Assembly (NCBI GenBank): GCA_963575745.1
Contig: CAUYUJ010000303.1
Location: 496,001 to 560,000, forward strand
DNA length: 64,000 bases
Direction of reading: 5' to 3'
Source of the DNA: Prorocentrum cordatum
Taxonomy: Eukaryota
Below the pieces are notes generated by a model. That model was not told the DNA's origin. It saw only the letters and a list, made by a program, of their open reading frames with translations, and did no database searches. Position 1 is the stretch's first letter. Every line of letters starts with the position of its first letter. Below are positions 1 through 64,000 of the stretch, piece by piece. Position numbers and translations under genes: made by a program.

Positions 1-1808
1 AGGGCGATGTGAGGATGGCCTCTAATTCCCCAGAACCTCAGCGCACGCAAGTTTTGAAGTGGCAGTGCAATTTTGACACCAACGCTGGAATGGGCTTGAG
101 CGGAGGACAGAAGCAGCGGGACAAGCAAAACAAGCATCTCCTTCTGTGGCTTCAACTTGGCCTCCAGCTTTTTCCTCCCATCATGCGTCTTTCCTTCACA
201 CACTGGCGGTACCCTGCCCTTTCCAGGATGCGTTTTCACTTCCAGCGCTTCTGCCAAATCTTCAGGCCTCATGTTTTCCACGCGAATCCATTCTCCTGCA
301 ATCTTACCCCTCACCTCGTTCTCATAACTCGTGCTATCAAGCTCGTCGCTGTAGATGGGCTGACCTTTCTTCGCTCCCGAGCCCGCCCGCTGCGTGTACG
401 CCATGGCTTTTGCAGAGCACCACTTCGCTGTCTTCTCATCTCCTCCTGAGCTCTTCCCTCCTGCCGCGACTGCTGCTGAACCTGCAGCTGCCTTCCCTGC
501 AGCCTCGGCCGTCTCATCCAGCTTCCTCTTCTTTGCAGCCTCCTCTGCCTGAGCCGTCATTTCTCGCTGCATTGCAACGTGCCTCCTCTTCTCGATTTCG
601 TTGAGTCTACTCACTACGCTGGGCCATGCATCGTCGAAGACACTTTCCTCGATCTCGTCGAACACTTCAACTTTCCTAACACTAGTCATAACTGTCTTTG
701 ATCCAAGCTTGATCCGAGGCATTTGTCTCTCTGCATCGACTTCGGGGCCCTCACATTCTTTATCTGTAGTCGTGGCTTTCAACCTCTTGGCTTCCTTTTT
801 GCGTGCCTCAACTGCGCCTGCTGCCCCTGCTGCTGGTTTCTTTCGCACCGTCTCCTCAGCGCCGTCACCTGATGCCTCATCATCGTCAGCTGGCTTGGCA
901 GCAGGCCTCTTCGCAACTACTTTCGAGGCTGGTCTCCGAAGCACCTTCTTTAGCTTTTCACCTGGCTTGTCCTCATGATCTGTTGGCTCATCGGATGCTT
1001 TCTTCGCTGGCCGCTTTGACACGGGCGTGGCTTTCTCTTCGTTGTGCTCTTCGTCTTCGTCTGCCTCGTCCTCGTCCTCCTCCTCTTTGATGCTTCTAGC
1101 GGCTGCCTCTTCCTCCTCCTCTTCTTTTCCTCCTCATCCTCATTAGTTTCTTCTTCCTCTTCCTCTTCCTCTTCCTCTTTGATATCCTCATCTTCGCATT
1201 CCGCCTTCTTGTCCTGCTCGCAATCATCTGGCGCGGGCCTCTTCATCGCTACGAACGGCCGCACCCACTTCGTATCGGGGTGCCCGTTGATCGCATCGCG
1301 GATGTGGCATAGCGCCGTTCGTAGCCTGTCAGCATGAACCTCAACCCACTCTTCAGTCTCCTGCCCTGCCCCTGGCGACAGGGATTACGCGCGAAACATG
1401 CAACCGCCCAAACCGCATTGCGAACACCTGCTTCCTCACCTACTGCCATCGTGCGACCAGCAAGAACGTTGAATAAGGAACGAGCTTTTCTGACCACGGC
1501 GAGCCTCGGCCACAAACTGGCTCCAGACTGCGGAGCTAAGGGGCGGAACGCCAGAGCCTCTCCCGAGCCCAAACTGGTCCTCATGCCAGCGTCTTGGGAG
1601 GCCCGGGGGCCGACGGGGAAGAGGGCGACGACGGGGGGGGGGGGGGCGAGGTGGGCGCGGGGAGAGATGCAAGGTCGTCACGCGAACGCACCAGAACAAT
1701 CCCCAGTCCTACCGTCGACGATAGCTTCCCCAATCCAGACGTCTTCTTGAGCGCAACGATGGGCCGCATGGCTGCTTTCCACGTGGCCGCAGTAACCTTT
1801 TCGCCCTC
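1..1808. repeat. Segmental duplicate of ~5018-6858
   Basis: Near-identical sequence and ORF translations (e.g. 1334-1750 vs 6384-6800); the copy ends where the 152-bp satellite begins. Confidence 0.93.
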
Positions 1809-1816
1809 CAGGCGGT

Positions 1817-2570
1817 GCCAGGGGCATCATTTGGGAGCCCCAAGGGGGAGCCACCCTGGCTGATCTCACGAGCCCGTTCGCGCCGATTTTGGTGGGACGT
1901 CTCAGCTGAAATTGCCGTTTGGCCTCCCCAACATGTATCTCTTGAGAGCCTCATGGTCACAAAACGCTGCCGGGGGCATCACTTGGGAGCCCCAAGGGGG
2001 AGCCACCCTGGCTGATCTCACGAGCCCGTTCGCGCCGATTTTGGTGGGACGTCTCAGCTAAAATTGCCGCTTGGCCTCCCAAACATGTCTCTCTTGAGAG
2101 CCTCATGGTCACAAAACGCTGCCAGGGGCATCATTTGGGAGCCCCAAGGGGGAGCCACCCTGGCTGATCTCACGAGCCCGTTCGCGCCCATGTTGGTGGG
2201 ACGTCTCAGCTAGAATTGCCGTTGGGCGCCCCCAACATGTATCTCTTGAGAGCCTCATGGTCGCAAAACGCTGCCAGGGGCATCATTTGGGAGCCCCAAG
2301 GGGGAGCCACCCTGGCTGATCTCACGAGCCCGTTCGCGCCGATTTTGGTGGGACGCCTCAGCTAGAATTACCGCGTGGCGTCCCCAACATGTATCTCTTG
2401 AGAGCCTCATGGTCACAAAACGCTGCCAGGGGCATCATTTGGGAGCCCCAGGGGGGGTCCACCAGGGGCTTCATAGTCACCAAACGCTGCCAGGGGCAGC
2501 ATTTTTGGCTTCCCAAAGAGGAGTCGACCCGGGCCTCCTAGTCGCCAGACGCTGCCAGGGGCACCATTGG
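1817..2570 (+). repeat. 152-bp tandem repeat (4 units plus degenerate partials)
   Basis: GCCAGGGGCATCATTTGGGAGCCCC recurs at ~1817, 1969, 2121, 2273, 2425. Confidence 0.93.
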
Positions 2571-2730
2571 GATTCAGACTCGCACCCAGACTCACTCATA
2601 CACAAGCTCACTCACACCCAGATTCATTTCTTCAGAGTCAGGCACGCACAGACGTACCCATACTCAGACTCACCCACACTCAGGCTCACCTAACCCAGAC
2701 TCCGTCAGAAGCCAGTAGCGAAGAGAGCAG

Positions 2731-2785
<55 letters not shown>

Positions 2786-2788
<3 letters not shown>

Positions 2789-4271
2789 ACAAGTAGGCGG
2801 ACCAGGGTCCGTCCGCGAGGCGCACTGCGGTGCGACAACCCGCAAAACCCTATTAGCGGCGGTGCAGCCTTAAGATACGAGGGCGGGCAACAGACCCCCT
2901 CCCCCGGCGCATTGCGTCTGAAGCTACGGACGGCGGACAGACTGTGAAGATCTCACGCGTCAGACCGCGTGACGAAGAAGGCCCCAACAAGAAAGGCGAC
3001 GTGCGGACACGTGGCTAGGCGGCTTGGCAGACCGCCAACAGGCGCTTGGCCGCAGCGCGGCGCGCAGGGACGGGGCGCCCCCCGCCCCCACGCCCTGACA
3101 CCGTGGACGCGGGGCCACGCGTGCACACGGGCAGGCAGAATGGCGGAGATTAGCGCGGGGCTCCAGGCGGAGCGCCGCGGAGCGATGACAGCATAGCATG
3201 GAGGGAGAGTGGCGGCGCAGCACCATCGGGCGGGGGTGTAAGCAGTTCGGCGAAGGCACGACCGGCGCGGTGGAGGCGCTGGAGCAAAGGGCCTTGACGG
3301 GCTTGGGCAGCGGCAAGGTCGGCGGCGAGAGCTGCGCACCTCTCTGGAGAGCGCCGCGACTGGGACGGCTCTGCTTCCGCGGTCGGAGGGAACTAAACCA
3401 GACAGGGCCCTCGTGCCCTGGGGAGGGGTCCCAATCTTCTCATCGTTGCTGAGCGAGAGGAAGCGGCTCTCCCGACCTCTCGGGGCGTGGCCCTAGCGGC
3501 TACAGCCCTGGGGTCGCGTGTGCCCCTCCAGTCACCCTTCAAGGGTGACGGACGACAGCGTACAGGGTGCCGCACTACGCTAGTCCACCATTTGGACAGG
3601 CGTACCGCGGACCTCGCCTCTGTCTCGAGGCTCTCGGCTGCTGGCACTGAGCAGCCACCCCTCACCGACCGCGAAACCGAGCTGTCCCAGGCTATGGCTG
3701 CTCTCCAGCAGAGGTGCGTTGCTCTCGCCGCGGACCTCGCCGCCGCCCAAGCTCGTCAAGGCCCTCTACTCCAGCGCCTCCACAGCGCCGGGCGAGCCTT
3801 CGCCGAGCTGCTTACGCCCTCGCCCAATGGTGCCGTGCCGTCACTCACCATCCAAGCTATGCTGTCATCGTTCCGCGGCGCTCCACCTGGTGCCCCGCGC
3901 TAATCTCCTCATTTCTGCCTGCCCGTGTGTACGCGTGGCTCCGCGTCCACGGTGTCAGGGCGTGGGGGCGGGGGGTGCCCCGTCACTGCGCGCCGCTTTG
4001 CGGCCAAGCGCCCAACTGGCGGTCTGCCAAACCGCCTAGCCACGTGTCAGCACGTCGCCTTTCTTGTTGGGGCCTCTTTCTTTCCGCGGTCTGACAGGTG
4101 AGATCATCACCGTCTGTCCGCCGTCTGTAGCGTCTGTCGCACTGCGCCGGGGGAGGGTTTTTTTTTGTTGCCCGCCCTCGTATCTAAAGGCTGCACCGCC
4201 GCAAATAGTGCATGCGAGTTGTCGCACCGCAGTGCGCCTCGCGGACGGACCCTGGTCCGCCTACTTGTCCG
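2786..4271. mobile_element. Foldback-like element with ~600-bp inverted arms (2786-3390 / 3658-4271), flanked by (GA)n and (TC)n
   Basis: CGGACAAGTAGGCGGACCAGGGTCCGTCCGCGAGG... is the reverse complement of ...CCTCGCGGACGGACCCTGGTCCGCCTACTTGTCCG; mirrored ORF translations. Confidence 0.8.
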
Positions 4272-4280
4272 ATCTCTCTT

Positions 4281-4332
<52 letters not shown>

Positions 4333-4426
4333 TCTCTCTCTCTCGCATGTTATTTGCATCTTGCGTTATATATTACTAGGTGCCTATATCACTCCTCCTA
4401 TTCCTGCCTCTCGGTCTCACTCTCCA

Positions 4427-4474
<48 letters not shown>

Positions 4475-4554
4475 GCATTTCTCTTGGCTGCCTGGATATC
4501 GCTCTGGAGCTGCATCTCTCTCACTCTCCCTCTCCCTCCCCCGATTCTCTGAAT

Positions 4555-6880
4555 CTAAACGCTCCTCGCCAGACTCCATCGTACTTCACCGCTCTTCATT
4601 GCTGAGCTCATCGCTACTCTCCCCGACCTTGCGATGCGACATTCCCAGTGTCCTGCGGAGTACTTCTTGCACAGGTTGACTATGGCCTGGCGCGCAATCT
4701 CGTGAGTAACCTCGCCTTTGATCGTCGCCTGGCATACCTGGCTCCACTTCTCGCCTGGCTTCGCCTTCTTCTCCTGCATCACGAAGATCGAGTGCCGATC
4801 CTGGGGGCGCGCGAAGGCAGTGCTTCGTCGCGCGGGGCATGGGCTAAGGGTGGATGGGGGCAGGGGCAGGGCGAGAGGGCGGGCAGGGGGGGAGAGGAAG
4901 GAAGGGGGAGCAGGAGAGACCCAAGTCCGCTTGCCAACGAGGATGAAACCGGGAGTGCGAGGATGGACGGGGGTGGGCGATGAGCTGGTAGATAGGGAAG
5001 GAGGAACCAGGATAATGGCGATTGTGAGGATGGCCTCTACTTCCCCAGACCCTCAGCGCACCGCAAAAATTTTTGAAGTGGCATTGCATTTTGACAACCA
5101 AAACACTGGAATGGGCTTGAGCGGAAGGACAGAAGCAGCGGGACAACAAGCAAAACAAGCATCTCCTTTCTGTGGCTTTTGAACTTGGCCTCCAGCTTTT
5201 TTCACTCCTCTACTCCCCATCATGCGTCTTTCCTTCCCACACTGGCGGTACCCTGCCCTTTCCAGGATGCGTTTTCTCCTCCAGCGCTTCTGCCAAATCT
5301 TCAGGCCTCATGTTTTCCACGCGAATCCATTCTCCTGCAATCTTAGCCCTCACCTCGTTCTCATAACTCGTGCTATCAAGCTCGTCGCTGTAGATGGGCG
5401 GACCTTTCTTCGCTCCCGAGCCCTGCCCGCTGCGTTACGCCATGTCTTTTGCAGAGCACCACTTCGCTGTCTTCTCATCTCCCTCCTGAAGCTCTTCCCT
5501 CCTGCCGAGACTGCTGTGCTGACCTGCAGACTGCCTTCCCTGCGCCTCGGCCCGCTCACCAGCTTCCTCTTCTTTGCAGCCTCCTCTGCCTGACCGTCAT
5601 TTCTCGCTGCATTGCAACGGCCTCCTCTTCCTCGATCCTACGGATTCGCGCCGGTCTTACGGGTCTGGGCCATGCATCGTCGAAGACACTTTCCTCGATC
5701 TCGTCGAACACTTCAACTTTCCTAACACTAGTCATAACTGTCTTTGATCCAAGCTTGATCCGAGGCATTTGTCTCTCTGCATCGACTTCGGGGCCCTCAC
5801 ATTCTTTATCTGTAGTCGTGGCTTTCAACCTCTTGGCTTCCTTTTTGCGTGCCTCAACTGCGCCTGCTGCCCCTGCTGCTGGTTTCTTTCGCACCGTCTC
5901 CTCAGCGCCGTCACCTGATGCCTCATCATCGTCAGCTGGCTTGGCAGCAGGCCTCTTCGCAACTACTTTCGAGGCTGGCCTACGAAGCACCTTCTTTAGC
6001 TTTTCACCTGGCGTGTCCTCATGATCTGTTGGCTCATCGGATGCTTTCCTCGCTGGCCGCTTTGACACGGGCGTGGCTCTCTCTTCGTCGTGTTCTTCGT
6101 CTTCGTCTGCCTCGCCCCCGTCCTCTACTTCTTTGATGCTTCTAGCGGCTGCCTCTTCCTTCTCCTCTTCTTTTTCCTCCTCCTCATCCAAATTAGTTTC
6201 TTCTTCCTCTTCCTCTTCCCCTTCCTCTTTGATACCCTCATCTGCGCATTTCGCCTTCTTGTCCTGCTCGCAATCATCTGACGCGGGCCTCTTCATCGCT
6301 ACGAACGGCCGCACCCACTTCGTGTCGGGGCGCCTGTTGATCGCATCGCGGATGTGGCATAACGCCGTTCGTAGCCTGTCAGCATGAACCTCAACCCACT
6401 CTTCAGTCTCCTGCCCTGCCCCTGGCGACAGGGATTACGCGCGAAACATGCAACCGCCCAAACCACATTGCGAACACCTGCTTCCTCACCTACTGCCATC
6501 GCGCGACCAGCAAGAACGTTGAATAAGGAACGAGCTTTTCTGACCACGGCGAGCCTCGGCCACAAACTGGCTCCAGACTGTGGAGCTAAGGGGCGGAACG
6601 CCAGAGCCTCTCCCGAGCCCAAACTGGTCCTCATGCCAGCGTCTTGGGAGGCCCGGGGGCCGACGGGGAAGAGGGCGACGACGGGGGGGGGGGGGGCGAA
6701 GTGGGCGCGGGGAGAGATGCAAGGTCGTCACGCGAACGCACCAGAACAATCCCCAGTCCTACCGTCGACGATAGCTTCCCCAATCCAGACGTCTTCTTGA
6801 GCGCAACGATGGGCCGCATGGCTGCTTTCCACGTGGCCGCAGTAACCTTTTCGCCCTCGACGATCCCCCGCAGCTTGATC
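4555..6880 (-). pseudogene. Degenerate gene of unknown function (acidic tract, KRPAA-type basic repeats, predicted GA-AG intron 4801-5165)
   Basis: ORF 5556-6314 plus frameshifted continuations; the splice joins ..FKSHRK|DRHSIFVMQEKK.. Confidence 0.4.
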
Positions 6881-7197
6881 AACATGGGCTGGCGCTGCCC
6901 GCCCGAGGGGGGACGTCGACCGCAACGACTGCGACGGGAGCGTATCACCGACGACGGGCGGATATCACAATGGTAACGAGTTTCACGGATTGAGGGCGGG
7001 TGCTTTTCAAACTGTTGTTCTCGCCCCAGCGCGGCGCACATTCCCGTTGAACTTAGCACGGGTTTCACGGATTGAGGGCGGGTGGTTTTCATCGGAACTG
7101 CGACGCGGCCCCTTCCTTTTCCACTTCCCTCCCCCAATCCAATTTGCCCATGGTTTTCTTAGTCGCGCTTAGTTTCTTACTTCCTCCCCCTCTCCCC

Positions 7198-7229
<32 letters not shown>

Positions 7230-7281
7230 ACTCTTAGTTGTCTCTGTCTCTTTCTGTGTTCATTTGTGTTGTTGTTTGTTG

Positions 7282-7319
<38 letters not shown>

Positions 7320-7344
7320 TCCCCCCATCTCCTTCTCTCACACA

Positions 7345-7412
<68 letters not shown>

Positions 7413-7437
7413 ATCACTCTTTCTTTCTTTCTTTCTT

Positions 7438-7468
<31 letters not shown>

Positions 7469-8644
7469 GCGTCTCCTCTCTGTCGCTCCTCATGCGCCCC
7501 CTTCGTTCCCTCATCTCGCTGCTCCCTCCCCTTCTCGCCCCCTCTCCTCATCCTCGTAATCCTTGCCCCCCCTCCCCGCCTCCATTAGCCTCTCCGCGAT
7601 GACCTCGGCGGAGCGGAGGCCCCGCGGGTACTGGGAGAAATTGGGCCCCCGCACGTGCTCGAGGAGAGCCTCGGGTCGGGCGGGCGATGGAAGGGGAGAG
7701 GGGGGGCGCTGGGGGGAAACGATAGAGCGATAGAAATAGAGAGGGAAGAGTAGAGGGGGAACGCTGCGGGGAAACGATGGATCGATACAAGTAAGCATGC
7801 ACGCGTGGATAATGGAAGGGGCGGCACAAGCGATGAAGGCGATGCGCTGGGTAACGCTCCAAATCGTCGGGCGTTGCGCAGGGGCAAACGGGCGGGCCCC
7901 GTCCATTTGCCCCTGCGCAGCGCCCAGCGATTTGGAGTTTCTGACCCCGTCCGACGGGGTCAGGGGCGGGCGGCGGGCGCCTTCGCAATCGCCGCGGGTT
8001 TGACGTTGCCTTCGGGGCCCTCGACCTCGCCGTCCTCGTCGCCATCGCGTGGCGACGCGCCCCCCGCGGTGCCCGCCATCTCGAGCACAGGGGCGCTGGT
8101 GCGCGAGGGGGGGGGGGGGGGGCGGGGGGCGACGGAGGTGGGATGGAACGGCCGACGACGGCAGTTGAAGAGGATTACACAACATACGGAGCGGAGGAAG
8201 AATATGAACCTATGTACCCATATGCATATACATATATATGTTTATATATATGTATAATGTGCATGTGTGTATTTAAGCAGACACACCTACATATATACAT
8301 ATATGTATATGCGTTCATTCATATACATGTGTGTTAATACCTATTATGTATAATATATAATGTAAGTTGTATAAATATGTTTGTATACACAAATATGTAT
8401 ATACATATACATGCATTGCTATATACATATATATACATATACATGTACATATAATATATAGCACGTGTGCGTGCAACTCTACATGTATGTATGTATTCAC
8501 GCATGCCACCATATATTGGCATATAAACCGGAACCAAAAGATAGCACCAGAACCATCTTGTATAGCAGGACAGTTCCGTAACCATTTTTGAGATTCACAC
8601 AACTAACATTCACGACCGGAACCGCTACATGGTTCCCAAGGACC

Positions 8645-11600
8645 TCTGGGCAAAGCACCGTGTTCCCGGAGGGGAGCGGGAGGAGGAGGAGGTGGAGGAG
8701 GAGGGGGGGGAGGAGGAGGGAGAGGGGAAGGAGGAGGAGTAGGAGGAGGAGGAGGATGATGATGATAAGGCTGATGATGATGATGATGTTGATGATGATG
8801 ATGCTGATGCTGATGATGATGATGATGATGATGGTGCGAGGGCTCATTTCCCCGTATTTTTCAGGGTTTCCGCGCCCCGGGCTCCGGAGGCCGCAGGGGC
8901 TGCTGAAAGAGGCCCAAGGCTGTTCTGCAGGTGGTTCCAATAGGCCCAAGGACAATCTCAGAGCGCTCCGAGAGGGTCCCAAAACGGCTCCAGCAGGGGT
9001 GCCCGACGGAGCTGTCACTTGAGCAGCGATTTTGCATCATTTTCCATGCGTGTTCACTGGGTCCCCGCGTCTGGAGCCCTCGAGGGCGCAGCCTACGCGG
9101 AATGAGTTCCAATCGCAGGTTCCACCTGGCCCGGCCCAAGGACAATCTCAGAGCGCTCCAAGAGGGTCCCAAAACGGCTCCAGCGGGGGTGCCCGACGGA
9201 GTTGAAGCCCTCACTTGAGCAGCGATTTTGCATCATTTTCTTTGTTTTTTTTTAAAGGTTTCCGCGCCCGGGGCCCTCGAGGGCGCAGCCCACGCGGAGC
9301 GAGTACCAATCGCAGGTTCCATCTGGCCCCAGGACAACCTCACAGGGCCCCAAGAGGGTCCCAAAACGGCTCCAGCAGGGGCGCCCGACGGAGCTGAAGC
9401 CCTCGCTTGAGCAGCGATTTTGCATCATTCGCCCCGATGCCGATCGCGTTCCGGAGGAGTCTTGCCGGAACGCGGTCGGTGAGCGCGCCATCCAAAGCAC
9501 CGCGTTCCCGGAGGGGGGCAGGAGGAGGGGCAGGCGGAGGAGGAGGAGGAGGAGGAGGGAGAGGGAGAGGAGGAGGAGGAGGAGGATGATGATAATGCTG
9601 CTGATGATGATGATGCTGATGATGATGATGATGATGTTGATGTTGATGATGACGATGATGATGCTGATGATGATGATGATGATGGTGCCGGGGCTCATTC
9701 TCTTTTTATGTTTACAGGGTTTCCGCGCCCCGGGCTCCGGAGGCCGCAGGGGCTGCTGAAAGAGGCCCAAGGCTGTTCTGCAGATGGTTCCACCTGGCCC
9801 AAGGACAATCTCAGAGCGCTCCAAGAGGGTCCTAAAATGGCTCCAGCAGGGGTGCCCGACGGAGCTGAAGCCCTCACTTGAGCGGCGATTGGGCATCATT
9901 TTCTTTGTGTTTTTACATGGTTTCCGCGCCCGGAGCCCTCGAGGGCGCAGCCTACGCGGAATGAGTTCCAATCGCAGGTTCCACCTGGCCCCGGGACAAC
10001 CTCACAGGGCCCCGAGAGGGTCCCAAAACGGCTCCAGCAGGGGCGCCCGACGGAGCTGAAGCCTTCACTAAACCAGCAGCGATTTTGCATCATTCGCCCC
10101 GATACCGATCGCGTTCCGGAGGTTTCTTGCCGGAACGCGGTCGGTAAAGGCGCCGCCCAAAGCACCGCGTTCCCGGAGGGGGGCAGGAGAAGGAGCAGGT
10201 GGAGGAGGAGGAGGAGGAGGGAGAGGGGGATGATGATGATGATGATGATGATAATGCTGATGATGATGATGATGAGGATGATGATGTTGATGATGATGAT
10301 GATGATGATGCTGAGGCTGATGATGATGATGATGGTACCGGGGCTCATTTTCTCTATGTTTTTACAGGGCTTCCGCGTCCCAGGCTCCGGAGGCCGCACG
10401 GGCTGCTGAAAGAGGCCCGAGGCTGCTCTGCAGATGGTTCCAATAGGCCGAATGACAATCTCAGAGCGCTCCGAGAGGGTCCCAAAACGGCTCCGGCAGG
10501 GGTGCCCGACGGAGCTGAAGCCTTCGCTTGAGCAGCGATTTGGCATCATTTTCCATGTGTTTTTACAAGGTTTCCGCGTCCGTATGTTTTTACAAGGTTT
10601 CCGCGTCCGGAGCCCTCGAGAACGCAGCCTACGCGGAATGAATTCCAATCGCAGGTTCCACCCGGCCCAGCCCAAGGACAATCTCAGAGCGCTCCAAGAG
10701 GGTCCCAATACGGCTCCAGCAGGGGTGCCCGACGGAGCTGAAGCCCTCACCGGAGCAGCGAATCTGCATCATTTTCCATGTGTTTTTACATGGTTTCCGC
10801 GTCAGGAGCCCTCGAGGGCGCAGCCTACGCGGAATGAGTTCCAATCGCAGGTTCCACTTGGCCCCGGGACAACCTCACAGGGCCCCAAAAAGGTCCCGAA
10901 ACGGCTCCAGCAGGGGTGCCCGACGGAGCTGAAGCCCTCACTTGAGCAGCGATTTTGCATCATTCGCCCCGATGCCGATCGCGTTCCGGAGGTTTCTTGC
11001 CGGAACGCGGTCGGCAAGCGCGCCATCCAAAGCACCGCGTTCCCGGAGGGGAGCAGGAGGAGGAGGAGGTGGAGGAGGAGGAGGAGGGAGAGGGGGATGA
11101 TGATGATGATGATGATGATGATAATGTTGATGATGATGATGCTGATGATGATGTTGATGATGATGATGATGCCCATGCTGATGACGATGATGATGATGAT
11201 GGTACCGGGGCTCGTTTTCCTTGTGCGTTCACAGGGTTGCCGCGCCCCGGGCCCCGGAGGCCGCAGGGGCTGCTGAAAGAGGCCCACGGCTGTTCTGCAG
11301 ATGGTTCCAATAGGCCCAAGGACAATCTCAGAGCGCTCCGAGAGGGTCCCAAAACGGCTCCCGACGGAGCTGAAGCCCTCACTTGAGCAGCGATTTGGCA
11401 TCGTTTTCCTTGCGTTTCTACCGGGTTTCCGCGCCCGGAGCCCTCGAGGGCGCAGCGTGCGCGGAACGAGTTCCAATCGCAGGTTCCACCTGGCCCCGGG
11501 ACAACCTCACAGGGCCCCAAGAGGGCCCCAAAACGGCTCCAACAGGGGTGCCCGACGGAGCTGAAGCCCTCACTTGAGCAGCGATTTTGCATCATTCGCC

Positions 11601-12447
11601 CCGAGGCCGATCGCGTTCCGGAGGAGTCTTGCCGGAACGCGGTCGGCAAGGGCGCCGCCCAAAGCACCGCGTTCCCGGAGGGGGGCAGGAGGAGGAGGAG
11701 GTGGGGGGGGAGGAGGAGGGAGAGGGGGAGGAGGAGGAGGAGGAGGAGGAGGAGGAGGAGCAGGAGGATGCTGCTGATGATGATGATGATGATGTTGATG
11801 ATGATGCTGATGCTGATGATGATGATGATGATGATGATGATGGTACCGGGGCTCATTTTCCATTTGTTTTCACAAGGTTTCCGCGCCCCGGGCTCTGGAG
11901 GCCGCAGGGGCTGCTGAAAGAGGCCCAAGGCTGTTCTGCAGATGGTTCCAATAGGCCCAAGGACAATCTCAGAGCGCTCCGAGAGGGTCCCAAAACGGCT
12001 CCAACAGGGGTGCCCGACGGAGCTGAAGCCCTCACTTGAGCAGCGATTCTGCATCATTTCCTTGTGTTTTCAGGGTTTCCGCGCCCGGAGCCCTCCAGGG
12101 CGCAGCTTGCGGAACCATCTGCAGAACAGCCCTGGGCTTCTGCTGGATGCTGCCCTCCTCCTCTTCCCCCTCCTCCTCCTCACCTGCGTCGCGCTCCTCC
12201 TCCTCGTCGCCCTCCCCGCGCCCCCTTCGCCCCGATGCCGATCGCGTTCTGGAGGAGTCTTGCCAGAACGCGGTCGGCAAGGGCGCCATCCAAAGCGCCG
12301 CGTTCCCGGAGGGGGGCAGGAGGGGGAGGGGGTGGGGGAGGAGGAGGAGGGAGAGGGGGAGGATGATGATGATGATGAGAATGCTGATGATGATGATGAT
12401 GATGGCTACGATGATGATGATGGCGTTGATGAGGATGACGCTGACGC

Positions 12448-12480
<33 letters not shown>

Positions 12481-13500
12481 CGATGGTGTTAAGAGGGCGA
12501 GGAGGAGCAGGAGGAGGGAAATGAGGAACAGGCGGAGCAGGAGGAAGAGGAGAGCGAGGAGGAGGAGGAGGAGGGCCAGGAGGAGGAGGAGGAGCAGGAG
12601 GAGGTTCCCGACGAAGCTCAGGCCGCATTTCCCCCATGACGGTTCCAGGACAGCTGCTGCAGCTTCTCCTCCTCCTCCTCCTCCTTCTCCTCCTCCTGCC
12701 CCTCACTTCCCTCCTCCTACTCCTCCTCAACTTCCTCCTCCTCCTCCTCCTCCTGCCTCCTTTCCCCCTCTGGTCCTCCTCCTCCTCGCCCTCCTCTTCC
12801 TCCTGCTCCGCCTGTTGCTCACTTCCCTTCCTCCTGCTCCTCCTCGCCTTTCTTAAAATCATCATCGTCATCATCATCATCATCATCAATCCTCATCCAT
12901 TCATATCATCATCAGCATCAGCATCATCATCATAAACATCATCGAGATCATCACCATCATCATAATCAGCATTATCTTCCTCCTCCTCCTCCTCCCCCTC
13001 CTCCTCCCCCCCCCTCCCCCTCCCCCCCCTCCTACTCCTCCACCTCCTCCTCCTGCTCCCCTCCGGGAACGCGGTGCTTTGGATGGCGCCCTTGCCGACC
13101 GCGTTCCGGCAAGACTCCTCCGGAACGCGATCGGCATCGGGGCGAGGGGGGCGCGAGGAGGACGACGTGGAGGAGGAGCACGACGCAGCTGAAGAGGAGG
13201 AGGGGGAGGGGGGAGATGAGGAGGGCGGCATCCAGCGCCTCCGGCTGCAGACACCGCCGACAGAGCTCCAGGGCCACTCCCCCAACGGTTCCACCAGGTT
13301 TCAGGCGAGCCCGCAAGGGTGCCAAAACGGCTCCAGGGATTCCGCGATTGCATGGGATTTCGCGAACTCGGTCTCGGAGGCCGCAGCGGGGGGGTGAGGC
13401 GCCGATCCAGGAGTCCAGCAGACTCGCGCTTCCTACTGACCGTGTTCCGGCAAGGCTCTCCCGGAACGCGATCGGTTTCGCAGCGTGGGGGGGGCGAGGA
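8645..13500. repeat. Composite satellite (~630-870-bp units with (GAG)n, (GAT)n and repeated sub-blocks) ending in an inverted copy
   Basis: CAAAGCACCGCGTTCCCGGAGGGG at ~8651, 9493, 10158, 11028, 11660, 12291; reverse complement at ~13060-13085. Confidence 0.9.
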
Positions 13501-14834
13501 GGGCGCGGAGAAGGAGGGGCCGGCGGAGGGGGAGGGGGAGGAGGAACAGGAGGATGGAGCGAACAACACGGAGGATGGGAAGCCTGGTTAGGAGGGGGAG
13601 ACGGGGAGGCGAATAAGGGGTAGACGCGATGGAGTCCTTCTCATAAAATGCTGGGGGGGGGGGGGGGGGGGGATGGGGGATTCTCGTTGGGGGCCTCTTC
13701 CTCCTCCTCCTCCTTTTCCCCTTCCCCCCCCATCCTCCTCCTACCCATCAGTGGGAGGATGGAGGGGAAGCAGCAGATGGATGAGGAGGAGGAGGAATGA
13801 GCGGAGGAGGAGGGGGAGGGGGCGCCGGGGACTACAGTGGGGAGCCCCTTCCAAGAAATCATCAGCTTCACTCCGGGGCACCCTGGTTTCTGGGACTCCG
13901 ATCGAGCCACCATGGAAAGCATGGCGCCCGCATGCCTGAAAGCCATGGGCGCCCTCGGGTGCCAGGGCTGGGCTCCTTGCGGATGTTCGGAGTAGGGCCC
14001 CGGGGCGGCGCATGCCATCTCCATGGGGTGTGCAGGGCGCCCCCGGGAGCGTCCGAAGCGTCACGGAGGGCCCGTGGGACCGCCAGGAACAGTTCGAAAC
14101 CGCCCAAGACGGCCCGCGAGCGCTCCAAGACGCGCATACATAGCCTCAGGAATGGCCAGGAAGGCCCGAAGACGTTCCAAGAGAGCTCCATGAGGCCCCG
14201 AAGGCATCCCAAGAGGCCTCCCAAGAGAGCCCCGACAGGCCAAAATCGTTGGTTTTTGGCATTCTCGCTTTTTCGGAGTTCCGACGCTCCAAGACCGTCC
14301 AAGAGTCTCCCAAAACCGTTCCAAGGCGGCCGAAGAGGCCCCGAAGACCGACCCAAGACGGCCCAAGAGACCTTCAAAATCGCCCCAAGACGGCCCAGGA
14401 GAGCCCCAAGATGGCCCAGGAGCCGCCCAAGACGGTTCCAGGAGAGCCCCGACAGGGCTTCAAGACTGCCTAAGCGAGCCCAGCGGTCCCCCAGAGGGCC
14501 CCGCGAGGCCCCAAGAGGCCCCAAAGAGGCCCCAAAGAGCTTCCCCGGAGGCCCCCAGATGCCCCCAAGACTTTCAAAAATGGCCCTGAACGCGCCCCAA
14601 GACGCCTCCAGGGGAGCCGAACAGGCCTCCGAGAGGCCCCCAAGAGGCCCACTGGAGGCCCTCAGGAGGTCGTCCCCGTCATGTTCCGGGAAGGCTGTCC
14701 GGGAACATGATTCCGCGCCTTGGAGGAGAATTCTGCGCTTTCCGAGGCGCCTTCCGAGGCGCCCTGGACGACGTACGTATGTTTCTATAGATTGTCCATC
14801 TCCTGTGTACACAATCCTACATGTCTTACGTATG

Positions 14835-14875
<41 letters not shown>

Positions 14876-15021
14876 TCTTTAGGCTTACGCCACACCGCCG
14901 ACCCTTTGTTTTTTGAGGCAATCTTGGACGTCTTGGGGGCGTCATGGCCCGACTTTATCCCCCGCATTCCTATCGTCGTCGTCTTTGCTCCTCCTCCCAG
15001 TAGTCGGCCCATCCCGCCACC

Positions 15022-15503
15022 GTGCCTGAGTTGTGGTTCAGAGGCCTCTCAGACTCAGGAGAAAGTCGCGAAGTGCAAGAATTTCTTGAAGACGGAGGCG
15101 GAAGTGGCGGCGAACCAGTACGACTCGAAAGATGCGGGGGAGGAGGCTTTGCAGGGCGTGCGCCCGCAACGAGAAGGGTGGGCGGAATGAGAAGGCGGAT
15201 GCGCAGAATCGCAAGCGGAAAGCAGAGGCGGACGCGAAGCCGCTGACGTGCGCGGCGTGCAAAGGCGCGTTCTCGGACACGAAACATTTGAAGCAGAAGC
15301 AAGTGGAACATCATCGAGCGGCGAAAGGAGCTAAACTGGTGTGCAGAAGATGCGAGGAACTCGGGTTCGCAGCGCGCAGTTGCCAGGCTTATCAGTGCAG
15401 CGGCGCGTGCAAGAGAGGACTACCAAAGTCGGCGTTCCCCGACCCTCACAATGTCCCGCGCGACGCAAAGAAGGGCACCCTAAAGTGCAAGACGTGCAAA
15501 TGA
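15022..15503 (+). pseudogene. Tandem CxxC...CxxC zinc-binding modules (Stc1-domain-like), frameshifted near 15130
   Basis: LCRAC, TCAACKGAF..VCRRC, QCSGACKRGLPKSAF..KCKTCK*; the 3' end recurs at 49761-49820. Confidence 0.5.
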
Positions 15504-18500
15504 TGCCCAATCGGTTGCGCGTGCTGGGCAGAAAGGGAGGACGGGAAGAGGAGGATGGGGGGTGAGGCGGAAAATGGGGGGGAAAAGCATCGGTGAGGAT
15601 GAGCTGGAGCGGGGCAGGAAGAGGAGGAGGGGAACGAGGAGGAAGTGTAGGAGGAGGAGGAGGAAGAGGAGGAGGACGGGGACACTGAGATGAGGCTCCG
15701 GGTTATGGGGCTGGGCGCGACTCGAAAAACCGGTGTGTTCAGGGATGTCCGTTGGGATCTTGCGGGGGTCTTCTTGCGGGCCTCTTGGAGCAGTTTCGAA
15801 GGCTCTTGGGGGCCGTTTTGGGACCTCTTTGTGGCTTATTGGGCGCCTCTTGGAACGTCTTGGGGACCTCTTTGGGGGTTCTTGGGGCCTCTTTGGGGCC
15901 TCTGGGGGCCTCCTGGGGGCCTCTTGGGACGTAAGGCTGGGTTTTCCGGTGCGTGGTCTTTCTCTAGAGCCCCTCTTGGGCCCGTCTCCGGGAGGTTCTT
16001 GGGCCGTTTTGGGCGGCTCTTGGGCCGTCTGGGGGCTCTCTTGGGCCGCCTTGGGCGGCTCTTGGGCCGTCTGGGGGCTCTCTTGGGCCGTCTTGGGGGC
16101 GTCGAGGAGGCCTCTTGTGCCGTCTTGGAGGTGTCTTGGGAGCTTCTTGGGCTGTCTTGGAGCGTCGGAAGGCCGAAAAGGCGAAAATGACGAAAACATG
16201 GAAAAAAACAAATGACAATCAACGATTTTGGCCTCTTGGGGCGCTCCTCGGGGGCCTCTTGGAGGTCTCTTGGGGCGTCTTGGAGGTCTCTTCGGGCGTC
16301 TTGGAGCCCTCGTGTGTCGTCTTGGAAGCCTCTTGGGGCTTCTTGGGCGCTTCTTAGGGCGTCTAGGCGGTCTCTTGGGGCGTCTGGGGGCCTCTTGGAA
16401 CGTCTGGGAGGCCTCTTGGGGCCTTTTTGGCCCGTATTTGGGTCTTTTTGGGCCCGGAAGAGCGTCGTGAGTCGCTCGTGGTGGGCCCCCCCCTCCCTCC
16501 AAATCGACCGGACCGGGTTCCCCGGGAAGGGGTTTGGGGAAGGGGAAGCATCTCACACGCCGATGACCCAGGGGGTCGGCGGATTTGCAGCGTTCGGGCC
16601 CCAAGAGCGCCAGTGGCCCTGGGAGGGATTCCGGGGCAGGTTTTCAAACAGAATCGAGGTGAAAAGGGGAGAGGCGCGATTCCGGCTTATCGTATTGTTT
16701 GAGTGCCTCCTCTGGGGCCTTGGCCTTGGCCACGTCTGGACGCAGATCGAACGATTGGTCAGGAGGTCGTTTGGCCAAGATCCTAGCACTGATTTCATTT
16801 TTGCTACTCAAAAATGACGTTTGCGAGGCGGTGTTTCTCGCCCTTCGAGTATTCAAGGGGCGTGCGTTGACGAATCCGTGGGACGCCAGAGGAAACACGA
16901 AATATTGAAAACGACGGGGTGTTTCGTCAACCGTGCATTGTGGTTTCTTGTTTGCGCTCGCCGTCGTTATGGGCACGCCTCGCAATTACGACCACAACCT
17001 TTCAACTATTACTACACTGTCGTAATTAGCCCGGAGGGCGTTTTTTCGGGCCGCTCCGACATGGATGGTTCTACCGGATGATCCCGTAGATGCGGCATGC
17101 CCATCGAAAACGCATGCGGCGAACCCACGCCATGTTTTTGTTCGGAACCGTCCATTCGGCCAAACGTTGGGCCAAAGTTCGGCCAAGCTATTTGGAGATG
17201 TGCTCCCCAAGCGTTGCGGGCGCCTGTGGGGGAATACCTGTGGCCTCATGGGGGGCATCTGAGGGCCTTTTTGAGGGCCTCCTGGTGCCCGTTGGGGGTT
17301 TCTTCGGATTTCTTGTAGGTTTCTGGGGGCGTCTGAGAGGGCTCTTGGCTGTCGGAGGCCGTCTTGGGGGCCGTACTGGGAAGTTCCTCTCTGGGAGATT
17401 TACGGCCGTCTTGGTGGTTTGTGGGACAGTCTTGGGAGCTTCTTCGGCCGTCTTGGGGCCTTCTTCGGCAATTTTGAGGGGCCTCTTGACGGGCTTTCTT
17501 GGAGCGCCGGGAGGTCGAAAAGGCGAGAGATCTAAAACAAATGGATGAAACGAAGCCTTACAGACAGCGCCGCCGACCCTGAATGGGGGACGACAACGAC
17601 GACGGCGGCGACGACAACGGCGGCGACGACGACGACGTTGACGTGGGTCAGAGTCGCAGGGGTGTTTCTGGCGGTCTCTTCGGAGCGCTCTCGGGAGCTT
17701 CTGGGAAGCAGTTTTGGAGCCTCTTGGGGGTCTCTCGGGGGCCTCTTAGGAACCTCTTGGGGGCCTGTTGGGGCTTCCCGGGGGCATCTTGGGGGCCTTT
17801 TGGGGCCTTTTGGCGGCTTCTCGGGGTCTCCTGGGACCCTCTCGGAGCAGAGTGCTCGAAATGTCCGTTCGGGTCCCCAATATGGGCACCTTCTTGGAGC
17901 AATCTCAGGAGCTTTTTTGGCGGCCTTGGAGGCGTATTGGGTCGTCTCGGGGCCCTCTTGAGCCGTTTTGGGGCCGCTTGGAGGCTTCTTGGGTTGTTTG
18001 GGGGCGATTTGGGGAGCTTCTTCTGCTTTCTTGGAGCGTCGTGAAGCAGAAAAGGCGAGAACGCAAAAATCGCTCGAACATCGAAGGAACATATGTGGAT
18101 TTCGCCTCCTGAGGCCCTCTGGGGACTGCTCTTGGAAGTCTCTTAGGGCGTCTTGGAGGCCCTGGGGCAGTCTGGAGGCCATCCTGAGTGCCTTGGACCG
18201 ATCGTTCGGCGATTCGGGGCTCTCTTGGACAGCATTGCGGACTTCATGTGGCACTCTTGGACCGTCTTGGGGTTCCTTTGTAGCCCAAAAACCCCGGGGG
18301 GGGATGGCATTCTCACCCGGGACCCCCCCCCGCGAGCGACCGACCCCCCCTCCCCCGGCGGGGAAGAGATCAAAGGGAAGGGAACATCTTCGACTCAACT
18401 GCGACGTTGCTCGCTGTGGCTGGCGCGCTCGAGGAGGAGGGCCCAGTGAACAGGGGGGGAACGGCAACGACGATGACGACGACGACGACGACGACGAACG

Positions 18501-19617
18501 GAAGAGCGTCTTCCACACGCCGACAGGGTCGGCGGATTTTGACCTCCAGGAGGTTCTCGTGGGCCCTCATGAGGCGTCTTATACGCTTCTTGGGCCGTCT
18601 AGAGGGGCCATATTGGGCCGTCCTGGGGCCATCTTGGCTGTCTTGGGACCGTTTTGGACCCACTTGGGGTTTTCGAGCACAGTTGAGCCGTCTTGGAGTC
18701 CATTTTGGTGCTATATTGAGCGGCAGAACCGACGGAGTACTCTTTCTATTGGTGGCCGGCGGGCTGGGCCAGAAGCCAGTTGGGGACCCCCAACAGTTAG
18801 AGACTTGACACAGGTTGTGAACATGTGAAAGTCCAGCACGCCAGACACCGGGGCCAGGGCCGGCCACCTCCCACAGGGGGAGCCCTTCTTTGTCACCCTT
18901 GCCCACATGTGGGACCACCCCCGGGACCCGCCAGGACGCCCAGGGGCCGATAATCTCACCCGTGGCCCCCATAACCCCCCCTCGTCAGGGAAGGGTATAG
19001 AGAGATGGATGCCTGTGTGTGTATGTGTATATATATATATACATATGCTCACCCCCCCCACATGATCATACACATTCTCCTTTCATCTCTCCAGTGTTCC
19101 TCGCCTTTCCCTCATCATGCTCTTCTTCATGATGTGTTGATGCGCTGGCAGTCGAAACCCATTTGATTGCAATCCAAACGGATGCAGCTTAATGGATTGC
19201 AACCCATTTCTATTCCTCAACCTCTGTATCCAATTTCTGCGTCCTCCTCATGTTCCTGATGTCCCTCTCTCTCCTCCTCCTCCTCCTGCTCCTCCTCCTC
19301 TTCCTCCTCCTCCTCCTCCTCCCCCCCCTCTTCCTTCCCCTCCTCCTCCTCCTGCTCCCTCCCCCCTCCCCTCCTCCTCCTCCTCGTCCTCCTCCTCCTC
19401 CCCCTTCTCCCTCTCCTCTTCCCCTCCCTCTTCCTCCTCCTCTTCCTCCTCCTCCTCCTCCTCCTCCTCCTTTTCCTCCTCCCCATTGTCCTCCTCCCCC
19501 TCCTTTTCCTCCTCCTCTTCGTCCTTCTTCACTCGTTCTCCTTCTCCTTTTTGTTTCGTGCAGCACACGCGTGTTGAAGGCCGCTGCTTCGCTTAGCCAG
19601 CGCCCCGCTGGGAAACC

Positions 19618-20411
19618 ATGGGCAACCCCGAACACGGCACGGAGCAGTACGACCGCAAGCTCGAGAACAACCGCGTGTACAAGGCCAGAGTCAAAAAGGA
19701 CAAGGCCAAAGCGGCGAAGCACAAGCTCAAGATGCGATTCCAGAGGCCGCTGTTGAAGAAGATCGCGGACCTGGAAGAGCAGGCTGCGATCTATCCTCCT
19801 CTTTGCGCTTCAAACATCTCCAAACATATAAACGCATTGTCCCGCCTGCTCATGCTCAGGTTGATTGGTGCCAGGGCGGGGCGGCGGACAACTGGGAGCT
19901 CGCCGAGAAACGTGCGTGGTCCAACGAGCAGTTTCGGGACACGACGTTTTGAAATTCCACCACCACCACCCTGCCCGCAACCGCAAAAGACGGAACCGCA
20001 ACGGCAGCAACCGCAACGACCGCAACCGCAACGACCGCAACCGCAACGACCGCAACCGCAACGACAGCAACGCCAGCAAAGAGCACCAAGCACGAAGCAA
20101 ACGCAACTCGAGCAAGCCCACGCCACCCAAATCCCCCCCGTCTGTTCGGGTGCCTTGCTGCCTCGCCCGCGCAGGAGCGAGCGCGGAAACTGACGAGGGA
20201 GCTGGCCGAGAGCAACGCGGCCAAGGAGAACGCACAGGCGAAGGGAGCTGCAGACGCGAAGGCCCTCAAGGCCTGGAAGTCCTGGTTCGAGGCTTTCTCG
20301 CGCGTGTGCGACCAGGAGCTGCCGCCGAAGGCGACGAAGCTTCTGAGGGACCGGGCGACTTGGAGGGTCACTCACTTGAGGGCCATCTTTCGCTTTTCTC
20401 AGGACAACTAG
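19618..20411 (+). CDS. Predicted 3-exon gene, ~154-aa basic coiled-coil protein (exons 19618-19782, 19875-19937, 20175-20411)
   Basis: Phase-0 GC-AG and GA-AG introns join MGNPEH..LEEQ / GGAADNWELAEKRAWSNEQFR / ERARKL..FSQDN*; non-canonical donors are typical of dinoflagellates. Confidence 0.55.
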
Positions 20412-20607
20412 GCAAAGCAGGAGCCCGCCGCGAGGCCAAAGAACGCTTCGCTCGCGAACGGGCAAAGAGAGGCACGGCGCGGCGGGGAGCACGACCAGAG
20501 GCAAAGCAGGGGGCCGACCGACGAGGAGGAGGAGGAGGAGGAGGAGGAGGAGGCAGACCAGGGGGATGGAGGGCGGAACGCGCTTCTGCCAGGCAGGATG
20601 CCGCGCA

Positions 20608-21290
20608 GGAAAAGCGGTGCAATGATGACATCAAGACAACAGGACGAACCACCCACCCAGAAAAGCAGGCGACGATGGAGCCGCCGACTAGCATGTTCAG
20701 TCTAACGTGAACAGGCGCATTGCTGCACAAAATGGGCATCCTGATTTTAGGATGCCCTATCTGATACGGGCGTCGTAGGAAAAGCGGCGCAACGATGACA
20801 GCAAGACAACAGGACGAATCACCCACCCAGAAAAGCAGGCGACGATGGAGCCGCCGACAAGCATGTTCAGTCTAACGTGAACAGGCGCATTGCTGCACAA
20901 AAAGGGCATCCTGATTTTAGGATGCCCTCTCTGATACGGGCGTCGTAGGAAAAGCGGTGCAATGATGGCATCAAGACAACAGGACGAACCACCCACCCAG
21001 AAGAGCAGGCGACGATGGAGCCGCCGACTAGCATGTTCAGTCTAACGTGAACAGGCGCATTGCTGCACAAAAAGGGCATCCTGATTTTAGGATACCCTCT
21101 CTGATACGGGCGTCGAAGGAAAAGCGGTGCAATGATGACATCAAGGCAACAGGACGAACCACCCACCCAGAAAATCAGGCGACGATGGAGCCGCCGATAA
21201 GCATGTTCAGTCTAACGTGAACAGGCGCATTGCTGCACAAAAAGGGCATCCTGATTTTAGGATGCCCTATCTGATATGGGCGTCGTAGGG
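20608..21290 (+). repeat. 170-bp tandem repeat x4 with internal hairpins
   Basis: Units start at ~20608, 20778, 20948, 21118; GGGCATCCT-gatttt-AGGATGCCC stem. Confidence 0.93.
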
Positions 21291-21531
21291 ATTTTGTTCT
21301 TCTACTACGACTACCACTACCATTTCTATTGCAACTACTGCTGCTACAGCTCTACGACGACTAGTACTACTACCACCACTACTACTGTTGCTACAGCTCT
21401 ACGACGACTAGTACTATTACCACCACTACTACTGTTGCTAATACAACCACTCCTACCATAACTACCGACAGCGCCACCGCCACGACCAGAGGAAGCCGGC
21501 GAACCTCCAGACAAGGGGGGCCCCAGTCCCA

Positions 21532-21553
21532 CCCGCAGCACATTTTGGCTCAG
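21532..21553 (+). other. Degenerate (relic) spliced leader upstream of the transposase
   Basis: CCCGCAGCACATTTTGGCTCAG vs DCCGTAGCCATTTTGGCTCAAG; core CATTTTGGCTCA exact. Confidence 0.55.
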
Positions 21554-22838
21554 TGCGTTTTTCTCAACCGACCGTCTGGGCAACCGTTCTGCCACCGTCG
21601 GCGACGGGAAAGCGTGCTATCAAACGCCCTGCTGCCGCCTCCGCGCCGAAGAAGCGGCCTGCTAGTGCTTTCAGGCCGTTCCCCTTGCGCAAGAGGGGCA
21701 AGGACAGGATGGGCCAGCGCAGGAAGCAAGCGGAGAAGGTCGAGTACGTGCGCCACGGGAAGAAGACCGTGACATCCCGCAAGGAGCGCGAAACCTGGTG
21801 CCGCAACTACGACAGCTCCCACGGGAAAACTGCGGACCAGATGGTAGACCTGCTCCTCGAGGATGGCGTCCTGCTTGACTGGGAAGGCCGCGCCTGCCCT
21901 CGCTGCGGCGTCGGAACCTGCGGCGCGCGGGTGCACGATGACAATCGCGGCCCGCATTGGCGATGCAACAGCGGTAGGCTGCGCGGCAAGACCGTCAACC
22001 CGTGCACCGCCCACCCCGTCTTCAAGTCTGGCGGGGGTTGCCAATCGTCGAGTTTGTCGACGAAGGCCAAAGCCCTCTTCTGCCTCACGCTCGGCATGAC
22101 CACCGCCCAGATACACTTGCTAACAGGTGCCAACCGCAAGATGATCGAGGACACGAGCGCGGCCGTGGCAGCCGTGCGGCAGATCTACGTGGAGAAGAAC
22201 GACCGAACATTGTCTTCGGCGACGAAACTCAGCGGCGCTGGTTCGACGTGGAGGCGGATGAGTCGGTCTTCCGCGCCCAGCTGTCCGACGACGGTCGTTC
22301 CAAGACGTGGGAACAGCGGGCGGGCGTCGTCGAGCGCGGGCGCCCTGATAGCCTCGTTCTGTGGAAGACCCAGTCAGACGGCACCGAGGCCAACGCGCCA
22401 GGCCCAGGCGCCATCAAGAAGACGGATTGGGCGCCGCTCCTAAAAAGCCGTTTAGAGAAAAGGAAGGTCATCTTGCACTCTGACGGGGCCCGCAGCTACA
22501 AGATGCGCACGTCGGGGCTCGTGCGCGACCGCGTCGCACACTGCAAGAAGCGGAAGAAGATCGGCAGGAAGTGGGTTTGGTTGAAGCCAGTCTACTCGAA
22601 GGTTGTCACCCACTAATTGCCCGACGGCTCCAAGATCAGGGTAAAGGCAGGGGCGCAGATCATCGACCGCGCCTGGAGGTCCATCAAAACCCTCATTGGC
22701 ACGCGCACGGACCTCCCAGGCAGCAGGCGTCTCGCGGCATCGGTTCGCTCGGCCCAGTTCGAGTACTGGAACAAGGGTAAGGATATGTGGGCGGCCACCG
22801 CGGATGCTATCTGGGAGGTCATGGACGCGGCGCACTGA
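21553..22838 (+). pseudogene. Merlin/IS1595(ISXO2)-like DDE transposase, one frameshift (~22200) and a stop (22614-22616)
   Basis: N-terminal zinc ribbon ACPRCG..WRCN; VEADE, GVVERG, ILHSDGARSY, GAQIIDRAW motifs in the expected order. Confidence 0.8.
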
Positions 22839-23161
22839 GTGCCGATGTCGAGGGGTGTGTTTTTATTACGGAGTGCCGATGTCGAGGGGTGTGTTTTTAT
22901 ACAGCGCGCATGTGTTCCCGAGTGCGCGTGATTGACGTCGCGTTGATTGTCCCCACCGCAGCCGTGTCACATCTTTGACTCATCGTCGTCGTGCCCACGC
23001 TCTCTTGCTTCTTACTTCCATCTTCAGTGTGCATCGTTCGTCGTCGTCGCCCCCTTCCCAGGTGCTCAGCTGGCATCCGCGGCCGTCTGTGATCAACGCT
23101 TGCGCGCTGTTGCCCGTCATCCAAGGCCACCGCCCGACCCGCCTTTCTCTCGCCACGAATC

Positions 23162-25652
23162 ATGGCGAGCGCCCCTGCTGCTCAGGTGCAGTCGCTGGGG
23201 CAGGTTGCGTACGACGCCGGGGGAGACGGCAAGCTCACCTTTGAGGAGGCGTCGTTGGTGGTCAGCGGTAGCAAGTTAGACTACCACCCCTCGAAGTGCG
23301 TCAAGAAAGACAGGTTGGCTTTCGCTGGTGACCTTTCTATCTTCGGCCTTCCTCTGCTACCGATCGCGAATTTGAGTACCCCGAAGTTGGTCGCTTTCGC
23401 CGACATGGTATCCAACTACGAGGGCCCGGTTGACTTCGACAAGGTGCACGAGTTGTGCGCACAGGGTAGGTTCAAGGACTTGCAGGAGCCGCTGTCGCTC
23501 AAGCAGGAGCCCGTCGTCCCGTATACGATGCAGATCTTCATCGTTCGCCAGAAGCCAGAGGACAGCGAGTGTTCGGCATACCGCATCCTCAAGGTTGTTT
23601 CTTTCGGTAAAAACAGAGCCCATTCTGCGACCATCCTCAAGTGTGCTCGCGGAGAGGCCCACAAAATCGATTGCGGCAAAAACTTTCGGGCGGGGTCGAC
23701 TGCGTTCCAGTTCATGTTGGAGAAGCCCGAGGGCTATCAAATACGGTGGGCGCGCTCGGATAAAGATCCCCCTCCTGCCCGCCCCAGCTCAGGGGCATCC
23801 CCCCGCCCCGTTTTTCAAAACGAGTTGGGCGCCCTATCTGTGGCGACCCAGCGATCGGGACCCCCTGGGCTTCTCACCGTATGTATGCCTATCCAGCGCC
23901 TCCACCGCAAGGTACTTCACGAGCAAGCCGCAGCACGAGCGGAAGCAGCCGCTAGAGGAGGACGAGCGCGCGCAGAGTTACACGGTCATCCGTGAACATG
24001 GCCCCCGCAGCAAAACAGAAACCAGCCCATGGAATGGGCTGACACAGAGGTCAACAGGGGGGGTTCGAAGATATTCGGATGGCCTGCGTCCAAGGTGGAG
24101 ACTGCGCTGCGCAATTACCAGAATGGCAGGACGAATGCCAAACCGATCTCGCGCTGGAGTTTGACGCTGAAGGACTTATCTGGCTGGTTCCTCAATGGCG
24201 TCCTCCGCCTGATGATTGGCACGCTCCACATGCGCGGGGTGCTGTGGGTCGGGAAGTCCAGAGTTGGCAAGAGCAACGGTTCGAAGACGCTTGCTTGGGT
24301 TCATTCGGCGTACAGCATACAGAAGAAGGGCACCGCCGATGAGATCACTTTCCTGACGGTGAAGCATATGGATTTCTTCAAGGGCGAGCCGACGACGGAG
24401 ATCCTCCCTGGCATTTTCGACGACGGCCTGCTTCGGAAGGTTCGGTGGCCTGGCGTGGCCCACGCCATTGCCGCCCGCGGCTTCCAGGGAGACTGCGGTT
24501 CTTCCCACCGCATCGCCCTCCCAAGTGGAAGTCGCGGTGGCGTTGGTAATCGGGCGAACGCTTGGCCGCTTGAAGGTATCCGCTGATGTGCTCATGGCTT
24601 TCTTGAACCCCAAGGAAGAGGACGCTCTGCTGTGGGCTCGGTGGGGCGGCTGCGCTTTCGAGCAAGGGTCGTGCAGACAGGCCGTCGCGAACCCCTACGA
24701 CCGCGACGCGGAGAAGGCGGCGCTGGACGCCGCGACGCTAAACAAGTAGGGCTTCGACCTGCTCAAGCGTATCATCGCGCCGTCTCTGGAGGATGTCATG
24801 ACAGAGGAGGACTTCAACGCCATCCTCGCCAGGGCGCACGTCATCGTGGTGACGGACCTCGGCGTGCATTGGCGCGCGGCATCCGCCAACCTGCAGGATG
24901 GTGCAGAGTTCATGCCGTGGCCCAACCCCAGGAGCCCCGACCTCTTCGTCAGCGAAGTGCGGGACGCGACGTCGCCAGCCATCCGCCCGCTCCCCTCAGA
25001 CTACGCCGAAAAGATGGCTTGGTCGATTGGGTACATGAGCAATGTGGTCGCGGGCCTTGACGTGCCCACTATTGCGACTGTCCATGTTGCTCCTATCTTC
25101 GGCGATGGCCCTGCGCGCGTTGTCTCCGCTGTCGGCAACGTTTCAGGGTTCGTTACAGGCGCGGCCAGCGCTCCGCCAGCCGCCGCGGTCGCTGCGGCGT
25201 TTTCCCAGCCGCCCGCCGAGTTGCCCCAGGAGGAGGACGCGTTCGGCTTCGGCGGCGGAATGGACGAACCGCCAGAAGACAGCTTGCGCGCCGCCAGCTC
25301 CGCGCAGCCCAACATCGTTGGGCGTTGCGGCGAGCTCACCAAGGAGGACCAGGACGAGCAGCTCGCGATTTTCAAGAGCCTCGCCAAGGCGCACCACGGT
25401 GCGTTCGAGGACTTGTCCTCGCCTCCGCCAGCGAAGAGGGCGAGGGGGCTCATGTTGGGCTGCGGCGGTCCGTTGTCACCCGTGGATGCCGATGAGCAGA
25501 GGGCGATCTTCGCTTCCATTGCCGCCTCGGCCCACGGTGAAACGATCGACGTCGAGGATGACGACGGTCTGTCGGCAGAGCTCGCGCGCGTGATTGACGA
25601 GGGGGGGCCGCCCTCTGAGTCGGCGACGGCGCGCCGCAGCGAGGCTGACTGA
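23162..25652 (+). pseudogene. SF3 (AAA+/CRESS-Rep-like) helicase-domain gene with two predicted introns, one frameshift (~24020) and one stop (24747-24749)
   Basis: Walker A GKSRVGKS; Walker B IFDD; ARWGG; motif C VANP; Arg-finger-like AILAR; splicing 23746-23911 and 24440-24575 (both GT-AG) restores the frame. Confidence 0.62.
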
Positions 25653-26320
25653 GGAGGCGGCCGCGCCGTGCGAGCGTACATGATGCGCGACGCAGTCGTA
25701 GCCGATGGCAGTCGGTGCGATGCGTGCGCGCACGTATGAACCACCATCTTTTGTAGACCTCTATGCGTGCGCTCCGCCTGGAAACATAGCAACGCAACGG
25801 TTGCGACAGATTGGATAGCAATCGATGGAATTGCGGTACCTACCCTCATGCTGACGGCCGGCCGCATAGCGGAGGAGGGGGAGAGGGGAAGGAGGAGAAG
25901 AAGGAGTGGAGGGGGAGGAGAAGAGGGAGAAGGTGGAGGCGGAGGAGGAGGAGGAGGCGAAAAAAACCCCAAAAATTAAAAACAACAAAAAAAAACTACG
26001 ATCTCTGGCGAATTTTGGCCGCCAGCCGTCCCAGAAATTCTCCAGAAATCATTTTTGTTTTTGCCGGTTTTCTTTAGTTTCTGACGATTTCGATGATTCC
26101 GAGAAGGAATAGCACGAGGAGGAGGAGGAGGAGGAAGAGGAGGAGGAGGAGGAGGAGAGAAAGGAAGAGACATGAGAAGGGAACGGAGAAAGAAGATATC
26201 GATCGGCGTATATATATATATATATGACGCTCTTCGAAGATAATTGTGCCTCACCTTCTTTCGAGCACGACCGTGCGCATTTGTGCTCTAAAGGTTTTTC
26301 GGCAGGAGTCACGTCCGCGC

Positions 26321-26857
26321 ATGGCCGCTCCCGTGAACCTTGTCGAGGTCGGCGTGCGCTTGACCGAGCTCTGGCTGCTGCGGGGGCACGCCTGCCCGTC
26401 TTGCAGCTGTCCGGCCTGTCCGGCCCAGACCTGCTCGCTGACGTGCAGCGGGCCGGCCTCCAGCCACAGCGAGCGCTGCGCGGCTCCGGAGGCGCCGGGA
26501 GGCCCCGGTTGGCTCGCCGTGTGGCTGGCCGCGGCGGCCAGGGCGAGCTTCGCCTGGCTCGCCGCTCGCTGCTGGCCCCCGGCGGCCACTCACGCCGCCG
26601 CCCTCGCCACGGAAGCGCCGCCAGTCCCAGACCGCGCTGCGTCGCGGCCGACGCCCGCCGCGACAGTTGGGCCCGTGACGCCGAGCCAGCTCGCGTTGCG
26701 GGCGCGAGCTCGTGATGGCGGCCCGCCTCACGCTAGACCTGGCGGAGCCGCAAGTCCTGATCGACTTCCCGGACGATGCTGCGGGCCTGCGCTGGCATCA
26801 CCGCCTCCTTCTCATCCAGACGCCCACGCCGGGCGTCTGGATCGCCAGCACGCCTGA
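26321..26857 (+). CDS. Small leading ORF of the YR retroelement: Cys-rich motif plus hydrophobic segment; function unknown
   Basis: ATG immediately after repeat A1; CPSCSCPACPAQTCSLTC then GWLAVWLAAAARASFAWLAARCW; overlaps the gag start. Confidence 0.45.
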   Translation: MAAPVNLVEVGVRLTELWLLRGHACPSCSCPACPAQTCSLTCSGPASSHSERCAAPEAPGGPGWLAVWLAAAARASFAWLAARCWPPAATHAAALATEAPPVPDRAASRPTPAATVGPVTPSQLALRARARDGGPPHARPGGAASPDRLPGRCCGPALASPPPSHPDAHAGRLDRQHA

Positions 26858-27980
26858 CTACTCGGTCCAGAGGCTGGACCTCAGCGTGCATCGCGTCGTC
26901 GCTCTGGCGCGCAACGGCCCTTTCCCTGCGGCTCAGTGGAAAGAGAGGTACGTTTTTGACAACCCGATCCCGGCAGCGGACCTCGCGCGGATCAGGCAGC
27001 AGGCTGGCTCGCTCGCCGTCGTCCTCGGCCAGGTCGGCCCCGCGCCCGCGGCCCCTCCAGGCGCGGCCGGGGTCTGGCGAGTCGCCGACCCCTCGCATCG
27101 CGCTTTCGGGGACGGGATCCCCTCCCAGGTCCTCAGCGACCCAGCCGCGTTCATCGCGCCCGACGCCGCGGGCGACGAGGACTACCTCTGCGGCCTCGTG
27201 ATGATCGACAACTGTTGGACGTTCTGCCAGCTCGTGGCCGACCCTGATAAGGGCGCCCGGGAGAGGGCCCTAGTCTCAGACCACCGCAAGGACGCGCGGG
27301 TCGAGGGCGACACTCGCGACCCGCTGACTGGCCAGCGCCTGTCGTCCTTCGTTGACTCCTTGGCCCTCCAGCACGCGGCCTCGGACCCACCGCTCCCTCT
27401 CGGCGGCCAGAGGGTCGCTCACGAGTGCATGTGGACCTTGCGCGCCACGGACATGGAGTGGGTCACGCATCACCTGGACTTCGTCCACAAGCCGGGCATC
27501 TCGCCCAACAGCAACATCACGCGCGCGCACCGTCGCCTGACGGACGCGCTGCACGCCTTCCAGCAGCAGGACATGCTGAACCTTCCCAGCCTCGTCGGCA
27601 TCCAGGTCTTGGTGCGCTACCTCGTCCAGATCGAGACGGCGGTCGCCCGCAACCCTCGGAGCCCGGACTTCCAGGACCTCGACGCGGTCGTCGCCTCCAC
27701 GGTCAACGAGCACGGCGGCCTGGTCTTGCCCGAGTACACGAAGCACATCGCCCAGATCCAGAAAGACGAGGCTTTCACTTTGAAGCAGCAGCGGCAGTGG
27801 CGCGAGGAGCAGATCTCGCGCGCGCGGGGCCGCGGCGCTGGCCATGATGACGGACCCGGCGACGGCGCCGGAGGAAGAGGCGACGGCGGCGGCCGCGGCA
27901 GGGGCCGCGGGCGCGGTCGCGATGGTGGACGCGGACGCGGCGGTCGGGGGGCCGATGCCCCCGCCGCCGCCGACGGGTGA
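26715..27980 (+). CDS. Gag-like ORF of the YR retroelement (~421 aa)
   Basis: Long, non-low-complexity ORF upstream of RT; WHHRLLL near the N-terminus; RG-rich C-terminus. Confidence 0.7.
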   Translation: MAARLTLDLAEPQVLIDFPDDAAGLRWHHRLLLIQTPTPGVWIASTPDYSVQRLDLSVHRVVALARNGPFPAAQWKERYVFDNPIPAADLARIRQQAGSLAVVLGQVGPAPAAPPGAAGVWRVADPSHRAFGDGIPSQVLSDPAAFIAPDAAGDEDYLCGLVMIDNCWTFCQLVADPDKGARERALVSDHRKDARVEGDTRDPLTGQRLSSFVDSLALQHAASDPPLPLGGQRVAHECMWTLRATDMEWVTHHLDFVHKPGISPNSNITRAHRRLTDALHAFQQQDMLNLPSLVGIQVLVRYLVQIETAVARNPRSPDFQDLDAVVASTVNEHGGLVLPEYTKHIAQIQKDEAFTLKQQRQWREEQISRARGRGAGHDDGPGDGAGGRGDGGGRGRGRGRGRDGGRGRGGRGADAPAAADG

Positions 27981-30250
27981 CTCCCGTCGGCCAGGCCGCG
28001 GAGAGGCGGCGCTCGCCCCGGCGTCGCTCGGCCTTTGATCCCTCGCGGTCTGGTTCTCTGGAGGCTGGGGGCCGCGCGAGAGGCCCCGCTGCCGAGGGGG
28101 CTCTTCGATTTCTGATTGGCCGTGCTCACGGCTATCCTTTCCCTCTGCCGCTGCTGCGCAGAGCGACGCCGACGGGCGTGCTACCACGCAGCACCTCGCG
28201 CGGCGTGCGGCGGCGGTGCAACCAGGCGATCATGGCCCTGAACGACCTGGACGCGCCGCCGGCGGCTGCGCGGCGTCTCGCCTCGGCCCTGCCCGCGAAC
28301 GCTGCCCAAGCATCTGTTCTCCAGCGCGTTCATCAGCGAGTGGCTGCCTTCGGCGAGCCGCTCGGCGAGGACGGTGATGACGCGCTTCACTCCATTCTCA
28401 AGTCCAAGGACATCTACAGCGCTCGGCCAACTCCCGTTCGGCCCTATGAAGCGCATCTTTTCAATATTCTCGTCAGCGGCATACGGCCGCTTCCCATACG
28501 CTCGCTGGCCCCTGACTCGCTGCTGCCGCTCATCGACCACCCCGAGGTTCATCTGCTGGTCGCAGGCGGTGCTGGACACGATGACCGAGACCAGCGAGCT
28601 CGCCCCAGTGTGCCCGTTCTGGGACGTCAGCCTGAGGCGCGACCCCAAGCTCCGGCTCGATCTCTTCAAGAAGCTCATCCGCATCGGGCTGGTGGGCGCT
28701 CGCACCCGCTGCCGCGCCCGCGCCGGCATCTTCTTCGTGGGCAAGAAGGACGGGACGCTGAGGATGGTCATCGATGGCCGGGAGCCCTCGGCCATGCACC
28801 GTCGGCCGCCGCGGACCGAGCTCGGCTCCGCCGCCGCGCTCAGCGGCCTCTGCCTCGACGCCGACACGCTGGTGGACGGCGACTCGGGCCACCGCGGGGC
28901 AAGTGCCGACCTCCGCCAGGGCTTCTACCAGATGCGGCGGCTCGAGGTCGGCTCTTGGTTCTGCTTCGACTTCCCCATGGCCATCAAGAGCTTCGACCTG
29001 GACTCCGTCTACGACGAGGTGAGCCGCTGGTCGCTCTTCATCTGCAACGCCATCACTAAGGACGTCGCGAGGAATGGCATCGGCCATGTCCTCTCGACCC
29101 CCGCGGACGCCGCCAAGAACGCCTCCGAGCGCGCCCCTTGCGCCCGCCTCGGCCGTGGCGAGCTGGCGGGGGCCTCATAAGTCGACAACGCCAACGTCGT
29201 TGGCTCCCCGCGGGAGCTCGTGGACGCTGCGCTGCGCGCCATTCTCCGCGAGTTCGAGAGGCACGGCCTCTCTTTCCACGAGGTCTGCTACGCGACTCAG
29301 GACTTCGTCTGCTGCGGCGTCCGCTATGACTTCATCCTCGGCCGCGCCGCGCCACAGCGCGACCAGGCCTGGCGGCTGCGCCGAGCCGTCACCGCCCTGA
29401 TCGATCGCCGCGGCTGCGCGCCGACGGCTATAGAGGTGATCCTCGGCCACGTCGTCTACCACTTCATGCTCGCGCGGCCCGCCCTGGCGATCCTGAGCTC
29501 CCTCTACCGCGTGGCCTACTCGGATAGCGACTACTGCAAGTTCGACGCGGAGCAGCTTCGCGAGCTCGGCCTCGTGAAGGCGCTGATCCCGCACGCCTGC
29601 GTCGATCTCGGCGCCCCATGGCACCCCTGGGCCTTACTGCTCGGACGCCAGCATGTGGGGCTACGCTCTGGCTGCGTCCAAGTTCGAGTCCAACGAGCTC
29701 AGGGACATCGGGGCCAACCGCGAGCGCTGGCGCTTCCTCGCCCTCGACCGGTACTCCGACGACCCCGGGGACCTTCCAGGCGCCGAGTGCTCTACGCTGA
29801 CCAGCTACGCTGCCGGCGCTAGCGACGACGCCGCCTTCGCCGGCTTGGGCCCGCCGCCCCCAGGCCGCAGCGCCCCCCGCCGCCGGCGCGCCGCGCGGGT
29901 AGACGTCGAGACGGCCTCAGCCGCAGCTTGCCAGGTGGCAGCTCGTGGTGCGCGGCGCCTTCCTCTTCGGCGCGCCGATCCACGTCCCCGAGGGCCGCGC
30001 GACCCTGCTCGGTCACCGCCCGGCCACCCGGTCCGTCGCGGCCCATGGCTGCCGCGTCTTGTCGATCGGCGACAACCTCTCGTCCATGCTGGCTTTCGAG
30101 AAGGGCAGGTGCGCCAATCCTGTCCTGCGGCAGCTCGCCTGCCAGGCTGCCGCTCGGCGGCTCGCCACGGGCGCCCAGCGCTACCACCGCTACTCGGAGA
30201 ACAAGCGGAACCCCACCGACTACGACTCCAGAGCCGCCGACCGCTTCGAG
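27977..30250 (+). pseudogene. DIRS-type reverse transcriptase / RNase H, disrupted
   Basis: GIFFVGKKDGTLRMVIDGR and ADLRQGFYQ; catalytic YVDN reads TAA-GTC-GAC-AAC (stop at 29178-29180); RNase H YCSDASMWGYA, IHVPEGRA, IGDNLS, NPTD; several frameshifts. Confidence 0.85.
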
Positions 30251-30449
30251 CTCGCGCCCGGCCAGACGCAGCGGGGCGCGGCTCGCGACCTCGGCGTCAC
30301 CGTCAGCATGCCGCCCACGCCGCAGGCGCCGCCTGCCGGCCCAGCCGCCGCTGTGGGGACCGGCGAGCTGCCGCCCGGCTCCACAGGGCCCCCCGCGGGC
30401 CAGGGCGCTGGGCCCCACCTGCTTGGCGGCCAGCCGCGCACCCGCGCCA

Positions 30450-31100
30450 GGGCTCGGTGCGTCCTCGAGCTCTACGCCGGCTGCGCTCGGCTGACGGCCG
30501 CCTTCCTCGACGAGGGCCTCCAGGCTTGGGCCCCCGTCTACATCTCGCGAGGCTCCTGGCACGACCTGACCGATAAGAAAGTGATTGGCGCGATCCGCTC
30601 GCTGATCGTTCGCCGAGACGCGTGGCACGTGCATCTCGGCACCCCTCGCACGCCTTTCAGCCAGGCCACCCCTGCGAGGAGCAGGGCAAAGCACTTGGCC
30701 TCGGGTAGCAGTTCGGTTGCCTTTACGCTGGACATTCTTCGCCTGGGCGTTCGATTTGGAGTTAGATGGTCAGTTGAGAGTCCTTCAGCATCTCGTCTTT
30801 GGAAGTGTCCGGAGGTCACCGCTTTCTTGGAACGCCACCGTCATTATTTCGCTCACATGCATTACTGCCATTACAATTGCCGCTACCTGAAGCCCACAAC
30901 TGTCGTCACAGATCTGAAGCCTCTGCAGGCCCTCGAAGCCAGCTGTTCCCGCGGTCACGTTCACGAGGTCCGTGGGGGCTTGGTTCGGCTCGGCCCAGGA
31001 AAGGGCACCGCCTGGAAGACAAGTCTTGCTGGTCGATATCTGGAGGCGCTGGCTCGAGAGTGGGCCAGCATCTTGCAAGCGTGCGCCCCTCGTGCCGCCC
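30450..31100 (+). pseudogene. C5-cytosine DNA methyltransferase domain of the YR retroelement, degenerate
   Basis: Motif I LELYAG; motif IV GTPRTPFS (PC changed to PR); motif VI SVESP; YCHY..YLKPT; motif X AGRYL; in frame with the RNase H C-terminus. Confidence 0.75.
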
Positions 31101-31204
31101 GGGTCGATGGTCCTCGCCTTCGATGCCGCGGGGGGTCTCGCTTGGCAGCCGCTGCCGGGGTCGCCGACTGGGAGGTCATCACCGGAGATGGTTCCGCCGG
31201 GCCG

Positions 31205-31700
31205 GGAAAACGGAAAACAGCGAAGAGGGAAGCGGAGGCCGACGGGAGACCACCGGAATCGGAAAACGGAAAACGGAAAAAGGAAAACGGCGCAGAAAGA
31301 CGCGAGGGACCACGGGAAAGCACCGGAACGGGAAAACGGGAAACGGAAAACGGAGACCGGAACCGGAAACCGGAAAACGGAAAGCAGAAACCGGAAAACA
31401 GCGAAGAGGGAGCCGGGAGACGACGGCAGACCACCGGAATCGGAAAACGGAAAACGGAAAACGGAAAATGGCGTAGAAGGACGCGGGTGCCCACGGGAGA
31501 GCACCGGAACCGGAAAACGGAAAACGGAAACCGGAAACCGGAACCGGAAAACGGAAACCGGACAACGCAAAGCGGAAAATGGAAAACGGAAAACGGAAAC
31601 CGGAAACCGTAAAACGGAAACCGTAAAACGGAAACCGTAAAACGGAAACTGGAAAACGGAAAGCGGAAACCGGAAAACGGAAACCGGAAAACGAAAATCG
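31205..31700 (+). repeat. Subterminal (CGGAAAA/CCGGAAA)n heptamer array, left
   Basis: Dense AAAACGG-type repeats just inside the left TIR. Confidence 0.9.
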
Positions 31701-34124
31701 GAGGAGGAGGGGGAGGAAAAGGAGGAGGAGGAGGAGAAAAAGGAAGAGGAGGAGGAGCTTCCCTTCCTCCTCTCTCCCTCTTGCCCCCCCCCCGCCCCTC
31801 CTCCCTCCCCGTTCCCTTTGCCAGGCTTCCTCCCTTCTTCCCTCCTGCCTCCCCCCTCGTTGATCCTGCCCTCACCTCCCTGTCTCCCTCCTCGTTCCCT
31901 CCTTCTCCTCCTCGCCCCTCTTCCCGGGCGGGGCCGGCGCGCGAGCTGGCCAGACCGAAGGGCAACGACGATCTGATTTCAAGAAGCCCCCAAAACGTTC
32001 CAAGACTGCTCCAAGAGTTTTCCGAGACCTCCAAAGAGGCCCCCAAGAAGCCAAAATTCCTTCAAACACCAGAAGAAAATGAATGATTTTTGCTTTCTCG
32101 CCTTTCCGCTTTTGATGGCCATCCGAAGCCTCAAGGCGCATCCAATGTGGCCCGGGAGAGTCCCAGGAGAGGCCCGAGAGAGCCCCAGGGCGGCCCCAAG
32201 AGCGCCCCAAGAGCGATCCAAGAGAGGTCCAGGAGGCGTTTGTCGGTGCTCCCAAGGGGGGAGGCAAATTGAAGCTCACCTTTTTGTGATCGATGTCCTC
32301 CAAGATGGCCCCAACAGCGCCCCTAAAGCTCCCAAGAGCGGCCCAGGAGGGCCCCAAGAGGCGCTCAGGCAGCCCGAAGATGCCTCCAAGAGGCTCCCGA
32401 GAGACCCTATACGAGGCCCCAAGAGGATCTCCGAGGTACCCAACTCTCCCTCCTTCTCCTCCTTCTCGTCCTCCTCGTCCTCGCCCTACTCCGCCTCCTC
32501 CTCCTCCTCCTCCTCCTCCTCCTCCTTCGACGACGACGATTCCTCCTCCATCCTCCCCCTCCTGCGGTATATGACGGCGTCCCCCGCCCTTTGTCCTTCT
32601 GCATGCTCCCCCACTTCTCGTATCATCTCAACTCTCCTGGGCATCGTTTCTGGATGGGCTGGTGGGGATATGTGAAGCGTCAACAATAGCAGCGCGTTCA
32701 TCGATTACCGATGACAAATCCCACCAGTCCTCTGGGCGGAGGTGGTCTACGGCGTTTCCTCTGGTAGCTTTCCAGAAACCCCTCTCCCTACCCTCTCCCC
32801 TGGACCTCGCCGCACCCCCTGCAATATTCTGCAAAAGAGGGGTGCAAAGATTCCGCGCTGACCCTGCAACACCCTGCAATACCTTGGAAAACGACCCTGC
32901 AAACCAAACCCCTGCAGTACCATGCAATACCCTGCAAGCCACCCTGAAATACCTTGCAAAACGACCGCGCACCCTCTGGGTGGAGGAGGTCAGGAGCGGT
33001 TCCTCCGCACGCTTTCTAATCCCCGAGCCCGCTGGGCGTGAGTGGTCTAGCAAATTGCCTCTTCCAACTCCCCTGCTTCGCCTTCGGGGAGGGGCCTATC
33101 ATTTTTTCCCATTCGAATGATACCGGAGAAAAGACCCAATCAGGGCTATAGGGCTAGGGGGCTATAGGGCTATTGAGCTAGAGGTCTATAGAGCTATAGG
33201 GCTATAGAATTGTAGGGCTGTTGGGCTATAGTGCTTAGGGCTATAGGGCTATAGGGCACCCCCGGGCACGCCCGGGCACCCGGGCCCCCTGGCCCCCCAG
33301 GGCACCCCCAGGCACCCGGGCGTGCAGCGAAAATCGGCGACAAACCTAACCTAACCATATGAATCCGCTATGGCCCCTACAGAAGCAAGCTCTGATTGAG
33401 GAATAAACACCCCCCCCCTGGCCCGACTGGCAGCCAATCTGGATCCATAACGACGCCCATGGCAACGCCCCCCACAACATCCCTGTCAAAAGCCATACAA
33501 CATAAACTTTTTCCTCTGGAGCCTGGAGCATGCGCGGGCATCCCGCGACCACTTAGCATGGGGTCTTGACAAGGACGGCGGCGGTGCCGGCACATTGTTC
33601 GCCGCGCGCCCGCCCGCGCACAACAAACCCGCCGTCATTGCGCATGGTTTTTGACAGGGACGGTGGGAGGGTCGACGTATTACCCAATGTGGCGCACTTG
33701 GCCCGCGTGGCGCAGCTGACATGTGCGGCCCATCTCGCGGGCTTCGCGCACCTGGTTGGCGTTTGCATTGGTTCCCGATAGCTGTCGATGGTGGCCCCTG
33801 TCTATGCTGAAACTCGGGTGCTTCTTATGTGTTGGGGGGGCGGGTGGGAACAAGCGAGACGGCTTGTTGCTTGTGGGTAACTTAATCACTGCTTTGTTGC
33901 TTGTGGGTAACTTAATCACTGCTCCCTATTAATAAACACCCCCTCCCCCAGGCGACTGGGGGCCAACCCGAGTCCATGCCGACGCCCCCCCCGCCATCCC
34001 TGCTTAAAAAAATAAAAATAAAAAAAAATGCAAAACGCACTCTGCCTCCAAATTCGGAACATGCGCAGCCAACCCGATGCGGCCCCCCACCATCCCTGTC
34101 AAAACAACGATACAGAGTACACTT

Positions 34125-34197
34125 GGCGGCGGTGGCGGCTGCGGCGGCTGCGGCGGCGGCGGCGGCGGCGGCTGCGGCGGCGGCGGCGGCGGCGGGC

Positions 34198-34238
<41 letters not shown>

Positions 34239-34288
34239 AGCGGCTGCGGCTGGCGCGCTGCGGCTGCGGCGGCGGTTTGGCAGCGGGG

Positions 34289-34326
<38 letters not shown>

Positions 34327-34360
34327 GGCGGCGGCGGCGGCGGCGGGCAGCGGCGCGGCT
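34125..34360 (+). repeat. (GGC)n trinucleotide tract
   Basis: Directly visible. Confidence 0.92.
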
Positions 34361-34964
34361 GCTCCCGGCTGTCTTGGAGTCCAGGGGCAAGCCGGTTGGC
34401 GAGCTTCAGGAGGGAAAAAAACACAGTCACAATTAATTGTCGATCCCCCCGAAAATATAGGAAAATATGGGAAGTGTGGGGGAAGACAAAAACCTAGAAA
34501 ATATATGAGAATATTGGGAATCTGTTTATTTGTGTGTATTAATGTGTGTGTCCTGGGGCCCCTTCAGAGCTGGTCGCCTGCGTGTGTGCTCCTGCGGCCG
34601 GGATCTGCCAGAGGTCGAGTGGTCTTCTCTGTGTTTCCCACCGTTTGGCAGGAGATCCAGCGCCGTCTCGCGTTCGGCAACGCCGATGCGCTGCCTGGCG
34701 CTACGTGGACAGCCAAGCGCGAACGCCACCGGCACGAGCACTACCACTGCTACCACCAGCGCGGCCACCACTCCCACCGCCGCGACCACTACCAGCTCCG
34801 ACGCGACCACCACCACGGGCCCGACGACCATTAGTACGGCCACAACCACGACACGCCGCGATTCCCATGACGGCCTCACCACGACCAGTGCGGCCGCGGT
34901 GCCCGACGCGACCATTGCCGCTCCCGGGCCCGACGAGCAGTCGCACGACCACCGCCGCGACCAT

Positions 34965-35460
34965 TGGAGCCTTTAGTGGAGCTTCCTACGGGGCCATGAA
35001 ACGCGTGAAGAGTGTATCGCCTTGGGTGCGGGGCCGCCATGCGAACGCAGCTCCTGGGGCCTCCGGCGGAGCCCCCTTTGGGGCCGCGAAGCGTGCGAGG
35101 GTCGTGCCGACGCGGGCGCGGTGCCGCCTGGCGAAAGCAGCCGCTGGAGCCTTCAGTAGAGGCCCGCCTAGGGCCACGACGCTTCTGAGGGGTGTGCCGA
35201 AATGGGCGCGGTGCCACCGTGCGATCGCAGTGGGGCCACGAAACGTGTGAGGGGCGTGCCGACATGGAGGTGGAACTGCATGCGGATCCTGTCGCTGGGG
35301 CCTTCGGTGGAGCACCCAATGTGGCCACGAAGCGCGTGGGGGGTGCGCCGAAATGGAGGTGGAACTGCATGCGGACCCTGCCCTGGGGCCTTTGGTGGAG
35401 CACCCAATGTGGCCACGGAGCGTGTGAGGGGTTCGCCGACATGTAGGTGGAACTGCCTGC
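34965..35460 (+). repeat. Diverged ~90-bp minisatellite
   Basis: GG(A/G)GCCTT..GTGGAGC..GGCCACG..GCCGA block repeated 5-6 times. Confidence 0.75.
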
Positions 35461-38400
35461 GCGCATATAATGATGATGAGGACATGCGGAGTGCAGAGGC
35501 AAGAGATGGGAGGAGGAGGAGGAGGAGGAGGAGGAGGAGGGCAAGGAGGAGGAGGAGGAGGACGAGGAGGAGGGGAAGGAGGAGGAGGAGGGCGAGGAGG
35601 AGGAGGAGGCGGAGGCGGATTGGCCCCCAGTAGCTCCCCATCCCAAGACGACTGCTGAATATGCTGAGGCTCGGGCCAGACTCGGGTGCTACGTATGTGT
35701 TGGGAGGGCGGGTGGGATTGAGCGAGGCGGCCTGCGGGCGGGGAGGGGGTAACTTAACCCCTCCCCCCACCCCCTCCCCTGGACCTGGAATGGAGGTGCC
35801 GCGACCGATTTGAGCGTCCAAGAAGGCCTCGGCGAGATTCTACAAATCACTGATTCTCCTGAGGTGTTGGGGGGTGGGGGGGGGGGAGAGGCTAAGAAGG
35901 ACCCCCCTTCTTTGATCGAGCTCTTCCAAGATGGCCCAAAGATGGTCTCCAAGGCTTCCAAGAGGCCACAAAGAGGTCCCCAGGAAGCTCCCAAGAACCC
36001 CCCAAGAGGCCTGAGGTACCAAGACGCTGCAAGAGGGTCCTGGGACCGCCAGGACGCCCCCGAGACGTCCAAGCAGGACTCCAAGAAGCTCTCAAGAGAC
36101 ATGCGAAGAGATTCCGAGAGGCATGCAGGAGGCCTCTGGCCCTTCAGCTCACCTCCTCCTCCTCTTCCTCCTCCTCCTTCTCCTATTCCTCATCCGCTTA
36201 TTCCTCCTCCCTCCTCCCTCCGCCCCCCCCTCTCCCTCTCCCTCATCCTTTTCCTCCTCCTCCTCCTCCTCCTCCTCCTCCTCCTCCTCCTCTGTCCCCC
36301 CCTCTCGTTGTATGACGGCCCCCCCACTCCCTTATTCCACTGCGTGCTCCTCCGTATCCGGGATCAGGGCAACTCGCCTGGACATCGTTTCTGCATGAGC
36401 TCGTGGAGTTACGCGAAGCGCCTAGACTAAGATCTCGGCATCTGCGGGCCTAGGGGGTCGGCGGCGCGGCGCAAGCTAGCGAAGCATATGTCCAAGAATT
36501 CTCGCCGACACCACGGGCAGTGGAAGGCAAGAAACTGAAGCACGCGGGCATCATTACAGACCTCCGCACAAATCTTTACGTCTTGCTCTGTCTGACCTGG
36601 CCAGTACCATCTTCTGAAGTAGCCTCACGGGGCGAGAACTCGGAGAGGGTCGATCCCAACCTTGGTTAAGTTTCGGCCGAACCTCCCCATGAATGGCCCC
36701 CGAGCTGTGACCCACGCGTGGCTGGCGAACTCCCACTCGTGGAAGTCAGGCCCTGCTTGCGAGCATTGCGTGGCCTGCTCATCGTCACCGAGCGCGAGAA
36801 CCAGCCAAGCCCAAGAGGGAGAGGCGGTTGGGCTCTCCTCGCTCCCGCCACCTGTGTTCGCCAGCGGCGCTAGGTGCCCATCGGCGCCTCCAGGCCACTT
36901 TCTCTGGCGCTTGCCGAGGAGAAGTGCAAATCTCCCAGGCCAGAGAACGACCCCTGGCCCCTCCTCCTGCTCGGGCGCGGCCATATCTGCGAACGCACGG
37001 ATCAATGCAATGCATCCGTGGACCTCTTGATCTTTGCCACAGCAGGAACGAAATACAAGTGAACAGGGCACGCCGAAGTTGAATTGAACCCCAACTCCGC
37101 CGGAACAGCCCCCCTCGGTGCATCAATCTTTGACTGGGCAGGGAAGACTGTTGGTTGGCGGGGGGGCAGGCGGTAAGCAGCAAACATGGGACGGGGGAGC
37201 TCGGCGTCGGTTCCAGACATCCTCCAGTACAATCGGACCCAGGACTGAAGAACATCCCACAAGAACACGAGGCCATCCGCCGGCCAAAACAACCCAAACC
37301 ATACGATCACTCGAATATCTCATCCCCCAGGATGCCCCCAAAACATCCCACAAACTGTTTTTTTGCGTCGGCGGCTAGGCAGAGTAACTGCGCTGGCGGA
37401 GAGCTAACTAAACGGGGGTGCCGTTGCAGCGAAGTGCGCCACCATGCAGGAGAAGGGGACAGGGCAGAGGAAGCGGCCGAAGCAGGGGGCGGGAAGGGAG
37501 CGAGGCCTCTCAGGGGGGCGGGTCACGCCTTGAGCTCGTGGAACATCCCACAAACACGAAGAACAATAGGTTACCCTCCACGAGCCGACCTCGATCTTGT
37601 ACCTCGGTCCGGCTGTCTGATTTTTTGTTCAATCCGCGACCCCCCAGCAGCTCCCGACTCCTGCCCCTGGGGGTAGTGCCTCGCCCCGTGGATCCCGCGC
37701 TGGTGGCCCCGAGGGCCGCAGAGGTCGAGATCGAGGGGCGCGGCCCAGATCGAACAAATCTCATCGTCGCTGGCGGCCCGCTCAAGCCGCCGCGTTAGGC
37801 CGCTATGCAATCTCGCGTAGGGCCCGCTCTTGATCGTGGAAAAAACGCAGCGTGCCGCGCTCGCGCCCCGCGTAAGCTGTGGCGTAAGGCCGCTGTGCCA
37901 TCTCGCGTGAGGCCCGCTTTTGAGAGCCGCTCGTGTGGTCGCCCAGCTTCCCCGAGCTGTTTCGGGGCCCCTGCCGTCGAGGCGGGGCCCAGAGATCCGG
38001 GGTCCCCAGTCCCAGCTCTCATTGGCCATGCCGCGGAGAACCCACGAGCTGGTCTGGCAGGGCCGCCCTGCCGCACCGCCCGAGCGGCAACGGCCAGGCG
38101 TCCCAGCGCAGCGAGAGAGGGTCGGGGGGGCGATCAGCACCGCCATCGGCTCGCGAGGCTCTGGACGGAGACTCCGGACCCTCTGGCGCCAACCTGATCG
38201 GACAAGAACGCAGAGCGCCGCGTTTGTCCGTTAGGCTCGAACGTAAACCAACAAAAAGAAGTGGGCGACGACAAGGCGGCCGATGACGAGGATGACGGCG
38301 TGGATGACGGGGAGAGTTGCGAAGCTCTGGCCGGAGAGTCTGGACCTTCTGGCGCCAATCCGCCGGTACCCGTGGTGCCGCACAGTCACCAGGCATTCGA

Positions 38401-38579
38401 ATGCAACTGTCGACCTCTTGACTTGTGCCCTGGCAAATGTTGAGCTTGTCTGGACGAGGCGTACCGAAAGTAAACTGAAGCCCAACTCCACAAGAACGGC
38501 CCCTCGGTGTACCAGCTTTTGACGACAAGAGGGGGGGGGCCTGTGCTGGGTGCGGGCGGCAAGCAATAAAACGCAGACT

Positions 38580-39130
38580 AGAAAACGGACAACGGAAAAA
38601 GGAAACCAGAAAACGGAAAACGGAACCCGGAAACCGGAAAACGAAAAACGGAAATTGGAAAACGGAAAACGGAAAACGGAACTTCGCTTTTTTGCCCAAG
38701 CCGGGAACCGGAAAACGGAAAACGGAAATTGGAAAGCGGAAACCGGAAACCAGAAAACGGAAAACGGAATTTGGTTTTCTGCCAAAACCGGAAAACGGAA
38801 ACCAGAAACCGGAAAACGGAAAACCGGAGACCGGAAAACGGAAAACGGAAACCGGAAAACAGAAAACGGAACTTCGTTTTTTGCCCAAACCGGAAAACGG
38901 AAAACGGAAACCGGAAACCGGAAAACGGAAAACAGAAACCGGAAACCGGAAAACGGAAAACGGAAACCCGAAAAGGGACAACGGAAAACGCAACTTCGCT
39001 TTCTGCCCGGACCGGAAACCGGAAAACGGAAACCATGGAACGGAAACAGGAAAACGGAAACCGGAAAACGGAAAATTGAAAACGGATTTTCGTTTTCTGC
39101 CCCAGGGTTCTGTTTTCGGTTTCCGTTCCG
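38580..39130 (+). repeat. Subterminal (CGGAAAA/CCGGAAA)n heptamer array, right
   Basis: Same motif and orientation as the left array, flipping to TTTTC(C)G in the last ~45 bp. Confidence 0.9.
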
Positions 39131-39399
39131 GTCCGGCGCGCCTGCTGACCGGAATCATCTGCGGTGGTGTTCTGCCGACTGGGCAGCGACGCCTGACACA
39201 GTCTGCCCGCCAGCCGGCCACCAGGAGTGGCGACCCAGCCAGGTCGGCTGGGGCAGCAGCGCCTCGCAGGCCTTGGCTGCCGAACGGTGCCGCCAGCGCC
39301 GCTTCGGATCGGGCGAGGGCCCGCCGCGGCCCCCAGCGCCAGCGGCTCCCTGCGGCGTCGGCGCGCCGGGCCTTCGCCGCGGCGCCGATCGGCCGGCCC

Positions 39400-40452
39400 C
39401 GGGCGCGGCGGCCGCGGACAGCGATCGGCGAGCAGCGCGCCCGGCACAACGACGTGGCCCGCGTGGACTTCCTCGCCAGGCGCCGCGTCAAGCCGCTGAC
39501 CCAGCAGCACTACATGAAGGCGGCGGCCGAGGTTCGGCGCTTTGCAGCCCTCCACCACTACCTGGACCAGACGGCCGCGCAGAGGGACAAGCTGGCGGTG
39601 GACTACCTGCAGCACATCTTCGTGGCGGGCGACGGGATCTTCGCGGCACGCACGGCCCTGCACGGCTACGCTTTTGAGGGGCGCATCAATCTCAAGGAGG
39701 CGTCCGAGTTCCCGCAGGCGCGCCCGACGCTGAAGGGCTTCTCCAAGGCAGCCCCCGGCGAGCAGAGGGGCCCCTGCCCTTGGGAGGCCGCGGTGCTGAT
39801 CGTCGAGCCGTGCTCGAGCTCTCCCGACCTCCAGCAGCGTCTCCTCGGCGCGGCCGCGGCGGTCGCCTTCGACGGCTATTTGCGGCTCTCCGAACTGCTG
39901 AGCATCAAGAGCTGCGACGTCACCTGCCTCCAGCACTCGGCGACGTCGGGCTACCCGGGTCTCGATCACCCTAATGCCGAGCTCGCCGCCCGACGCGCCG
40001 CCGTCGACCACCGCGAAGTCAGGCGAGTACGACGACGCGGTTGCCCTCGGCGACGGCGGGCACGGCACCGCGCCCCGTCGCTGAGTGGCAAGGCTGCTTC
40101 GCGACCTGAAGGCAGCCGCGCCCAGCACCAGGCCGCTCTTCCCGTTCACGGCCAGGGAGTTCCAGCTGGCTTTCCGCCAGGCCGCTCACGCCGCCAGCTC
40201 AGGCTCTGCCCGCGCGCCCCGCGGCATGGCGGGGCCTCGTCGGACTTCGCCCTGAATGCCCGGACCCTTGCAGAGGCGCAGGGGCACGGGCGCTGGAAGT
40301 GCGCCGCCAGCGCGCGACGCTACGAGAAGGCGGGCCGCCTGAATCGCCAGCTGGCCAAGTTGTCTCGCTCCCAGCTCTCAGCTTTGGCGCTCCCCTCTCG
40401 GAAGCTGGCCGCCAAGCCTTCTTTTGTCTTCAGCGGCCAGAGGTCAAGGTGA
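39400..40452 (+). pseudogene. Tyrosine recombinase of the DIRS-order element, frameshifted
   Basis: FDGYLRLSE (catalytic R); AKSGEYDD in an alternative frame; CPRAPRHGGAS (degenerate HxxR); GRW..SARRYEK (catalytic Y). Confidence 0.85.
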
Positions 40453-40919
40453 TTTCGCTCAAGGCTCGCTCCTCACCAGCTCCCAATGCGGGATGAATAC
40501 GGGATTTCTGTGAAGTATGCGTGAACGCGCTTGTGTCTTGTCAGCTTCAGTTGCGAACCTTCACTTGATGTACAGCTGCTGTCAGCAGTGCGGAGATGTG
40601 AACATCCACAGGCTTCCGCCTTCCCTGATCGTGCGGGTTGGGGCCCCTGCATAATAGCGTTCTTTGAAGATCATTGTGCCTCACTTTCTTTCGAGCACGA
40701 CCGTACGCATCTGTGCTGTAAAGGTTTTTCGGCACCGTCCGCCTTCGCCCGCCGCCACCAGGATTTCTGTGAAGTATGCGTGCACGCGCTTGTGTCTTCT
40801 CAGCTTCAGTTGCGAACCTTCACTCGATGTACAGCTGCTGTCAGCAGTTCGATGCCTTGCGGAAATGTAAACATCCACGCGCTTCCGCCTTCCCTGGTGG
40901 TGCGGGTCGGGGTCCCTGC

Positions 40920-40973
<54 letters not shown>

Positions 40974-41099
40974 TATATCCCGGGGGGCGAGGTCCCCCGG
41001 CCGAGCCCAAGGACCTCGGGGGCGCATGGGGGCGCAGGGCCCCCAGGGCCGCTCGGAAGGGTTCCCGTTCGGTTCCAGAGACCGCCAGGGCGGGCTCCA

Positions 41100-42190
41100 G
41101 CCCAGCCAAGACAGCCCGCGAACGCTCCAACACGCGCCAGCATGGTTTCCAGACGAGCCCAGCGGCCACCAACACGCCCCAAGCGGCCTCCAAGACGCAT
41201 CCCAAGAGAGCCCCAAGAGGCAAAAATCGTTGTTTTGTTTCAGTTGGTTGTTCCATTGTTTTTTGTCTTCTCGCTTTTTCCTGCTTTCCGACGCCCCAAG
41301 ACGGCCCAAGAGGCCCCCAAGAGAGCCCCAGGACGGCCCAAGAGGCCCCTAAGCCGGCCCCAAGACGGCACAAGAAGCCCCCAAAAGCGTCCCGAGACGG
41401 CCCACAAGGCCCCCAGGACGGCCCAGGAACCGCCCAAGACAGCTCCAGGAGGGCCCCGCCATGGCCTGAAGACTGCCTAAGCGAGCCCAGCGGACCTCCA
41501 ACACGCGCCAGCGTGGCCTCCAAACGAGGCCAGAAGCCACCAACACGCCCCAAGCGGCCTCCAAGAGGCCTCCCAAGGAGCCCCAAGAGGCCACAAACGT
41601 TGATTTTTCATTGTTTTTTTTTCAATTTGTTTTGCCTTATCGTTTTTTCTGTTTTCCGACGCTGCCAGACGGCCCAAGAGGCACCCAAGGCAGCCCCAGG
41701 ACGGCCCCAGAGGCCCCTGAGCCGGCCCCAAGACAGCCCAAGAGGCCCCCAAAGGCGTCCCAAGATGGCCCAAGTGAGCCCCAAGACAGCCCAGGAGCCG
41801 CTCAAGACAGCCCAGGAGGGCCCCGGCATGGCCTGACGACTGCCTAGAAGGCCAGCGAGCCTCCAACACGCGCCAGCATGGCCTCCAGACGAGCCCACAG
41901 GCCACCAACACGCCCCAAGCGGCCTCCAAGAGGCCTCCCAAGAGAACCCCAAGAGGCCACAAACGCTGATTTGTCATTGGTTCTTTCGATGTTTTTCGCG
42001 TTCTTGTTTTTTTTGCTTTTCCGACGCCCCAAGACGGCCCAAGAGGCCCCCAAGAGAGCCCCAGGACGGCCCAAGAGACCCTTAAACCGGGCCCAAGACG
42101 GCCCAAGACGCCCCCAAAGGCGTCCCAAGACGGCCCAAGAGCGTCCCAGGACGGCGCAGGAGTCGCCCAAGACGGCCCAGGAGGGCCCCG
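41100..42190 (+). repeat. ~365-bp tandem units of the CCAAGA-rich dispersed repeat family (family also at ~14080-14670, 15760-16460, 17260-18290, 47120-48660, 50270-51360, 53500-54640)
   Basis: CTCCAACACGCGCCAGC at ~41125, 41496, 41861; pervasive GGCCCCAAGA / TCTTGGGGCC motifs. Confidence 0.8.
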
Positions 42191-43202
42191 ACATGTCAGG
42201 CCCCCAGAGACCAGGACACAGATAAACCAGGACACGGGAAACCAAGGAAACGGCTCCTTCTTCTGCAAATTCACATTTTTCAGCACCCGTGCATTTTTTG
42301 TATGCTGCACTGCAGGATTCGGGTTTGTGTCCGGGTTTAGCGATGTTTCTACAGGCTTTACGGGCTTGTGTCTGGGTTTATTCTGGAAGCGCTGCAGTGC
42401 CTTGTTTTGTTCCTGCCGCCGTCTGGAAAAATTGGTTTCAAGGGATGTTGGGTGTCCGGGTTTAGCGTGTCCGGGTTTACGGGGCCCCGAACATGGCCTC
42501 AATATTGCTTAAGCGAGCCCAGCGGACCCCAAGAGGGCCCCACGAGGCCGCAAGAAGCCCCCCGAGGCCACCCAAGCGCCCCCCAAAAGGCTCCCCGGAG
42601 GCTCTCAAGAGGCCCAACAACTCCCCCTAATACTCCCCAGAGACTTCCAGTATGCTTCCAAAAACTGACCCCGAGAGGGTCATGCGAGGCCCCAAAACAG
42701 CCCAATGATGGCCACGCGAGAGCCACACCATACATTATGATGATGAGGAGGCGTAAGTCATGATGGCGAGGGATGCTGATGACAAGGATGGAAGGGGAGC
42801 GAAGGATGAGGAGGACTGGGGAGTGACTAGAGGTGAGGAAGGACGAGAACGAGGTGTAGGAAGAGAAGGAGCGGCATATTGAAGAGAGCGGGGAGGACAT
42901 GGAGGAGGCTGATGATGATGAGGAGGAGGAGGAGGAGGGCGAGGAGGAGAGGAGGACGGGGAGCAGTGCCGTAACCAGCCCTTAACATTTTTACGCTCCC
43001 AAGAGCGAAGGGTGCCATGAGCCGTCTCGGGCAAGTTCCTTCAGCGCTCTTTCCGTTTCCGTGCGCAACCATTGGCCCATCCATGGAGCCATGACGGGGC
43101 CCAGGTCAGCGCCGAGGCTGTTCCCGGAGCTTCCAACAAGGTCTCCGAGTTGCACTTCCGCGTCCTGCTCCACCGACCCCGTACCCCATAACGGCTGAAA
43201 AC

Positions 43203-45420
43203 ATGATGCTGCTGCCTCCGCGGTCACCAGTCAGTATTCTCTTGCTTACTTCTACGGCATTGCACGCTGCCATCCATATCGCGGGTCGAGCCGCCGCTCC
43301 CTGCACCTCCGCATTCGTGGCCATGGCTTCAGCTGTTACTGAGAGGCCGCGACGCACGTGTCATAACTATCCAATTTGCAGTGGACTCCAAGCTCAGATC
43401 CCAGTCGAAGGCACCAACAAACGAGAACGTCAAAGATTTTGCAAGCGGTGCCTTTCGGCAGATGCACGGTGTGCCCACCCCCAGTGCGAGGCCCCTGTAG
43501 CTCCACCCTTCCGACGGCCAAAAACACATGTCACGCCTACTTTCTGCACAACGCACTATTCCGACCCATGCCACAATACCACGCGTGAGTGGAACTTGTG
43601 CAGGAACGCCCGCGTCGGCTGCCGCCTTCTGGCAACCAACAAATCATCTGGCCCGTGCTTTCCGTGCTCTGAAGGCTCCCTGCCCTGTCGCTTCGCGGTG
43701 CTGGGGTGTCCTTCCCACGTCCGGCAAAAGGTCAAAAATGCATCAGGCCGGCTTCCGCAATGCGTTAACCATCACAACAACCATTCTTGCCCCAACAACC
43801 CTGGTCGGCAATTCGCCTGCGCATCGCCTGGCTGCCAGGAGGAACGGAGCGATGCAGCCCACAGTACTTGCGTCCCATGCCAAGCCGGACGTCGACCGTG
43901 CACAGTGTGCTTCTCTCGCCGAGGAGCGCCCGGAACTCCAGATTTGTGCGCTCGCTGTGGCGGAGCCATCCCAGCCGCCGGCCCTTCTGTAGCCGCTCCA
44001 GCGCAGTCTTCGACGGCGCTTGCATCTACGCCCTCGCGATGTAGCGCTCCGAAGTGCGGGGCGCCAGCGGTGTAAGAAAGCACATTTCGAACGGGCGCGC
44101 AATGCCCCATATGCATCGTCGGGGTCTTTCCTTGCGCCACGGCCACCTGCAACTTCCGCGTTCCTCGACAACACGGACAGCATTGCCTCGTCTGCCAACC
44201 GCCCGCCCTGCTCCACTTCTGCCGCACGCCCGCGTGTATGAACGTAGTCGAGTCGCCAGAGGACACTTTGTGTTGTCTTTGCATTTCGTCCTGTTTCCCA
44301 CGCGCGACGCGTAGGTGCGACGGCCGTTCCACCCCTGGTTCAGCAGGCCTGTGTCGAACGTGTGGGCTGTCCACACCACAACCACTACCATCCCTCTCCG
44401 AACGATCCTACGAGCAAGCCGAGCGCCCTTGTAGCTCGTCCGGGTGCAACGGTGTAGCTCAAGAGAAGTCCGACGGCCTCTGCATCGCGTGCATTCGGAA
44501 ACGGAAGCCATGTAGCAATCGTGCCATTGGGTGCGCTTTTCTCGTGGGCCCTCTCGGCACCGTGGTGGAATGTAGGCACTGCTGCCTCGCGGGACCCCCT
44601 TGCCAGGGGCCCGGAAAGGCCGGCTGCCGCGACCCCGCCCGCCATGGCGTGCGACGCGCAGTGCCGCGCAACAACGTTGGCATGTGCGAGCGTTGCTTTA
44701 AACCCACATGTTCCTTCCCATTGTGCGACAGAAAGTTGACGAAAGCAATGTACGCCACCGGATACTGCCCCGACCACGTCCGACATGCCGCGGTAGCCAC
44801 CGCCGCCGCCGGGCCCCATCATCCTCTGACGTCGGGGTCTTCTGGTGTCCCACACGCCCGTCCACGTAGCGATCCGTTGCAAGCACTCCGCAAGCAGGTG
44901 GCGGCAGCCGTCCGCATGTACCTCCGAGCACGTGACTCGCCGAAATGTTCCGTGCCGTGGTGTCGCCTCAAGTCCACCCGCGTAGCACTTCCGAACTCGT
45001 CCAGCTGTCCGCCCGCCTGCGCAGCGCATCGGAACTGGTTCGCAGAACCCGTGCCTGGAACTTCTCTTGGCGTACGCACCGGCCACCGCGCCGGCTGGTG
45101 GTCGACAGACGAATGGTGCAACAACCGCGTTCCGAAAGCGTCGCTCTCTCCGACCGGCCACTTTCAAGGAGCCTGCGCAATGTGCGGGGCTCTGCACTTT
45201 TTCGCCGAACGCGCGCGTTGCCCGGCAGCACGCAGAAAGGACTTCGGCGCGTGCTGCAGGTACGGAGCCCTGGCTGGCATCCCCCTACTGCCTCCCGCTC
45301 CGGCCGAAATGGCTCAGCTCCTTCGTCCGGGTCCATCCCACGACCACCTCATGCACCACATTCGGTCGTACAACTGCGCCCTTGGATTCGCATCCTTCAA
45401 CAGCGAGAGCATTGTCGCCG
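43203..45420 (+). pseudogene. Helitron Rep/Hel N-terminal fragment with a long Cys-rich array; premature TAA at 44073-44075, 3' truncated
   Basis: ORFs 43203-44075 and 44238-45581 share a frame and the gap is open after one stop; CAMCGALHFFAE..CCRYG..PLLPPAP..IRSYNCALGFAS matches the conserved Helitron N-terminal motif. Confidence 0.75.
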
Positions 45421-46129
45421 CACGGAAGACCCGCACGGAAGACCCCGTGTCGGGCACCCGGGCACTGGGGCACCCGAGCACCCGGGCACTGCAGGCACCC
45501 CGGCACCGGGGCATCCAGGCATCCCCCGGGCACCCGGGAAGGAGGAGGGAGGATGAGGAGGAGGAGAAGGAGGAGGAGTGAACGTCGGGCAGGCGTCCAG
45601 CGCAATCCGAGCTGAGGGTAGAGCCAGAAGGAGTAGGAGGTGGAGGGGACCGGGAGGACCGTTTCGGCCGTTCGAAAAAGCACCTCATCCATGTCCTCCT
45701 CCTCCTCCTCCTCCTCCTGCTCGTTCTCTTCCCCCTCCCTTCCATAATCAGACTATTCCTCCGCCGGCTCGGCTCGGCCCGGCCCGGCCCGGCTCGGCCA
45801 GCGGAGGAGGAGGAGGGAGGAGGAGTGGGAGGATGAAGACAGGACAGGGGGGGAGTAGGACGACGAGGAGGAGGAGGAGGAGGAGGAGGAGGAGGAGGAG
45901 GAGGAGGAGGAGGAGGAGAAGAGAGCGAGGAGGCGGGGAGGGACATGGGCAAGGGGAGGCGGATGAGGACTAATTTCGTGGAGGAGCAGGCGTTCGCAAC
46001 CGGCGCAGCATCCAGGCAGAAGAGGAGGAGCAGGAGGAGGAGGAGCAGAGGAGGAAGAGTAGGAGGAGGAGGAGGAGGAGGAGGAGGAGGAGGAGGAGGA
46101 AGAGGAGGAAGCGCAGGAGGAGGCCCGGT

Positions 46130-46570
46130 TCGCCTGAGACATCCTCAAAATTCTGGGTTCCGAGACGTCCTGACCTGAGTTGGTCAGACCACTTTCGCCT
46201 GAGACATCCTCGAAACTCTGACCGCGGAGGTGCCCTGCCCCACGGTGGTCCGGGCACTTTCGCTTGAGACACGCTCGCATTTCTGGGTTTCGAGACGCCC
46301 TGAGGTGAGATGTTCACTCCGATCTCGCCTGAGACATCCTGCGATCTCTGACCTCGGAGGTGCCCTGCCCCATGGTGGTCCGGGCACGTTCGCCTGAGAC
46401 ATCCTCGCAACTCTGGGTTCCGAGATGCACTGAGCTCTGACCTCGGAGATACATTCCCAAGGTGGTCTGGCCACTTCCGCCTGAGACCCTCGCCACTCTG
46501 AGTTGCGAGATGCCCTGAGCAGGTGGTCTGGCCACTACCGCCTGAGGCATCCTCACAACTCTGACCTCTT
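46130..46570 (+). repeat. Minisatellite of CGCCTGAGACATCCTC-containing subunits (~130-bp higher-order period)
   Basis: Motif repeated about 7 times. Confidence 0.8.
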
Positions 46571-48694
46571 GGGGCCTCCGGGGGGGCCTCTTGGGCACTC
46601 TTGGCCAGGGCCCAGAAACAAAACCAGGCCAGGGCCCAGAGACAAAATCCGAAACGCCCCAGAAACAAAACTTGAAACACAACTTGAAACAAAACCCTTG
46701 AAACAATTGTCCGGCTGTGGAGCCGCCTGTCGGGACACACCGCCCTATGCATGTGTGATGTTAACCCATGCGCGCCCCGTATGATTCACACATAGGTATC
46801 ATATTCAGCTAGAGGGCATGGCTGTATATCTGTATATCTGAGACCACAGCACACGTATATCTATGAACATTTGTGACCTCATTTCATACGTACATGTATG
46901 TACATGCATGGTACAGCATCTTATGTACGTGCATGTACATGCAGTGTGTCAATGCTGACGTATGTGTATGCATATGCATGTTATCACATCTACGTATGTG
47001 TATGCATATGCATGATGTAACATCTCACGTACTTGTATGTATACGCATGGTAAAACACCATACGTATTTATTCATATGACGGCGCACCAGGTCCGTGCGC
47101 CCGGGGCCAGCGCCGCTACCACAAATGTGGGCTCCGGGGCCCTCGGGGAGCCCCGGGCCTCACAGAAGACCGCCAGAAGGCACCAAGGAGGCCCGAAAGG
47201 CTCCAGAACAGACCCGGGACGCCCGAAGGTCGCTCCCAGACGCCCAACATGGCCTCCAAGGTGGCTTCAGAAGCCCCCAAGACACCCCAAGCGACCCCCA
47301 ATAGGGCCCCAAAGAGAGCCCCAAGGGGCCAAAATAACCCCATTCCCTTAGTAAAACGTATATGTTTAACATATTGCTTGTTTTCGCTGTCGGTCCGGCC
47401 GAGGACGCGCCCCAGAGGGCCCCAATACAGCCCCAGAGAGCTCCAGGACGGCCCACGAAGGGCCCAAGACGACCGCAAATGTAGGCCCCGGGGCCCTCGG
47501 GGAGCCCCGGGGCCTCACAGAAGGCCGCCAGAAGGCGCCAAGGAGGCCCCAAGAGGCTCCAGAACAGACCCGGGACGCCCGAAGGTCGCTCCCAGACGCC
47601 CAACGTGGCCTCCAAGGTGGCTTCAGAAGCCCCCAAGACACCCCAAGCGACCCCCAATAGGGCCCCAAAGAGAGCCCCATGGCCAAAATAACCCCATTCC
47701 CTTAGTAAAACGTATATTTTCAACGTATTGCTTGTTTTCGCTGTCGGTCCGTGCCTGACGACCTCAGAAGCTCCCGAGACCGCCCCAATACGGCCCAGGA
47801 CGCGCTCCAGAGGGCCCCAATACAGCCCCAGAAAGCTCCAGGACGGCCCACGAAGGGCCCAAGACGGCCCAAGAGAGTCCCCAAGACGGGCCCGAGAGGG
47901 CCCCAGAGGAGGAAAGCCATCATCGAATTCCAAGCTTTCGACCCCAAGTGGCTCCAGGAGGCGCCGAGAAGCCCCCAAGAAGCGCTCGGAAGGCTTTTTT
48001 GCTATGTTTTTTGCATTCTCGCTGTTTCGTGTTTCCGGCGCACCGCCCAAGAGGCTCCCAAAACCGCTCCAAGACGGCCCAAGAGGCTGCCAAAAGAACC
48101 CCAAGACGGCCCGAGAGAGCCCCGAGACGGCCCTAGAGCCGCCCAAGACGGCCCAAGAAGGTCCCAAGAAGGTCCCAAAAGGGGCCCAAGAGAGGGAACG
48201 CGAACCGAAAAATCAAGCTCTCCGCCCCGAGATGCCCCCAAGAGGCCCCAAGATGCCCCCAGGAAGCCCCCAAGAGGCCCCAAGAGGCCCCCAAGAGGCC
48301 CGAGAGGCCCCCAAGAAACCCAAAAGAGGCTCCAAGAGGCCCCAAGACGGCACCCAAAAGACTTCAAAACTCTAAGAGGCCCCCGAAGACGTGCCAAGAA
48401 GGTCCCATGACGACTTCAAGAAGGAGTCCAGGATGCTCCGAGGAGGCCCCAAGAGACCCCCAAGAGAGCCCAAGAGGTCTCCAAGAGGCCCCCAAGCGAC
48501 CTCAAGCAGCATCCAGGAGGCCGGAAAGAGGCACACAAGAGCCCAGCGGTCCAGGAGGGGGCCGAACGAACATTTCCAGCCCTGGGCTCCCAGAAGCCCA
48601 ACAGGAACCCCCACGTAACTCGCAAGACCCCCCCCCCGACGCCTCCCGAGACGCCCAAAAGGTTTCCCAGACAGCCCCAGATGCAACAAAAAAA

Positions 48695-49176
48695 TGATAC
48701 CGGAGAAAAAACCCAATCACATTTTTGTTGGGGCTATAGGGCTATACGGCTGTCGGGCTGTAGGGCTATCGGGCTATATATAGGACTATACGACTGTGAC
48801 CTATAGGGCCATAGGGCTATAGGGCTATGGGGCTATAGAGCTATATGGGCTATGGGGCTATAGGGATATAAGGCTATTAGGGCTATAGGGATACAAGGCT
48901 ATAGGGCTACAGGGCTATAGGGCTATACGGCTATAGGGCTATAGGGCTACTGGGCTATTGGGCTATTGGGCACCCCCGGGCCCCCGGGCACCCCCGGGCA
49001 CCCGGGCACCCCCAGGCACCCGGGCACCCGGGCACCCTGGCCCGGCCACCGAAATCGGCCACCCGGGCACCCCCGAGCACCCGGGCACCCGGCCTCGGCC
49101 ACCGAAATCGGCCGCTCACCTCACCTCAGCTTTATATCCGCTAGGACCCCTACAGAAGCAAGCTCTGATTGGGGAA
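48695..49176 (+). repeat. Small dispersed element with (GGGCTATA)n and (GGGCACCC)n core; second copy at 33118-33393
   Basis: Shared ends TGATACCGGAGAAAA..CCCAATCA and CCCCTACAGAAGCAAGCTCTGATTG. Confidence 0.8.
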
Positions 49177-51379
49177 CTGCGTTTCCCAGACAGCCCCAGA
49201 TGCAACCAAAAAACTGCGATGCCCAGGGTTGCGTTTGGACAATCATTTCAAGACAAAGCCAGCCTTGGCCACGAAGAGCGCATCGGAGGCGGAAAGGAGG
49301 GTCGTCCGGTTGCAGACCGGACCGGGCCGCAACCAGGCCCGGGGGCCCGGGGGCCCAGGGGCCACGACCTCTACCACAAATGTGTGGCCCGGGGGCCCGG
49401 CCAGACCTTGAGGGGCCCAAAATCGCATCGGAGGGCGGTTCGATGAGCGTCACGGCGGCCCCAGCCAGCCGCCCACCACCCTGAAGACGGCTTTGACGGA
49501 TCGGATCACGGGACGTCTCCATCGGCCCCAGAGGCTTCGAAGACGCCTCGTAACCCGTGCAATTTGCCCCACGAGGGCCCCGAGAAGCAAAAATATATCC
49601 ATTTCTTCCGTAAAACGTATATGTTTACCGTACTCGTGATTCTTCAGGCTTACGCCACATCCGCCGCCCCCTTGTTTTTTTCTCTTCGGGGGGCGAAGTT
49701 CGGGTTTTCGGGGGGGGGTCTTTTGGAAGCTCTGTGTGGCGGCCTGAGGGCATCATGACGCACAATGTCCCGCGAGACGCCAATAAAGGCACCCTGAAGT
49801 GCAAGACATGCAAATGATGTCGAATCGGGCACGCGTACTGGCGAGAAAAAGGAGGACGGAGACAGGAGAATGGAGATGAGGCGGAGGATGGGGGGGGCGA
49901 ATCATCGAATATGACGAGGTGGAGCGGACCAGGAACAAGAGGAGGAGGACGAGGAGGAGGGGAACGTGGAGAGGGTGGAGGAGGACGAGGAGGAGGGGGA
50001 CATTGAGATGAGGCTCTGAGTTATGGTCTATGGGTGAGAAATTCTTGTATGTGTATAGCGATTTCGCGGTACGCCTTTCGGGGACCTCTGGAAAACAGTT
50101 TTGAAGCCACCGGGGGGGCCGAGGTGGACAAGGATTGTGAGGAGGAGGAGGAGGAGGGGGACACGGAGGAAATGAAGGACGGGGGGAAAAGAATCGACGA
50201 GGATGAGGATGAGGTGAGGGAGGAAGAGGAAGAATGGGCGAGGGGCGTCTCGCGGGACTTTTGGAGGCAGTTTCGAAGCCTCTTGGGGGCCGTTTTGGGA
50301 CCGTTTGGGGCCCTCTTGGGGGCCTTTTGTGGCTTCTTGGGGGCCTCCTGGGGCCTCTTGGGGCCTTCTGGGGCCGTCTTGGGGCGGAAGGCTCGGATTG
50401 TCGGTTCAAGCTCCCCCTCTTGGGCCCCTCGTGGGGCCGTCTTGGGGCCCTCTTGGGCAGTCTTGGGGGCCTATTGGGCCGTCTTGGCGCCCTCTGGAGC
50501 CGACTTGGGCGCCTCTTGGGGGCCTCTTGGGCCGTCTTGGGGCGGTCTTGGGGCGGTCTTGGACGGTCTTCAACGCCGTGAAGGCCGACAAGTCGTATAG
50601 TATCAAAATGTACGTTTCCCCGTAGGAATTCCACAATTTTCAGCTCGTAGGCCCTTCTGAGGACTGCTCTTGGAGGCCGCTTGGGCCGTCTTGGAGGTCT
50701 CTTGGCTCGTCATGGGACCATCGTGGGCGTCTTGGAGCGCTCGTGTGGCGTCTCGGGGCCCTCGTGGGCCGTCTTGGAGGCGTCTTGAGACCTTCTTGGC
50801 CCGTCTTGAGCCCCTGTTGGACCCAAAAAATCCAGTGAGTCGCTCGTCCGGGGCCCGGGGGGGGGGGTCAAATCGCAGGTTTGGGGTCCCTGGGGGGGGA
50901 CTTTGGGGGGGGAACTATCTCACACGCCTAGAGACCCACAAGGGGTCGGCGGATTTTCGTCTTCGCGCCATCCTTGACGACCTCAGGGGTCCCAAAGATT
51001 GCCCCTACACGGCCCAAGAGGCCCCCCAGAGCGCGCCAAGACAGCACAAGAGGGTCCCAGGCCGGTCCCAGAGGCACCCAAAACGGCCCCAACAGCTTCC
51101 CAGAGGGCTCCTAGAGCAGCACAAGATAGGGCAATCCAACTGGAATTGCCAGCCCCACGCCCCAAGAGGGCGCCCGAGACCCCCACGAGGCCCCAAGCAG
51201 CCAACACGAGGCCTCCAAGACGCCTCATAACCCGTGCAATTTGACCTCCCAGAGGGCCCCGAGAGGCAAAATTGGCCCCGTTCTCTTCGGAAAACGTACA
51301 TGTCAACCGCATTCGTGTTTTTCGTCTTCGCACCGAGCTTGTCCCCAAGAGGCCCCCAAGCAGACCCCAAGGGGCTTCC

Positions 51380-52283
51380 AATGTATGTATTTATGCATGC
51401 ATGTCTGTATGTATGTATGGATGGATGGGTGGATGAACGGATGGATGGATGGCTGGATGGATGGATGGATACGGATGGGGATGGATATGTATATGTATAT
51501 GCATATGTATGTGTATGTGTATATGTGCGCTTGTACGTATATGTATATGTATATGTTTTCACATGTATATATATGCGTATGTACATGTATATGTATTTGT
51601 ATATGCATATTCATATGTATGCTTGTATATATAGATATGAAAATGTATATGTATATGTATATGTACATGTATATTACATGTATATGTATATGCAATGTAT
51701 ATGTATATGCACATGTTGATGTAAATGTATGTGTCTTGGTATATGTATATACACATGTACATGTACATGTAATGCAAGTGAATATGTATATGTATACATA
51801 TATGCATATGTATGCAAAATGTTGTGTATAGGTGCATCTGTATATAGGCATATGCATGTGTATGGGTAGGATTGTATTTTTCAAATATAGATGCATGCAT
51901 ATGCGTATGCATAAGTATATGTATATGTGTATGTACATGTATAGGCTTAGGTATGCGTGTGTGCATATGTTTATGTTTATGTATATGTGTACGCATACGT
52001 ATATGTATACGTAGATGTATCTGCGTTTGTATATGTATTTACACATGGACATGTTTATGTATTTGTATACGTATACGTATATGTGTATGTAGATGTAGAT
52101 GTAGATGTAAATGAAAATGTACATCTATATGTACATGCATGTCATATGTAGATGTAGATGTAGATGTATATGTAGATGTAGATGTAGATGTAGATGTAGA
52201 TGTAGATGCATATGGAGATGTATATGTATATGTATATGCAGACGTATATGTATATGTCGATGTGTATATATATGTATATAAGT

Positions 52284-52318
<35 letters not shown>

Positions 52319-53400
52319 TAGATATCCCCGTGCACGAGGCCCGGGCGACCGGGGCCGCGACCACGACAGGGCATGGGAGGACCAGGGTTCGAGCACCCCG
52401 GAGCGGCCCTGGAGCTCCCAGACTCTCCCAGAGAGCTCCCAGAAGCCCTCGGGGACTTCGACAAGCCCTTCCAAGACAGCCCAGATAGCCTTAACGTGGT
52501 CCAGGATGGGTTCGAGACCGCAAATACACAGCCCAAGAGGCCTCCAAGAGGCCTCAAGAGAGCTCCGAGAAGCATCCCGAGAGCCCGAAGAGGCTCAAAT
52601 CCTTGATTTCCGTTGGTTTTTCAAATGTTTTTCGGTGTCTCGCGTTTTCGACCTCCCGGCGCTCTACGACAGCCGACGACGCCCCCAAACCGCCGAAAAG
52701 ACTTCCAACAGAGCCCCAAGATTGCCCAAGGGAGCCCGAAAATTGCCTGGGACGAGCCTCAGACGGCCCAAGAGAGCCCCAGGACAGGCCCATGTTGGGC
52801 CCCACAGCGGGAGCGGGAGGCCCCAAGGCGGCCCTGATGGCCCGAACGTGGCCCCAGATGGGCCCAACACGGCCAATACACAGCCCAAGAGCCCTCCAAA
52901 ATGTATGTATGTGTGTGCATGTATGTATGTATGTATGTATGTATGTATGTATGTATGTATGTATGTATGTATGTATGTATGTATGTACGTATGTACGTAT
53001 GTACGTATGTACGTATGTACGTATGTACGTATGTACGTATGTACGGATGTACGGATGTACGTATGTACGTATATATATATATATATGTAAATGTATTTGT
53101 ATATGTATATATATAATTATATGTATGTTTATGTATATGTGTATGTATATGTACATGTATATGTATATGTATATGTATATGTACATGTATATGTATATAT
53201 GTATGTATGTATGGATGGATGAATGTATGGATGTATGTATGTGTGTATGTATATATGAATACACATGTGTATATCATATTTATATGCATATACACATATA
53301 TATACATAAATGTATATATGTGTTGTGTTGGTTTATGTACGCATCATATATAGCGTGTACATATATAAGTATGTATACATACATATATATAGATACATCT
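51380..53400. repeat. AT-rich (ATGT/ATATGT/AGATGT)n microsatellite fields (also ~8210-8520)
   Basis: Directly visible simple repeats, interrupted by a CCAAGA-family block at ~52330-52900. Confidence 0.9.
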
Positions 53401-54063
53401 ACGTATCATGGTAGGGGGTCCCGGGCCCTCCGAAGTGCATTGATTTTTCGTCTGACCGTTTCGGGCCCAGCGGGGGGCGCCAAAAAACATCAAAAGGGGC
53501 CGAGAGACGTCCAAGAGGGCGCCTTGATGGCCCACGACCGGTCCGAGAGAGCCCAAGACCGCACAAGAGCGTTCCAAAATAGGTCCAACATGGCTTTGAA
53601 GACAGCCCAAGAGAGCTTCAAGTTTGCCAAGATGCCCTCAAAAGTGCTCCCACGAGGCACTCAGGAGGCGAAGCAAGTAGGTTTCCTCAATGGTTTTTGA
53701 AGGTTGTTCGTGTTCTCGCTGTTTCGTGCTTCCAACGGTTCAAGACAGTCCATGAGGCCCCAGGAACCAGCTCAAGACGGCCCAAGAGGCACCCAAAGAG
53801 GGCACCACGACGGCGGCGCAATAGAGAGAGCCCCCAAGATGGCCCAAAAAGTGCCCCAAGGCGGCCCTAGAGGCGCCCAAGATCGCCTCAAGAGGGCCCC
53901 AAGAGGGGCTCAAGGGGGAACACGAACCGACAATTCGAGCCTTCCGCCCCAGTAGGCCTCCAGGAGGCCCCAAGAGGCCCCAAGAGAGCCCAAGAGGCCC
54001 CCTAGAGGCATCCGAGAGGCTCCACGAGGCCCCACAGGAGCCCCCAAAGACGCCCCACGAGCA

Positions 54064-54085
54064 TCCGTAGCCATTTTGGCTCAAG
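54064..54085 (+). other. Exact dinoflagellate spliced-leader sequence (TCCGTAGCCATTTTGGCTCAAG) followed by GT
   Basis: 22/22 match to the DinoSL consensus DCCGTAGCCATTTTGGCTCAAG. Confidence 0.9.
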
Positions 54086-54839
54086 GTGGATCTGACTGCA
54101 GCGCGCAAGCGCTCATCATAGTTGCCCATCACCATGCGGACCCCGCGACCAGACCCCTGGGGCCCGAGGCTGCCCACTTTTCCCAAACTCCCCCCTCCCC
54201 CCGCGGTGCCCACTGTGTCCCTCGGGGTCCTTCGGGGGGCTTTCGGAGGGCCCGAAGGCGCTCCCCAGACGGTCCAGGAGGCTTCCGAGACGGTCCAAGA
54301 GTTCGTCAAGACGCCCATGATGGCTTCAAGACGGCCCGAGAGGCCCCCCAAGCGCTTGAAGAGGGCTTCAAGAGGACACTTATGAGGGCCGCAAGGAACA
54401 CACATCGCCCTAATTCCTTTGGGAAGCGTCTATTTTGGGCATATGCGCTTTGTATTAATAGCGTCCACGACGGCCTCAGAGAACCCCAAGAGCGCCGCAA
54501 GACATCCCAACAAGGCCTCCAAGACGGTCCAAGAAGCTCCCAGGATCGCCCCAAAACGTCCCACAGAGCCCTCCAAGACGACCTCCGTAGGCGCCTGTGG
54601 ATCCCAGAGCGCTCTGAGACAGTCCAAGAGGCCCACAAGACACCTCACTCTGCACCCCTCCCCGCTCCTCCCAGATTCCTCCCCATCCCTCCCCGCTCCA
54701 GGCAAGTGTGCGCGAGGCGGTTGTATCTCTGGCCGCGAGATCCTGCCAGTGTATACCTACATGTACGACCACCCTTCGGGTGATAAAGAGGTTGTGCGTG
54801 TGGTGGTGGGGGTGAGGAAGGGGAACCAACTGGAGCTAC

Positions 54840-55090
54840 AACATAGCATTGCATCGCACAGCAGAGCATAGCATAGCATCGCATAGCATCGCACAACACA
54901 GCATAGACGAGCATCGCGTAGCATAGCATAGCATAGCATCGCATAGCATGTCATAGCATCGCATCGCATCGCGTCGCATATACTAGCATATCATCGCATG
55001 GCACAGTATGGCGTAGCATAGCATAGCATAGCATCGCATCGCACAGCATAGTATCGCATCGCATCACACCGCATAGCTTAGCCTCGCATT
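54840..55090 (+). repeat. (GCATA/GCATC)n pentamer microsatellite
   Basis: Directly visible. Confidence 0.9.
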
Positions 55091-56004
55091 GATAACATAG
55101 CGTACTATGCGGGCCGAACCGTACAATGGCCGAAAGTCCGTCCAAACGGCGCTCTCGCCTCGGCGCGGGCAGCACACCGCCAGCGTCACCTGCACGCCGT
55201 GGCCAGCTTAAGTTTAAGAGCGAATCGTGAGGATGTCTCAGCAGAAACCGGCTTTCTTGGTTCAGATGGGCGGGCTGGACGACATGGGCGAATCAAACGC
55301 ACGTTCGGGCCTGCGGCGGCCGCCCGGGACGGTCAGGGCACCCACAAGGCGCGCGCTCGCCGTCGACGGCGGGGCGCGGCTGCGGGAGAGCAGCCCGAGG
55401 CGAGGAGGCCCTCCCCCCACGAGCGATGCCCTGGCAGATTGGGCCAGTTTGATTGCCGCCAGTTTCCGTCGAACGCGTGCGGATCAAGGGTGCGACGGTG
55501 ATAACGGATCATTGTGCAGGCAGTTGCACGTCTCGTGGAATATGTTGCGGCGTTTATTTCCGTGTTTTGCGTCGTGAATTCTTGTTATCCGTGTCGCGCT
55601 TCCGTCTACTCACTCCCTTCGGCAACACCCCAACATACTTATACTATATGTGCGTCGCCCCCCCAGGGGCGACGCGCGCACCGAGAAATCTTATAGTATA
55701 TGCGTCGTGGCGGGCGCTTTCTGGCCACACCGCTCGGGAAACGATATACTACAAGATGGGTATACTACATGTTCGGGTCGGACGCGCGCCTCCAAGGAGG
55801 ACATATAGTACTAGTATGTCTTTGTGCTTCCCATCCCTCCTCCTTCTTCTCCCTCCTTTTCCATATCACGATCAGAATTATCGCGATGTGACAGGCCTCG
55901 CACTTGGGCAACACAAGGGGGTGCCGCCAGGGGATAATTAGGACACTTACCGGTTCGTGCCCAGATTGTGGGGATATCTCCAGCGGTTCGCTTGTTTCAC
56001 GGAT

Positions 56005-56233
56005 TTTGAACTCCGATCTGCTGCTCTGCTGCAATCCGAGGGGGCGCAGCCCCTTTTGCTCCGACCAGCGTGCCGGCAGGCTCACGAGTCTCGGGCGCGG
56101 GCCGCCCGAGAGGCAGTAAAACTTGGGGCCCCAGGCTTGGGCCCACAGTGGTTGCGGGAGCACGGGAGAGGGGCAGAGGGAGAGCAAAGAGGAAAGGGAT
56201 AGGCGGGTTGAGGCGAGCCTGGAAATCTTCACA
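56005..56233 (-). repeat. 3' LTR (229 bp)
   Basis: Near-identical to 63751-63979; adjacent to TSD CGGAT. Confidence 0.95.
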
Positions 56234-56274
56234 CGCCCTCAAAAGGAGACGCCGAAAACCGCCTGGCTGTCACC

Positions 56275-59200
56275 TCAATCTGCGATGTCCCGCATCTCAT
56301 TCGCTCTCACGAGTTTGTCCTGCTGCCTCTTCTCCGTCTTCCTAGTGTCGATGGCGGTCTTGCGGCTAGCACGCTGCATACTCTTCTTCATCTTGATCGC
56401 CGCCGCCGCCGGGTCCTGCACCAGGCTCCACTTGGCCTCCCGCAGCACCTTGTAGAGGTAGACCTTGTCCACCCCAAGCTTCGTCAGCACATCTGCGATG
56501 TTCTGCGAGCCGTCAATCCACCTGAGGTGGGTGTTCTCGCAGCGCAGCACTTCTCTGAGCAAGGCGCCCTCGATCGCCATCCTCTTGTCCTTGCTCTTAG
56601 CCGAGCCCTCCTTCGTGAGGTGGTCGTAGACGGACTTTGCGTCTGTCGCCCAGAAGCGGGGAAGCCGCTGCACCTCCCCCTGCCAGTTGAGCAAATCCAC
56701 CGAGACATTCGTAGCCTCTCTGAACAGCACTGCCGCCCAGTCGACGGCCTCCACTGCGTCTGCCAGGTGACTGGCCTCCGCCGCCAAGGTTGAGCGGCAC
56801 ACACGCTGCGTCATGCCGCTCTTCCAGTCCAGTACTGCCACCGGTGCTTGGTGTCCGGCCAGGATGCCGTCGGTCGTGAGGAGCACCACGTGGCCACCGC
56901 AGCTCTTGTAGCGCTCAATGTCGTCGTGCTCCGGGCCGTTCGCGTGACCCGCGTCCACGGCCGCGCCAATCACAGCGCTGGACAGCCTCAAGTTGGCCGG
57001 GTAGACCAGCGCGACCTCAGCGCCCTTCTTGGCCTCAGACACCGCCAGGTTCGCCTTCACCAGGTCCGCCACACACGGGGCCGCTCGGGCCCTCTGCAGC
57101 TCGCCCGAGAGGAAGACCAGGTCGAGTCGGCATTGTCGACCTAGCCAGCCGATCTCACCAGACACCCTCAGCAGTTCCTTCGCCTCATCCTCGTTCAAGT
57201 CCTCCTGCAACTGCTTCCTTCGACCTGCTGGGATCTTGATCGGCTTGAGGGAAGTTGCGTAGTTCACCATCTTAACCAGAAAACCTTTCGAATCACTCGA
57301 AAGCTCGCGGCCGCGGAAGGTGAGGGGCAGCTCGCTCCACTTCCACTGGAACGTACCCAGGACCTTCGGCAGGAGGTCCGACAGCTGCATGTCCTTCATC
57401 CTCGCCACCAGCACGTCGTCCACGTGCGAGACCGCGATGCCCTTCAGCTGCCCGTCCACGCGCTTGTAGAAGAGCGCCGGCTCCAGGCGCGACTGAAGCC
57501 AGCCGTCGGACAGCAAGGCGTCACGCAGCGCTAGCCAGAATAGCCTTGCTGCCTCCGCGAAGCCGTAGATGGCCTTGCGGGCCCTCAGCAACTGGCCCGG
57601 GGCAAGGCCAGGCAGGCCCCCTCGAGGCTGCTCCAGGTAGACCTCGCGTTGCAGGTTCTGCCCATTGAAGTAGGCGTTCTTGACATCGCCGAGTGAGAGG
57701 ATCATGCCCATGGCCGCCGCCAGCGTCAGGAGCAGCGCCTCCGCCAGCCGTGATGCAGTAGGAGCGTCCCGCCTGAACATACCCAGCAAGCGGTCGCGAA
57801 AGCCCACCACGACCAGGCGGCTCTTCGCGAGCAGCGGCAGAGGAGCTCCGGCCTCGTCGTACTTCCCGTTTTTCTTGTCGGTATCCACCCAGCGCATCGG
57901 GATGATGATGTTGGCCTTGTCCGCGCGGAGCGCCTCGCTCTCATCCGGCGGGATCGGCTCAGCCGCGTCGAAGTCCTGCCAGGATCGCCACTCTGCATCA
58001 CGACTGCCACCTCGATCCATGAACATCCGGCGTTGCTCCTCAGGCAAGCTGCCGAGCTTGATCTCCTTCCTCCCAGGCTTCTTCGTCAGGAACGCGTGCT
58101 CGAACTCATTCCGCATCAGCCCGAAGATGAACTCCTCCTTGCCGATGCCCTCCTGGACGAAGAAAGCCTCGCCCTGCTGGTACGTCTCCAAGCCGGCCTC
58201 CATGAACTCATCCAGGTCATTGTCCAGCACGAACTTCGCCGAGTCGACAGATCCTGCAGTCCCCTGTCGGATCGAGACAGGGACATCGTCCAGCAGGCGC
58301 CGTCGCTTGGCCTCCCGCTCGCGGCGCTCCTCAGTCTCCTCTTCCTCCAGGAGACTCCCAGGACGCCGATGTCGAGAGGCCTCCGGCTCGGGCTCCGTGT
58401 GCACCCCGTGGGAGTCGGGGTGCCAGTCATCGTCGCCGTCGTCCCTCATGATCTCCTGCGTCGCCGCGTCGAACTCCATCGCGTCGAAGTCCAGGTCGGG
58501 CGGCACGGGCACGTCCTCAGCCCCCACAGCTGGGGCTGGCGCCGCGGGCGGCTCGGGCGCGGCCGGAGCCGCGCGGGGAGCCTCCGCCTCAGGCGGGGCC
58601 GGAGGCGCCTCCGGCTCAGGCGGAGCCGAGGCGGGCTGCGGCTCCTCCGGCACCTCCGCCCGCGGCCCGACGTCCATGCCGCTCTCGTCGCCCTGCTCAG
58701 CGGGCTCCTGCCCCGCCGCGGCGGGGGGCTTGGGGCGGCCTCGCAGGTCCACGAAGCCACTACCGCCGCTGACGGGCGCGTCGTGCACCAACTCCTGCTC
58801 CTGCGCAATCGATCTCCAGGCGTGGATCTCGTGGCCAGTCGCTGCAGCCAGGTGCTCCGGGCTCGCGAGCACGGTGAGGCCACGAAAAGCAAGCCACACT
58901 CCATGCCGACCCTCATGTCCGATCACGCGCGCCAGCCCTCGCCAGTTGTCTGGATGCTCAGGTCGATGCTTGGCTGGCTGCGCTTGGTCGTAGAAAAGCA
59001 CCCACTGGCCGACAACGAACGGCCCTCTCGTCGGTCGTATCTGTCGAAGCTCCGCTCGTCGAAGTCGATCCTCCGTGTCGGTCTGGATGAAAGCCATCCA
59101 GCACTGGGTCCTGATCTCCACCTTGCGGGCAAAACGCGAGCCCGGCGTAGCAGCTGCCACCTGCTCGCCCACACGCTCCACTTCGGCGTCGTCCGCGAGG

Positions 59201-62136
59201 CTCGCCGGGAGGCGAACATCCCGGCCGAGGACCCAGAGGTAGGGGCTGAAACCAGCCCGCCGGGCCAGCGTGTTCTTGGCCCTGTTGCACTCCGTCACTG
59301 CCGTTCTCATCTCCTCAAGGCCCGCCACCTGCTTGTCGTGCACCACCCTCGTGAGCATCGAGTTCCAGATGCCGTCGTGGCGCTCCATCTTGCCGATGTG
59401 CCACGGCGAGGCCAGAGCGGCCGAGTCCAGGCGCACGCCCTCCTGCTCCAGGTAGTCCGCGAACTCGCCCAGGAAGGACCGCGCGCGGTCCACCATGATC
59501 GCCTCCTCCGGCTGGCCAGCCCAGGAGACCCAGCAGAGCTCGTAGAACTTCCTGACCTCCGAGGCCTTGGGGTTCTTGTGAGTGTCCTCCAGCAGGCAGA
59601 CCACGTGGAAGTTCGTCCCCATACACATGATGCCAAGGAACTCCCAGTTGTTGCCGGCGCTGTCGACGTTCTCGAAGCAGTCCATCGCAAGCAGCACGTT
59701 AAATTCGTCGACCCTCGGGAGCTGACTCGGACGTGGGATGCTGGGTCGCTGCACTCGCCGGCAGCTCTCACAAACAAACAGCCTCGCTGCCTTCAGCGCC
59801 AGAGCCGTTGCCTTGCCCAGGCGCAACGCCCTGAGCAGCGCTGGCCGTGAGGGGTGCCCGAGGTTCACGTCCACCCTCTCGATCGCCCTCTTGACGGCCC
59901 TCGGCAACAGCTCCCAACGTCGCTTCCTCTCCCGTGAGGCGTCCCGCTGCTGTGCTGCAGCCGGCCCCTCGGGCAGGTCGCCCCGCTCGTAGCCCGCGAA
60001 GTAGAAGACCACCACGTCGTTCTCGAGTAGATGTCGTGGCAACCAGCGCCGTCGTGCTTGCAGTGACTGTTGCGACCAGTCCTCGAAGTCTAGCCTGAAG
60101 AGCTGGTCGCCCTTGAGCGTCGTGACCATCCTGAGCGGGGCGTCCGCGGCGTGCAGCTGCGGTTGCGCCGTCTGGAGCCGCTGACCCCCGCGTCTAGCCT
60201 TCACCATCTTCAGCGGCTCGCTGATGACTCCTCCCAGCTCCTCCAGGAAGAGGTCCGAGCCCCAGATGATCGTCTCGATATCCTCGCCCATCTTCTCCAG
60301 TAACCTCCTATGCCAACTCCAGAATGTGTCCAGCTCAGCGCATAGCTCCACCGTCAGCAGCTCGAACTCGCCGTACTGCGTACGCCGTCCCCGTCGGAAG
60401 CCCAGCGGGCGTCCGCCAGGAGGCACTCCGCGCTCGCGGCGAGCAGGCGCTCGGCCGCGCCTGGGCCTCACGGGCACCTCGGCCGGTGCCTCTGGGGCCT
60501 CCGCCGCCGCCTCGGCAGGCGGCGTGTCCTCTCCGAGAGGCGGACCCTCCTGGTGTGCCTCCTCCGGCACAGGCTCTCCCCGCGGCGGGCTCCGCGACCG
60601 CGGACGCTCGTGCGGGAAAGCATCCTCCACAGGGAAGGCCGCATCCATTACCAGCGAGCTGCGGTAGTCGATCTGCATCTGCTGGAGCACGCCGCGACAG
60701 AAGGCCTTCGCGAGGCCCACGGGGTAGGCTGCCGCCTGCTGCGCCCGATAGCCACCCGAGTTCTTCCCGAGCAGCTGCTGGTGGGCGCCGGGCGGACAGG
60801 CACAGCGCTTGCTCAGGTGGTTCGCCACCGCTGCGCTGTTCGTGAGCCACCCCGTCGGCTTCTTGATCGGCTTGCCCGTGTCCTTGTCGCAGGCTCCATA
60901 GGCACATTGATCTCCGCGCACAAACACAACACCTTCCAAATCCCACAAACATATCAGGATGCCGGCATACTCCCAAGAAAGTGCTGTCAAAGGCTGCTCT
61001 ATCAAGAAATACCGTCCTCTCGCATGCACACATCGAGATACCCGCCGAACGAGCAAAAGATAACGACGAGCACTCCTGCGGACCTCATCCCAGTCGATGA
61101 GCTTGTTCATGTTGGTCATCAGGGACCACGGATGACAGGGAAAAGCCAACACTGTGATGTAAGGCCAGTGCAGGTCGAGGATCCGGTAGAGTAAGGCCCG
61201 TCCAGGGCCCTTGAGCAAGTCATAGTCGGGAGAGTGGTCCACGTCCAGCGGCTGAGACTGCATCCAACCGTATTCCTTTGCACCGTAGCGCGTCAGGATG
61301 TGCTCCCCACCGAACGGCTCGAACACCACCGTGGTCTGGAAGTCGGCGGTCACGAAACGCTCCGCCTCGAACCTCGGTCGAAGTAGCTCTTCTCGTAGTC
61401 GTCGATCCTCTCCACGAAGCTCACGCCAGGTGGACTCGAGCTTCTTCCGAGTCGTCTTGGAGAGGATCCCTGTCGCGTCGGTGGCCAGCACACCGCGATC
61501 CTTCGACAGGAAGGCGTGGCCAACCTCCTCCTCGACCCGGATCTCCTCGCCGTCGGACTCCTCGAAGACCGACTCCTTCTGCGCCTGCGCGTAGAAGAAC
61601 TCCGAGTCCCTCTTATTCGAGATCACCGTCGCTGGTCCTGAACTCGAAGCTGCTGCCGATCGGTGACCATCATCGTCTCCCCAGTCATCAAGTCGCACTG
61701 CCAAGTGACCGCCCACCTTGAGCAGCTGCACGTCCACGGCGAGCGTCTGCAGCTCCATCCGCATCTCCTTCAGGTGGAGCACGGCACCCAGCGCCTCCTG
61801 CGACGCCAGGCTGACCAGGAGCGGGGTGTCGCAGTCCTCCATCTCCGTGCTGAAGATCACCCCGCGGCGGCCGCCAAGGGCGACCGGGATCTCGACCACG
61901 CGCCCCTCCTGCCTCTTGCCGAAGGCCGAGGAGAAGCTCCTCACGCGGTCCGTCATCTTGATCTCGAGGCCGCGGGGATGCAGGCACCTCTTCTCGAACA
62001 GCTCCCGCCAGTATTTGCTGTGCATACATCTTGTGCAACCGGTATCGATGAGCGCCACTGGTACGTCAGACGTGTCACTGTCTTCACTCACCATAAGCAC
62101 CATCTCCAAAAATCCTTCCCCGGGTACTGGGCGCAC
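56275..62136 (-). CDS. pol: Pol polyprotein (1953 aa uninterrupted): aspartic protease, C5-DNA methyltransferase, integrase, RT, RNase H
   Basis: PR ALIDTGC; DNMT FEPFGG / AFPC / IEQP / DQCAYG..KKPT / AAAYP (~60690-61340); INT NLGHP..CESC, MDCF, VDRARSF, KMER; Copia-type RT KSRLVVVGF, DVKNAY, KAIYG, HVDD; RNase H VDA, RSTLAAE, TDAKS, NIADVLTK. The ORF-track start is GTG and the true start is uncertain. Confidence 0.95.
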   Translation of the reverse strand: MRPVPGEGFLEMVLMVSEDSDTSDVPVALIDTGCTRCMHSKYWRELFEKRCLHPRGLEIKMTDRVRSFSSAFGKRQEGRVVEIPVALGGRRGVIFSTEMEDCDTPLLVSLASQEALGAVLHLKEMRMELQTLAVDVQLLKVGGHLAVRLDDWGDDDGHRSAAASSSGPATVISNKRDSEFFYAQAQKESVFEESDGEEIRVEEEVGHAFLSKDRGVLATDATGILSKTTRKKLESTWRELRGEDRRLREELLRPRFEAERFVTADFQTTVVFEPFGGEHILTRYGAKEYGWMQSQPLDVDHSPDYDLLKGPGRALLYRILDLHWPYITVLAFPCHPWSLMTNMNKLIDWDEVRRSARRYLLLVRRVSRCVHARGRYFLIEQPLTALSWEYAGILICLWDLEGVVFVRGDQCAYGACDKDTGKPIKKPTGWLTNSAAVANHLSKRCACPPGAHQQLLGKNSGGYRAQQAAAYPVGLAKAFCRGVLQQMQIDYRSSLVMDAAFPVEDAFPHERPRSRSPPRGEPVPEEAHQEGPPLGEDTPPAEAAAEAPEAPAEVPVRPRRGRAPARRERGVPPGGRPLGFRRGRRTQYGEFELLTVELCAELDTFWSWHRRLLEKMGEDIETIIWGSDLFLEELGGVISEPLKMVKARRGGQRLQTAQPQLHAADAPLRMVTTLKGDQLFRLDFEDWSQQSLQARRRWLPRHLLENDVVVFYFAGYERGDLPEGPAAAQQRDASRERKRRWELLPRAVKRAIERVDVNLGHPSRPALLRALRLGKATALALKAARLFVCESCRRVQRPSIPRPSQLPRVDEFNVLLAMDCFENVDSAGNNWEFLGIMCMGTNFHVVCLLEDTHKNPKASEVRKFYELCWVSWAGQPEEAIMVDRARSFLGEFADYLEQEGVRLDSAALASPWHIGKMERHDGIWNSMLTRVVHDKQVAGLEEMRTAVTECNRAKNTLARRAGFSPYLWVLGRDVRLPASLADDAEVERVGEQVAAATPGSRFARKVEIRTQCWMAFIQTDTEDRLRRAELRQIRPTRGPFVVGQWVLFYDQAQPAKHRPEHPDNWRGLARVIGHEGRHGVWLAFRGLTVLASPEHLAAATGHEIHAWRSIAQEQELVHDAPVSGGSGFVDLRGRPKPPAAAGQEPAEQGDESGMDVGPRAEVPEEPQPASAPPEPEAPPAPPEAEAPRAAPAAPEPPAAPAPAVGAEDVPVPPDLDFDAMEFDAATQEIMRDDGDDDWHPDSHGVHTEPEPEASRHRRPGSLLEEEETEERREREAKRRRLLDDVPVSIRQGTAGSVDSAKFVLDNDLDEFMEAGLETYQQGEAFFVQEGIGKEEFIFGLMRNEFEHAFLTKKPGRKEIKLGSLPEEQRRMFMDRGGSRDAEWRSWQDFDAAEPIPPDESEALRADKANIIIPMRWVDTDKKNGKYDEAGAPLPLLAKSRLVVVGFRDRLLGMFRRDAPTASRLAEALLLTLAAAMGMILSLGDVKNAYFNGQNLQREVYLEQPRGGLPGLAPGQLLRARKAIYGFAEAARLFWLALRDALLSDGWLQSRLEPALFYKRVDGQLKGIAVSHVDDVLVARMKDMQLSDLLPKVLGTFQWKWSELPLTFRGRELSSDSKGFLVKMVNYATSLKPIKIPAGRRKQLQEDLNEDEAKELLRVSGEIGWLGRQCRLDLVFLSGELQRARAAPCVADLVKANLAVSEAKKGAEVALVYPANLRLSSAVIGAAVDAGHANGPEHDDIERYKSCGGHVVLLTTDGILAGHQAPVAVLDWKSGMTQRVCRSTLAAEASHLADAVEAVDWAAVLFREATNVSVDLLNWQGEVQRLPRFWATDAKSVYDHLTKEGSAKSKDKRMAIEGALLREVLRCENTHLRWIDGSQNIADVLTKLGVDKVYLYKVLREAKWSLVQDPAAAAIKMKKSMQRASRKTAIDTRKTEKRQQDKLVRANEMRDIAD

Positions 62137-62181
62137 GTGGCGCCCGCGAGGGGCCCCTCTGGGCCCCGGTGTGGAGTGTGC

Positions 62182-63711
62182 TCAGGCCGAAGACGGCGGT
62201 GGCCGCGCCTCGCGCAGCCTCTGCTCGCCCTCGTTGTAGTTCAGCGTGCCCTTGCAGTCCGGGAACTGACTGCACCCGAAGAACCAGCCGCCTGTCCGAT
62301 GATTCTGGCGAGCCACCAGAGCTTTGGAGCACTTCGGGCACGGCAGCACCTCGTCGTCCTTCGTCGTTGGGAGAATCGTGCTGAGGCTGTCGCTGACCAC
62401 GCTCGCACTGTCGCCAACATCGCTGCCCACGAGCTTGAAGGAGCCGAGGTCGGAGCCGCGGTCCGAGCTGACGAGGAAGGCCGAGTCGTACTCGACGTCG
62501 TCCAGCACGAAAAGGGTCGCGTCCCTCCGCTTCTTGGCGCTGGTGCTGCTCGATGGGCGAGGGCTGCTGCCCGAAGCCGAGGGGCTGCTCCATGCCGGGC
62601 GCGAAAGCGCCGCTGCTCGTCCACGTGGATCAGCTCGACTCTTCGGCTTCGCCGTCGGCTTCGGCCTCTTTGGACCCATAGGGCACTCCGGGTCCCCGGC
62701 CCAGTGACCGAGCTTGCCGCACGCCCCGCAGTGCGTGCGCTGCTTGCCCTTCGCAATCTCCGCCTTGCGCTCCTCGAAGGTCAACGTGCCCTCCGCCTTG
62801 AAGAAGCCACGCTTCCGCTGGAGGTCTCGAACCTTGGCCCGAGCAGTGTCGTAGGCGGCGTACGCGTTGTTGATCGCCTCGTCCTGACTCGCGCCAGCGT
62901 CGCTGGCGATGTCCTCCTCGGCGTCACCGTCCTCGTAGGCCTCGTAGGCCTCGTCGTCGTAGTCCTCGTCCTGCTCGTCCTCCTCGTAGTCCACGTCGTC
63001 CGCCTCGGTGTAGTACACCCTCGTCTGCTTCTTGGACTTATCCTTGCCGCCCTTGCCTCCGCCCTTCGAGCGTCCATGAGGATGGGGCTGTGGCGGCCGG
63101 GAGGTCTTCTCCTGCAGGTGGAGGTCGTGGTAGTTCGTCTTCAGTGTGTTCTCGAAGGCCTTTGTCTCATACTTATTGTCCGCCACCATCGTGACCAGTC
63201 TCTTCTGGTCGTCCGTCAGCATAGCCCCCTCAAGGAGGAAGTATGCGTAGAGATCGTCGTTGAGCTTCGTCCCCTCGTCCAGCTCTGTCAGCTCCTTGTA
63301 CTTGTTGTGGAACGTCCTCAGGTACTCGACGATCTCCTGGCCACGGCGGCGGCGGGACCTCTTGAAGAAATCATCGAACTTCTGCTGCTTACGCACCACC
63401 GCTACCTTGTCCAGGCCATCGAGAGCCTCGATGATCTTCTTATGCGAGCCGTTCTGGGTGAGCGCCGTGATGTTGTCCAGCAGGGGCTCCACCGCCTTCC
63501 ACGCGCGGCCTGTGAGGCCCCGCGTCAGGCGCAAGCCCAGGTTCGCCCGCTTCTCCTTGCCAGCCTCCGTCGAGCTCAACTGTGTGCTGTACTCTATCAT
63601 CACCCTCATTCTGTATTCTCGTAGAAGAGCTCTGTTCTCGCCGTCCCAGTGCGGGATGCCCTCTTTGTCGACGAAGAGTTCCTCTGCGGACTCGTCCGTC
63701 ATGCGGGCCAT
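62182..63711 (-). CDS. gag: Retrotransposon Gag-like protein (~509 aa from ATG 63711) with a CCHC knuckle and a C-terminal C4 zinc ribbon
   Basis: HCGACGKLGHWAGDPEC zinc knuckle; acidic tract; PCPKC...FFGCSQFPDC resembles the topoisomerase-type C4 zinc finger; first ATG after the PBS. Confidence 0.85.
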   Translation of the reverse strand: MARMTDESAEELFVDKEGIPHWDGENRALLREYRMRVMIEYSTQLSSTEAGKEKRANLGLRLTRGLTGRAWKAVEPLLDNITALTQNGSHKKIIEALDGLDKVAVVRKQQKFDDFFKRSRRRRGQEIVEYLRTFHNKYKELTELDEGTKLNDDLYAYFLLEGAMLTDDQKRLVTMVADNKYETKAFENTLKTNYHDLHLQEKTSRPPQPHPHGRSKGGGKGGKDKSKKQTRVYYTEADDVDYEEDEQDEDYDDEAYEAYEDGDAEEDIASDAGASQDEAINNAYAAYDTARAKVRDLQRKRGFFKAEGTLTFEERKAEIAKGKQRTHCGACGKLGHWAGDPECPMGPKRPKPTAKPKSRADPRGRAAALSRPAWSSPSASGSSPRPSSSTSAKKRRDATLFVLDDVEYDSAFLVSSDRGSDLGSFKLVGSDVGDSASVVSDSLSTILPTTKDDEVLPCPKCSKALVARQNHRTGGWFFGCSQFPDCKGTLNYNEGEQRLREARPPPSSA

Positions 63712-63733
63712 TGTCTCCGCCGTAGATCGTAAA

Positions 63734-63749
63734 CCCAGCTCCGCGACCA
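63734..63749 (-). promoter_or_regulatory. Primer binding site (TGGTCGCGGAGCTGGG)
   Basis: Begins with TGG (complement of the tRNA CCA end) 1 nt downstream of the 5' LTR; priming tRNA not identified. Confidence 0.75.
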
Positions 63750-63750
63750 G

Positions 63751-63979
63751 TTTGAACTCCGATCTGCTGCTCTGCTGCAATCCGAGTGGGCGCAGCTCCT
63801 TTTGCTCCGACCAGCGTGCCGGCAGGCTCACGAGTCTCGGGCGCGGGCCGCCCGAGAGGCAGTAAAACCTGGGGCCCCAGGCTTGGGCCCACAGTGGTTG
63901 CGGGAGCACGGGAGAGGGACAGAGGGAGAGCAAAGAGGAAAGGGATAGGCGGGTTGAGGCGAGCCTGGAAATCTTCACA
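63751..63979 (-). repeat. 5' LTR (229 bp, TGTGAAG...GTTCAAA on the minus strand)
   Basis: Near-identical to 56005-56233; bounded by the TSD on the outside and the PBS on the inside. Confidence 0.95.
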
Positions 63980-64000
63980 CGGATGTAGGCGCGTCTTTTT

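What the first reader, a model, noticed from the sequence alone, without database searches (positions are those of the whole stretch)
21532..25652. Merlin/IS1595-like transposase paired with an SF3-helicase gene: possible undescribed two-gene mobile element
Seen: a DDE-type transposase remnant (21553-22838) and, ~320 bp downstream on the same strand, a gene with Walker A GKSRVGKS, Walker B IFDD, motif C VANP and AILAR. Both show a similar degree of decay (one frameshift and one stop each). Known: eukaryotic Merlin elements normally encode only a transposase; this helicase motif pattern resembles CRESS-virus Rep helicases, but I see no HUH nuclease motifs in the N-terminal region. Inference: a composite or self-replicating element, or a virus-derived gene captured by a DNA transposon. 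I could not find TIRs or a TSD.
Basis: inference. Interest (0 to 1): 0.72.

Follow-up and report, generated by a model that had tools for sequence, protein, structure and literature searches.

The report
Replication helicase paired with transposase
The window holds a dead copy of a two-gene unit that recurs across dinoflagellates and pairs a virus-type replication helicase with a cut-and-paste transposase, a pairing I found described nowhere for eukaryotic mobile DNA.

Summary
21604-22838 (+) is a decayed IS1595/Merlin-like transposase: lost ATG, one frameshift, one stop. 23162-25652 (+) is a decayed 729-codon gene with two GT-AG introns, one frameshift and one stop.

The second protein belongs to a family of 373 cluster representatives. 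Every named member is from a dinoflagellate, and none has a Pfam match at the gathering score. AlphaFold models show a Rep/origin-binding fold at the N-terminus, followed by a helical bundle and a P-loop ATPase of SF3 type. The HUH histidines and the catalytic tyrosine are not conserved, so the architecture resembles large T antigen or E1 more than an active Rep.

In 19 metagenome loci found with the helicase alone, 8 distinct loci carry the same transposase family next to it on the same strand, and 2 carry a KDZ-like transposase instead. Two Prorocentrum gene models fuse transposase and helicase, and ten proteins fuse the helicase to the KDZ-like transposase. On the helicase tree the partner switched at least twice.

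No TIRs, TSDs or circular contigs were found, and mobility is not shown. A relic spliced leader upstream of the transposase points to some RNA-mediated copying. Six literature searches found no description.

The parts
21533..21553 (+). Relic spliced-leader (DinoSL)-like sequence, 51 nt upstream of the transposase start
   Evidence: It differs by 3 edits from the 21-nt DinoSL printed in PMC6050394 (passage seen). An exhaustive edit-distance scan of the window plus 19 loci found only 2 sites with 3 edits or fewer, this one and a perfect copy at 54065-54085. None of 5 shuffles gave any.
21604..22838 (+). IS1595/Merlin-like DDE(D) transposase pseudogene. First codon is ACG (21604-21606). One base is missing at 22201/22202. 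In-frame TAA at 22614-22616. Stop TGA at 22836-22838.
   Evidence: 88.8% identical to P0175 over 394 aa. 52 homologues and 279 with the profile. Zn-ribbon Cys and the acidic triad are conserved in the family. Language-model neighbours are PF12762 clusters at 0.94. Related contigs are intact at each of the three lesions.
22834..22900 (+). Two tandem copies of a 33-nt direct repeat that overlaps the transposase stop codon. Role unknown.
   Evidence: 97% identical copies. The 30-nt core occurs only at these two places in the window, and 0 of 100 shuffles gave a match.
23162..23745 (+). Helicase gene, exon 1: N-terminal domain with the Rep-nuclease/origin-binding fold, without HUH or catalytic Tyr
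   Evidence: 79.6% identical to P0005 over 196 aa. The P0005 model has pLDDT 92.4. The top 11 of 48,161 PDB chains are all Rep nuclease or origin-binding domains, Z 5.6-4.3. Motif residues are not conserved.
23746..23911 (+). Intron 1 (166 nt, GT..AG)
   Evidence: Removing it restores the frame and the residues shared with P0153. One contig of run X1 skips 23750-23890.
23912..24439 (+). Helicase gene, exon 2: helical linker, Walker A (GKSRVGKS) and Walker B (IFDD). One base is missing after 24013.
   Evidence: Related contigs have an extra T or C after 24013. The stretch 23996-24445 has PF00910 clusters as neighbours at 0.96 with 211 shared features.
24440..24575 (+). Intron 2 (136 nt, GT..AG), at a position conserved in the family
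   Evidence: The gap falls at the same residue (373/374 of P0006) in L001, L002, L004, L006/7, L008, L009 and L010. It is absent in L003/5, L012 and L014. A form without the intron stands in contigs of runs X1 and X3, and as a loose end in X2.
24576..25652 (+). Helicase gene, exon 3: sensor Asn (AVANPYD), Arg of AILAR, C-terminal alpha/beta domain and a disordered acidic tail. In-frame TAG at 24747-24749. Stop TGA at 25650-25652.
   Evidence: N399, R449 and H451 of P0006 are invariant in alignment A2, and R449 is invariant in all 35 rows of A1.

Best explanation
The stretch from about 21.5 to 25.7 kb is a dead copy of a selfish two-gene DNA unit. By every name seen, the unit is specific to dinoflagellates.

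Gene 1 is a zinc-ribbon DDD transposase of the IS1595/Merlin kind.

Gene 2 encodes a replication-initiator-like protein with four parts:
- a Rep/origin-binding fold that has lost the HUH and Tyr nuclease residues;
- a helical bundle;
- an SF3-type hexameric helicase ATPase;
- an extra C-terminal domain and an acidic tail.

Shown: the two genes travel together in many diverged copies. The helicase has also been joined, at least twice independently of its own tree, to an unrelated KDZ-like transposase, in those cases as one polypeptide. Both genes evolved under purifying selection.

Inferred: the transposase cuts and integrates the unit. The helicase binds a site in the unit, as large T antigen or E1 bind their origins, and opens DNA for the host replisome. 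The unit is thereby copied, either as an excised circle or in place before excision, which would make a cut-and-paste element replicative.

The window's copy cannot make either protein.
For: Linkage:
- Of 11 distinct helicase loci with at least 0.6 kb beyond the helicase match, 9 have a transposase next to it on the same strand: 7 IS1595-like and 2 KDZ-like. L011 has the IS1595-like transposase upstream, as in the window.
- P. cordatum models P0232 and P0231 hold transposase then helicase.
- Ten proteins hold helicase then a KDZ-like transposase in one frame. Five of them begin their match at residue 374, the exon after the conserved intron.
- The helicase tree needs at least 2 changes of partner. 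P0003 (KDZ-linked) is sister to the Prorocentrum IS1595-linked clade with support 99.

Architecture:
- Full-length model, pLDDT 83.
- Foldseek against viral models gives 367 hits at E <= 1e-3. All 24 named rows among the top 50 are Rep or replicase proteins of CRESS viruses or cruciviruses, or polyomavirus helicases.
- PDB top hits are Vientovirus Rep, SV40 large T, AAV Rep40/68 and RepB.
- The N-domain searched alone returns Rep or origin-binding domains in all of its top 11 rows.
- The ATPase residues are invariant in 35 sequences.
- 0 of 35 sequences have an H-u-H/Q motif. His133 is kept in 22 of 35 and Tyr159 in 20 of 35, and the two do not co-occur.

Selfish, multi-copy behaviour:
- 373 helicase cluster representatives and 279 transposase hits.
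- Many paralogues per named genome.
- Decayed copies here and in L012, L013, L017, L018 and L019.

Selection: dN/dS is 0.18 for L011 against L016. In the other pairs dN is 0.1-0.6 with dS saturated.

Published precedent: polyomavirus and papillomavirus initiators are SF3 helicases with an inactivated HUH domain (PMC6668415, passage seen).
Against: - No TIR above shuffled controls in the window or in 5 of 6 loci. The sixth is an AT microsatellite.
- No TSD and no element ends were defined. No contig has a terminal overlap.
- No insertion polymorphism was examined, so mobility is not shown.
- The search ran only from helicase to transposase. How often the transposase stands alone is unknown.
- Gene order differs. 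It is helicase then transposase in 7 loci, and transposase then helicase in the window, L011, P0231 and P0232.
- Pairwise identities of the two genes are not congruent (r 0.30, Mantel p 0.19). They have therefore not simply co-diverged.
- A relic spliced leader upstream of the transposase and paralogues without the intron show that RNA-mediated copying, common in dinoflagellates, contributed.
- The second structural aligner cannot separate SF3 from PilT/DotB-type and AAA+ ATPases (Z 8.3-7.0).
- No Pfam model reaches its cut-off.
- No origin, iteron set or binding site has been identified.
- More distant helicase subfamilies (P0035 and P0038 type) show no transposase in their fused gene models.
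Confidence: 0.5

Rival explanations
1. It is the same two-gene mobile unit, but the ATPase is a transposition helper rather than a replication initiator. On this reading it is an oligomeric DNA-bound ATPase that chooses targets, remodels the transpososome or controls the transposase, as IstB does for IS21, MuB for Mu and TnsC for Tn7.
For: - Covalent fusion of the helicase to a KDZ-like transposase in ten proteins suits a role inside the transposition reaction.
- The pairing of a DDE enzyme with a P-loop oligomeric ATPase is the rule in those bacterial systems (recalled).
- IstB appears among the structural matches to the ATPase domain at Z 6.8, within the tie.
- The nuclease residues are lost.
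Against: - The N-domain fold and the order of domains are those of viral initiators (Rep, large T, E1), not of IstB, MuB or TnsC.
- The best Foldseek matches are Rep proteins covering both domains.
- Helper ATPases are not known to move between unrelated transposase superfamilies (recalled), whereas this one did so at least twice.
Confidence: 0.18
2. It is a domesticated or host-maintained gene pair that multiplied by the retroposition and segmental duplication typical of dinoflagellate genes. It is no longer an autonomous mobile element, and the window holds one dead duplicate.
For: - A relic DinoSL lies 51 nt upstream of the transposase.
- Weak DinoSL-like sites (5 edits, a level that chance also gives) lie 44 nt before the transposase in L004 and 77 nt before the helicase in L011.
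- Paralogues both with and without the introns exist.
- No TIR or TSD was found. The authors of PMC8101967 also found none for Merlin-related genes of Symbiodinium and asked why the transposase is conserved (passages seen).
- Purifying selection has been long-lasting.
- About 23% of Symbiodinium genes are reported as retrogenes (PMC5585692, abstract in the listing).
Against: - Several deeply diverged lineages coexist in one genome, with many decayed copies.
- The partner transposase has been exchanged, and the identity matrices are incongruent. Both are typical of recombining selfish elements.
- The catalytic residues of both proteins are kept.
- The helicase gene of this copy keeps two introns, so it is not a plain processed retrocopy.
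Confidence: 0.2
3. It is a remnant of an endogenous small DNA virus or plasmid (CRESS-, parvo-, polyoma- or papilloma-like) whose Rep-type gene sits near an unrelated transposon.
For: The closest folds are viral Rep, large T and E1 proteins. SF3 helicases with this N-domain are otherwise known from viruses and plasmids (PMC6668415).
Against: - No capsid-like or other viral gene lies beside it. The window ORFs tested nearby gave no Pfam or PHROG match, and neither helicase nor transposase pieces matched any PHROG.
- The pattern scan found no relative in 2.9 million viral contigs.
- The family has conserved spliceosomal introns.
- Adjacency to a transposase recurs in diverged copies.
Confidence: 0.07
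4. The two genes are chance neighbours, or one independent repeat family has inserted next to another.
For: The region is packed with repeats and other mobile DNA, for example a copia-type RT at 56275-62181. The identity matrices of the two genes are incongruent.
Against: - The genes share strand and short spacing in 8 further distinct loci at 32-79% helicase identity.
- Two more Prorocentrum loci have the window's order.
- In-frame fusions with the alternative transposase exist.
Confidence: 0.03

Closest known systems
Merlin / IS1595 superfamily DNA transposons (ISXO2-like DDE_Tnp_IS1595 transposases)
   Same: Gene 1 has the N-terminal zinc ribbon (four invariant Cys) and an acidic triad in the expected order and context. 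Its language-model neighbours are PF12762 clusters. Sources name several relatives 'ISXO2-like transposase domain-containing'. Merlin-related genes without detectable TIRs or TSDs were already reported in Symbiodinium (PMC8101967).
   Different: Described Merlin elements and IS1595 insertion sequences have a single transposase gene, TIRs and 8-9-bp TSDs (PMC8101967 introduction). Here a second, larger gene is linked, no TIR or TSD was found, the third catalytic residue is Asp, and Pfam PF12762 is only sub-threshold (2 of 14 relatives, 14 bits against a cut-off of 27).
Large T antigen (polyomaviruses) and E1 (papillomaviruses)
   Same: Both consist of an inactivated HUH-fold origin-binding domain followed by an SF3 helicase (PMC6668415). 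SV40 large T and E1 DNA-binding domains are among the top 11 matches of the N-domain. Large T, E1 and AAV Rep40 align from the helical bundle through the ATPase.
   Different: This is a nuclear, intron-containing, multi-copy gene linked to a transposase, with no capsid gene. It has no J or zinc domain, has an extra domain at residues 470-580 and an acidic tail, and shows no detectable sequence similarity to those proteins.
Rep of CRESS-DNA viruses and NS1/Rep of parvoviruses
   Same: The order of domains is the same: HUH fold, oligomerisation helices, SF3 ATPase. These are the best Foldseek matches, at E 5e-10 over about 400 columns. The top VIA matches of the N-domain are nanovirus and circovirus Rep.
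   Different: The HUH motif and catalytic Tyr are not conserved, so rolling-circle nicking is unlikely. The protein is about twice the size of a CRESS Rep.
Helitrons and Replitrons (Rep-encoding eukaryotic transposons)
   Same: Both are eukaryotic mobile DNA built around a Rep-fold protein. In Helitrons the Rep is fused to a helicase.
   Different: Those elements use an active HUH nuclease as the transposase. Helitrons carry an SF1B (Pif1-like) helicase, and the Replitron-1 protein is drawn with no fused helicase domain. A search of the Replitron paper for 'DDE', 'Merlin', 'IS1595' and 'dinoflagellate' found none of these words (PMC10288648, passages seen). Here the Rep fold is nuclease-dead and a DDE enzyme is the recombinase.
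Replication-plus-integration modules: Polintons/Mavericks, casposons, transpovirons
   Same: The logic is the same: the element carries its own replication protein together with a DDE-type or other integrase (passages in 10.64898/2026.10.13.758929; PMC4046053 seen only in the search listing).
   Different: Those use a protein-primed family B polymerase. This unit carries an initiator helicase and no polymerase, and it is only about 4.4 kb.
Bacterial transposons with a helper ATPase (IS21 IstA/IstB, Mu A/B, Tn7 TnsB/TnsC)
   Same: They share a two-gene layout of DDE transposase plus oligomeric P-loop ATPase. IstB lies within the tied structural matches.
   Different: The ATPase clade and the N-terminal domain differ. 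These are prokaryotic systems, and the comparison is recalled rather than tested beyond.
KDZ (Kyakuja-Dileera-Zisupton) transposases
   Same: The alternative partner fused to the helicase in P0003, P0283, P0308 and others matches Pfam KDZ and CxC5 just below the cut-offs (25.4 against 26.6 bits, and 26.8 against 26.9 bits).
   Different: It is not present in the window. I saw no report of a fusion of KDZ to a helicase; the one search on this point listed no paper holding the word Kyakuja.

Membership tests
IS1595/Merlin transposase (protein) | Recognisable similarity to the DDE_Tnp_IS1595 catalytic domain | tested here: inconclusive
   Pfam PF12762 gave no hit for the window pieces even at E 10. 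It was sub-threshold in 2 of 14 intact relatives (E 0.05-0.06, 14 bits against a cut-off of 27). ESM Atlas neighbours of P0175 are PF12762 clusters at 0.93-0.94, in 22 of 30 hits. UniRef names P0175, P0384, P0388, P0391 and P0412 'ISXO2-like transposase domain-containing'. No profile-profile test against genuine IS1595 sequences could be run.
IS1595/Merlin transposase (protein) | N-terminal zinc ribbon and an acidic catalytic triad | tested here: met
   In 25 full-length relatives, C94, C97, C118, C123, D209, E211, D213, E214 and D349 are invariant and D288 is kept in 90% or more. The result is the same with 35 sequences. The window keeps VEADES, LHSDGARSY and QIIDRAW. The third residue is Asp rather than Glu.
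Merlin/IS1595 element (DNA) | Terminal inverted repeats and 8-9-bp target-site duplication | tested here: not met
   No exact inverted repeat of 12 nt or more flanks 9 units, apart from TA microsatellites and one 12-mer. The best gapped inverted repeat in the window scores 19 against a shuffle mean of 18.9. Five of 6 loci are at shuffle level and the sixth is an AT microsatellite. The ends of the unit are unknown, so a TSD could not be looked for. I therefore file the protein as IS1595-like but do not file the unit as a canonical Merlin element.
SF3 helicase | Walker A, Walker B, motif C sensor Asn and a downstream Arg, all conserved | tested here: met
   G297, G302, K303 and R449 are invariant and D354 and D355 are kept in 90% or more of 35 sequences. 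N399 and H451 are invariant in the 9 closest. The window has GKSRVGKS, IFDD, AVANPYD and AILAR.
SF3 helicase | Fold closest to solved or predicted SF3 helicases | tested here: inconclusive
   For: Foldseek BFVD gives 367 hits at E <= 1e-3 with the top ones Rep proteins. Foldseek PDB is headed by Vientovirus Rep at 4.1e-4, SV40 large T and AAV Rep. The Atlas gives PF00910 in 25 of 30 hits.
Tie: VIA-align gives DotB Z 8.3, AAV Rep40 7.9-8.2, and GspE, PilT and BchI 7.8.
Against: no Pfam SF3 model reaches its cut-off, with only Parvo_NS1 at E 0.0099 in P0020. The profile searched against PDB sequences finds only P-loop matches to dynein and p97 at E 0.01-0.5.
HUH Rep endonuclease (CRESS Rep, parvovirus NS1) | Rep nuclease fold | tested here: met
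   The N-domain model has pLDDT 92.4. Of 48,161 chains only 2 reach Z >= 5, and both are Rep nuclease domains (6h8o at 5.6, 2hw0 at 5.4). Ranks 1-11 are all Rep or origin-binding domains and cover 90-115 residues. The Z values are modest, and Foldseek PDB E-values are only 0.03-0.08.
HUH Rep endonuclease (CRESS Rep, parvovirus NS1) | HUH (or HUQ) metal-binding motif | tested here: not met
   0 of 35 sequences have H-u-H/Q at the equivalent strand. His133 is kept in 22 of 35. The window and its Prorocentrum relatives have no His there.
HUH Rep endonuclease (CRESS Rep, parvovirus NS1) | Invariant catalytic tyrosine | tested here: not met
   The only candidate, Y159, is Tyr in 20 of 35 sequences (Trp 7, Phe 4, Leu 3, Ile 1) and does not co-occur with His133 (13 both, 9 His only, 7 Tyr only, 6 neither). 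The equivalence of positions rests on the order of secondary-structure elements, not on a residue-level superposition.
Large T / E1-type initiators | Inactivated HUH-fold DNA-binding domain followed by an SF3 helicase | tested here: met
   The published definition is in PMC6668415.
Large T / E1-type initiators | Encoded in a small circular dsDNA virus genome with capsid genes | tested here: not met
   No capsid-like neighbour was seen in the window or the loci. No relative was found in viral contigs. The family has introns.
Large T / E1-type initiators | Sequence-specific origin binding and DNA unwinding | not testable with these tools
   This needs biochemistry.
KDZ transposase (partner in sister elements only) | Pfam KDZ / CxC5 domains | tested here: inconclusive
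   P0003 scores KDZ 25.4 bits against a cut-off of 26.6. P0299 scores CxC5 26.8 against 26.9. P0308, P0283 and P0294 score lower.
Dinoflagellate retrogene | Relic DinoSL upstream of the gene | tested here: met
   21533-21553 differs from DinoSL by 3 edits and lies 51 nt before the transposase start. 0 of 5 shuffles of 165 kb gave a site with 3 edits or fewer. No such site was seen before the helicase gene of the window, which keeps two introns.

The most novel reading that the evidence does not exclude
Dinoflagellates harbour an undescribed class of replicative DNA transposons. In it, a nuclease-dead, large-T/E1-like initiator helicase derived from a Rep protein is the constant core. That core has recruited unrelated DDE transposases at least twice: IS1595/Merlin-like as a neighbouring gene, and KDZ-like as a covalent fusion. 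The helicase fires replication of the element, as an excised circle or in place, or at the strand-transfer forks. A cut-and-paste enzyme would thereby yield copy-and-paste spread. This would be a eukaryotic parallel to self-synthesising transposons, built from an initiator instead of a polymerase, and a living intermediate between small DNA viruses or plasmids and transposons.
Probability: 0.35. Interest if true: 0.9.

Novelty: new variant of a known kind. Interest (0 to 1): 0.78.

Why it matters
Eukaryotic DDE transposons are thought to rely on host replication and repair to gain copies. The known exceptions carry a polymerase (Polintons) or use a Rep nuclease as the transposase (Helitrons, Replitrons). 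A transposase regularly coupled, and in one lineage fused, to a viral-type origin-binding SF3 helicase would be a further way of joining replication and integration modules.

It would bear on three open points:
- It would give a concrete case for the traffic between small DNA viruses or plasmids and transposons.
- It could explain why Merlin-related transposases of dinoflagellates are conserved although no TIRs are found, a question left open in PMC8101967.
- It would add a large unannotated protein family (373 cluster representatives, with no Pfam model reaching its cut-off) to the inventory of dinoflagellate genomes, whose size and repeat load are poorly understood.

The family is also a source of compact helicases with a new N-terminal DNA-binding domain.

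Tried and rejected
- Whole genome: none is held for this window, so copies could not be aligned to find ends or TSDs.
- Pfam and PHROGs on all window pieces gave nothing useful. The only hit was a spurious Permuted_GreAB-C match at E 0.013.
- phmmer of the helicase part against PDB sequences gave only E > 1. The family profile against PDB gave only P-loop matches.
It was repeated with the 9 closest sequences.
- Viral contigs: 205 pattern matches, none a relative.
- Prokaryote genomes: 24 pattern matches, none a relative.
- Both scans depend on two short peptide patterns and are weak evidence of absence.
- Circularity: no terminal overlap in any of 19 loci.
- Co-divergence of the two genes: r 0.30, Mantel p 0.19, on 7 units. 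This does not support strict co-inheritance.
- Predicted complex of helicase (1-585 of P0006) with the Polarella transposase P0388 (70-449): no verdict, score 0.00, alignments not used. This is neither for nor against binding.
- RNA evidence: no RNA holder was listed among 7 runs. The four runs laid are contigs of unrecorded library type, so expression and splicing are not shown. The form without the intron may be DNA or RNA.
- tblastn of P0197 against 72,556 plasmids, to reach annotated IS1595 genes, gave one irrelevant hit.
- The genome search with PF12762 could not be run because the locus is not in a held genome. A profile-profile test of IS1595 membership was therefore not done.
- The third profile search returned only in-family hits in the 120 rows shown of 279.
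- A first regex scan for DinoSL missed true sites. It was replaced by an exhaustive edit-distance scan.
- Tandem repeats lie near the unit in several loci, but they are common in this DNA and were not pursued as iterons.
- Fused gene models of distant subfamilies (P0423, P0435) hold no recognisable transposase.
- Earlier findings of this scan: four look-ups, nothing.
- Literature: six searches aimed at the pairing found no description of a helicase-transposase unit in dinoflagellates, or of an OBD-SF3 protein in a DDE transposon. Subscription journals and Repbase reports are not covered.

Full report
**What is in the window.**
The window is GC-rich (about 60%), repeat-laden eukaryotic DNA. No whole genome is held for it. 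The closest named proteins are from the dinoflagellate Prorocentrum cordatum. They are 88.8% identical for the transposase (P0175) and 95% identical over 174 columns for the helicase (P0228). Polarella and Symbiodiniaceae come next. The source is therefore a dinoflagellate, probably Prorocentrum.

**Gene 1, 21604-22838 (+).**
tblastn with 52 homologues maps one transposase-like reading here.
- Against P0175 it has ACG in place of the start ATG, one missing base at 22201/22202 and TAA at 22614-22616.
- Contigs of related copies in public runs carry T at 21605, an extra A after 22201 and AAG at 22614-22616. The lesions are therefore private to this copy. The two single-base gaps lie in short A runs and could also be assembly errors.
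- The family is about 385-430 aa long. It has four invariant Cys (a zinc ribbon), invariant D209, E211, D213 and E214, Asp288 in 90% or more of sequences, and invariant D349.
- Pfam sees DDE_Tnp_IS1595 only below threshold, in 2 of 14 relatives.
- Language-model neighbours are PF12762 clusters, and UniRef names several members ISXO2-like.
- I read the protein as an IS1595/Merlin-like DDD transposase. A profile-profile confirmation is still owed.

**Gene 2, 23162-25652 (+).**
Comparison with P0153, P0005 and P0003 shows that two of the apparent breaks are introns. These lie at 23746-23911 (166 nt) and 24440-24575 (136 nt), both GT..AG.
- The TGA at 23993 is out of frame once intron 1 is removed.
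- The true lesions are a missing base after 24013 and TAG at 24747-24749, which replaces a Tyr. Relatives have an extra T or C after 24013.
- With the introns removed and an N at the gap, the product is 729 aa with one internal stop.
- Intron 2 sits at the same residue in L001, L002, L004, L006/7, L008, L009 and L010. It is absent in L003/5, L012 and L014.
- A form without intron 2 stands in contigs of three runs whose library type is not on record.

**The protein family.**
An exhaustive phmmer search of 1.84 billion cluster representatives found 373 relatives at E <= 1e-3, of which 165 are at <= 1e-10.
- The typical length is 650-740 aa.
- None of 15 relatives reaches a Pfam cut-off.
- Named members come only from dinoflagellates: Polarella, Prorocentrum, several Symbiodinium, Effrenium, Cladocopium and 'Skav' models. 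The one exception is a 96-aa transcriptome fragment labelled Pyramimonas that falls inside a Prorocentrum cluster.
- The pattern scans found no relative in viral contigs or in one genome per prokaryote species.

**Fold.**
An AlphaFold2 model of P0006 built on 35 sequences is confident from residue 20 to 580 (pLDDT 83).
- Foldseek against predicted viral structures gives 367 hits at E <= 1e-3. All 24 named rows among the top 50 are Rep or replicase proteins of CRESS-DNA viruses or cruciviruses, or polyomavirus helicases. The best is E 5.4e-10 over about 400 columns, which spans both domains.
- Against PDB the list is headed by Vientovirus Rep (4.1e-4), SV40 large T, AAV2 Rep40/68 and plasmid RepB.
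- The N-domain was modelled alone from P0005 (pLDDT 92.4) and aligned to 48,161 PDB representatives without any prefilter. Only two chains reach Z >= 5, and both are Rep nuclease domains. Ranks 1-11 are all Rep nuclease or origin-binding domains: nanovirus, circoviruses, SV40 large T, E1, geminivirus and Vientovirus. These Z values are modest (5.6-4.3), and Foldseek E-values for this domain are only 0.03-0.08. The weight of this result lies in the consistency of the list.
- For the ATPase, the second aligner ties AAV Rep40 (Z 7.9-8.2) with DotB, PilT, GspE and AAA+ proteins. Fold alone therefore does not prove SF3.
- The SF3 reading rests on several lines together: the Foldseek rankings; the language-model neighbours, PF00910 in 25 of 30 hits at 0.96; the conserved Walker A and B, sensor Asn and Arg; the helical bundle, which aligns only with Rep40 and E1 (ranges starting at 191-204); and the Rep-fold domain in front.

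**Not an active Rep.**
At the strand that corresponds to motif II, no sequence of 35 has H-u-H or H-u-Q.
- His133 is present in 22 of 35 sequences and is absent in the Prorocentrum clade and the window.
- The only tyrosine candidate, Y159, is Tyr in 20 of 35 (Trp, Phe, Leu or Ile otherwise). It does not co-occur with His133.
- The conserved residues are instead D74 (30 of 35), K132 (33 of 35) and G152 (33 of 35).
- The equivalence of positions was inferred from the order of secondary-structure elements.
- The architecture is thus that of large T antigen and E1, described in print as SF3 helicases with an inactivated HUH domain (PMC6668415, passage seen).

**Linkage.**
Nineteen metagenome loci were fetched with the helicase alone. 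L006 equals L007 and L003 nearly equals L005, which leaves 17 distinct loci at 43-49% GC.
- The IS1595-like transposase lies on the same strand next to the helicase gene in L001, L002, L004, L006/7, L012, L015 and L017. In these the order is helicase first, with gaps of about 100-1,660 nt.
- In L011 the transposase comes first, as in the window.
- L008 and L010 instead carry a KDZ-like transposase after, or fused to, the helicase.
- Of the 11 distinct loci with at least 0.6 kb beyond the helicase match, 9 have a transposase. The two without one (L013, L018) hold only helicase debris. The other loci are too short to tell.
- In P. cordatum, gene models P0232 (transposase 1-406, then helicase) and P0231 repeat the window's order.
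- Ten proteins (P0003, P0266, P0283, P0294, P0299, P0302, P0308, P0310, P0311, P0312) carry the helicase C-terminal half and a KDZ-like region in one frame. Five begin their match at residue 374, the first residue after the conserved intron.
- On a tree of the helicase C-terminal half (42 rows, quick IQ-TREE, midpoint root), the partner label needs at least two changes. P0003 is sister to the IS1595-linked Prorocentrum clade (support 99). The other 11 KDZ-linked rows nest inside IS1595-linked rows of the clade that holds the Symbiodinium-named models.
- Pairwise identities of the two genes in 7 units are not congruent (r 0.30, Mantel p 0.19).
- I read this as a constant helicase module that has exchanged its recombinase and recombines among co-resident copies.

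**What argues for caution.**
- No TIR beats shuffled controls in the window or in 5 of 6 loci.
- No contig is circular, and no ends or TSDs are known.
- The authors of PMC8101967 likewise found no TIRs or TSDs for Merlin-related genes of Symbiodinium. A search of their text for 'helicase' and 'second ORF' found neither (passages seen).
- A sequence 3 edits from the dinoflagellate spliced leader lies at 21533-21553, 51 nt before the transposase start. It marks at least one RNA-mediated copying event in the history of this copy.
- Retrogenes that keep introns are reported for dinoflagellates (PMC6050394, abstract seen).
- Summed depth of related contigs is 13-61 in most 267-nt bins from 21.6 to 25.87 kb. 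One bin (25073-25339), which holds the low-complexity tail, reaches 359. Depth falls to 1-6 from 25.87 to 26.7 kb, and on the left the contigs break in a CTA microsatellite. The repeated unit is therefore about 4.4 kb, but its exact ends are not defined.
- The search was one-way. More distant helicase subfamilies show no transposase in their fused models.

**Mechanism.**
Shown:
- the architecture;
- conservation of the ATPase and transposase residues;
- recurrent linkage and fusion;
- purifying selection (dN/dS 0.18 for L011 against L016; dS saturated elsewhere with dN 0.1-0.6);
- decay of this copy.

Inferred:
- the transposase integrates and excises the unit;
- the helicase binds the unit and opens it for the host replisome, which raises copy number.

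The main rival keeps the unit but makes the ATPase a transposition helper of the IstB, MuB or TnsC kind, which the covalent fusions would suit. A second rival is a host-kept gene pair spread by retroposition. An endogenous virus remnant and chance adjacency are unlikely.

**Novelty.**
Six literature searches aimed at the pairing and passages read in five papers turned up no description of this pairing.
- In the Replitron paper, the schematic of the Replitron-1 protein shows no fused helicase domain, and the words 'DDE', 'Merlin', 'IS1595' and 'dinoflagellate' do not occur (PMC10288648).
- In the survey of viral transfers into Symbiodiniaceae, the passages shown mention only RNA-virus helicases, and 'CRESS' and 'ssDNA' do not occur in the text (PMC9651163).
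- Subscription journals and Repbase reports were not searchable.
- I rate the finding as a new variant of a known kind: a DDE transposon, or a replication-plus-integration module, with an accessory protein not seen before in that role.

Noticed in passing
window 54065-54085 (+): A perfect 21-nt dinoflagellate spliced-leader sequence followed directly by GT. It is either a spliced-leader RNA gene or a very young retrogene tag.
   Followed up: partly
window 56275-62181 (-): An open frame of 1,968 aa with a copia-type reverse transcriptase (Pfam RVT_2, E 2.6e-16). This looks like a largely intact LTR retrotransposon.
   Followed up: partly
window 26679-27980 (+): A 433-aa open frame just downstream of the unit with no Pfam or PHROG match. 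Depth of related contigs rises again from about 27.2 kb, so it belongs to another repeated family.
   Followed up: partly
window 20607-21440: Directly upstream of the unit lie a 170-nt tandem repeat (4 copies, 94% matches), a CTA microsatellite and a 47-nt repeat (2.3 copies). Several other loci also have tandem repeats just outside the gene pair: L007 1-225, L002 196-287 and 4221-4385, and L012 1765-1993. It is untested whether these are binding sites or merely common repeats.
   Followed up: partly
window 25227-25268 and about 25340-25535: The disordered tail keeps an acidic motif ending in FG-x-G that recurs at the C-end of most close relatives. In the Prorocentrum clade and P0003 it also holds two copies of a short E-Q-x-A-I-F-x-S motif. 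From memory this looks like a ubiquitin-interacting motif; no call tested it.
   Followed up: no
L008 2286-4241; proteins P0003, P0283, P0299, P0308: A sister lineage fuses the helicase in frame to a KDZ-like transposase with a CxC5 cysteine cluster (Pfam scores just under the cut-offs). This single polypeptide would be about 1,400 aa.
   Followed up: partly
window 24440-24575 versus runs X1, X2, X3: A diverged paralogue lacks intron 2 exactly: 152 nt are replaced by 16 nt, a net 136 nt. The library type of these runs is not on record, so it may be a retrocopy or a transcript.
   Followed up: partly
proteins P0157 and P0388; P0230 and P0340: A Polarella helicase and a Polarella transposase are both listed on a contig of 661,048 nt. 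A 676-aa helicase and a 423-aa transposase are both listed on a contig of 4,699 nt. These are probably further linked pairs, but the contigs could not be fetched.
   Followed up: no
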